A DNA stretch of 64,000 nucleotides from Macrostomum hystrix (taxonomy: Eukaryota > Animalia > Platyhelminthes). Below the pieces are notes generated by a model, which saw only the letters and a program-made list of their open reading frames with translations, had not been told where the DNA came from and made no database searches. The translations under genes and the position numbers were made by a program. Location: positions 2,976,001 through 3,040,000 of the forward strand of contig CATNEN010000034.1 of the NCBI GenBank assembly GCA_950097015.1, written 5' to 3'. Shown one piece after another: positions 1 to 64,000 of the stretch (position 1 is the first letter of the stretch; each line of letters begins with the position of its first letter).

Positions 1-204
1 TCAATTGATCATAAGTTTAATATTGCAATCAATTTGAATCACCATGTTCCGAATGCATTACGAGGGCGCATCTTTCTTATCAGCGAGTTGATAATTGATA
101 ATTAATATAAAAAATAACTCGTCACTTTTTAGGAAATTTTCATTTCCTCATTTTATTTCGACGTTGCTGGCCTGCCGGCTAACGTTAATCGAAAAAACGT
201 CGCT

Positions 205-274
205 CGACTAGTCAAGGACCACTGTAGTATACTACAGTATATGTAGTTATACTACAGTGGTCCTTGCGACTAGT
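205..274. mobile_element. 54-bp non-autonomous TIR mini-element (213-266) with 8-bp target-site duplication
   Basis: Perfect 19-bp inverted repeats CAAGGACCACTGTAGTATA (213-231) / TATACTACAGTGGTCCTTG (248-266), 16-bp spacer, flanked by direct CGACTAGT at 205-212 and 267-274. Confidence 0.8.
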
Positions 275-1088
275 ACGTCGCTCGGCAAACTTTGCCAGTC
301 ACGCGCGAACGTCCGCATGGCAATCCGGGAGTTCTGCCATTGTTGTAGCGTGTTTTCATCCTATTAAAACACAATAAAAATTTACAGAAAAGTGATGTGA
401 TCCAAGATGTGATAAAAAACAGAAAGTTAACTACTTGTTTTATTAAATAAAAATGAACACCTTGTGTTTTACGTATTAAGTTAAAATTACAAAATATGTT
501 ACATGTTTGAAAAATATCCATTCTGTGCCGTGCACACGTTTCAAGGGACCTGTTACTGGTCAGTACCAGTAAATAAACTTTACTCGTGTCGTGTAATTCC
601 TCTGTATGTAAAAACGATATAAGAAGATCTGTGGGGTACAAAAATAATACTTTCTCTTTATTTTACAGCAGTCGTTGTTGTTGTTATTAAGTTTGGGGTA
701 AAACACGGGGTTTTTAGGCCCTGCTTCACGTTCACGCGCATCAGCCGAAGCTCTTACGCTTACAACAGTAGTTAATTTTGTTCGGTAATTAAGAACATTT
801 GCGCTCGCAACAAGACTCTAGAACAGTCATAGGAAATCCTGTGTTATTTATTACTTAAAAGTTAGTACTATGTATTGTGTGCAGTGCAGTATATTCATCG
901 TCCTATTTTTTCGCAGCTATTTTGTATATTCACGTATATTGTAGTGTTAGAAGTGTAAAACTATAATGCATTCAGCTAAGGTAGAACTCATTAATACATT
1001 TCATTAATAAATACTTGGGGCCTGGGTCAAAGTAAAGTAGAAGGCCCCACATTATGTGTGTGAACTTTGTCTTCATGTAATCTCTATA

Positions 1089-1374
1089 GTCTAGAGCAGG
1101 GGTCAGCCAGATGCTGCCCTCAAAGCTCACAAATCTGGCCCATTGCCTCTTCAAACACATTCAGTGTCCTGTCTCATCTTTCCCCTGTCTTGTCTCTCCC
1201 ATATCTCATCTCTCCTGTGTCTTATCTCTCCTCTGTCTCATCTCCCCCTGTCATATCTTCTCTGTCTCATCTCTCCCCTATATCATATTTCTACAGTCAA
1301 TGCAGGCCACTATCATCATTTAGGTTCTTTCTTTGGCCCACTAGCTAATAAAACTGCCAACCCCTCGTCTAGCA
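1089..1374 (+). mobile_element. hAT-type (Charlie-like) MITE, about 270 bp (1097-1366)
   Basis: Starts CAGGGGTCAGCCA after GTCTAGAG and ends CTGCCAACCCCTC before GTCTAGCA (degenerate 8-bp TSD with a TCTAG core, a known hAT target preference). CT-rich interior. A diverged inverted copy of the interior lies at 30381-30582. Confidence 0.65.
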
Positions 1375-1951
1375 CTTCCTTCAGTCCCACTCCCAACACA
1401 ACTTTTCATGCCTATGAATAAAGAAATTATATTTTATCAGTGTAATAAAGTGCTTTTGCAATAAATTATGTGAAATCATGTCTGTTTGACTTTGACCCCC
1501 ACCCAATGGCTAGGGGTTAGAAAAAACGGATCCTAGTCATTTCGTCAACTGCCATTTCGTCAACTGGACACATCGTCAACCCGTTCCCCGTATTGGTCGT
1601 TTCGTCAACCAACCAATAGGATACTTTCAAAGCTTGGTTATTTCGTCAACTGTTCAATGGGACGATGTCAACTTTTTGTCACTTCGTCAACTGCCAATAA
1701 TACACGCCCCGCATGAAACTTTTTCCCGTTGCATGTTTATTCAATGCAGCCCTCCTCCTTTCTCATTCTGGGCTTGGGACCAGACAATGGCGGAGTTACT
1801 GCCACAAAGATACAGTAATTGTATGGTAAAAAAGGAAAAATGCATTGCACAAAATCACAAAGATCACAAAGGCCACCACAAAGGTCACAATCAAATATAA
1901 AGCTGAAGTCATGCGCAGACTGTACAGTACACTTATCCACTTACGTACGTA

Positions 1952-3624
1952 CTAGTCCTGCTGCTGCTGCTGCACCTGTTGCCGCTGTCTGTACGCAAAC
2001 TGGGGAATGTGGCCGAGGCGCGAGCACCGGAGCAGGAATGCACGGATTGACAACTCACCAGTGCGGTACTGCGCCCAGTACCGCTCCACAGTCGTCTGCA
2101 GACGCTCGTACCGTGCTCTGTGCTGGCGCTCCTGAGCACCCTGGTGCACCAGCTCGGCATGCATTGGCACAAGCTTGGCCTCCATGTGCAGCAGGTGCAG
2201 AAGTGGGTAGAGCGTCAACTGCACTCTCTCGGCCCGCTGCTTGAGTCTCCGGTGCCAGCCCTCGACCTCGTTGTTGGTACGTATTGACTGGCCGTACACA
2301 CTGACTTCGTGGACTCGTGGACCGGGTTCGAGAAGAGAAATCAGGATAGGAAGAAGAGATACGGATAGGGATACGAGCAGAGAAGACGGCAGTGTAGTCA
2401 TTTACCGACTTACCTGACATTAGTGCGAAGGCCAGAGGAACCTGCTTGATTGTCGTTCCCTGTCGGATGTAGCAGTGCACCGAGTACAGCTGCTTGAATG
2501 GGGCATGAACGACATCGAAGGTGCCGTCCAGAAACCACAATCTGCGGGAGACAAGCAACTCTATCTGGTTGGATGTGTAAAGAAGCAGATGACGCTTGCC
2601 TGAGCCTTCGACTCGGACATCGCTGCGGAGAAAATTCGGAGGCAGATGATCCAAGGCCAGTGCAAACTGGAGGTCGACTGGAGGCTGCGGGCGCCCAACC
2701 TCACGAGACCGATTGGCGATTCGCACCAGCTGATTGATGCCGGGTACCACTGGGCCAATGTCCCCGCGGTCTCCAGCAACTTCGCCTCCACGATTGCTGC
2801 AGCCGATCTGAAGCAGTGCCGCTTCGCGTCCTCCTTGATCTCGGCGACCAATCGGCGCTTCATTCCCTCACGCACTCGTGCTTCGCAGATGTGAGCCGCT
2901 TGGCCGCTTCGAATGTTGCCCTGACTGTCTTCAATGGCAGAAGCCGGGCACTTCAACCTCGCGATGCCTTGCTTTAATTATTTAAGAGCAATTCCCAAGG
3001 TACTAACCATAATGTCTATAATATTTATTTAAAATTATTTAATTATTAAATGTAGAATGTCTCACCTGCTTCGGCAGCATACATTTCGGCCAGTAGACCT
3101 GCTGCGTCTTCTGCCTCCGCCGCTGGCTCCGCCCCTGGCTCCATCGCTGGCTCCGCCGCTAGATCCGCCGCTGGCTCCGCCGCTAGATCCGCCGCTGGCT
3201 CCGCCGCTAGATCCGCCGCTGGCTCCGCCGCTGGCTCCGCCGCTGGCTCCGCCGCTAGATCCGCCGCTGGCTCCGCCGCTGGCTCCGCCGCTGGCTCCGC
3301 CGCTGGCTCCGTCGCTGGCTCCGTCGCTGGCTCCGCCGCTGGTCTTGCCTGACAAGTGGCACACGACCATGCGAACACGTCCTGCCGCATAAGCTGCCTG
3401 TACTCTGCTTGTGAGATTCTAGTCCCACAAGTTCGATGTTGCCACTTTTGGCACGAATCGCACTGTATGGCCTGTTGACGTGGCCGCACAGTCTCTGAGC
3501 ACTGAATACACTTATCAGTGTCCATTACCAAGACGTAAAAAATTGAGTGGCCCTCCTGAAACCCTACTCCATTATATGGTGTTTGAGGAGGTTGCATTGT
3601 CAGGTTTAAAGTATTTCGTATCAT
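1952..3624 (-). pseudogene. Disrupted PHD-finger + MULE DDE transposase
   Basis: PHD (CIQC..CDSC..WQHRTC..WSCATC) in ORF 3046-3624; zinc-finger remnant KCPAS..HICE (about 2870-2960); WFLDGTF..PFKQLY..VPLAFALM in ORF 2055-2750; RTNNEVEGWH in ORF 1952-2401. Frameshift near 2750; the central DFE/CxFH region is absent. Confidence 0.85.
3120..3345 (-). repeat. 12-bp coding tandem repeat (AEPA/ADLA)n inside the transposase N-terminal exon
   Basis: (CCGCTGGCTCCG)-like units read directly on the + strand. Confidence 0.9.
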
Positions 3625-3678
3625 GTTGAGACATGATAGTTGAGGATTAAAAAGGTGCTAATTCGCATTGAGAGATTG

Positions 3679-3812
3679 AGAGAACATGTGTCAACGCGAG
3701 GGGCGCTGGTTTAAGTAAAAGAGACAGGGTGCACGTTGTCAGCTTAAGAGAACAGGTGTCAGCGCGAGGGCTCTGGTTTAAGTTACAGAGACAGGGCACG
3801 TTGTCAGTTTAG
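3679..3812. repeat. Two imperfect about 68-bp tandem copies upstream of the transposase ORF
   Basis: GAGAACA(T/G)GTGTCA..GCGAGGG..CTGGTTTAAGT..AGAGACAGGG..CACGTTGTCAG occurs twice. Confidence 0.7.
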
Positions 3813-4669
3813 GGGGGGGTGGCGAAGATGGATTGAGAACGTTCCGGATAATAAGTAATAATAACAAAGGTAATGTTATGTACATGTTATGACATTTTCA
3901 AACTGTAGCTAGCCAGTTGACGAAGTAACTAAAATTCTCAGGTCATTTCGTCAACTGACTGATAAAGCAATCTAAAACCTTGGTCATTTCGTCAACTGCA
4001 AGTGAGACCACCTTAAACTGTTGGTCAATTCGTCAACCAAGTTGACGAACTGGCAGTTGACGAAATGACCAGCACCCGAAAAAACTGCACTTAGATTGTG
4101 CATATAATATGTCATTTAAATTTTTAGGCAATCTCCTAGTTTACTGTGTTAACATGTTTAAGCTTTTCAGCCAATCTAGCAATAAGGGTATATTAAGGGA
4201 TATATAGGCATAACAAGTTAAATGTCAGTTAAGTCTATTATTTTTATTAGTCTTTAATAATGTGCTACTCAGAACCAGAGGTTTTTTCAAAAGGAAGTAG
4301 CCTACTGCAATAAAAACTCTTTCCTTGGAAACAGGTGGTATTAGTGGCCCTCAAAATGCAATATATTGCCATTAATTTTGCCTAGACATAGATCTTAGAC
4401 ATTTGATATTGGTAGGGCCTAGATTGTTAAGTTATTAGGGACTATTAAAAATGAAAGCTATAGTAGACCTACTATCCATCAGATTTGACCAAGTGGCTTA
4501 GTTTGTCCTCAGGGGCAATCATGCTAAGTGCTATCAGCTTTCTAGCCTATGTTCATATTTGTAAAATTTTAAATACTTTTAACTAGCAACAATGCCCCCT
4601 TTGGGGAGCTTAAGTGTGCATAGAAGTATCTAAATCTAAGTAAGTAAGCTAAACAATGGTTTTTCAGTA

Positions 4670-5200
4670 TAAATCATGCTAACCCTTTGATATTTTTCTA
4701 CATCGTTGATAAATTATGTTATATAAATTATGCTACCCTCACTAAATCATTCTACCCCCTCAATATATCATGCTACTCCCTTGAAAGGCATGCTATTTAC
4801 TTAATAACTCATGCCATCCCTCCACAAAGCCTGCTATTATCTCTATAATTCATGTAGTCCCCTACTTATTTTAGGCTAACCTAATAACTCAGCAACCCTG
4901 ATAATTCATGCTACCCCTGCTATGAATCATGCTTACCCCATTATCAAATCAAGCTATGCCCTTGATAATTAATGTTTCCACCTCAATAATTAATTCTACC
5001 CCCTCGTCAAATCATACTACCCTTTGATACTTTTTTCTAACCCTCTATAAATCATGCTATCCCCTTGATTAATCAAGCTATACCTAGATAAATCAAGCTA
5101 CCATTTAATAAATCATGCCACCTCTCAATAATTTATCCTACCCCTTCAGTAAATCATTCTACCCCCTCAAAAAATCATGCCAGCTTCACATCATGCTATA
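4670..5200. repeat. Highly degenerate about 22-24-bp minisatellite (AAATCATGCTACCCCT core)
   Basis: Recurrent TCATGCTA/TCATTCTA + CCCC motif at roughly constant spacing. Confidence 0.6.
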
Positions 5201-5851
5201 CCCTCAGTAATCCTTGCTGGTTTTGAGGTAAATGTACTTTTGCAGCCCATCTGTTTGTTTGATTTGCATTTGATCAAGGTGGTTTTTGTCTGAAAGTCTT
5301 GGGCGTATCAACCCTGTTTTTCTACACCCCTTGCACCCACCCCTATCGATTGATTGCATGCATACATTTAAATATTTAACAACAGACCCCACACACCTCA
5401 AGCTGAAGGCTAAATATAATACCACTGCCTTGGAGTTCTCTCCACTTGAGTTTTTCGACTATAGCAAATATTCACCAAATCATGAGTCTTTTGACCAAGC
5501 CTAATAAACACTTTGCAACATCTCAATAAGTAATGCTGTCCCCTTGATAGTTTCTGCTGTCTGGTTGACAATTTTATGCTACCCTTGAATATTTCAAGCT
5601 TCTCCTTACATTCATAGTATTTGTAATATTTATATTACTTATAATACATCATGTAGCACTACTACACTTAACTATGCATTTTAGCGCAATTGCTATGCTT
5701 GTGATTTAACAATCATTATGAAATATGCTAATAACCACATATTTATTGTATATACACATTTATGAGTACTTTAAAAAGTTTTTGTTGCAAGCACATCTGT
5801 CAACATAAAGTTAAACTAAATTGATTTTTAGCCTGCCAATCAAATCAAGCC

Positions 5852-7580
5852 ATGACTGTCCAGCTGCATTCAATATCTGGCACATTGGCTCATATTGCTG
5901 ACTTTGATAGGCTCTATGTGAATTTAGACAGCGAGGCTACAGATCTGATGATCTTGCAGCAACAGGTGGAGACCTGCTCAACGCATGTCGAACCTACAGT
6001 TGGAATGGTGAGTCTCTTAATGCTGCCATTTCACTTAATATGCCAAAAATAGAGAAATTAGTGCCATGCAAGTACTTCTGCTGTAATCTTCCTGTTTCCC
6101 TGTTCCCCAGCTCTGCGCTGCTCGCTACGAAGGCTATCTTTACCGTGCTCGATGCATTCGCGCAAATCGTCAGGATGCGCTGATGCACTTTATTGATTAT
6201 GGCAACACTGAGCGAGTGCCAATTGACCAGATCTACGCCCTACCCGATGGGCCTCTGCGTGCCCGACCGCCTCTGGTCCGCTGCTGCAGTCTGGAGGGCC
6301 TCCTAGCCATTGACGAGGACGCGGCGCGGCAGGAGATCTCTCGGATTGCCTTGGAGCGGCCGGTGACTCTTCGGATTTCGAAAATCGACGGCTTGATTGA
6401 GAGTACCGGCGAGGCTGCCATCGTAGCCGAAGATATGCTGGACGATACTGGCAAATCAGTTAGCGAGCGGCTCCTTGAGCTGCGATTGGTCAGGCGGTAC
6501 AAGCCTGCCCGGCCCAGCCTGGAATCATTTGCAGAGCTCAAGATTGTAAACTCCGAAACCGCGCCACCTTGTGTCGAAGAGCAAGCCAAGCCGCTTGTCA
6601 ACAAATTTCAACAGTCTGCGCTGTCCACCTACGAATCTAAGTTGCCCAGCAACGAAACGAAAGTTCCTAGCAACGAAACCAAAGGTCCTAGCAATGGGAA
6701 TATTCCGCCTAGCAACGAAACTAAAGGGCACAGCAACGAGAATATTCCGCCTGGCAACGAATTCAAAGAGCCTGGCAACGAGAACATTCCGCTCAGCAAC
6801 GAAACCAAAGGGTCTAGCAACGGGAATATTCAGCCTAGCAACGAATGCAAAGGGCATAGTAACGAGAATATTCCGCCTAGTAACAAGAATCTTCCGCCTA
6901 TCAACAACACTAGACCACTTAGAAACGAAGCTAAGCCGGCTATGAACGCTGGGAAATCTATCTACATCGGTGCCGTCACGATTACTGAAGTGCTCTCACC
7001 GAACGAGTTTTTTTGCATTCTGCCCAATGCACCACCACCTCCAGTTCTGCCCCTGTCACCTAGGGAACCAATAGGCCTCACAAGTCTGGCCGAACTTGAT
7101 GAGTTCGACCTCAACGCCCTATACGTGGCCCGCTATTCGAGGGATCCTACTCGCCGCTACCATCGCGTGCGCCTGCTCAGCTTGAACCTTCGCAACGCCA
7201 CGGCAACCGTGCTTCTAGTCGACTTTGGTCACGTCGAATCGTCGAAACCACTGGCTGAAATCTACCAGATCAGGCAATCCGACGTCGCCCTGACACCGCT
7301 GATGGCTGCCGCGGCGCGCGCCACTCGCTGCGGACTCCGCGGCCTTGCCACCTGTCCCCCCTGTCTGGCCGGCGAGGCTTCTCGCCTGTTTCGCCAATTC
7401 GTCAACTCGCCGGACTCGACTGGCATCGATGTTGGCAGCTCTGTCGCCTTTGCCGAGTTGTATGCCCCCGTTGCCAACTGCTCAGTTACTCACCCGGCTG
7501 ACCTGCATTGCTACGGGAGTGCCGAGGGCCCGTCTGTTGCTGAACAGCTCATCGCATCCGGAATATCTAAGCCTATTTAA
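5852..7580 (+). CDS. Two-exon protein with two extended Tudor domains (about 541 aa); exons 5852-6007, 6111-7580
   Basis: GTGAGT donor at 6008 and CCCCAG acceptor ending 6110 join VGM|LCAARYEGYLYRARC..MHFIDYGNTE (Tudor 1). Second domain YVARYSRDPTRRYHRVRL..LLVDFGH. TDRD-like family assignment is by motif only. Confidence 0.88.
6645..6890 (+). repeat. 42-bp (2x21) coding repeat, PPSNETKGHSNENI-like, in the inter-Tudor linker
   Basis: About 5-6 copies visible in both the translation and the DNA (CCTAGCAACGAAAC..). Confidence 0.85.
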
Positions 7581-10530
7581 TATTGATTTAGGAGTAAATA
7601 CTTCTCAAGGTTATCACAGTTTTTTTAGTCAGAGAATGTAATGGCAGTTGGTGAGTCAGAGTTTTGTATAGATAATAATATCTGAGGATGTTATTGCAAC
7701 TGACATGATCAAATCCTCATTCAAAGTGTTTGTTTCCATACAGTGAAATGTTTATTAGAGTTATTTTGTTGAACAGCAAGTTGCTCCCTATTCGTGGGTG
7801 GCATAAACCATTACTGTGTTCTCAAGCCTGTATTTGTTTTAGCTATTTCTCCATACTTCTTTTTATATTTGGCATTAATAGCCCGCACCTTAGCAATTTA
7901 ACGAAAATGTTCAGTTTGCTTTTGCTTTAACCCCCAAAAGACAGCTGTGTCATTTTCAGTGTTTTGTACGTTATTGCATTTTGCTAATTCAAAGATATCG
8001 CATTTTTTAAAACGTACATAATTAGCTACGTGTAATTATTACCTTTTTAATTTTCATGTGCCGTTACTTGCAAATGTACTATTTTTTACTCATTTACGGC
8101 AAATTTCTACGTAAAAGGATAGGATTAACTACTGTGGCTGCGCTCCTTCAATTACGAGTATGTAGTCATTTGGTTACCAAATTTATAAAAATAGTATAGC
8201 TGGTTGTTTATTGTTTTTTTCTTATATTAGTCTCTTCACGAATTGTAAACCGAGTTGCCTGCAAAGCCTGAAGCAATATAGCAAAGTTTGCCAATTAATG
8301 TAGTTTTTGCTATCTAATCTTCATTCGTTTTAACATACTCTTCTCTGGTGCCTTGTTTGTACTTTTAAAGTGAAGCAAGCTTAATAAACTCTATTGTTCT
8401 AGTTTGGTTTTAGGCAGTTGTGCCTTCATTTGTTTTTTACTCTTTGGTTAGTTAGCCAAGATGAGTCTGTTTTTCATTAAAAGAACATCAGGTGTCTTTT
8501 AAAATATTCGTATTTTTTATACCTAAAAAACTACGACTAGATAGTGGGGTTAATTGAAAGTTAGCGAGGTAGTCGTACTTGTAACTTAGAAACTCACAAA
8601 CTAGTAATAACAAAGCACACGGGCAATTAATCCTTTGGTTGGCCTGGTCAGGGGCACCGACGTGATGTAGGCGATTGTTTCGAAAACGTTCCGTGGCAGT
8701 GCAGGATCGGGTACAATAGAAGCAAGTTAAAAAGCATGTCTTGCCGATCGGGGATATTACGATCATGTGTAATCTATAGGCTGACTAGGCGCAAAAATGC
8801 CTACAGAAGGATTTCAGTGACGCAGTTCGACTAATATCTTTTTCTCCTGTATTTTCAGTACATTGTGTACAACGTACTGTATTCCGCTTGATAGAAAACA
8901 GCAGCGATATGTACGCTGTCTTGATTTTGTTGTCAACGTCAAAGGCGTGCTGTAACTTACGCCGTTACGTATTGCCGGTAGCAATACGGAAAGTTAGCAA
9001 ATAAAGCAATCGGAAAATATATCCCAGCTGTAAAAATGACTTAGATTTTATTGTAGCGTGAATGTTGCTTTGATTCGAACTCTGCAGGAAGCTAGCTTGA
9101 GGGACAACGTGCGAGTAAATACGCGCTTAAGTTAGCAATGCAATTCATTATTTTAAATAAAAATATAGTTATGCATATCTGATACGAGGCTGAATTTGAG
9201 GAAAATAAATTAGGGATATAAGAAATTTGCTTATGAAACAGAGTAGAGTTTAAGCTGTAATACTAAAAATGATTAGCAACAGTCGACTGTACTGTGGTCG
9301 ATGACATGTCAAAACGGGCGACACGTCTTACTGTGATTTGATGTCGTTAGTATAACGGTGATTTGTCGTTAGTTTTGGCGCATGTTTAAAGGTAATTAAA
9401 TCTTCTAATTTAATGTTTACGACTTCAAATCAAAACAATATTGCAATAGAATTCCTGTATGCGAATATTTTGAGAAAACCTCAAAACGAAAAATTTCGTT
9501 GTTTACCTAGTTTTTTATTCAAAATAAATAATATAACCTTCTTGATAAGTTACACTATTCTAGAACTAGAAGTTCAAAACTGTATGACTGAATAATTTAG
9601 CTGAATAAGTTAACAATTAGTGTATTTTTCTCCTATTTTTACAATTCTAAGCAACAGTCCTGTATATAGAGAACTAGATAGAAGTTTTGAGTCCTAGTTA
9701 ACTTCTGAGGACACTCAAAGTTTTTGTAACTACTTAATCAAATATTAATAAATGTATAGTAATAGCTCATTTTCTTTAACATTTTATAACGCTTTACACT
9801 TATATATTTCTCACGTTAAATTGCTATCCTGACAAACCAATCACAGTGGCAGAGCTACAGAGGCCTACTATAGCTTGTAGAACTGGGCCTTAAATGATGA
9901 CAATTTGCTAGGGCTAGGCAGGTTTGCTTTTTAGCTAGGCCCTATGACACAGAGACAGAGGGTCCTTGTAAACATTGAAATTGACCACACAATGGAATAT
10001 AGTGGGACTGAGGGTGTATTTTATTACTTTTTTTCTTTACTGATTTACTCCTTTAAGATTTTAGCTGATTACTAGTTCTTATTTGTATTGATTGAACTTA
10101 GTATAAAACACTTGAAATTTCAAATATTTCAAATTTCAATTTCAAATTTATACAGTTGTGGTAGGCCCTACCTAAATGAATTTATTTAGCAGCTATATAC
10201 AAATATATATTAATTTTGTGCTAGCTTCATTTTTTAAATTAATAAATCATGTATAGAATCTAAACTAGCACAATTTAACCAAGTAAATTTAAATATGTCA
10301 TAGTTAGCTGTGACTTAGTAATCTTTTGTATTTCCTAGATATTAAATTAGGCCTACAAACAAGTATTTAATTAAATTAACAGTATATACTTTTACTTGAA
10401 GCTAAACTGTTTGATTGTTGGTTTTTGCTATATTGTTACAACAGATACAAATTACGTTAGGGTAATTATAGTAGTTAAATGATGAAAGAGACAAGTTACT
10501 ACTTTGAATAAGGGCACTTATATTGCATAA

Positions 10531-11212
10531 TATTTAAAAAGCGAGTAGTAAGCAATGCAATTGTAGCTTGACCTAAATCCCATTATTCCTATCTCCCTTT
10601 AAAGGTTTCACAAGCTTTTGTAGCCTTTAAAGCCACAGACAAATTTATTTATGCCTAATGGAATGCCTAAAGTCCGGATCATGTAGTGCATGCCAGAATT
10701 TTCCAGCATGCATTTGTTTTCAGCTGGCGTGTATGGATAGCGTGCATTAGTATATATTTTAAGGGTTGGTGTACACTTTGGCATGCATGGCATGTATGGC
10801 AATGGTATAGTGTGCAATCGTACATTGTATTTAAAAAGAGATCAAATATGTGTTTCATGTATCTGTATCTATAATTACAAATATCAACCAATTATTTAGG
10901 ACTTTGCATGAGTAAAACAAAATGTTCTGTTTATATGTTAAAACATGTTTAAGCTTTCTAAATTTGACTATAAATACTATAAAAAATAATTCTTCTGGCA
11001 TGCAGCCAACATGATCTGTACTATGGCCTAATGCTTATTTTTTCTGGATGTTATGATACACTATAAAAATATATCTATTAATTCGATTGTTTGCAATTTA
11101 ACTGTTTATTCATTTATTCAGTATATATTTTAACTTTCTAGATATATAAAAATTTCAGATATATTAGATATATTAAAAAAGTAAGCAGTAAGCCATGCAA
11201 TTGTTGCTTGGC
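10531..11212. repeat. Old diverged direct duplication, offset about 640 bp
   Basis: TATTTAAAAAGCGAGTAGTAAGCAATGCAATTGTAGCTTGAC (10531-10572) vs TATTAAAAAAGTAAGCAGTAAGCCATGCAATTGTTGCTTGGC (11171-11212), with weaker matches downstream. Confidence 0.55.
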
Positions 11213-12242
11213 TTGTTTCCCTATGTATACATTTCCCATTATTTTTAATGGCACACTATTTTTGCACTAGTTTACTTATGTCAATTATGCAACTTTTAGG
11301 CCATGACACTGATATAAAATTTTATGCCCAGGTCATTTTAGCTTCAAAAGTTAATTCCAGAAATTTCCTGTATATGACAACAAACCAAGCTTTTGGTTAA
11401 TTTAATATGAAACCTAAATTTCATTTTGTTTGCTCCAAAAAATAATTATTGAATGAACTATTAAATTCTCCAGTAGAAATTTTCCAAGTCAAAAAGAAAC
11501 CTTCTGTTTAACACATTTCTATATATAAAACTTATAAATATTTGTTCTTAGAACATTCAAAAACTTATTTTTGAAGCAATTATAGGTTCATTTATTATAA
11601 CTGTTAGTAGCTAGATGCTTTTTAATTATTTGTTTATATCAAATTTAGTAACATTCTATTTATAGCTTATGTCACCTAATACTTTTTCTGTTTCATTTTA
11701 TATAATAGAAATTAGACACTGATAATTGTTTGGCTTAATTGTCTATCTAAAACATATATATATATAAGTAATAACAATACATTTTTATGCAGAAAATTAT
11801 ACCAAACAGGATTTAAATGCTAAGTAGTTGACTCATTTTACATTTTATATACCATTAAAAACGAAGTTGAAATAGAATAAAAATATCAGTACTTACTTTT
11901 ATTTTTAACCCTGTATATTAAAATATACTTGCCTTCATCTTAAGGTAGATCTAATATATATATATATATAAATAGTAGCATATTGCTTTCTTGGTATTAT
12001 TAGCTATCATATTGGCAATTACCTTTTTTCTTATAATTTGATTTAGACTTTAAAAGGCAATTCATAGTTCTAAAATCTTTATAATGATAATTTGTAGAGA
12101 TAATATTGCGTCTAAGTATTACCCTTCTTTGATATTCTTGTCTTCGAATATAGCTTGCAGCTTCTGAATGAAAAAAAATTAAGACTATTTTGATCTGTAA
12201 ACTTTATCTAAATTTTTGTAGCTTTTTAACCTATACAGCTCA

Positions 12243-12980
12243 ATGCAGACTGCAATGTCAAAGTGGGCTAGCCAAAGAAGTAGTTTCTCATTAGCATCTA
12301 CCTGGCGCAGCCTGGCTGATGCCACCTTAGCTGACTGGCCCATAGACTATGACCTGCTTGAGCCGGACCTGCCAGCGCTGTCCGAATCGGACATTGCCCG
12401 GCGTATGTGCGGCCTGCCCTACAAACCGGCCGGTAAGGATGACCGGCCGTCTATGGCTGAGACCGCCGCCATTCTTCACCGTCCAGACGCTGAAGCCGGA
12501 CGACAGATGCAGCTGCCGGCTATACCGAGCGCCGAGTCGGCTCGCTCTATAAAACGCCAGCGTCGGGCGGAGCGACTGCGCACGGCTGGCAAGAATTGGT
12601 TCGGCCTGCCACGCCAGGAGACGGACGAGGCCCAGGCCCAGGCCCTGGAGGTGCTGCAGATGCGTCGCTCCTTAGACACCAAGACTTTCTATAGGCGCAA
12701 TGATCGCGACAAACCGGCCAGGTATTATCAGGTTGGCACCTTCGAGGATCGCCCAGAGGATTATTACAGTAGTCGGGTTACTCGCCGACAGCGTCGGGCC
12801 GACACGGTTGACGAACTATTAGCCAGCGAAGAGTTTATGAAGCAGCTGCGAGTGCGCTATAGAAAAATTCACCAGGCTCGCATTGCTGAGAGCGTGCGCC
12901 GGGCTAATAAACTCAAACGGTTGACTAAGAAGCAGAACAAACAGCAGCAGAAGCCGCGGACTAAAGCTAAGTCTAATTAA
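12243..12980 (+). CDS. DNTTIP2: Fcf2-domain pre-rRNA processing protein (DNTTIP2/TdIF2/Fcf2 family), 245 aa
   Basis: TAGKNWFGLP..LQMRRSLDTKTFYRRND..RYYQVGTF..DYYSSRV..TVDELL matches the Fcf2 domain; basic C-terminal tail. An upstream exon cannot be excluded (acceptor AG at 12237-12238). Confidence 0.85.
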   Translation: MQTAMSKWASQRSSFSLASTWRSLADATLADWPIDYDLLEPDLPALSESDIARRMCGLPYKPAGKDDRPSMAETAAILHRPDAEAGRQMQLPAIPSAESARSIKRQRRAERLRTAGKNWFGLPRQETDEAQAQALEVLQMRRSLDTKTFYRRNDRDKPARYYQVGTFEDRPEDYYSSRVTRRQRRADTVDELLASEEFMKQLRVRYRKIHQARIAESVRRANKLKRLTKKQNKQQQKPRTKAKSN

Positions 12981-13369
12981 TATTGTTGAATTCTGGTTGG
13001 TTTATTCTTATTCCATCTCTTGTGTCATTCATTTATTTCTTGAACTTAATTCAACTTCTCCAAGATCACCTTAATTTGACTCCCCATACTATTAAATCCT
13101 TAAATTTGAATCCCTATTCTCTTCTAAATCCTCAAACTGAAACACAATTCATTCTCCAAAATCCTCAATTTTTAATATCCATTCCTAAAGAATTGTTTTT
13201 TTATGAATGCCACCTTTCAGTAGATCTCAAATTTTTTAATCCCATTCTCCCAGCACAAGGCTAAGCACAAATCCCTATTTATTTAAGTTTTACATGTAAT
13301 GATGCATAGACTGTAGAATGGAAAAGTGCGGCTCAACCCTTCCCTATATATCTGTACATAGAAGCCAGA

Positions 13370-13490
13370 CCATTGGTTCTGAATGGATTACCAGTGCCGA
13401 GTCACGTGACCCCCGCCTCAGCAGCCAATGGTCGCTTTGGCCTGTTCTTTAAAGCCTTAAAAGTGCGTTGCTGAATTATCGCCATGTTTA
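13370..13490 (+). promoter_or_regulatory. Putative promoter of the CHD gene
   Basis: ATTGG (13372), palindromic E-box GTCACGTGAC (13401-13410), CCCCGCC, CCAAT (13425) and YY1-like CGCCATGTT (about 13480) within 120 bp. Possible non-coding exon donor GTGAGC at about 13573 and acceptor TTTTGCAG ending 16041. Confidence 0.5.
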
Positions 13491-16352
13491 GCTAGTAGTA
13501 CCGCTGCATACTGACTCTATTATTGTTTTTAATTGTTGTTGGCTAATGTCCTCATTTGTTTGCATTCTGCGAGTGAGCCTGATTTAAATAAAATGCATTT
13601 CCGACCGTTGGCTTTGTCCTTTTTGTGTTAGATTTGTTTGAGTTGTGTGTTATTATTTCGTTTATATGGACTCATATTAAAACTAATAGGTGGCTAAATC
13701 TAGGTATGATATTAGGAAAGTATTCTGCACTTTATCTCACCTACCTCACATGACTTTCCCAAATTTAATATCTCAACTGTCGACTCATACTGTCTTACCG
13801 TCTGCTCTGATAAGGAAAACCCGAGCCTAACAAATATCCCTCATCATCAGATTGCTTTGCCACCAAAATCTCCCCTCCTCTGCTTCCCCTGCATCCACCC
13901 CCTGCTTCAGACTCGCCTCAATCCTCTATCATCTCCCGACCGACCGCTCGCCCTCTAATGCTCCCCTTCCGTCACCTCCCCTCCCCAACACAGCGCTGCC
14001 CTCCCACTATAATATAGGCAAAAGGCTTCTGTCCCCACAGCTTCATCAGACACGCCGCCCTCTCTCTTTATCTATCTCCCCCCTCTCGCTCCGGGTGGCA
14101 TTCTGTGGAGCCTTGCCTTTTACTATATACCTATCAGCTGCCTTCTACCCTCCAACTGCAGTGCGGTGGCCCAGAAATTCACTCACATTGCACACACAGA
14201 GAATTTCCTGATCGGTACTCCTTAGCTTTCTGCTACTGTCTGTTCGTGTGCGTATGCGTGTCTGGCTCTCCGCCCCAATCTTGTTGTTCGTCTTGCCTTT
14301 CTCTCTCTTGAATTAGCGCCGACTCCTCCAAATCTTTCCAACATCGTAGAAAGAGGAATCGGGGCGGGGTATAAAACAACTCGACACAGCCAAGCCTGTC
14401 CCCCCGCCCTTCCCCCTCACTCTTTCTTTGCCTTTCCCTTCCGTTTGCCATCTTCCCAACATCATGTGCCCCTTACCCCAATCCAGCTAAACAGGTCAGA
14501 GACAGATGCAGTTCCGTTAATGATTAGGAAACTAATAATACAAACATGAAATACCATAAGTGAGTATAGAGTCTGAGCAGTTCAGATCCTACCGCTCGTC
14601 TGCATTATAACTCGTCGACCCCGTTTCCTCTCTCTCTATTACTGCCATACCTAGTTTTTCTCCCCTTTTTTACCACTAGGAGCGTCCCAGCTCCTCGGTT
14701 CGCGCTTTGCTATACTTGCCTCGATCAGTTTAGACCCCCGCTCTTCTTTCCTAGCCCCGCCACCAGCCACTCCAGTTTCTTCTATAGATGCCTCGTATAT
14801 GTGCCTCGCTTTCATCTAAAAACTCTTCTCTTCTCCTTCTGATCTGCAATCCTCATTCTCCATCCACCTTCCTCCCTCCCCGGCTCCCACATCCCGGCCA
14901 TAGCGCCATCCCCATCTCTTTGGCTTGAGCTGCCTCCTAGCTGTTTGTGTGTGAGCTCGTATTTTTTAAAGAGAACTCCTATTTATATTATCCCATCTCC
15001 TTATCCCCGGGTGTTTCCATATCGTGGCTTGATTTCATGCGCAACTAATTTTATACTTCGAGACCAGCCATATTGGCATAGATTAGCCGTGGTGAAGTCT
15101 GCGCGGTTAACAAAGAAGGCGACCTGTGTGCCCCAAAGGCCTACACGTACATACCGCTAACCTGCTGATGACTGAGTGGACATATTACTAGGCAGAATTC
15201 TATGCGACCACTGTTCGGTCCTCTTCTTCCCGATTCCAATCTTTTTTCCTTCCCTTTAGGCCTATCCTCGTACCCTTCCGTCCCGCAGATTAAAGCCTCC
15301 CTACAGTTAGTTTTCTTTCTCCACACCTTGATTTCTTCCTCCCTTAATCCGGCAGTAAGTCCTCTTTCTATCCATCTGGAATGACCGGACAGACTTAGCG
15401 TTGCAATCGTCTTTCGGGCTGGCTGGCATCTTTGAAGACTCAACAAGCCACTCCGCTGTCGGGAAAGGCAATAGGTCGCAGAACAAGCAGGAAAAAGATT
15501 CCCCTATTCGGGGCTTTGACTCCTCTGGCGCGGTCTGTCTGCTCCAACTGGCTGACTGCTCGGCCATGTTCTCTCCTCCCATGCCCTCCTCTCTTCTCTC
15601 CTATCCAAAATCGTGCTCAAACTCAAACTCCCAGGGCGTTTCCCACAACACCCGGGCAATAATTTCTAAGGCTAGCGTTTTCTCCTCTGTGCGCTTAAAA
15701 ATATCCCTCCTATTTCTTCCCTCCTCTCTCCTTCCAGGAGGACTCTCCCCTTGGCTTCTTTCCACATATTCCCCACCAGAAAGCCACGAAAGGGAACGGC
15801 AATTTCTATCTGCGGCCTGCCCCACCCCTTCTTTCTAGTTTTCTTTAATACAGGGTGAAAGAGAGCCCGATGGCCGATGCGTCACACATACACGAGACAC
15901 ACTCGGCACATTTTGGTGTTGGTAAACCTGGTAGAAACCTAAAATAAAAGCCAGGCTTTTGGCGTTACTATTAAGGCAGTTTTTGGAAATTGGAAATGTA
16001 TTTATATCCTGTCAATGCCTTTTTAACTATGCCTTTTGCAGCTAACAATTTTTTGGCGGCCGACCGGCGCCTTTGAACAATTGCATTTCTTCAATCATTA
16101 TTTTGCTCCTAAAAAAATAGAAGTCAGCAAGCGTTGCTAATAGCTCAATTAGCTGGAGATTATTTCAGAAAAAAATATCCGGCCACCGATGCAGCCGAAC
16201 AGGCCTGTGCGCTGCAGCAAACGCGCTAGTAAATAAAGCAATCGAACAATTACCTTCTAAGAGTGGACGAAGTGCAGGAGGAGGGGCCGGGCATTCCTCC
16301 TAACTACCAGCTAGCAGACATCAATCTCATAAGCTGAGGTAGCCATCGCATC

Positions 16353-16576
16353 ATGGACGGTCAGTCTTTCATGAACTTTCTAGAGCCGTCGCACAGTGGC
16401 TCCGGCCCAGGCGGCGTTGGCACCAGCTTCTTAGAGGAGCTGACCAACGGAGATCCGGTTGTTGTTAGCTCCGGCTTAACTCCGCAAGCTCAGTCGCAGG
16501 CGTCAGCAATGCCGTCTAATTTTGGTCAGGCTCAGGCAATGTCAGATTATCACAATGCTGCCGGTTATTATTCGCC

Positions 16577-16610
<34 letters not shown>

Positions 16611-17219
16611 ATGTACGCCTCTGACTCTGCCGGCTATCCATCGCCGTCGCCCTACGGCGGCTACGCCAGCGGCTCAGCCGGCTATCCGACTTCGTCACCG
16701 CATCAGATCCGTTCCGGGACTGTCGATCCTTGGGCCGCTTCCGCCGGAGGCGGCGGCGCTGGTGCCAGCGCTGGCAGCGGCGGCTATCCCGGCTATCCTG
16801 GCGCCTCGGCATCAGCCGCAGCCGCGTACGCTCAACGGTTGTATCACCGCTCGCCGCATCAGCAACAGATGTACGGCTCGAGCAGCTATCACCATCAGCA
16901 GTACGCGCAGCAGCAGCAGGCGCAGCAGTACCCGGGCTATCCGGGCAGTCCCTATGTCCAAACTGCTTCGCCGCATCCCCATTCTCACATGACCGCCGCC
17001 GCTCATCATATGCAATATCAGCAACAGTCGGCCTCTGTTTCATCAATTAGAGAGCCGATGGCGCCCTTGCAAGTGCAGCAGCAACCGCAGCAGCAGCAGT
17101 CTCAGCCGCCGCAACAGCAGAGCTTGCCTAGTCCGCAACTCATGCCACCGCCAGCTGCTCCGCCTCCTTCATCAGCCAAGGGCGAGTCTGGTAGCAAGCG
17201 GGGTAGCAGAGCTAGTGCT

Positions 17220-17250
<31 letters not shown>

Positions 17251-19939
17251 TGCATCAACAACAACTAGCCCAGCATCATCAGCAGCATATGCAGCATCAG
17301 CAAATGCAGCATCAGCAGCCTATGTATCACCAGTATCCAGGTCAATTACCGCCCCAGTCGCCATCGCAGCTGCATCAGGTTCATGGAGCACCGCAGTCGC
17401 CAATGTCTGGATCGTCGCCAATGTTGAAATCTCCGCATCACATGCAGCCAATGCCACATCAGCATCCGCAAATGCATCAAATGCATTCACAGCCACCGCT
17501 TCCACCACAGCACCAACAACAGCAACAAATTTCTCATATGGCAATGCCATCGCCGGTTTCACAACCACCTCCTCCTTCACAACAGCAGCAGCAGATGCCT
17601 CCTCCTATGCCGCCACCGCCTCCGCCTCCGCAAACGATGCCTGCAATTTCGCAGCAGCAGCAGTTGTCGCAGGCACATCCACCGCCACCACCGCCGCCGC
17701 CACAATGCTCTGCCGCTACTATAGTCACGCCATCTATTCACAGCGTATCCAACTGCGACAGAGGCAACGAAGGTAGACCCTCCAGCTTAGCCGTTATAAG
17801 CATGGGCAACGGTGCTGGTGATGACGACGATGATGACAACGACGAAGAAGACGACGAAGAAGACGCTGAAGAAGAAGAACAAAGCGGCGCAGATGCCGCC
17901 AGGCTGGAGATGAACACTCCGCCAGTGCAGTGCTCTCCAGAAGACGACGAAGAGTCAAACAATATGAATGAAGATGCAGTTGTTAAACCAGCTTCTGCTG
18001 CGGCTGCAGTTGCCACAGCTGCTGATTTGATCCCGTCGCTATCGGAACCGGTGCCGAAAGAGCAAACGCTAGACGATGCAAAGCTGTCATGTGCAATTGA
18101 AGAAGCAGAGCAATCTCTAAATTCTGGCACTGCTGAGGAGAATTCAATATCGGAAGAAATGACCGTGGAAGAAATTTCTATTGAGGAGGCGGCTAAACCA
18201 GATATGGACACAAACGACTTAAAGAAGGCCGAGTCACCAAATTTGAAGAAGGAAATCTTGACAAAGACTGACGCGGCTGCAGCGCCGATGGAATGCGACT
18301 CCTCAACCGAAGAGGTCGTTAAGATAGAGTCTCAGGCTACTACGGTAGTTGCAGCTGATCCCGAAGCTCTTCGGTCTATCACTGGAATGCCAGAAAGAAT
18401 CGGAGGGCCGCGCTAAAGACCTGCCACCGCGTCTATCGCCGGGTCCGCAGTCAGCTGACACACAGGAGACCTACAAGCCGGATTCTATTATGGAGATCAC
18501 AACTGACAATTCCTCCAATATTGAATCGGCTACTGGCGACACTATTGTTGACGTGTCCGTCTCTGATGCCTCCAATAAGCCTCCAGTGCTGTCGCCTCCG
18601 CTGCCTCCATCGCCAGCGTCGCAGTTAACCACAGCTGTCACCCTTTCTGTTCCTATTCAAGTCACTGTAGCACCGGCGACTTCTGTAGCATGCTGTACCG
18701 GGCAAGGCTGGCCGATCCTATCCTCCTATCCGACCCAAGCAGAAGCAGAAGCAGCAGCAGTCACTTTTGCCAGCTTCCATCGTTGACTCGAATCAGGCAC
18801 CGCCGCAGTTGCAAGCCGCAGCCTCACCTCAAATTTCTCCATCAGTACAGCCAGTAGCAGTATCGACAGGAGGTGCTACAGTTGCAGTGTCTTTGCTGTC
18901 AGGCGGCTCGCAACCGCCTGTATTGACGCCACAGACAACTGAGCCGGTGACGCCGCCACTGGAGTCTCCGGCCAAGCGTAAGCGGCCAGCTGCTTCGAAG
19001 CGCAAACGAGAAAGCGAAGCGCCGACGCCTTCTTTGACAACGATTGAGGACGGGCAAGGGGCAAACTCCTCAGCAGAGACCACTCCTAGCAAGCCAAAGA
19101 AATCAAAGAAGAAAAAGCAGCAGCCAGAAAAGGAAGACGACGAGGAGAAAGTTGCCGGCGCAGACATTGCCGTTTCTGCTCCAGCTCAAAAGAAGAAAGC
19201 TCCTAGGGCTTCAAGAGCCAAGAAGGCGGCTGCTTCGTTAGCGCCTGAAGAATCCTCAGTAGCAATAACTGACGCTCCGCCGGCTGCCGAGCCAGATCAA
19301 CAGCCGCAGCAGCAGTCGACGCCGACGACCAAACGAACGCCGGCCAAGTCCAATAAGAAAAAAAAGAAAAAGTCGCCGCCTTCAACTCCGGCGACTAGCG
19401 AAGTCGTCGACGATGCCGCATCTTCGGGTGTATCAACGGAGGCGTTCGCCAATGCCCACGGGCTGGTGCCAATTGCGCCTGCTCCGCCGAAGAGCTCAAC
19501 TAAGGCCGCCGCCGCTTCAACCTTCGGAGAAGCCGGTTCCGCTGACACAGCTAGCCAACCGCCGCCAGCTAAGAAGTCCAAGCCGTCAGCTCCCAGCAAG
19601 AAGAGAAGGCAAGTTTCAGCTTAGATTTTATTTGCTTCGCCGGTTTTTTATGTTGTTCTACGGTAGAGAATAAACTACTATTTTTAGTAGTGTATGTGCA
19701 TTGGTCCTATAAATTCCATTTTTTAATCTAAATCTTTTCACAGGCCGGCTCCAGTGCTCATTAAGAAAAAGCGACCGAAACGAGGCGACGAGTCCGACGA
19801 TTCTGACGACGTTGATCACCGCCCCAGCAAGTCCTTCGACTACAGAGGTTCCTCCGCCGCCGCCGCCTCTTCCGCTCCAGGCGCCGACACAACTGGTGCC
19901 GATTCCACATCTGGCGATGTCGGAATGTCTGAGGACTCG
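16353..19939 (+). CDS. N-terminal low-complexity module of the CHD7/kismet-like gene (Q/P/H/Y-rich, acidic, then K-rich); exons 16353-19608 and 19744-19939; two +1 frame breaks near 18378 and 18691
   Basis: ORFs 16353-18416, 18349-18786 and 18767-19624 overlap in successive frames with continuous composition. A GC-AG intron (19609-19743) joins KKR|RPAPVLIKKKRPKR. Membership in the CHD gene is inferred from position and composition. Confidence 0.65.
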
Positions 19940-21125
19940 GTAAGCCTATTTTTCTGTTTGTTATCTCAAATTTAATTGTTAGCAAATTATAATCATTTAT
20001 TGAAGCTCATTTTTTGTTGCTGGCTCGAACCGATGGGCGGGGAATAGTAACGCTGGCCACAAAGAAAAAAAGTAATTTAGATTATTTCTGCCTGAAACGG
20101 CAGGCAGAGCTCAGGACTAGTTAAGGATTAGTGTGGGGCTCCCTTAGCTGTGCCAGACACAGGCATGGCTGTAGATTCCCAATTCCTCTTCCTTTCCTAT
20201 ATCGTCTCTTTATCCCGCCCCAGAGAGACTCTCATTTCATCTTCAATTGATTTTCAACCTCTCCATTGCTGTGTTAGATGAGCAAAATATTGTGGGTGTG
20301 TATGTGTGTGTCGGCGGCGGTGGTTAGTCTGGAAAGGCGAAAGGATCGAGCTATGAGGATGAGAAGCTTTGGGACTGGCGGAGGCGAGGAAGACGGCCTT
20401 GCCTTTGACTACCCCACCCTTAAGCCGAGTCTGTAGATCCGACTTATCCCCTACCTAGCATCCAGAAACTGTGGCCACAATCCTTTCACGGCCCGCTCAT
20501 GATTCTGTCCAACTGAATGCAACCTGCCAATCTAGAAACAGTAGTATGCCTGTCTGTGCTTTTCTTCTACTTCTCTCTCTCTCTCTCTCTCTCGCTATTG
20601 AATTGGCGACCAGTTTGTTCCCAGGCCCTGAATACAACCCGCAACTTTCAACGTCTTCTTTCAACTTTTTTGCCCGCTAGCTAGTGTATCTCTCTCCGTC
20701 CTCTCTACTAGGACACCTTCCGCATCACCTTCTCGCCGACTGCGGGGTCAATGTTTTCAGCGAATTCGCCCCACCCCCGCTCTCTTCTCTAGTTTTCTCT
20801 TCTCTCCCCGCGCGCTGCATCCCTAGGTGCCCCAAGTCCACTCCCGTGTTGCCCTGCTTTTTTCCACTGCATGCGCCTCCGCTGTGAATTTCTCTCTCTC
20901 TCTCTGTGTGTGTGTGTCTGTATTGCTTTTGCGTGGATCTTTTTCCTCCGCGAATTACTGTCCGGCTAGTGAAGGGACTGCTATGCGGCTGGTCGACTAA
21001 GGGATTTGGCGGAGTGGGGACGGCCGGACGGTTTTGCAATTGGGAATAGAGTGGTCGACGACGAAAGACAAGGAATTGTGAGGCTGGCTGATAGAGAGAG
21101 GGATGATATCGCGATTGGAGGCACC

Positions 21126-21168
21126 CGCCTGCCTGCCTGCCTTGCCTGCCTGCCTGCCTGCCTGCCTG
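21126..21168. repeat. (GCCT)n microsatellite
   Basis: Direct reading. Confidence 0.9.
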
Positions 21169-21290
21169 GGTGTGGCTCGTTCACCTGCGGATGAATTTTC
21201 CTACTGCCAACAGCCTGTTATCCATTGCTTGCAACTGCTTGTGTACCTGAGTGCTTGAATTTCCATCCTCCTTACTCGACTCGATTCTAA

Positions 21291-21431
<141 letters not shown>

Positions 21432-24400
21432 TTCAATTCAATTTTCTTTCAGTTTCTTTCAATTCTTTAACAGCTTCGGGTATCTGCTCGGATTGGCCAA
21501 GCGGGCATGAAGAATAAATGAAATTTGTATCCTTGGCCCCTTCGCTCCTCACCTTACCGCCCAGTCTTCTTTCCTCTCATTTCCGTCTGTTGGCGCTTAG
21601 ACCTAGTTAAATGACTTTCTAAAAGGTAAAAATATGTTGAAAGAAGGTTGTTGCGCCAGAGATAGGCCTGGATGAGACAGTGAGAGTGTTTAGGGAGCGT
21701 GTTGATTGAGGCCAAAGTCCCTAGCAGTTTTGTCGGTTGGTTTCTTAGAAAAGTGTCTGTCTTCCTATGTACACCGCTAGTTCCAGAAAACTAAAAAGGA
21801 AAATCTTGGTTTGTTGGTTGGTTGCGCGTTATTAATTTTCTCGCGAACGGCTCAACTGATTTTCCCAATTTCTTCATATAAAAACTAATATAATTGTTTC
21901 TGTTGAAAAAATACTGCACTAGCTACTGTATTTATGAAGTAGTAATCAAGGCAAAGCATTGAAATAAAAATACAATATATGGTGTTGTTATCTCGTCTGT
22001 ATCTTTTATTAACTAATTAGACATCTTAATAGCAAGTTCTGCCTGTTTTGTCTTCAATCTTTGAAATGATTTAAGAAAACTGTAAATGCGTCTTCTAAGG
22101 GGAAGTTATTATCGAAAGGCACTAAACCTGATGTGAATGTAGCTTCTCGATCCTGCTGCCAGTTTTTTTTGTTCATTTTGGAATCTGGAATTTTCCACCC
22201 CAAACCCCCCCCCCCCCTAGTAGGCACCAACTAATCCCCCGTCCCTTTGATTTCCAGCGAGTCTTTTGTCTCACTGCTACTGCTTTGTTGGATCTTTTCA
22301 AACGTGAGTCTTTCCGCCTCCCTATTCTCATGCCTCCTCGCAACCTCCACAATCTGTCCAAGAGCGGCCGCCAAGTTCTCATTTCGGCCATTTGTTGTCT
22401 GCTCTACTCTTTCTCTCTCTCTCTCTCCGCTTTCCTGCTCTGTCAGAGCTCTCTTTCTCAATCGGATTTTTAATTGCCTCTCACCCACCCACCCACCCAC
22501 CCACCAATGCCAAGGTTACGGATTGGGAGAGCAGTTGAAACAGGAAACGGTGCAGCCAACACGCCATTTTTCCTACTCCGTCTTCTCGGTTTTTTTCTTT
22601 CTGTCCCTTAGCTTAGCAGCCAGAGAGGCGGATCTGAGCAGGCCAACATAAAAATCAGTAGCAATCTAGTCATGGCGCTGTCGGCATATTTTCTGTTAGT
22701 TTCGAGCTCTCTCTAACACCTCTCCCAACAAATAGAGGTTGAAAGTGGATAATCTAGAAATTTGGGCCTGCTCACACACTCACTGCCTGACACTCGACTC
22801 CGCTTCGATTGCTGCTGTACGCCGGGCCAGGCCAGCATCAGATTCACTGTGGAAATAGAGAGAGAAATAATATATACGCATACAAATTCTGGCCAGACTA
22901 GCCTTTCAAGCCTGATTCCCCTCGCCTTCACTAACTCTATGTTCTGCCCCAACCTCTGCTCCTCTGCTCCCAATGCCTCGGTTGCCTCACACACGCTCCC
23001 TTTTTTCTCCGACTCACTCTTTCTCCTTCTCCCGTGCCCAGATCCACTTCCCCACCTCAGTGAAGCTTACTTAGCTGGCCTAGTCTGGGCGCTTGCAAAT
23101 CATCCTTTATCGGCAGCGAGGAGACACTCAGCAGTTGTGTGTTTGTGTGTAGAATTCTCCCCTCCCTCTAACTCTTTTCTCGTTTTTTCCTCATCTCCCG
23201 GTCATTCCCATATTCCCCCCTGGCTCTGCTCCGCTCTGTGTCTGTCTGTTCATGAAGCTATACTCTCCGCCGCCAAACCCATATTTTCCGGACCAGTATA
23301 GGCTGACTGGCTGTATAACATTTACACTAGACTCTGGCTAGGCAATTCTGGGTGCACTTCTTCAGCAAAAACACTAAAAACTTCCCGTTCTTTTAACCGA
23401 TTTCCAAAATCTTTGTTTCCTTAAAAAGTATATTAACTTAAGCTAATTTATCTGCTTGTTTTATATAGTGAGATGTGATTAGAGTTGGTTAGAAGAAACA
23501 AATACTTGTAATTTAGCTAACAAATAACCTTAAAAGGTTATACATAAACCTTCATAATGCCTATCGATTAAACTATTAAACTTTTAAATGTAACGATAGT
23601 AAAAATGTTTTGCATTACAAATTGAGAGCTTTCTAAGAAATTTTATTCTCTTAATTTTAGCGGGTGGTACTACGTGGTCTTAGTAATTTAAATGCGCTTT
23701 AAAAAAGTGGACCTATTTTTCAACTTCTGTTTAATTCTGACTGCTCACGGGGAATTCTCGGTCTGGCAGTTCAGATAAGTTACCTGTTTAGTCCTATGAC
23801 TCTATCTTTGCGGCTCGCTTTCGGTCACCCCACTGCTGTGGCGCATTGCGGGCCAGCCGTTGTCTATATAAATAATTAATTGTCTGTCCTATATAGCCGC
23901 CGGGAGCCTGCATCTCCCAAACTGTAATCACGTACGTCTCCTGTCCTCCGCCTGATCCCCGCGAAGCGTCTCTCTTCCTGTCAGGCTCCTACAAAAATGG
24001 CACACTTGCTCTTCTAAATCCTTCTTTCTGTCTACCCTTCCTTCACTATTGCTCCCAGTTCCCCCCTCATTTTCTCCTCACACTCACAATTTCTTTCCCC
24101 AACTGCTCAGCTGCTTTTGCTTCCAACTGCCCAGCCTTCAATCTTCGCGCATTACCCGTCCGGCCGCTGCTGCTGTCCCGCCGTGTTGCCCTTGAGCAGT
24201 CCCCAATCACTCCCCCCCAAACCAGCCGACACTCGGCTCGGCCGTCTCTCCTCCTCCTCCTAGTCTCTCTCTACTCTTCTGCCAGCCTGACTAGGATCCC
24301 CGGCATGGCTTCCCTTATTTTCCATGGCTGCCGATCAAAGCTTTCTATCTCTGTCTCTACACAGTCGCCTGACCCCTCTTGCGTGTGTCTGCATGCGCGG

Positions 24401-27400
24401 CGTGTCTCCTCCTTCTTTTCTCTTCACCTCCCCTTTAGCTTGATTTGCCTCGCCCTTCCTTCATGCAGCACTATTTTCTATGGCATGCATTGCCAGCCTC
24501 CCAGATTTTATATGGCACTGCCCCCACCCCGCTTTGCGGCGCTTTGGCCGCCATGCGAGTGTCCGTCCGCTCCCCACCCCCTGTGCTGTGACGGGCCGTG
24601 CTTAGGCTAGGGCTGTGTGTATATTCGACTCTGTGTGGGATATTAGGGATAGTTGCCTACAGCATCACTGCCGCCTCCTGCTACTTGAATGCATTTTTCA
24701 AACCCCCACCTACCATCTATGCGAACACGCGCAATGCGGCAGCACACCCTGGGGTGTGTTCAATTATTTTGCTTCTAGAAAAGAACGGCTGCGACTGATT
24801 CGCATTTTTCAGCTTCTAAAACGCTTTTTTTCCCTGCGAATCCGAACCTTATTATAGACTCGTGCCTCTCCATCGCTCATTCCTCTTTCAGTAACCTTGC
24901 TTTCCCCTCGGCCATCATTTATGCAGACCCAAAGCAACCGTTCTGCTATCCTCTTACCCATCTGCCCTCTCTCCTTCACTGAAAAGAGGCTAGTTGTCTC
25001 CTTTCTCTGTGTCTCTGACGGCCCCACCGGTCCGATTGCTCCCTAGACTCAAAAAAATCTTTACCAGAGTGAGCTCAACTCCCGTTATCCTTATCCCGCC
25101 CCCATTCCTCCTATTCCTGCCCAGTTTCTTCTCTTCTTTTTACGGCTTATCTGCTAGCTAACTTCACCGAACTCTCAACTGGCTGCGTCCCGAGCCCAGG
25201 GGCCACCCTCATTCTCTCTGCACGCACAAATATACACCCTGTATCAGTGATCCGCCTATCTCCAGTTCCCCACACACACACACACACAAGCGCACACAGT
25301 TCTCTCATCTAAAACTCCTTCCTGACAGCAATGCATTGCCTAACCGTCTGTCTTCCTTCTGCTTCTGCTCAAATGGGAAGTGAGGCGGAGACTAAGGCAA
25401 CCGACTTGAACCTCTTGGCTTCTCATCTGCAGCATTGCCAAGCCTGTCTTAGCCCTAACTGGTCATGCTTCTATTAGCCATGACCTGCTCCCATCCTCAC
25501 TGCAACCAATTCAATACAGCTTTATACCTGCCAGCCCTCCCTGACACACGCGCACACGCGTGCAAACAGAGAGGAGAGAAGCGGAGGCGATTGCTTGACA
25601 TTATTATGCATCCCTCATTCCTTATAATATTGTGTAGGCAACTGGCCTATCAGTCTGCCTTCGTCCAGGCCACTCGCTTCTCGCTCCACTCGCTTCCAAT
25701 TGATGTTAAAATCTCTAAAAACCCTAGTTACGCGCTTTGCTTTGGCTGGCGCACCTTCTTGCGCACTTCTTTTTTTTACGTTCTTCATCAGCATCATCCA
25801 ACTGTGGCTCTTATTCACTCGCGCGCGCGCACAGCATGGCCGGAGGATGGGGTAGACGCCCCTAGAAAAAACCTGTCACACCCCTACACAGCTTTGGGAG
25901 GCTGGGTATGCTTGGTGATGGTCCGGCAGCTATAGCAGCTATCGTGTTAAAGGCATGCGGCAAATGATGAAGAGTGAGGCTGGTTCAGCCAGATTCACCC
26001 ACATCTCTCATCCTATTCTCTCCCCCTGCCTTTGGCCCATCATCTCCGTCCACCGGCCCTTCACCCGCCTCCCCCGCTGTATATGCGAACACAGGCGGCT
26101 TGGCGGCGAATTTTTTTCCCAGATCCGGGCGTCTGCCCGTGACCCAGCCAAGCAGCTAGCGGCAGCCATTGCCGCTATTCCCCGTGTGTGTATGCATGTG
26201 ACTCCTCATCTCATCTGGCTATCTATCCACTCCCCGATTTCTCCTGCTTAGTTCCTAGTCCTCAGATTCCGGCTTGAATTGTCGTCCATCCCCACCGCCC
26301 CTTATACCGCCACTGCGAATCCCGCGGCCATCCAGTGCTGCCTTTTTTGTCGCCTTCCCCAGTCCTTCTTCTCGTCGTCGTGGTCGTTCTCTGCCTCTCC
26401 TTCTCTCGCCCACGCCTCTCTCCGCAATGCATTCCTGCGGCAAGATCACTTCCCTCTATTCCCTCTTTTACTCTATGCGCAGTCCTCCGCCGCCGCCACC
26501 ATACAGCTCCCAGTCGCTTTTTTTCCCAAAAAATTTTCTCCTAACACAACCGATCCCCTCCTAGTCTCCCCAATCGCTGCAGCAACCTCATGATATGTCC
26601 GCATCTGGGCATATCTCCCTTATAGGTGGGCCCGTTTGCCACACACACACACACACACACACTTCGCTTTGGGAAACAGCAAAAGTCTAGAGCTGTAAAT
26701 CCATCTAGCCTCATCACTCTAACCCCTGCCCCAACGCTGCCTCGATTTTTAAGCAGGTCTTTTTGGCACACACACACACACACACACACACACCTATACA
26801 CCTATTTCCGCCTCATTTCCATTCAGTACCCTCTCCGCTTCCCCGCTCCTCCTAACACACCCAAAGATTCAGCTGACTTCGTGCGCTGAACCCCCCTGAC
26901 TTGGCCGCTATGGCACTGTGGGTTTCTGTGAGTTCCCTTAAGCTGCTTTTCCAGCTAGGTTTCTATAAGACAAATTTCAAAATAAAAAAAATCAAACAGT
27001 TTTAATCTTCCCTAAAAGTCTACGGTGCTAGAAACTAATTTTGTTTAGTGTCTAAAGCATTGATACGCCCCAGTTTTAGTTGTTCTTGTGTCTGTCTATG
27101 TCCCCGCCTCAACCTCCGTGCCTCTCAATTCCCTACTCCACACTCCACGCGGCTGTATATGACGACTGCCGGCCTACCTGACGATTAAGCCACCCACCAC
27201 CGCCGCAGCCGCCGCAGACCAAAGCTTTGCTTCAATTCTACTTTCTCCAATTTTATTGTGCAAGCCGTCAAGTCACGCTGCAATGCAAAGGAAGGGATAT
27301 TATAACATATGTCATGTCTGACACGCTGCCCACTGGCCTTGCTCTCTGCCACCCCTTCCTCAACTGAATCCGACCACCCCACCCGGCACCACCCACCCCC

Positions 27401-28147
27401 TATTCCCAACTCTCCTCGAAGCTTTGGCTTCCTCTTCTCTCACCAACCGGCTTCTCACATATACCCAAAAACCTATCTTGCTCCCTTTTCCTCTCTCTCT
27501 TTCCCCTGCTTCGCCTCCGCTGGGCTCAACCTCATCCCTTACCTCCCTCCCCGCCCTCCTTCTCCCTGCTGATCAATTCAATTGAAGAGACTGCGAGTTT
27601 AGTGAGAGACTGAGAGCGAGCGAGAGAGAAAAAAATATATAGAGCTGCTCCTACCACACTCTCACATACACACACGGAAAGCTCCCCTTCATCCTTCTGC
27701 CCAGCAGGCCGACCCCCGCCCGTCCCCGCAGCGACCCGCTTGGCGAAGAAAGAGAGAGAGAGAGGAACAGGAGGCAGAAAGACCCGAGCGCGGAGAGAGA
27801 AGCATAGACGGATATTTAAGAAGGGCCAAAGTCATCTCCTCCATTGCCTCGCATCCCCTTTACCTCCTCAGTCTCCCATTCCAGTCCAGCCGTCTTTCTG
27901 GCTGCCCCATCTTTTTCTTCCTCGGCCATCAACTAGCCCTCCAACCCGCCACCGACCCAATAATACTTCACCCTCGGCAGGCCTTGGAACTGTTAGTTAG
28001 TGCCCCGGCTCGACTGACATTCTTTTAACAACACCAGACCGAGCAGCAGCCAGAGATGCCTATTGATAGGTGCAGTTTGCCAGCAAATTAAAGTGATAAT
28101 AGACATTGTAATTGATTCGATTGGACTAATTAGCACCGGTAGCAGCA

Positions 28148-38275
<10,128 letters not shown>

Positions 38276-40168
38276 TTTGCCCCTTATACTACTAACTATA
38301 CTACTTGCCGCCATAAATCAAGGTTGAATCCAAAATAGGTTCTCAGAATTGTAGAAGCAATACTGGCACAGCTTTCAGTGAATATATGAATCTTTTTTTC
38401 TGCATCTAATTTTGTATATATCTATGTGTATCTATTTGTGTGTGTGTGTGTGCACTCTTGTATGGTCACACATCGAGTTGAAAAGCAATCTCCGTCTATC
38501 GATCGGTCCCTAAACTTGACAAACTCTCACACACCTCTATCAAAATAAGATAACCGATTCTTTATTATTAATATTATTATTATTATTAGTTCGTTTGCTT
38601 TCAGGTGTCAAGCGGTGTCGTGTTTTTATTGCGTCTATTTTGTTTGTTGCTTTGTGTTCCTGTTTTTAATAAAAAACTGACTGCATTTTTGTCGTGTATT
38701 TGTCTCCGGTCGACCCGAGCCCTCACTGTCAGCCTCTTCTGTATACATGTGCAAACCCATTTGTCTTTAGCTTTTAGTATTGTGCGAACTATAGCAATGA
38801 ACAGGTTATTGTCATTCGTCCCATATTTTATTCGATATTTAACCCGCCGCTAATTATATAATAATGATAATAGTTACGTTTGTTTTACGCCGATGAATGT
38901 TCTACAAGTCTGTGTGGCACATATATGCATACTCTTTTATTTCTGTGTAAATACATACAGCTTTTATCCCACACATTTTGCAAGCTTTCACATTTCTTCA
39001 GCTCACACGAAAATACTACTCAGACTGATATGATATCGTTAGTAGTCAGTTCGCGATACTAATTCATTATTTATCTTTATTCTTCGCTTCTTTTGTTCGC
39101 AGCAGCTTTTTATAGCGTTATTATGGCACCGAAACTTGAGGGCTTGTTCTCAATGCTTAGATTTGCCAAGTACTTGTCTCGCTTAGGTCAATTAGCTGTT
39201 TAATTGTTATTTTTTACTATGATTTATTACGATAGTGACTCTGCCTCTACTCTCTCTCTCTGCGCGCTGTCTGTCTCTGTCTGTATCGTTGCAATTCTGT
39301 TATTCGCAAACTACTGCAAGTAGCAACATATGCATCTATTTATACATATATATTCCTTCTATATATCTATGCCTACATTGTCTATACATATTTGTTCGAA
39401 CAAATCTGTCGGGTCCACGCGTGCATTAATTATTTAAATTAAGCAGCTGAGAGAGTTCATGTTAGATTCAGTTGTGCCAGAGGGACTGAACACCCGTAAC
39501 TAACTAGTCAATTATATTTGAATTTAATCTCAACTCAAAGAAAAAATCAACCGAATATTTGTCCAGTCTCGTTAGCGTAACTGTCTCTGTAACGGCGCAT
39601 ATTTTTGTGCGCAAATTTTATGTACGTTTATATTATGTACACTTTAGTGTACAATTGTGAGTGTGCATACACTGTTACGTGCATTAATAATGTGCATCAA
39701 TGTACAATCGTGATGTACATTCATTGGTGTACATTCGCGATGTACATATAGCTATGTACATTCATCAAGTTAAACACTGCGGCGTACATTCGTATTGTGA
39801 AGTGATTTGTCGCACCATTGTTCAGCTGCTTAAGCATTCTCGCTTTCTCTTTCTTATTTTTATTATTCACTGTTGTTATTTTTGGTTTTTTAACATAAGG
39901 CAATTCAACCAATTTTTATCTGTTCTCTGCAATGCCACAGTGTGTTTGTTCCTGTCTGTGTTTTATGTCTCTCCTGTCAGCTTGGGTGTACAAAATGAAA
40001 TATAATTTATTATTTAATTTGAAACGTGCAGTTCCGTAATATTATAAGCTTTTTATTTGTCAGTGAATGAATGTTACAAGCTACAAAACTGTTTGTGGTC
40101 TGATAGCTTCCGACTATTTTTAACAAAAAAGGATAACGCTGTTTGATAGCGCAAATTAAACATCCGGT

Positions 40169-41154
40169 TCACAGCCTCACAAACAGCTCCGTGCTGCCCA
40201 TTGACGAGCAGTTCTTGTTGATGAACATGTCGCAGTTCCGGCCGGTGTAGCTGAAGGACAGGCAGGTCTCTGAAGTGGCGCAGTAGTTCGCGCACTCCAG
40301 CCTGACTCCGGAAGCAAGGCTCCTGGCTGCTGAACAAACAGCTGTCACCGGCAGTTGCTGGAAAATCACCACTGATCATGACGGGATGGGGTGATTACAC
40401 TGGATGGTGAATTGAATTTGTAGATTTGATTGTTAATCTGACAGGTGACTGGGAACATGACAGTTGACAGTGAATCTGACAGATGACAGTAAATCTGAGA
40501 GATGACAGTGAATCTGACAGTTGACAGTGAATCTGACAGATGACAGTAAATCTGACAGATGACAGTGAATCTGACAGATGACAGTAAATCTGACAGATGA
40601 CAGTGAATCTGACAGATGACAGTAAATCTGACAGGTGACTGGGAACATGACAGATGACAGTGAATCTGACAGCTGACAGTGAATCTGACAGATAACAGTG
40701 AATCTGACAGGTGACTGTGAATCTGACAGGTGACTGTGAATCTGACAGGTGACTGTGAATCTGACAGGTGACAGTGAATCTGACAGATGACAGTGAATCT
40801 GACAGGTGACAGTGAATCTGACAGGTGACAGTGAATCTGACAAATGACTGTGAATCTGACAGGTGACAGTGAATCTGACAGATGACAGTGAATCTGACAG
40901 GTGACAGTGAATCTGACAGGTGACAGTGAATCTGACAGGTGACAGTGAATCTGACAGATGACAGTGAATCTGTCAAACGGTAGCACGTAAGTCAAGCAGG
41001 TGACATATAACTAGTCAATTATGTTAAATCGAAAATAACTGAAGGCAGCGGACTCACCCGAGTCGGTAAGAGAGTTGACTTGGCCAGTTAGAATTAAGTT
41101 GAGAGCAGTCACAGCAACCAAAAGGTAGGTAATGGTGGAGTGTGGCTGATGCAT
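40169..41154 (-). CDS. Small secreted single PAN/Apple-like domain protein A (99 aa); exons 41154-41058, 40371-40169
   Basis: Signal-like exon MHQPHSTITYLLVAVTALNLILTGQVNSLTDS, phase-1 GTGAGT donor, CAG acceptor, then VIFQQLPVTAVCSAARSLASGVRLECANYCATSETCLSFSYTGRNCDMFINKNC..FVRL*. Confidence 0.8.
40435..40972. repeat. 19-bp minisatellite (GTGAATCTGACAGATGACA) filling the intron of PAN gene A
   Basis: Direct reading. Confidence 0.95.
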
Positions 41155-41751
41155 CTCAATATGCCGGATAATGTCTAGCATTAGTCAACTAAACTCAAGG
41201 GGCAAATCAATTCTAGCTTACTCAGAAATTTTGAGACAGTACTCTACATCCAGATTCGAGATTGAATAGGCCTTAGATAGCTGTCGAAAATGGCGTCTAT
41301 ATTGCAGCTCTGGTTGCTCTTAGCAACCCGCTTTGTGTCTGCTTGCATTTATGCAAAAAAAATTCAACGGAGAAAAATAAGGAACTCGATGCATTATTGT
41401 GAGAACCCCTCAGTTTGTTTCTCAGCGAAGCAGGTAAAATCCCTTTTGAAATTCATCCAGGGAGCTGCGAAAATTCAGTTTGGCGACAACTTCAGCAACT
41501 ATTGAAAAGGCGTCACGCTGCAATGCTTTTTCACAATTTACAGTTTTTTTTAATTTATTTTTATTTATTTATTTATTTATTTTTAACGATTAAACGAATA
41601 ACGAATTTAACGAATAACGATTATTTTAACGATTTCTAACGATTTATTTTTAAATCGTTTACATAGCCATAATATGGGCTTAGTGACAGAACAGCTTCGC
41701 AATGTCATAGCGGTCAATCTCTGAGGCTATTTGTCTTCACAGAATGCCCTC

Positions 41752-43381
41752 CTAAGCCGCCTTGTTGAAGGCCGTTGCGCCTACAGACTGGGCGCAGCTA
41801 GTCTGATTGGAGTGAACACAAACTCCGCTATCGAAGCTGAACGATCGGCAGCCTTGGCTATTGGCGCAGTGGGCGGCGCACTCCTCCCGACTTTCCGGCT
41901 GAGTCAGCGGCCACAGGAAGCTGCTGAGGCAGGCGCCCGAGCCTGCAGCCTGAGCCGCTGCGCCTTCGAACCTGGCTGTGAGTGTTTCGGGTGGGTCATT
42001 TGAGTAGCTTAGTGATGAGTCATTTGAGTAGCTTAGTAATGAGTCATTTGAGTAGCTTAGTGATGAATCATTTGAGTAGCTTAGTGATGAATCATTTGAG
42101 TAGCTTAGTGATGCCTCATTTGAGTAGCTTAGTGATGAGTCATTTGAGTAGCTTAGTAATGAGTCATTTGAGTAGCTTAGTGATGAATCATTTGAGTAGC
42201 TTAGTGATGAATCATTTGAGTAGCTTAGTGATGAGTCATTTGAGTAGCTTAGTGATGAATCATTTGAGTAGCTTAGGAAATAGTCATATGGGTAGATTAG
42301 TAATTAGTCATTTGAGTAGATTTGTAATGAGTCATTTGAGTAGCTTAGGAATGAGTCATTTGAGTAGCTTAGTGATGAGTCATTTGAGTAGCTTAGTGAT
42401 GAATCATTTGAGTAGCTTAGTGATGAGTCATTTGAGTAGCTTAGGAAATAGTCATATGGGTAGATTAGTAATTAGTCATTTGAGTAGATTTGTAATGAGT
42501 CATTTGAGTAGCTTAGGAATGAGTCATTTGAGTAGCTTAGTGATGAGTCATTTGAGTAGCTTAGTGATGAATCATTTGAGTAGCTTAGTGATGAGTCATT
42601 TGAGTAGCTTAGTGATGAATCATTTGAGTAGCTTAGTGATGAGTCATTTGAGTAGCTTAGTGATGAATCATTTGAGTAGCTTAGGAAATAGTCATATGGG
42701 TAGATTAGTAATTAGTCATTTGAGTAGATTTGTAATGAGTCATTTGAGTAGCTTAGGAATGAGTCATTTGAGTAGCTTAGTGATGAGTCATTTGAGTAGC
42801 TTAGTGATGAATCATTTGAGTAGCTTAGTGATGAGTCATTTGAGTAGCTTAGTGATGAATCATTTGAGTAGCTTAGTGATGAGTCATTTGAGTAGCTTAG
42901 TGATGAATCATTTGAGTAGCTTAGTGATGAGTCATTTGAGTAGCTTAGTGATGAATCATTTGAGTAGCTTAGGAAATAGTCATATGGGTAGATTAGTAAT
43001 TAGTCATTTGAGTAGATTTGTAATGAGTCATTTGAGTAGCTTAGGAATGAGTCATTTGAGTAGCTTAGGAATGAGTCATTTGAGTAGATTAGTAATGAGT
43101 CATTTGAGTAGCTTAGGAAATAGTCATATGATTAGATTAGTAATGAGTCATTTGAGTAGCTTAGGAATGAGTCATTTGAGTAGATTAGTTATGAGTCATT
43201 TGAGTAGCTTAGGAAATAGTCATATGAGTAGATTAGTTATGAGTCAAAAGAGATACTAAATAGCAGACTCACTCCAAACTCCTTCGTCCGCAGCTGCTTT
43301 AAGTTGTGACGTCATACTGGTGGACAAAATGGCTATTACCAGAGCAATCAACCTATAGTAATACAAGTCTCTGAAAGCCAT
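41752..43381 (-). CDS. Small secreted single PAN/Apple-like domain protein B (about 110 aa); exons 43381-43273, 41975-41752
   Basis: Hand translation of the minus strand: MAFRDLYYYRLIALVIAILSTSMTSQLKAAADEGVW-T-RFEGAAAQAAGSGACLSSFLWPLTQPESREECAAHCANSQGCRSFSFDSGVCVHSNQTSCAQSVGATAFNKAA*. GTGAGT donor, CACAG acceptor, phase 1, same Cys spacing as A and C. Not in the ORF track. Confidence 0.85.
41994..43246. repeat. 24-bp minisatellite (GAGTCATTTGAGTAGCTTAGTGAT) with higher-order variant blocks, in the intron of PAN gene B
   Basis: Direct reading; the variant block GGAAATAGTCATATG.. recurs several times. Confidence 0.97.
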
Positions 43382-43783
43382 GCCTGTAGCTAGCCTGCAG
43401 ATTTGGAGTTTAACAAAAATTGCAACAAAATCTCTCCCGTTTTGATGGTTTAACTCAGTTATCTGCTCGGTTGCCTAGCGGTAAACAGTGGAATATTTTA
43501 TTTAAAAATCTGCCTATTCAGGCGAAAAAGAGACAATGGAATGGGTGCAAGTAAAATGATCCCAGACTTATATTTCCCCTCGATTTCAGCTGCGACGCGA
43601 TCAAAAATGGAATATACATCTCACTATTCTGAAACGCAATTTCAACGTAATATACTCGTATTTTCACCGTAGACCGAAAATGATTTACCAATCATTCTCA
43701 AGCTGATAGATTTAAGCAGATAAAATGGAGAGAACAGCTTAATTGGTAATTTAGCTTAGAACAATACGTTACAAAAATATCCT

Positions 43784-46530
43784 GGTAGCTGTGAATGGGT
43801 AGCTGTGAATGGGTAGCTGTGAATAGGTAGCTGTGAATGGGTAGCTGTGAATGGATAGCTGTGAATGGGTAGCTGTGAATGGGTAGCTGTGAATGGATAG
43901 CTGTGAATGGGTAGCTGTGAATGGGTAGCTGTGAATGGGTAGCTGTGAATAGGTAGCTGTGAATGGGCAGCTGTGAATGGGTAGCTGTGAATGGATAGCT
44001 GTGAATAGGTAGCTGTGAATGGGTAGCTGTAAATAGGTAACTGTGAATTGGTAGCTGTGAATGGATAGCTGTGAATAGGTAGCTGTGAATGGATAGCTGT
44101 GAATGGGTAGCTGTGAATGGGTAGCTGTGAATGGGTAGCTGTGAATGGATAGCTGTGAATGGGTAGCTGTGAATGGGTAGCTGTGAATGGGTAGCTGTGA
44201 ATGGGTAGCTGTAAATAGGTAACTGTGAATTGGTAGCTGTGAATGGGTAGCTGTGAATAGGTAGCTGTGAATGGATAGCTGTCAATAGGTAGCTGTGAAT
44301 GGGTAGCTGTGAATGGGTAGCTGTGAATAGGTAGCTGTGAATGGGCAGCTGTGAATGGGTAGCTGTGAATGGATAGCTGTGAATAGGTAGCTGTGAATGG
44401 GTAGCTGTAAATAGGTAACTGTGAATTGGTAGCTGTGAATGGATAGCTGTGAATAGGTAGCTGTGAATGGATAGCTGTGAATGGGTAGCTGTGAATGGGT
44501 AGCTGTGAATGGGTAGCTGTGAATGGATAGCTGTGAATGGGTAGCTGTGAATGGGTAGCTGTGAATGGGTAGCTGTGAATGGGTAGCTGTAAATAGGTAA
44601 CTGTGAATTGGTAGCTGTGAATGGGTAGCTGTGAATAGGTAGCTGTGAATGGATAGCTGTCAATAGGTAGCTGTGAATGGGTAGCTGTGAATGGGTAGCT
44701 GTGAATGGGTAGCTGTGAATGGGTAGCAGTGAATAGGTAGCAGTGAATGGATAGCTGTGAATGGGTAGCTGTGAATGGATAGCTGTGAATGGGTAGCTGT
44801 GAATAGGTAGCTGTGAATGGGTAGCTGTGAATAGGTAGCAGTGAATAGGTAGCTATGAATAGGTAGCAGTGAATAGGTAGCTGTGAATGGGTAGCTGTGA
44901 ATGGGTAGCAGTGAATAGGTAGCTGTGAATGGGTAGCTGTGAATAGGTAGCAGTGAATAGGTAGCTGTGAATAGGTAGCTGTGAATGGGTAGCTTTGAAT
45001 GGATAGCTGTGAATGGGTAGCTTTGAATGGATAGCTGTGAATGGGTAGCTGTGAATGGATAGCTGTGAATGGGTAGCTTTGAATGGATAGCTGTGAATGG
45101 GTAGCTGTGAATGGGTAGCTGTGAATGGGTAGCTGTGAATGGGTAGCTGTGAATAGGTAGCAGTGAATGGGTAGCTGTGAATGGGTAGCTGTGAATGGGT
45201 AGCTGTGAATGGGTAGCTGTGAATGGGTAGCTGTGAATGGGTAGCTTTGAATGGATAGCTGTGAATGGATAGCTGTGAATGGATAGCTGTGAATGGGTAG
45301 CTGTGAATGGGTAGCTGTGAATAGGTAGCAGTGAATGGGTAGCTGTGAATGGGTAGCTGTGAATGGGTAGCTGTGAATGGGTAGCTGTGAATGGGTAGCT
45401 GTGAATAGGTAGCTGTGAATGGGTAGCTGTGAATAGGTAGCAGTGAATAGGTAGCTGTGAATAGGTAGCTGTGAATGGATAGCTGTGAATGGGTAGCTTT
45501 GAATGGATAGCTGTGAATGGGTAGCTGTGAATGGATAGCTGTGAATGGGTAGCTTTGAATGGATAGCTGTGAATGGGTAGCTGTGAATGGGTAGCTGTGA
45601 ATAGGTAGCAGTGAATAGGTAGCTGTGAATAGGTAGCTGTGAATGGGTAGCTGTGAATGGGTAGCTGTGAATAGGTAGCAGTGAATAGGTAGCTGTGAAT
45701 GGGTAGCTGTGAATAGGTAGCTTTGAATGGATAGCTGTGAATGGATAGCTGTGAATGGGTAGCTGTGAATGGATAGCTGTGAATGGGTAGCTTTGAATGG
45801 ATAGCTGTGAATGGGTAGCTGTGAATGGATAGCTGTGAATGGGTAGCTTTGAATGGATAGCTGTGAATGGGTAGCTGTGAATGGGTAGCTGTGAATGGGT
45901 AGCTGTGAATGGGTAGCTGTGAATAGGTAGCAGTGAATGGTTAGCTGTGAATAGGTAGCTGTGAATGGGTAGCTGTGAATGGGTAGCTGTGAATGGGTAG
46001 CTGTGAATGGGTAGCTTTGAATGGATAGCTGTGAATGGATAGCTGTGAATGGATAGCTGTGAATGGATAGCTGTGAATGGATAGCTGTGAATGGGTAGCT
46101 GTGAATGGGTAGCTGTGAATAGGTAGCAGTGAATGGGTAGCTGTGAATGGGTAGCTGTGAATGGGTAGCTGTGAATGGGTAGCTGTGAATGGGTAGCTGT
46201 GAATAGGTAGCTGTGAATGGGTAGCTGTGAATAGGTAGCTGTGAATGGGTAGCTGTGAATAGGTAGCAGTGAATAGGTAGCTGTGAATAGGTAGCAGTGA
46301 ATAGGTAGCTGTGAATGGGTAGCTGTGAATAGGTAGCAGTGAATAGGTAGCTGTGAATGGGTAGCTGTGAATAGGTAGCAGTGAATAGGTAGCTGTGAAT
46401 AGGTAGCTGTGAATGGGTAGCTTTGAATGGATAGCTGTGAATGGGTAGCTTTGAATGGATAGCTGTGAATGGGTAGCTGTGAATGGGTAGCTGTGAATGG
46501 GTAGCTGTGAATAGGTGAATAGGTGAATGG
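43784..46530. repeat. 14-bp minisatellite (GTAGCTGTGAATGG), about 2.75 kb, intergenic
   Basis: Direct reading; includes a 378-bp higher-order duplication. Confidence 0.98.
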
Positions 46531-46898
46531 GCAGGTACCCACAGGTACTCTTAAATGAGTATTAATATGCTTGTTTATAAACGCTAAAAAGTAAGCGCGC
46601 TTTGACTTAGTCGGTAGTTTCGAGATTAATTTCGGATTAGCAAATGCAAACTTGCAGTTTTTTGTCGATATTGCTAAGCGATTTTTGTGAACAGGTCGCT
46701 AGGAACTTTTCTGAAGTGTTTTTGTCAAGTTGCTAACGTTAGTGGATTTTTTAAAGCTTACTAGGCACAATGTGTACTAAAGCAGACATCATTTGGAAAG
46801 TTCATATTTTAATCTACATTTGCTTTTCTATGAAAGAAATCATGTGGTGAACTAATTTGCATAAAAATCTACTTTATCGACTTAACAATATCAAACTT

Positions 46899-47640
46899 GT
46901 CCGGTCCAGTAGGATAAGTCCGGTAGGATAAGTCCTGGTGGATAAGTCCGGTCCTGAAGGATAAGTCCGGTCTAGTAGGATAAGTCCGGCAGGATAAGTC
47001 CGGTAGGATAAGTCCGGTAGGATAAGTCCGGTAGGATAAGTCCGGCAGGATAAGTCCGGTAGGATAAGTCCGGTAGGATAAGTCCGGTAGGATAAGTCCT
47101 GGTGGATAAGTCCGGTCCTGAAGGATAAGTCCGGTCTAGTAGGATAAGTCCGGCAGGATAAGTCCGGTAGGATAAGTCCGGTAGGATAAGTCCGGTAGGA
47201 TAAGTCCGGCAGGATAAGTCCGGTAGGATAAGTCCGGTAGGATAAGTCCGGTAGGATAAGTACGGTAGGATTAGTCCGGTAGGATAAGTCCGGTAGGATA
47301 AGTACGGTAGGATTAGTCCGGTAGGATTAGTCCGGAAGTCCGGTAGGATAAGTCCGGAAGTCCGGTAGGATAAGTCCGGTAGTCCGGTAGGATAAGTCCG
47401 GTAGGATAAGTACGGTAGGATTAGTCCGGTAGGATTAGTCCGGAAGTCCGGTAGGATAAGTCCGGAAGTCCGGTAGGATAAGTCCGGAAGTCCGGTAGGA
47501 TAAGTACGGTAGGATTAGTCCGGTAGGATTAGTCCGGAAGTCCGGTAGGATAAGTCCGGAAGTCCGGTAGGATAAGTCCGGTAGTCCGGTAGGATAAGTC
47601 CGGTAGGATAATTCCTGTAGGATAAATCTGGTAGGATAAG
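46899..47640. repeat. 14-bp minisatellite (AGGATAAGTCCGGT) with higher-order blocks
   Basis: Direct reading. Confidence 0.97.
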
Positions 47641-48228
47641 CAGTATAAGTGAATCTTATATCAGTTTAATAAAATTAAATGGAAGTTTAGAACTCAGAAA
47701 GCTCCAGTCTGGACTTTTAACGCCAGGTAAGTGGAATCGGAATGCTCTGGCGCTTGGAAGGTTTTGAAGGTTAAGTAAAAGCCAAATTGTTCTTCAACCT
47801 AACATTGTTTTCTAAGCGACTCTTAGTAAAATTTGCAGGGACTCTCCACGATGCTTAACTTCTGGTTGCTTCGAGCGCATAAAATTCTTTCAAGACTTCA
47901 AGACTTCATTCTCAAGCAAACTATCTCGTACCAGACTCACTTCTTTATTGATTTAGGCTTATTTTGCACTCTCCTGAGAGACTGTTTGTCTGGCTTTGTC
48001 TTTTATCTATTCTCAAAGAAAGAAAAAAGTGCAGGTTTTTGTTAGTCTGTCGTTAATTTGTTGTCTGAGCATTCCATTGTTTGAGCCTGTCTGTTGATCC
48101 AAAACTTTTTACTATCCTATTTGAATTATAAAGTCTTCAGACAGACCACTTCAACCTAAAATGAAACCGTAGCAGCAAAAATATTACGAAAAAAAGTACA
48201 GAGAAGACTTTGCCGAATCAAGACGATA

Positions 48229-48766
48229 GGACAGAGGGAACGTTGCAGACACACAAAGACTGGACAGGGAATGTTGCAGACACACAAAGACTGGACAGGG
48301 AATGTTGCAGACACACAAAGACTGGACAGAGTAAATGTTGCAGACACACAAAGACTGGACAGGGAATGTTGCAGACACACAAAGACTGGACAGAGGGAAT
48401 GTTGCAGACACACAAAGACTGGACAGGGAATGTTGCAGACACACAAAGACTGGACAGGGAATGTTGCAGACACACAAAGACTGGACAGAGGGAATGTTGC
48501 AGACACACAAAGACTGGACAGAGGGAATGTTGCAGACACACAAAGACTGGACAGAGGGAATGTTGCAGACACACAAAGACTGGACAGAGTGAATGTTGCA
48601 GACACACAAAGACTGGACAGAGTGAATGTTGCAGACACACAAAGACTGGACAGAGTGAATGTTGCAGACACACAAAGACTGGACAGAGGGAATGTTGCAG
48701 ACACACAAAGACTGGACAGAGTGAATGTTGCAGACACACAAAGACTGGACAGAGGGAATGTTGCAG
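48229..48766. repeat. 31-33-bp minisatellite (GGGAATGTTGCAGACACACAAAGACTGGACA(GA))
   Basis: Direct reading. Confidence 0.97.
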
Positions 48767-49142
48767 AATGTTAATTTTTTTCTGTTTATTTCTCTGAGTC
48801 GAGTTTTGAATTCGGCATTAATTTTTTTTATTTCATTGGTTAGCTCAGGCTCTGGTACGAGCGCAAAGTTTTCCTAATCCTAGCTCAAATCAACGAATCA
48901 CAGTCGAGCCTGAGTTGTCCAAAAAAACAAGGTAAGTACGCTGGGGAGAGTCGTCAGGTGAAAGAAACTTCCTTCTGGTTGCTATGGAGACAACAATGCG
49001 ATGGACAAAGCAATCCAAGGCTACATTAGGCAGTGCTGTGACTGAATTGGAACAAGTTCCCGCAAGCGGGTCCGTCCCAAGTCCATTCTATAAACAGTTT
49101 GCCGATTTTGTTCACAAGCACAAAGGAAATCGATAAAGAACA

Positions 49143-52100
49143 ATGACTACTTTTCTTCTCATGCTGCTGCTTGTCACTTCCTGGTCAGGAAGTGCTGGCT
49201 TTGCCAATGCCGCCACCGTAACAGGTGAGAGAAGCGAGTTCATACCACATCCTAGAGCCTTGGTTACTTACAGCCTTTGCTGTGTCACTGCCGTTTGTGT
49301 CACTGCCCTGTGTGTGTCACTGCCGTGTGTGTGTCACTGCCGTGTGTGTGTCACTGCCGTGTGTGTGTCACTGCCGTGTGTGTGTCACTGCCGTGTGTGT
49401 GTCACTGCCGTGTGTGTGTCACTGCCGTGTGTGTGTCACTGCCGTGTGTGTGTGTCACTGCCGTGTGTGTGTCACTGCCGTTTGTGTGACTGCCGTGTGT
49501 GTGTGTGACTGCCGTGTGTGTGTGTGTCACTGCCGTGTTTGTGTCACTGCCGTGTGTGTGTCACTGCCGTGTGTGTGTGTGTCACTGCCGTGTGTGTGTG
49601 TGTCACTGCCGTGTGTGTGTGTGTCACTGCCGTGTGTGTCACTGCCGTGTGTGTGTCACTGCCGTGTGTGTGTGTCACTGCCGTGTGTGTCACTGCCGTG
49701 TGTGTCACTGCCGTGTGTGTCACTGCCGTGTGTGTCATAAAATTGTCACACCAGTATATTCCACTTCCATTGCGCAGTGCCTTGCTGCTGTGTGTCCTGT
49801 TTGCTTTTGTCGTTGCTGTGAAAAAGTCTTCAGGAAAATTTAAATAGGGAGTGAAATTGAAGTTGCTGAGAATCACGGAGATGATCGATAGTGATGTGTG
49901 ACTGTGCGATCATCACTATTTACTTTTTGTTATAGCAGTTTTTTACTTTCGCTTCCGCTATAGCTTGTACGAAAAGCTAGTTCTTGGCCGTCGAATTTTA
50001 TGCAAAGCACTTTTTTCATGAAATCCGCATTAACTAAAAACACGCTGTTTGCTTAGGCAGACCCAGTTTTTTATGTGGAAGATAAAAACCTATGAATGCA
50101 GTATGCATCAGATGCGAATTGTAAGTTTAAGACTTTTTAGACTCTGCACCAAAAAAATGAGAGAGCTACACTATGATTGGCACCTCTACAGGTCTTTGTT
50201 TGCTTTACCTCGAAGTTTAACCAAGCAGCTAATTACGAGCAATCAGGAAATTGACATTTTGATTTCTACACAAACCCTGAAGCACAGGTCAGAAATAGAA
50301 TTATATTCTTGCTAACTTAATGGGTGGGTGGAGAGATTGCATGGTAACACAAATTAAGTCTGTAGGTTAACAGGTTAACAGGTGAGCAGTTAACCTACAG
50401 AACACATGTGCTTGTAAGCAGTTAACCTACAGAACACCTGTGAGCATGTGAGCAGTTAACCTACAGAACACCTGTGGGTATGTGAGCAGTTAACCTACAG
50501 AACACCTGTGAGCATGTGAGCAGTTAACCTACAGAACACCTGTGAGCATGTGAGCAGTTAACCTACAGAACACCTGTGAGCATGTGAGCAGTTAACCTAC
50601 AGAACACCTGTGAGCATGTGAGCAGTTAACCTACAGAACACCTGTGAGCATGTGAGCAGTTAACCTACAGAACACCTGTGAGCATGTGAGCATTTAACCT
50701 ACAGAGTCGTTCCCCCTCTAACCGGGTTGCATCGGGCAGTTCTATTCGAGCAGGCGGTTGCTAGTTGTCCTTCTAGCGCTGTCACCGTCGTAGCCAAAGA
50801 TCCGCAGCCGGCGGACAGGCTTGAGTGCGCTGCTCGCTGCAGCCTGATTCCGGACGACGCTGCCACGCCGTGCCTGTCGTTCAGTTTCGTTGGCGGCGTC
50901 TGCGTGCTGTCCAGTTCAGCGGACTGCGCCGCCGCCGATGCGCCAGTTGTGTTCAGAAGGCGAAGAAATGCTAATCGTAAGTAAACGCGGATGCCATTTC
51001 ACACTAGAAGCATTTGCACTTAAGTTGGCCACACAAAGTTCTTAGCTAGTGGTTCTAGACTAGGATTATTGATTTCAGACCAGCCGTGAATAGAGGCGCT
51101 GGTTTTCTTTCGTCTAGTATTTTAGTGAGGACTAATTGACACATTAAACAGTAAACCTGGTCAACTATACATACACAGCTTCCCTTGCACTTTTAATTTC
51201 TGACTAGTACATACGAGCTAAAGTACCATTTTTTGTTGAGGTTAATAATCGTTACCAATTATAATAAAATATAATTCAAATGCAGCTGTTACCGCCAGTG
51301 GATCGGTTGCCTTTGCCGGATTTGTTCAGACAATCGGCGCCAGGCAGTTCTGGGTGTTTCAGCAGCGGCGCAGCGGTGCCGTCAACTTTAATCGCAACTG
51401 GACCGAATACGAGCGCGGCTTCGGCGATAGCAACGACTTCTGGAGTGGTGAGTCTGTTTAAAGCCGGCATTTTCCGGGATTTGTCGTATTTTTTTTATAC
51501 GAGCATATATGTCGACGAAAATATAACGACGCGAATTAAAGTCCGTTGGAGGAAATCGTGATATATTTAGGATTAGCATGCAAATTTAATGACCACAATG
51601 AATTAGAAAATCATGATGGGAGAATCTAAGTGGGAAAATCTGGGTGGGAGAATCTGGGTGGGAGAATCATGCTGTGAGAATCAGGTGGGAGAATCATGGT
51701 GGGAGAATCAAGGTGGGAGAATCAAGGTGGGAGAATCAAGGTGGGAGAATCAAGGTGGGAGAATCAAGGTGGGAGAATCAAGGTGGGAGAATCAAGGTGG
51801 GAGAATCAAGGTGGGAGAATCAAGGTGGGAGAATCAAGGTGGGAGAATCAAGGTGGGAGAATCAAGGTGGGAGAATCAATGTGGGACACTCTTGATTAGA
51901 GAATCAAGGTGGGAGAATCGTGGTGGGAGAATCTTGATGAGAGAATTAAATGGGAGAACTCCTAAATGTAAATTTTCATGATACGAGCGAAGAATCCCAG
52001 TCTTTGTCTTCTTTGACTTCTCAGAGCACTAAATTTAGAATAATCCTATAAGCACTAATAAGCACTAAAATATCAACTTAAAAAATCGTTGTAAACCAAT

Positions 52101-52526
52101 TCAGGTCTCAGGGCCATCTGCAACTTCACCGGATCCCTCGGACGCACCATGCGCGCCGAGATGATCGCCTATGACGGCACGTTCTTCGCCTCTGAGTGGT
52201 CAAACTTCGCTGTAGCTGGCCCGGACTCCAACTACACAATGACCTACGCCTCCTACCTGTCGGCCTCTTCCAACACTAGCGGCGACTCGCTGTTCTTTCA
52301 TAGAAATATGCAATTCTCCACATTGGACCGGGACAATGACAGAGCCAACTCGATGTCTTGCGCCCTGACCTGGGGTGGCGGCTTCTGGTTCAACAACTGC
52401 CTGTACTTCAATGCCCACGGTCCCTATTCGGCTGTCAACCAGAATGGCAATTCCAACTACATGTCCAACATGTACGCGCAAAACTACAAGACTCTGGTCC
52501 AAGTGCGGCTCATGCTGCAGTTCTAG
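49143..52526 (+). CDS. Secreted PAN/Apple-like + fibrinogen C-terminal (FReD) protein C, about 300 aa; exons 49143-49224, 50740-50976, 51286-51447, 52105-52526
   Basis: Signal peptide MTTFLLMLLLVTSWSGSAGFANA; PAN exon (CPSS..RLECAARC..CLSFSFVGGVCVLSSSADC); FReD motifs WVFQQRRSGAVNFNRNWTEYERGFG..FWSGL and FSTLDRDND..CALTWGGGFWFNNC. All three introns are phase 1 with GT-AG; branch CTAAC at about 50717. Confidence 0.88.
49281..49737. repeat. GTCACTGCC(GT)n compound mini/microsatellite, intron 1 of gene C
   Basis: Direct reading. Confidence 0.95.
50382..50704. repeat. 34-bp minisatellite (GTGAGCAGTTAACCTACAGAACACCTGTGAGCAT), intron 1 of gene C
   Basis: Direct reading, about 9-10 copies. Confidence 0.95.
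51617..51958. repeat. 14-bp minisatellite (GGGAGAATCAAGGT), intron 3 of gene C
   Basis: Direct reading. Confidence 0.95.
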
Positions 52527-55500
52527 CTCGTCGATAAGGATTATGAACAAGACGATATACTTCTGCAGATTTGTCACGTTTAAGCGACAGAAAAAATATT
52601 TCAAAACGATTTGATGCTAATTTCACTTTTTTAGTAAAGAAGCCGCAAATTATTTGGTTGAGCTTCGGAAATAAAAATGCATACAAACGGATGACTAGAA
52701 GCTAAGTAACAATAATCTGTTCAATTAAATTAAACAAAAGTGGATTCTATCAATGAATTAAGCGTCATAATTCATGAATTGATGTGTACGTTTATCAATC
52801 AGAGTGTCTTTTCGTCAAGCTTTACATAATTTAGGAAAAAACTGTCGCATTAGATTACTTTTACGTGACAAAAAGGTATTATATGTGTACTGATATGTAT
52901 ATTGTTAGAGTGAGAGTGAGAGTATGAAAATAATTAATGCGGCCTTAATTTCTATTGAGAATTTCAATTCGAAGCGATACTTTTTATTTAGGTTTATCGT
53001 AGTCGTCTTTTCCATTGCAAAGAGCTTTTTGATATTACATATATGTTTGAATAGATTAGACTGAGTTACGTACACGTACATCGCACGCATTAATTTGATT
53101 ACATTTGCTCTCTTTTTCTGTTAGCTTGTATTATGCCATGCACATTTATGTTAGGTAAATTTATATTTATTACAATAATGAAGTTTACATTTAAGCTACA
53201 TTCATACATTTCAGTGCTCCCGTGCAGCGTGGCATATCCCCACTTATAGAGTCCGTGGTTATAATTGCCATGTAATGGCGAGACAACGGGGGTTAAGGCT
53301 ACAACGCAATTCAGGGGTGTCTTTTGTAGAGTAACAGTAAAATTTGACAAAATGACAAGTTCCCTAAATCATCTCGAGGCTAGTTCTATGCAATCTTAGG
53401 TCCTTAAAATAAAAAATTGTAGATAGTAGTGCTTATTAGTATAAACAATTTTAATAACAAAAATATTTTGCGATTTTATAGCACAACTTTTCAGGATTTT
53501 TGATACACAAAAATAATATCTAATACAAGAATTGAAGCTTGTCTTTGTTATACTCAAATAAAATTTTAAACTAGCGTCGTCGTGCATCGTGGACCACAGA
53601 GCCGCCTCGGTCGGGGAACCCATACACCCTCGGTCATGCTCTCAACAGGTGCATCTTAGTGTTTAGAACTGCGTCATTGTTGACAAGTTAGCTTAGTACA
53701 CAGCCTTACTTTAGAGTTTTTTAGCTGATTCCAGTAATATCATTTACATCTTTTGAATTGTTATAACGCGATTTTTCTGTGAAGTTTTTAGAGAAATGTT
53801 TAAGTGGAACATTGAAATATGCTAGAATAAAAAGCTGTAATGTTGTATAGTATCTTGTAGACCTAACCTGCTATGAAATTTACTGTCATAATACTAGTTC
53901 AACTGACTAAGTCGAATAAACAGGATTTGCCTTACTTTATTCTTAAGTTACCTATTGAATGATTGACAATGGAGTGAAAGGTAGCTAGCTATCCAATTCA
54001 TTGGTCCAATGGAAGTATTTTAGTAGAGATAATAAATATTTTAAGGGCTGGAATGTTCCTTGCCATACCAGCAAAAATTTTTTTATTCCTTTCATTAAGA
54101 AGTGTAGCAGCTTAAGTGCTCAGAATCAATTTGCTTAAAAACCAAAGCCATTTTTACAGAGAACTTGTTGTTAAATTTGGCTGTTACTAGCGATAGCCAC
54201 AATGATAAATGATGTATGAAGTTCTAAACCTGTGAGTCATTTATTTTCTTTCGATGTGTGTTCTTAACTTTCAAAATCTTGGACTATATATGAACTTAAT
54301 ATTGCTGTTAATTATAGCTAACTATGAACTATAAACGAAATATCTTTAAGTAAGGCTTTTTTCAAAAAGGTAAACTTCATATCTAGCTTTTGTTATGATT
54401 ATTCATAGTTTCATTTAGGAATAAGCCATAGTCTTGATCATAACATGGTATAAGCCAAGCTAAAATTTCTAATCCTTTTGATTTATATGCTAGGAACTAC
54501 TCCTTTTGTGACTATACCAACTCTTAAACTTGTTGCCTTATTATATACCAATGTCATCCAAAGTCTTTCAAACCAAGAAAACTTTAATTACTAGAGCCAT
54601 CAAAAACATATGACCAACTTTTAGGCCGCGTTAGCCTCAAGAGCCGCTGAAATGTTAGGCAACTTTTGCACAACTTTTTACACACTTTAGACACTTCACC
54701 CACACAGGTGGCTCTAAAATTCTTAAATACGGTCCAATCCAAACTGCAAAAAATGTGCAAATACTGGTCAAGCTTCTCATATGATCTGTAAATAGCCCAC
54801 CACGGCGGCTATCAGAATTCATCAGGATAGAGAGAAAAGGTCTATGAAGCAAAGCAACTCCATGAGACCATGACAAAGTTGCTACTGAATATCTGTACTG
54901 GCTTGTCTTATAAGAAACCCCAAACAGGATTTTTTTCTGTCCTAAAGGCAGTGTGAAAATGCCCAAAAGAATCCTCAATTGTGTCCTATTTCTTGATCAT
55001 AGAACTAAAAATGTGCAGCATCTCAAATGTTGGGACTAGGACTTGGAAGCTGTGTACACCAGTTAAGCATATATAGCACTAAACAAAGCATATAAAACAT
55101 AGTAAGAAAAAACAGTTATTGAACAGAAGGTTCATGATAACAAACCTGCAACACAGCCAATCCTTGACTGCGGCTGAGCAAGCTGATTTGCGTGCATAAT
55201 GATTTGATGCAAACAGACTCCATGCGCTTTATCATGCACATCAACAAGATTGATGTGCAAGATTAAGAAAATTTGCATCCCATACAATGAGCACATTAGT
55301 AACAGCGCCTTCTTTATATGCCACGGCTAACTTCTCACTCACAGTTGCTTGGAATAGTTAATTTTGGTATTGGCCGTCAGCAACAAAGTTGACTATGATT
55401 TATTGAAGACATGAAGTTGACCAATGCGTCGAAAAGCCGCTCCACTAATGCTGGATTGGGCGGCGCTGTCAGCAGCTGTTTAACTGCTTCTTCGCCTGCT

Positions 55501-55580
55501 TCAACAGGCAGCCTTAGTTTTAACAAGTGGCACACTTTGCGATGGTCAGGACAGACAAAGAATTGGATACAAGGTTGGAT

Positions 55581-58500
55581 ATGGAGACTCAATATAAGGT
55601 GCTACTGTTTGTCAGATTTTATGTCACGGTTTTTAGACTCGAAACAGTCTAATCAAGTATAAACACAGCAGATTGTCAACAGTCTACACTCTTCACAAGG
55701 CACTGACAGTTAAAATAAAACAGTCAAGACAACTCACATATTCCTTTGAAAATTGTAAACTACTACTCAGCTTCACAATGAAAGTAGTTTGTTCGCATAT
55801 ACATTTCCAAACATCACGCGACACCTAATCGGGCATTCTATGGATTTTCTGTACAGCAGATACAGGCAGTTTCCACAGTAGATAAATTATTATTAGTAAC
55901 AGCTGATCTCGCTGGTCAACCTGTTCACAACAGAAAATGTTAGCTTTTAACATTTATTCCAATGATGCTAAAATTTCTTAACATAAATAGCGTTCCATAC
56001 ACATTGATTTGTAAGGTCTTGTTTGGTGTGTCCATAAAATAAGCTCATATTTAGCTACTATAACATAATTTTCTACTAATTGCAGTTACAACACTCCAGA
56101 TCGATTTGTGGTGCAGCCTCATCAAAATGGCAAGGAGACACTTGTTATTGACAAGCAGACTGGAGAAATATCTGTCACTAGTAAGTTTTAAATTGTCATC
56201 TGACCCTTGGTTTTCTTTACTACATATACTACCCAGTGCACAGTGATGTTTTCCGTGTTTCATCCGATGGAGTATTTATCTCCTATGATTGATATTATAT
56301 TTTTACTGCTGAGTGAACCGTATTTTCGATATAGGTTGCAGCCACTATACTGGATAATATAATTTAGGCTACTTGGTAATATTACATTTTCGTATCTCTC
56401 ATAATTTATATTTTTGACAACATATCGGCACGTTATTAACCCAACATAGCCCTGGCAAGGCTTCTAGAGTCTGGACCCACTATGCAATCTTAAGTCCCTC
56501 AGTAAATTTAGCAGTACAGGAAAGGAAAAATGTCAGTAAATTGATTTTCACGTGACCCTATTTTAATACTTCCTCCAAAGCCGACGCGCAGGCCGTCAGT
56601 CGCCTCATTGTTGGGTCACCGCCAGTCCCAATCTACGGTCTGTTAGGCGTCCTCAGATTATTATCCGGGCCTCACCTGATGATTGTGCTAGCAAGGCGCC
56701 AGATTGGCACACTGGCTGGTCACTGTCTGTGGCTAGTGGAATCGGCGGATGTCATCCCGTATTGTCGATCTACTCTGCACCTGAGCCGCGGCGCATTAGC
56801 TGATAACGATGTCTACCTGCAGCTGGTGCGAGAAGCATTACGCACTCCTGGCTACTATTTCTCCTACACAATGGATTTAACTCGCAGTGCACAGAGTGCC
56901 TATGGATATCGCGCTGCCCAGTTCACTGCAGATGAGTCAGCACTAGCGGCCTCTGCTTCTGTTGAGTCTGTGCCATTGTGCGATAGAGCGGACGAGCGCT
57001 TTGTCTGGAACTATAATTTATTGACCGAGCTGAAACCATTTGGTCGATTTGCGCTGCCTATTGTGCACGGCTTCGTGTGCATCAAAACGCTGCCATTTCA
57101 GGTACTTCTTCCTGCAAATTCAAATTCAGATACGCAAATTCAAATACCCTGTTTCATTACTCACCCATCCTTCACCTAGCCTCCCAGTTTCAGTATCCAG
57201 CCTTCCAGATCCCCAGTTTCAGTATCCAGCCTTCCAGATCCCCAGTTTCAGTATCCAGCCTTCCAGATCCCCAGTTTCAGTATCCAGCCTTCCAGATCCC
57301 CAGTTTCAGTATCCAGCCTTCCAGATCCCAAGTTTCAGTATCCAGCCTTCCAGATCCCCAGTTTTTAGTATTTAGCCTTCCAGATCCCCAGTTTCAGTAT
57401 GCAGCCTTCCAGATCCCAAGTTTCAGTATCCAGCCTTCCAGATCCCCAGTTTCAGTATCCAGCCTTCCAGATCCCCAGTTTCAGTATCCAGCCTTCCAGA
57501 TCCCCAGTTTCAGTATCCAGCCTTCCAGATCCCCAGTTTCAGTATCCAGCCTTCCAGATCCCCAGTTTCAGTATCCAGCCTTCCAGATCCCCAGTTTCAG
57601 TATCCAGCCTTCCAGATCCCAAGTTTCAGTATCCAGCCTTCCAGATCCCCAGTTTTTAGTATCTAGCCTTCCAGATCCCCAGTTTCAGTATGCAGCCTTC
57701 CAGATCCCAAGTTTCAGTATCCAGCCTTCCAGATCCCCAGTTTCAGTATCCAGCCTTCCAGATCCCCAGTTTCAGTATCCAGCCTTCCAGATCCCCAGTT
57801 TCAGTATGCAGCCTTCCAGATCCCAAGTTTCAGTATCCAGCCTTCCAGATCCCTAGTTTTTAGTATCTAGCCTTCCAGATTCCCAGTTTTTAGTATCTAG
57901 CCATTCCATCGTTCGCTGTTTAGGGTCGCAAATTTGACTACGCCCTCGTTAGTCGACGGTCCCGCCATCGCGCCGGCGTCCGCTACTACACCCGCGGTGT
58001 TGACGATTCTGGCTGCGCCGCCAACTATGTCGAAACCGAACAGATTGTAGTCGTGCCCTCCTTTGCAGGGTCGTCAGCTAGCCCTACTTTGTTCAGCTTT
58101 GTTCAGACTCGCGGCTCTGTGCCTCTGATCTGGTCTCAGTATCCGAATTTGTTGTACAAACCGACTCCGTCTTTAAGCCAGGATTGGGATCGACAATTAA
58201 ATGCATTTCTAGCGCACTTTAATGATCAGGTAATTTATCTCATTTTAATTTAAAATTTACGTTTATTTCTACTTACAGTAGAATAGTTCGTCTCATGAAA
58301 TGATGGCTCGCAAGCAGTAGACCAAAATGATGCATACTCCGTGTTTCATCTGACAATCGGCTTTGGCCAATGTTTGATGTCAAACATTTTCTTTCTACTG
58401 ATTAATTGGCATATGACAACTGCATGAGCCTATTGTTATTATGTATACAAGCCTTGTTTTTAATTAGAATTTTATTATAATATACCTACGTTCCTACTTT

Positions 58501-61500
58501 CAGTAGGGTAAAGTAACAGCGCTCGAGGTATTTAAGCTCACAGGCTACTTGCAAAATGATGCCCTTTCCGTGTTTCATCTGATTATATTGAAATGCATCA
58601 ATATTGGATGCCAAAATCTTTATATAACTGATTTTCTGCTCGTAGTCTGTGAGCCTATTTTATCACCGCATCATCCAGTGTATTACTTCACTTCTTTAGG
58701 TCCATTAAATCCTATTTTCTCGCTCATTCCCCGTCCTTCAGGCCCATTCCCCATCCTTCAGGCCCATTCGCCATCCTCACAGGCTCCCGGCTTATATGAT
58801 GCATTTCCGTGTTTAATCTGATTTTATTGACATTAGTCAATACTTTATGTTAACTATTTTATTACCACTGATTGTTGCTGAGCCTGTGATTTTTTAGGCA
58901 CTACCCATCCTCTCAGAACCAATTACCCATCCTCTCAGAACCAATTACCCATCCTCTCAGAACCAATTACCCATCCTCTCAGAACCAATAACCCATCCTC
59001 TCAGGACCAATAACCCATCCTCTCAGAACCAATAACCCATCCTCTCAGAACCAATAACCCATCCTCTCAGGACCAATAACCCATCCTCTCAGGACCAATA
59101 ACCCATCCTCTCAGAACCAATAACCCATCCTCTCAGGACCAATAACCCATCCTCTCAGGACCAATAACCCATCCTCTCAGAACCAATAACCCATCCTCTC
59201 AGAACCAATAACCCATCCTCTCAGAACCAATAACCCATCCTCTCAGAACCAATAACCCATCCTCTCAGAACCAATAACCCATCCTCTCAGAACCAATTAC
59301 CCATCCTCTCAGAACCAATAACCCATCCTCTCAGAACCAATAACCCATCCTCTCAGAACCAATAACCCATCCTCTCAGAACCAATAACCCATCCTCTCAG
59401 AACCAATAACCCATCCTCTCAGAACCAATTACCCATCCTCTCAGAACCAATAACCCATCCTCTCAGAACCAATAACCCATCCTCTCAGGACCAATAACCC
59501 ATCCTCTCAGGACCAATAACCCATCCTCTCAGAACCAATAACCCATCCTCTCAGAACCAATTACCCATCCTCTCAGAACCAATAACCCATCCTCTCAGGA
59601 CCAATTACCCATCCTCTCAGAACCAATAACCCATCCTCTCAGAACCAATAACCCATCCTCTCAGAACCAATTACCCATCCTCTCAGAACCAATTACCCAT
59701 CCTCTCAGGACCAATAACCCATCCTCTCAGAACCAATAACCCATCCTCTCAGGACCAATTACCCATCCTCTCAGGACCAATAACCCATCCTCTCAGGACC
59801 AATAACCCATCCTCTCAGAACCAATAACCCATCCTCTCAGGACCAATAACCCATCCTTTCAGGGCTGCGTTTACCTTTCCTTAATACATTGCCATGAGCC
59901 TTAAGATAAGAGTCATTAAGGACCACTCTTAATCACTATGGGTTATTCCTAAACAATCCGATTTCTTTTTAGTCCCTTGGTTTAAATCCCGTGAGTAGAC
60001 TCTTCTTATCATTCGCAATTTAATCCTTACAATGGTCCTTAAGGGTCAGTTCAAGCTAGCACATAGGCAATGTATTCCTTATCGCTGCTCCTATACCTGG
60101 GCCAGGTGCTCACCCGAGGCTACGGTCACCAGGTGGTTGTCAACCTGCTGGATGCCGGCGGCAAGGAGCGCGAATTGTGCGCCCAGCTCAGCCGAATGTG
60201 CAGCCTGCCTGAAGTTGCTCAGCGCTACTCGGGACTGCGCTACGAACACTTCGACTTCCACAGGGAGTGCAGCCGGCTGAGGTGGGACCGGCTGGCGTTA
60301 CTGTTGGAGCGGACTGAACCCGACTTTGATGCCATGGGATTTTTTCAGGCCGCGCTGGATGGTGAGGGAATAAGATTGCTGCATTTTATTGGGTTTAGTG
60401 TCAACCTTATTTATAGCTCCTGCCTACATGATCAGATGCCTCAATGCACATCCTGTCCCAATGCACACGCGCACACAGGTGTGTAAATCTGCCCTGACTT
60501 TCTCATGACAATTGCATGACAAGCCTTCAAGCCTATACTTTCCGCGGCTGCACCCCAAATGAAAATTGCCTCGCCGCGTAACCAATCTCAGGGACCTTGG
60601 TGCGAGAGGCAAACGCGTTTACCGCTCTGCCCCTTACCCCCATCATGTCCAAAATGTTCTTCATGAACGCTAGGATAAATATATTGAAATTTCGCCTAGC
60701 CCAGTTTGGCCGCATGCACAACCCAGTCCGTGGACTGGGGACACCGGCTCGTCAACCTAACACTAATCCCGACGGTCAGTGCCAGAGCGGTTAACGCGTT
60801 AGATTCCGCGGCGAGGCCGCGCGCAGCCGCGTAGAGAAGGCTTGGGGGCTTGTCGTGCAATTTGCGCTTTTGAGGGCCAACCTCCAAGGCACAGTGAGAG
60901 TGTATAACTGCCTGACGACTTTAAAGTCATAGCAGATGTACACACCTGTGAGCGAGTGTGCTCAGTAGTCAGCGAAATGGGCAGAAGTGGCTCCTCGCTG
61001 GCTGCGGTTCTAGTGTCACCAAAGGATGTGACATATCCCGCTGGGAATCGTATTAGGCAATTTTCTATGTTTTCTATTTCCACACGAGTTTCGTACTACT
61101 CTTCAGATTCCCTCCTAGTTAAAACGCCAACTAGAGTCTCTATTTGATAAGCATGTACATGTACAGCTGAATTTCGATGAAAGTCGGGGCTTCAGTGTCG
61201 GGCGAAAGTCGTGTAGCAGTTGGTCCGACATATACAGATGAATATTGATGAAAATCGTACGAAGATGAATGTCGATCCGTTTTTCATCTTTTGTTTGCGA
61301 CTTTCGTCTGCCCAAAATCGACCCGACGGCACCGACGCCCCAACAAGATGAAATCGGGAATAAATCGGCCCGATTTTCCCTTTCTTTGTGTCGGGCCATT
61401 TAAAGTTGAATGTCGGAGTTAGGTCCCAGCGGGATTTCCCGCAGCCCTCCTGCAATTATTATTGTTATTATTATTAATAATAATAATTAATAATAATTGA

Positions 61501-62376
61501 TTACACCTGCCCCAATTGGGTCAGATGTGCAGCCGACAGCACAGCCGCAGCTAATGCGCGGCGCATCTGAAGGCTGCGTACAGCTGTTCAGTCCACGGAC
61601 TGGGGGGACGCCACACCCACCTTCAATTATCCCAGCTAATGCTGGTACCCATTTAACAGCTGGGTGAACTGAAGCAATGCAGAGTTAAGTGTCTTGCTAA
61701 AGGACGCAAATTGTTCCAGTGGAGTCGGGAATCGAACCCCCGACCTTCAAGTCGTGAGTCCGACGCCCTAACCACTAGGCTACAACCTCTATTAACCTCT
61801 AATAATAGTTATTATTATTACTTTTATTATCACACGAATCCCGCAATCCTTCACTGTTCCCAGGCTCACCGCAGCGCACCCAGCGCTCAGTATTTCGAGT
61901 CAACTGCATCGACTGCCTGGATCGAACCAATGTAGCCCAATGCCTTCTGGCTAAGCGAGCCCTAACTAAACAACTGGCAGAGTTGGGCTTGTCGCCCCAC
62001 TCTAGCGATAAGGACAGGGACCCTGGCGGGAACAGTCTGGAAACCGCAGTCAAGCTGGCCTGGTCGGACAACGCCGATGTTTTGTCGATGCAATACGCCG
62101 GCACCGGCGCTTTGAAGGCCGACTTCACTCGAACCGGACGGCGCACCAAATCTGGCGCACTCCGCGATCTCTACTACAGCGCTATGAGATATGCCAGGAA
62201 TAACTTCTCGGACGGCTGGAGGCAGGACGCTATCGACTTGCTGCTAGGCAATTATAGACCTGTCCTAGGCGAGCCGAGTCCGTTCGCTGATGGCCGCGAT
62301 TGGAAAGTCTGGCTTCTGCCCTCTGTACTGCTGTTCGGAGTCACTATGCTCACAATGGGAGCTCTACTGCCGCCCG
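55581..62376 (+). CDS. SACM1L: Sac1 phosphatidylinositol-4-phosphate phosphatase; exons 55581-55606, 56086-56180, 56581-57101, 57924-58229, 60106-60361, 61864-62376; last exon outside the window
   Basis: [61 protein letters not shown], catalytic [12 protein letters not shown] (CX5RT), [19 protein letters not shown] and first TM helix; phases all compatible. Exon 1 has a weak donor (GTTTGT) and is less certain. Confidence 0.93.
56236..56318 (+). ncRNA. Box C/D snoRNA copy 1 (Sac1 intron 2), 28S rRNA 2'-O-methylation guide
   Basis: C GTGATGT 56243, guide TCCGTGTTTCA-T, D' CCGA 56264, internal hairpin GGAG/CTCC, C' ATGATTG, D CTGA 56309, terminal stem GTGCAC/GTGAAC. The guide complements the conserved LSU rRNA UUGAAACACGGA. 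Confidence 0.75.
57178..57902. repeat. 29-bp minisatellite (AGCCTTCCAGATCCCCAGTTTCAGTATCC), Sac1 intron 3
   Basis: Direct reading, about 25 copies. Confidence 0.97.
58322..58409 (+). ncRNA. Box C/D snoRNA copy 2 (Sac1 intron 4)
   Basis: C ATGATGC 58327, guide TCCGTGTTTCA-T, D' CTGA 58350, C' TTGATGT, D CTGA 58398, terminal CCAA/TTGG. Confidence 0.8.
58551..58639 (+). ncRNA. Box C/D snoRNA copy 3 (Sac1 intron 4)
   Basis: C ATGATGC 58556, same guide, D' CTGA 58579, internal stem TATTG/CAATA, D CTGA 58628, terminal GCAAAA/TTTTCTGC. Confidence 0.8.
58791..58881 (+). ncRNA. Box C/D snoRNA copy 4 (Sac1 intron 4), one guide mismatch
   Basis: C ATGATGC 58796, guide TCCGTGTTTAA-T, D' CTGA 58818, internal stem TATTGAC/GTCAATA, degenerate C', D CTGA 58868 (a second CTGA at 58878). 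Confidence 0.65.
58902..59861. repeat. 22-bp minisatellite (ACCCATCCTCTCAGAACCAATA), Sac1 intron 4
   Basis: Direct reading, about 44 copies. Confidence 0.97.
61454..61787 (-). mobile_element. tRNA-derived SINE copy 2, apparently full length with (ATT)n tail
   Basis: Reverse complement reads GGTTGTAGCCTAGTGGTTAGGGCGTCGGACTCACGAC..GGTTCGATTCCC (A and B boxes), central domain, 3' body and ATT-rich tail. Confidence 0.88.
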
Positions 62377-62499
62377 GTATGTCCTGCTAGACTAATTGTT
62401 GACCTGTTAATGATTTTATGTAGGACGTTCTGAACATTTTGTCTGGCTTACCTGAACAAAACCAGTTATTTAATGGAGTACCTGAAGTAGATTCTTAGG

Positions 62500-62743
62500 G
62501 GTTGTAGCCTAGTTGTTAGAGCGTTGGACTCACGACTCGAAGGTCGGTGGTTCGATTCCTGTCTTTACTGGAACACTTTGTGTCCCTTGGGGTAATTAAG
62601 GTTGGGTGTGGCGTCCCCCCAGTCCATGGACTGAACAGCCGTACGCAATTTTCAGATGCGCCACGCAATAGCTGCGGCTGTGCTGTCTGCTGCAAAAATG
62701 ACCCGATTGGGGCAGGTCTAATCGATTATTAGTATTTATTATT
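62500..62743 (+). mobile_element. tRNA-derived SINE copy 3, central domain deleted
   Basis: Head about 87% identical to copy 2 over 86 nt (counted by eye), about 70-nt internal deletion, matching 3' body and ATT tail. Confidence 0.85.
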
Positions 62744-62749
62744 CAGGGT

Positions 62750-62997
62750 TTGGGTGCCTGAAGTATTGGATGTGGGTGCCTGTAGGATTGGATGTGGGTG
62801 CCTGAAGAATTGGATGTGGTTGCCTGTAGGATTTGATGTGGGTGCCTGTAGGATTGGAAGTGGGTGCCTGAAGGATTGGATGTGGGTGCCTGAAGGATTG
62901 GATGTCAGTGCGTGAAGGATTGGATGTGGGTTCCTGTAGGATTGGATGTGGGTGCCTTAAGGATTGGATGTGGGTGCCTTAAGGATTGGATGTGGGT
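62750..62997. repeat. 22-bp minisatellite (GGATTGGATGTGGGTGCCTGAA)
   Basis: Direct reading, about 11 copies. Confidence 0.93.
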
Positions 62998-63019
62998 TAG
63001 CTACGAGCCAGCTCGTAGT

Positions 63020-64000
63020 CAGCTACGAGCCTACCTAGGGATGCTGACCCACTACGGAAAGTTCTTGCCGCACCTGTCGACGGTGGTCGCTCCGCTGAAT
63101 CAGCTGCTGATGAAGAATGCGCGCTGGACGTGGGCTGAGCCTCAGCAGCAGGCTTTCGAACGGTCCAAGCGACTCCTGCTAGAGTCTCCTGTGCTCATGC
63201 ACTACGATGCCAAGCTGCCGCTGCGTCTGGAATGCGACGCCAGCCCGTATGGACTAGGTGTGGTGCTGACTCATCGAGTGGACGGCGAGGACAGGGCGAT
63301 CGCCTTCGCCAGCCGCAGCCTAACGACGACTCAAAAGGGCTATTCGCAGCTGGACAAGGAGGCGCTCGCGATCATGTTTGGCTTGCAGCGCTTCCATCAG
63401 TTTCTGCAAGGCCGCAAGTTTGTCATCGTCACCGACCACAAGCCGCTCCTGGGTCTCCTCGGCGAGCACAAGGGCATTCCAGAGCACGCGGCGGCGCGCA
63501 TGCAGCGCTGGGCGATTCGCCTAGCCAGCTATGACTACTCGCTGGAGTTCAGGCCCACCAGCAAGCACGCCAACTGCGACTCGCTGTCCCGCTTGCCGCT
63601 GGCCAGGCAGTTCGAAGAGGAGCCAGCCGTCAACGCTCTGCTGCTGGACGAGGAGACTGGATCCGCCATCACGGCTCAGGCGGTGGCGCGGCACACTCGC
63701 TCGGACGCCCTCCTAGGCCGGGTGCTTCGATGCCTGCAGACGGGCGCTCCAATGGCTGCCGCTGAGCTAGTCGACTTCGTAAGGCGCCGAGACGAGCTGA
63801 GTGTGGAGCAAGGCTGCGTGCTGTGGGGATCCCGCGTCGTCGTGCCGACGGCCCTGCGACAAGGCGTGGTGGACGAGCTGCACCAGGCGCACCCAGGCAT
63901 CAACCGCATGCGAGCTCTGGCCCGCAGCTATGTCTGGTGGCCAGGATTGGACAAGCAGCTAGAGGCAGCCGTCAAGTCCTGCCGGATCTGCGCCCTCAAC
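63020..64000 (+). mobile_element. Ty3/gypsy LTR-retrotransposon pol fragment (RT thumb/connection, RNase H, integrase HHCC), 5'-truncated, runs off the window
   Basis: Uninterrupted hand translation from 63020: QLRAYLGMLTHYGKFLP..LECDASPYGLG..IAFASRSL..YSQLDKEALA..FVIVTDHKPL..RMQRWAIRL..HANCDSLSR..ELHQAHPGINRMRALARSYVWWPGLD..CRIC. Confidence 0.93.

Follow-up and report, generated by a model that had tools for sequence, protein, structure and literature searches.

Results

The 64,000-nt stretch of Macrostomum hystrix DNA analyzed here (the window) carries a Sac1 gene with four paralogous box C/D units in its introns, all on the plus strand and therefore sense to the gene. The units are numbered copies 1 to 4. 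Copies 2 to 4 share an intron, and an external stem encloses each of them. The features are as follows (bit scores refer to a family model built on the four copies).

56243 to 56312, plus strand: copy 1, box C to box D; 55.8 bits
57924 to 58229, plus strand: Sac1 exon 5' of the host intron; Syja_N profile positions 154 to 251, yeast Sac1 residues ~203 to 292
58230 to 60105, plus strand: GT-AG host intron of 1,876 nt, containing copies 2 to 4 and a minisatellite
58305 to 58430, plus strand: external stem of copy 2; arms 58305 to 58318 and 58419 to 58430, 6 + 5 bp with a 3x1 internal loop
58327 to 58401, plus strand: copy 2, box C to box D; 76.7 bits
58536 to 58654, plus strand: external stem of copy 3; arms 58536 to 58548 and 58642 to 58654, 13 bp with one G-U pair
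58556 to 58631, plus strand: copy 3, box C to box D; 79.6 bits
58777 to 58889, plus strand: external stem of copy 4; arms 58777 to 58786 and 58880 to 58889, 10 perfect bp
58796 to 58871, plus strand: copy 4, box C to box D; 77.1 bits
60106 to 60361, plus strand: Sac1 exon 3' of the host intron; Syja_N profile positions 251 to 305, yeast Sac1 residues ~297 to 359

Three copies share a single Sac1 intron

Transcript contigs from four runs of one study spliced position 58229 straight to 60106, and both the Sac domain profile and the matching residues of yeast Sac1 ran unbroken over this joint. Copies 2 to 4 therefore lie in one intron, as the preliminary description had proposed. That description had also considered that undetected exons might separate the copies; the contigs showed no additional exon. 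The runs were small and yielded assembled, mRNA-like contigs of exons only, so the single-intron assignment, made from contig junctions and domain continuity, applies to the main transcript, with minor isoforms outside its scope. The intron thus holds at least two sense snoRNA units with no intervening exon, the arrangement that defines an intronic snoRNA cluster. The copies are found 1.2 to 1.8 kb upstream of the 3' splice site. A 22-nt minisatellite occupies positions 58903 to 59862 of the same intron. A word search with the upstream exon, under a length filter that leaves out full-length Sac1 proteins, produced no orthologous Sac1 locus, the best matches being fragments 62 to 63% identical from other animals.

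Anatomy of the four copies

Every copy keeps boxes C, D', C', and D together with a 12-nt guide. Box C reads GTGATGT or ATGATGC and box D reads CTGA, with a C-to-D span of 70 to 76 nt. D' is CTGA (CCGA in copy 1), and C' is TGATTGA, TGATGT, GGATGC, or, in copy 4, a degenerate TTATGT. Copy 1 is the sole snoRNA unit of its Sac1 intron, two introns upstream of the others; its box C (GTGATGT) is followed by the guide at 56252 to 56263, D' (CCGA) at 56264 to 56267, and box D at 56309 to 56312. A short canonical terminal stem (~56236 to 56241 with 56313 to 56318) adjoins the boxes of this copy. Copies 2 to 4 have no good terminal stem directly at the boxes.

In copy 2, box C (ATGATGC) precedes the guide at 58338 to 58349, D' (CTGA) at 58350 to 58353, C' (TGATGT) near 58374, and box D at 58398 to 58401. 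The corresponding elements of copy 3 are the guide at 58567 to 58578, D' at 58579 to 58582, C' (GGATGC) near 58603, and box D at 58628 to 58631. Copy 4, with its guide at 58806 to 58817 and box D at 58868 to 58871, is the weakest of the four; in addition to the degenerate C', its guide has a single C-to-A change that introduces a mismatch into the predicted rRNA duplex. From C box to C box, copies 2, 3, and 4 are spaced by 229 and 240 nt, in agreement with the ~230 to 240 nt originally reported.

The copies are 78 to 89% identical in the C-to-D' segment and ~55 to 65% identical in the remainder. Old duplicates selected for snoRNA function would be expected to show such conservation of boxes and guide in a diverged background. 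The sequences on the box D side differ among copies 2 to 4, so these copies can be told apart.

The units resemble genuine box C/D snoRNAs

The family model matched only the four copies in the 64 kb, with E values of 1e-16 to 1e-23. The guide motif, with one mismatch allowed, occurred five times against 0.28 expected, and none of 100 shuffled sequences reached five. Four of these occurrences belong to the snoRNA units; the remaining one, at 61276, did not match the family model and was dismissed as a chance occurrence. The units also display the features by which box C/D snoRNAs are recognized: C and D boxes spaced within the usual range of 60 to 100 nt, D' and C' boxes, an antisense element next to D' that reaches the required minimum of 10 nt, and a stem joining the ends, which is terminal in copy 1 and external in copies 2 to 4.

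Rfam, searched with the whole window at the gathering score and with two sub-regions at E values up to 10, assigned no snoRNA family; the best match was snoR53Y on copy 1, at 23.6 bits versus a gathering score of 43 bits. A lineage-specific guide would be expected to give such a result, and we did not count it against membership in the box C/D class. A metagenome scan for the box C, guide, and D' pattern returned 11 loci, 10 of which were examined (all but one from a record labeled human gut metagenome); all 10 look like chance matches on prokaryote-like contigs. One locus of the scan (L007) adjoins a histidine-kinase open reading frame and has no Rfam match. The copies look like the genuine box C/D snoRNA paralogues that the preliminary description took them for.

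Predicted rRNA target

The guide is antisense to an invariant segment of large-subunit (LSU) rRNA, UGAAACACGGA, with an 11-nt match, and its sequence also forms the 5' part of LR3, a reverse primer for the LSU. The duplex comprises 11 bp, reduced by a mismatch to 10 bp in copy 4. The rRNA sequence used for pairing was that of the LR3 primer and of DNAzyme arms, standing in for M. hystrix 28S rRNA. Application of the fifth-nucleotide rule places the predicted target at the middle A of GAAAC, the equivalent of A646 in yeast 25S and A1310 in human 28S rRNA. The numbering was anchored by yeast A649, which DNAzyme arms identify as the A after GAAAC (PMC3938493), so that the fifth-nucleotide target corresponds to A646. 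In human 28S rRNA, 2'-O-methylation is documented at A1310, which precedes by 3 nt the U18 site, A1313, guided by U18A. This 3-nt offset of the predicted target (A646/A1310 versus A649/A1313) led us to reject orthology with U18/SNORD18. Since the D' guide is the same in all four copies, they are predicted to be redundant guides for 2'-O-methylation of the A646/A1310 equivalent.

External stems and internal hairpins

The coordinates originally given for the stems around copies 2, 3, and 4 all matched the sequence. In copy 2, GGCTC (58305 to 58309) and GCAGT (58314 to 58318) pair with GAGCC (58426 to 58430) and ACTGC (58419 to 58423), respectively, and the outer helix reached 6 bp in the RNAfold prediction. 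The copy 3 stem is separated from box C by 7 nt on the 5' side and from box D by 10 nt on the 3' side, and that of copy 4 continues for 3 further bp beyond a 2-nt bulge.

We compared the energies of flank-to-flank duplexes with those of 1,000 dinucleotide shuffles. The copy 3 duplex (-29.8 kcal/mol, z = -5.7) was equaled by none of the shuffles and the copy 4 duplex (-24.5 kcal/mol, z = -3.1) by 6. For copy 2 (-17.5 kcal/mol, z = -1.6) the count was 69, which is not significant on its own. No external stem was found around copy 1 in the flank-to-flank duplex analysis.

The stem pairs were tabulated from their coordinates; MAFFT left the 3' arms out of register. Among copies 2 to 4, columns 12 to 14 changed on both sides, column 13 being G-C, A-T, and C-G, and the copy 2 stem showed compensatory changes relative to copy 3. 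Covariation of the flanking stems, claimed at the outset, is thus upheld by compensatory changes in three columns. The stems of copies 2 to 4 are homologous through tandem duplication and therefore do not represent three independent inventions. A similar claim for the internal D'-C' hairpins stood in part: each copy can form a hairpin of 3 to 7 bp, differing in sequence, but the minimum-energy folds of copies 2 and 3 favor other pairings.

Discussion

We interpret the locus, with moderate confidence, as an intronic box C/D snoRNA cluster that arose by local tandem duplication and encodes redundant rRNA guides with external stems. An external stem of 10 to 13 bp would bring boxes C and D together and so permit k-turn formation and loading of the core proteins, which in box C/D snoRNPs are fibrillarin, Nop56, Nop58, and Snu13. 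Assembly assisted in this way would be independent of splicing geometry. Endonucleolytic cuts in the AU-rich spacers would separate the snoRNAs, the cutting enzyme being of the XendoU/EndoU type or some other nuclease, not RNase III, and exonucleolytic trimming would then proceed to each snoRNP. The role of the stems in assembly, the endonucleolytic release, the methylation of the target, and the accumulation of the RNAs are what we infer from the layout. The preliminary description was right to imply that, with three units in one intron, three separate snoRNAs could not be released by simple exonuclease trimming from the intron ends.

Several other readings would explain parts of this layout. 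Only some of the copies may be live, with copy 2, copy 4, or both decaying and degraded along with the intron, leaving in effect one mature snoRNA per intron. The C-to-A change in the copy 4 guide, the TTATGT C' box of that copy, and the z score of -1.6 for the copy 2 stem are what such decay might produce, and expressed snoRNAs and pseudogenes are not separable by Snoscan-type features. However, the C, D', and D boxes are intact in every copy, copy 4 has 10 perfect stem pairs and a score of 77 bits, and intact boxes in a diverged background imply continuing constraint; we regard partial decay as unlikely. The external stems could instead be cleavage sites for an RNase III-type enzyme that excises each unit as Rnt1p does. 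Every unit in the intron has its own stem, and yeast Rnt1p, with Nop1p, acts at a stem external to intronic U18 and in the spacers of polycistronic snoRNA transcripts. Rnt1p needs a stem capped by AGNN, whereas the stems here close a loop of ~95 nt without an AGNN tetraloop. To our knowledge, Drosha and Dicer are the sole RNase III-type enzymes of animals, and their substrates are hairpins of ~33 to 35 bp or duplexes longer than 19 bp. Stems of 10 to 13 bp that enclose a whole snoRNA do not constitute an RNase III signal and are too short for Drosha or Dicer, contrary to the initial suggestion that they point to RNase III. An assembly role suffices to explain flanking stems, and RNase III excision seems very improbable.

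Nested or recursive splicing might instead give each copy its own sub-intron, from which it would be processed. AG/GT juxtapositions with pyrimidine tracts are present at 58504 to 58520 (cag TAGG gtaaagt) and 58692 to 58705 (tttag/gtccat), the latter ~68 nt past box D of copy 3 and hence near the spacing at which vertebrate box C/D processing is favored. Use of the first site, though, would leave no new 5' splice site, and the donor at the second is poor; the mRNA contigs link 58229 to 60106 with no added exon. Known cases of recursive splicing involve very long introns, whereas this one measures only 1.9 kb, and motifs so short are expected by chance. We consider this route barely credible. 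A sno-lncRNA of ~320 or 555 nt would be the main stable product if, after splicing and debranching, exonucleases halted at the snoRNPs on copy 2 and on copy 4 or copy 3; monomers would then come mainly from copy 1. The locus has the at least two snoRNAs per intron that are a stated prerequisite for sno-lncRNAs in human cells (PMC5054931), and such RNAs, which carry neither cap nor poly(A), would escape poly(A)+ libraries. Against this, the multi-snoRNA introns of Drosophila, rice, and chicken are reported to give individual snoRNAs, and the middle copy 3 keeps its boxes, guide, and private stem, which speaks for selection on every unit as a snoRNA. The four runs also contained no intronic contig, a weak argument given that their library type is unspecified. 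We think it rather improbable that a sno-lncRNA is the main product. Equally doubtful is the broader proposition that the classical exonuclease route is not used here, giving way either to a stable, snoRNA-capped RNA of 320 to 555 nt with a function of its own or to stem-guided endonuclease excision. If stem-guided excision did take place, multi-snoRNA introns would mark a lineage-specific processing pathway.

The layout is real, yet the arrangement is already known from flies, plants, and birds. Published precedent exists for each element of the interpretation, and current models are therefore unchallenged. The locus adds an unannotated flatworm snoRNA family of four genes, whose predicted target in 28S rRNA is a conserved and variably methylated position close to the peptidyl-transferase center, and a platyhelminth example of the intronic-cluster arrangement. 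With units that are distinguishable, far from the 3' splice site, and equipped with covarying stems, it also offers a natural test case for monomers of ~85 nt, formed by the endonuclease route, versus sno-lncRNAs.

Comparison with known systems

The initial hint that the arrangement is unusual for an animal is not borne out, given precedents in Drosophila, chicken, and Xenopus. Intronic snoRNA clusters have been described in rice and Drosophila melanogaster (Liang et al. 2002; Huang et al. 2004, 2005; as cited in PMC2780460 and PMC2656528), and introns holding two snoRNA loci are found in chicken (PMC2770669). Like those clusters, the M. hystrix locus has several sense snoRNA units, often paralogues, per intron and further paralogues in other introns of the host; unlike them, it is hosted by a flatworm Sac1 lipid phosphatase gene, and each of its box C/D units has a long private external stem.

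Stems formed by flanking intron sequence aid box C/D snoRNP assembly when the terminal stem is missing (PMC10557570), and cases were reported from yeast by Villa et al. (2000) and from vertebrates by Darzacq and Kiss (2000), both as cited in that article. The M. hystrix units resemble these snoRNAs in having no good terminal stem and in being closed by complementary stretches of intron that lie a few nucleotides beyond the mature ends. They differ in that three stem-closed units stand in tandem in one intron and in that the function of the stems is deduced. The SNORD116 sno-lncRNAs of the human Prader-Willi region, in the account of PMC5054931 (Yin et al. 2012), also derive from an intron with more than one box C/D snoRNA. 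The M. hystrix intron has three units instead of two, and the predicted target is a canonical rRNA site, whereas SNORD116 is an orphan.

In Xenopus, XendoU releases the intronic U16 and U86 endonucleolytically at U-rich sites, independently of splicing (PMC10557570). The spacers between the M. hystrix copies are U-rich as well; U16 and U86, however, occur as one snoRNA per intron, and for the flatworm a releasing enzyme is only proposed. A further comparison is with U18 (SNORD18, yeast snR18), a box C/D guide to the same LSU rRNA helix (GAAACACGGACC). U18 too is encoded in introns, its paralogues (U18A to U18C) occupying several introns of a single host, RPL4, and the U18 snoRNAs of yeast and Xenopus are classic examples of endonucleolytic, stem-dependent release. 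The M. hystrix units are set apart from U18 by a box D' that lies 3 nt further along and by the lack of a match to the Rfam SNORD18 family.

A box C/D snoRNA family in the introns of a Sac1 gene

Allowing at most one mismatch, a 13-nt motif occurs 5 times in the window, against 0.28 occurrences expected, and four of the five lie centrally in units whose box C/D anatomy is complete. These units (copies 1-4) are paralogous and lie in the sense orientation of a Sac1 gene.

snoRNA units, box C to box D
56243-56312, positive strand, copy 1, the sole unit of an upstream intron
58327-58401, positive strand, copy 2, shared intron
58556-58631, positive strand, copy 3, shared intron
58796-58871, positive strand, copy 4, shared intron

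In all four, box C (GTGATGT or ATGATGC) is followed by a spacer of 2-4 nt and a 12-nt guide, with box D' (CTGA; CCGA in copy 1) directly 3' of the guide. Box D' is followed by a short stretch prone to hairpin formation, then a C'-like box, a stretch that is not conserved and finally box D (CTGA). From box C to box D the units measure 70-76 nt. A family model built from the four copies has them as its sole matches in the 64 kb, with E-values of 1e-16 to 1e-23. The fifth match to the motif, at 61276, was rejected as chance, the family model finding just copies 1-4.

Between copies, the segment from C to D' is 78-89% identical, whereas the rest of the units and the flanks are ~50-65% identical, a level close to that expected in any case when AT-rich sequences are aligned globally. 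This pattern points to old duplications, with the boxes and the guide kept by selection. Since conservation is lacking upstream of box D, the D' guide alone looks functional.

Three copies share one intron

The gene on the positive strand encodes a Sac1-type phosphoinositide phosphatase; taken exon by exon, its translation matches the SacI homology domain of Pfam and structures of yeast Sac1.

Sac1 exons and the host intron
56586-57101, positive strand, exon, Syja_N profile positions 1-136
57924-58229, positive strand, exon, Syja_N profile positions 154-251
58230-60105, positive strand, GT-AG host intron of copies 2-4, 1,876 nt, from a contig joint
60106-60360, positive strand, exon, Syja_N profile positions 251-305

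In four public runs from a single study, 57922-58231 is covered by contigs that run on upstream into the end of the preceding exon and downstream into sequence that starts at 60108. Allowing for the shared GT, the joint in the mRNA is thus 58229 to 60106. Across it the Pfam profile passes from position 251 to 251 and yeast Sac1 from residue ~292 to ~293-297; no coding exon is missing in between. The placement of copies 2-4 in a single Sac1 intron, made in the preliminary description, is therefore borne out by both the contigs and the continuity of the profile. The intron is single in the mRNA contigs of the four runs; minor isoforms are possible.

The three copies are 97 nt away from the 5' splice site and at least 1,234 nt away from the 3' splice site; spacers of 154 and 164 nt separate them. 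AG/GT juxtapositions with a pyrimidine tract occur between copies 2 and 3 (58504-58520, near 58510) and between copies 3 and 4 (58692-58705, near 58699), the latter ~68 nt past box D of copy 3. They may be nested splice sites, spliceosome-recruiting elements or chance occurrences, and are poor candidates for nested splicing.

A 22-nt minisatellite makes up the remainder of this intron, and the Sac1 introns consist in large part of minisatellites.

Minisatellites
57183-57908, 29 nt, 24.9 copies
58725-58777, 20 nt, 2.7 copies
58903-59862, 22 nt, 43.6 copies

The 20-mer and 22-mer units are related to each other. Every minisatellite unit has a pyrimidine tract followed by CAG, and the introns thus contain dozens of motifs resembling 3' splice sites. 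The next Sac1 intron (60400-61860, ~1.5 kb) is GC-rich and complex, while the snoRNA intron is AT-rich. Its positions 61460-61500 are an AT-rich tract resembling (AATAAT)n, and at 61720-61789 on the negative strand it has a weak tRNA-like match whose T arm is defective; the match scores 31.8 bits with the Rfam tRNA model (gathering score 29) and is not called by ARAGORN. It probably represents a tRNA-derived repeat or pseudogene, and the content of this intron looks like an inserted mobile element.

External stems

The external stems that had been described around copies 2-4, formed by flanking intron sequence, are all present where they had been placed. Each belongs to the minimum-energy fold of its own unit, and those of copies 3 and 4 persist when the whole 600-nt region is folded.

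Flank duplexes, with energies tested against 1000 dinucleotide-shuffled flanks
Copy 1: no external stem; a short terminal stem adjoins the boxes
Copy 2: -17.5 kcal/mol, z -1.6, 69/1000 shuffles as strong
Copy 3: -29.8 kcal/mol, z -5.7, 0/1000 shuffles as strong
Copy 4: -24.5 kcal/mol, z -3.1, 6/1000 shuffles as strong

The stems of copies 2-4 are homologous. When tabulated by column, both sides change with Watson-Crick pairing kept in columns 12, 13 and 14 (column 13 reads G-C, A-T and C-G), and columns 6 and 10 change via G-U. Some covariation, as reported earlier, is present; with three sequences, it is suggestive, not proof. Lying 7-17 nt outside the boxes, the stems would for the most part be removed as the RNA matures, and so count as external stems as the literature uses the term. 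In copy 4 the guide (58806-58817) carries a C-to-A change and the C' box (~58843-58848) is degenerate, yet the external stem is still perfect over 10 bp. This copy may be a pseudogene in the making, or be retained just to cap a longer RNA at its 3' end.

Predicted rRNA target

The 5' part of LR3, a widely used LSU reverse primer, has the same sequence as the guide, which is thus antisense to a conserved LSU stretch ending in GAAACACGG. We take the target segment to be identical in yeast and human and shared by the flatworm. According to published DNAzyme arms, A649 of yeast 25S is the A immediately 3' of GAAAC (PMC3938493). On the arm sequence the guide forms 11 contiguous pairs, from yeast U643 to A653, and A646, the middle A of GAAAC, lies opposite the fifth nucleotide upstream of D'. 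Because A649 is guided by snR18 in yeast (PMC3938493) and A1313 of human 28S by U18A (PMC6010090), A646 corresponds to human A1310. This residue is 2'-O-methylated with low variability and is paired with Gm1303 near the peptidyl-transferase centre (recent RiboMeth-seq papers). The numbering was cross-checked in the DNAzyme context: the nucleotide at position -10 from A649 is a G, as it has to be for Gm1303.

The copies are thus predicted guides for the A646/A1310 site, a neighbour of the U18 site. Whereas U18 (yeast snR18, human U18A) targets A649/A1313, the target predicted here lies 3 nt away; this offset, together with the absence of a SNORD18 match on the units in an Rfam search, rules out U18 orthology.

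Release from the intron

RNase III-type cuts at the flanking stems, as had been suggested, offer a weak explanation for release of the units. The stems are 10-13 bp around a ~95-nt loop, whereas Drosha and Dicer, to our knowledge the sole RNase III-type enzymes of animals, act on much longer helices. Alternatively, the intron of copies 2-4 could form a sno-lncRNA, for which an intron with two snoRNAs is the stated prerequisite (PMC5054931). Such RNAs are without poly(A). None of the contigs from the four runs is intronic; this carries little weight, since the runs have no recorded library type and rare species are lost from contigs.

On the most economical reading, the stems stand in for splice-site position, with spacer cuts and trimming to follow. 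Efficient splicing-coupled expression requires the snoRNA to lie ~70 nt before the 3' splice site (PMC5054931), whereas copies 2-4 lie more than 1.2 kb upstream of it. The stems would close the C/D motif, replacing the positional help of the 3' splice site; the units would be separated by cleavage within the AU-rich spacers and then trimmed by exonucleases. A splicing-independent alternative route, in which intronic snoRNAs are freed by endonucleolytic cleavage, has been described, with XendoU identified in Xenopus (PMC10557570).

Comparison with known systems

The snoRNA family itself is unannotated and without an Rfam model. The arrangement of several snoRNAs in an intron is of an already known type: in chicken, two introns each hold two snoRNA loci (PMC2770669), and it is common for the snoRNA paralogues of one host to be distributed over several of its introns.
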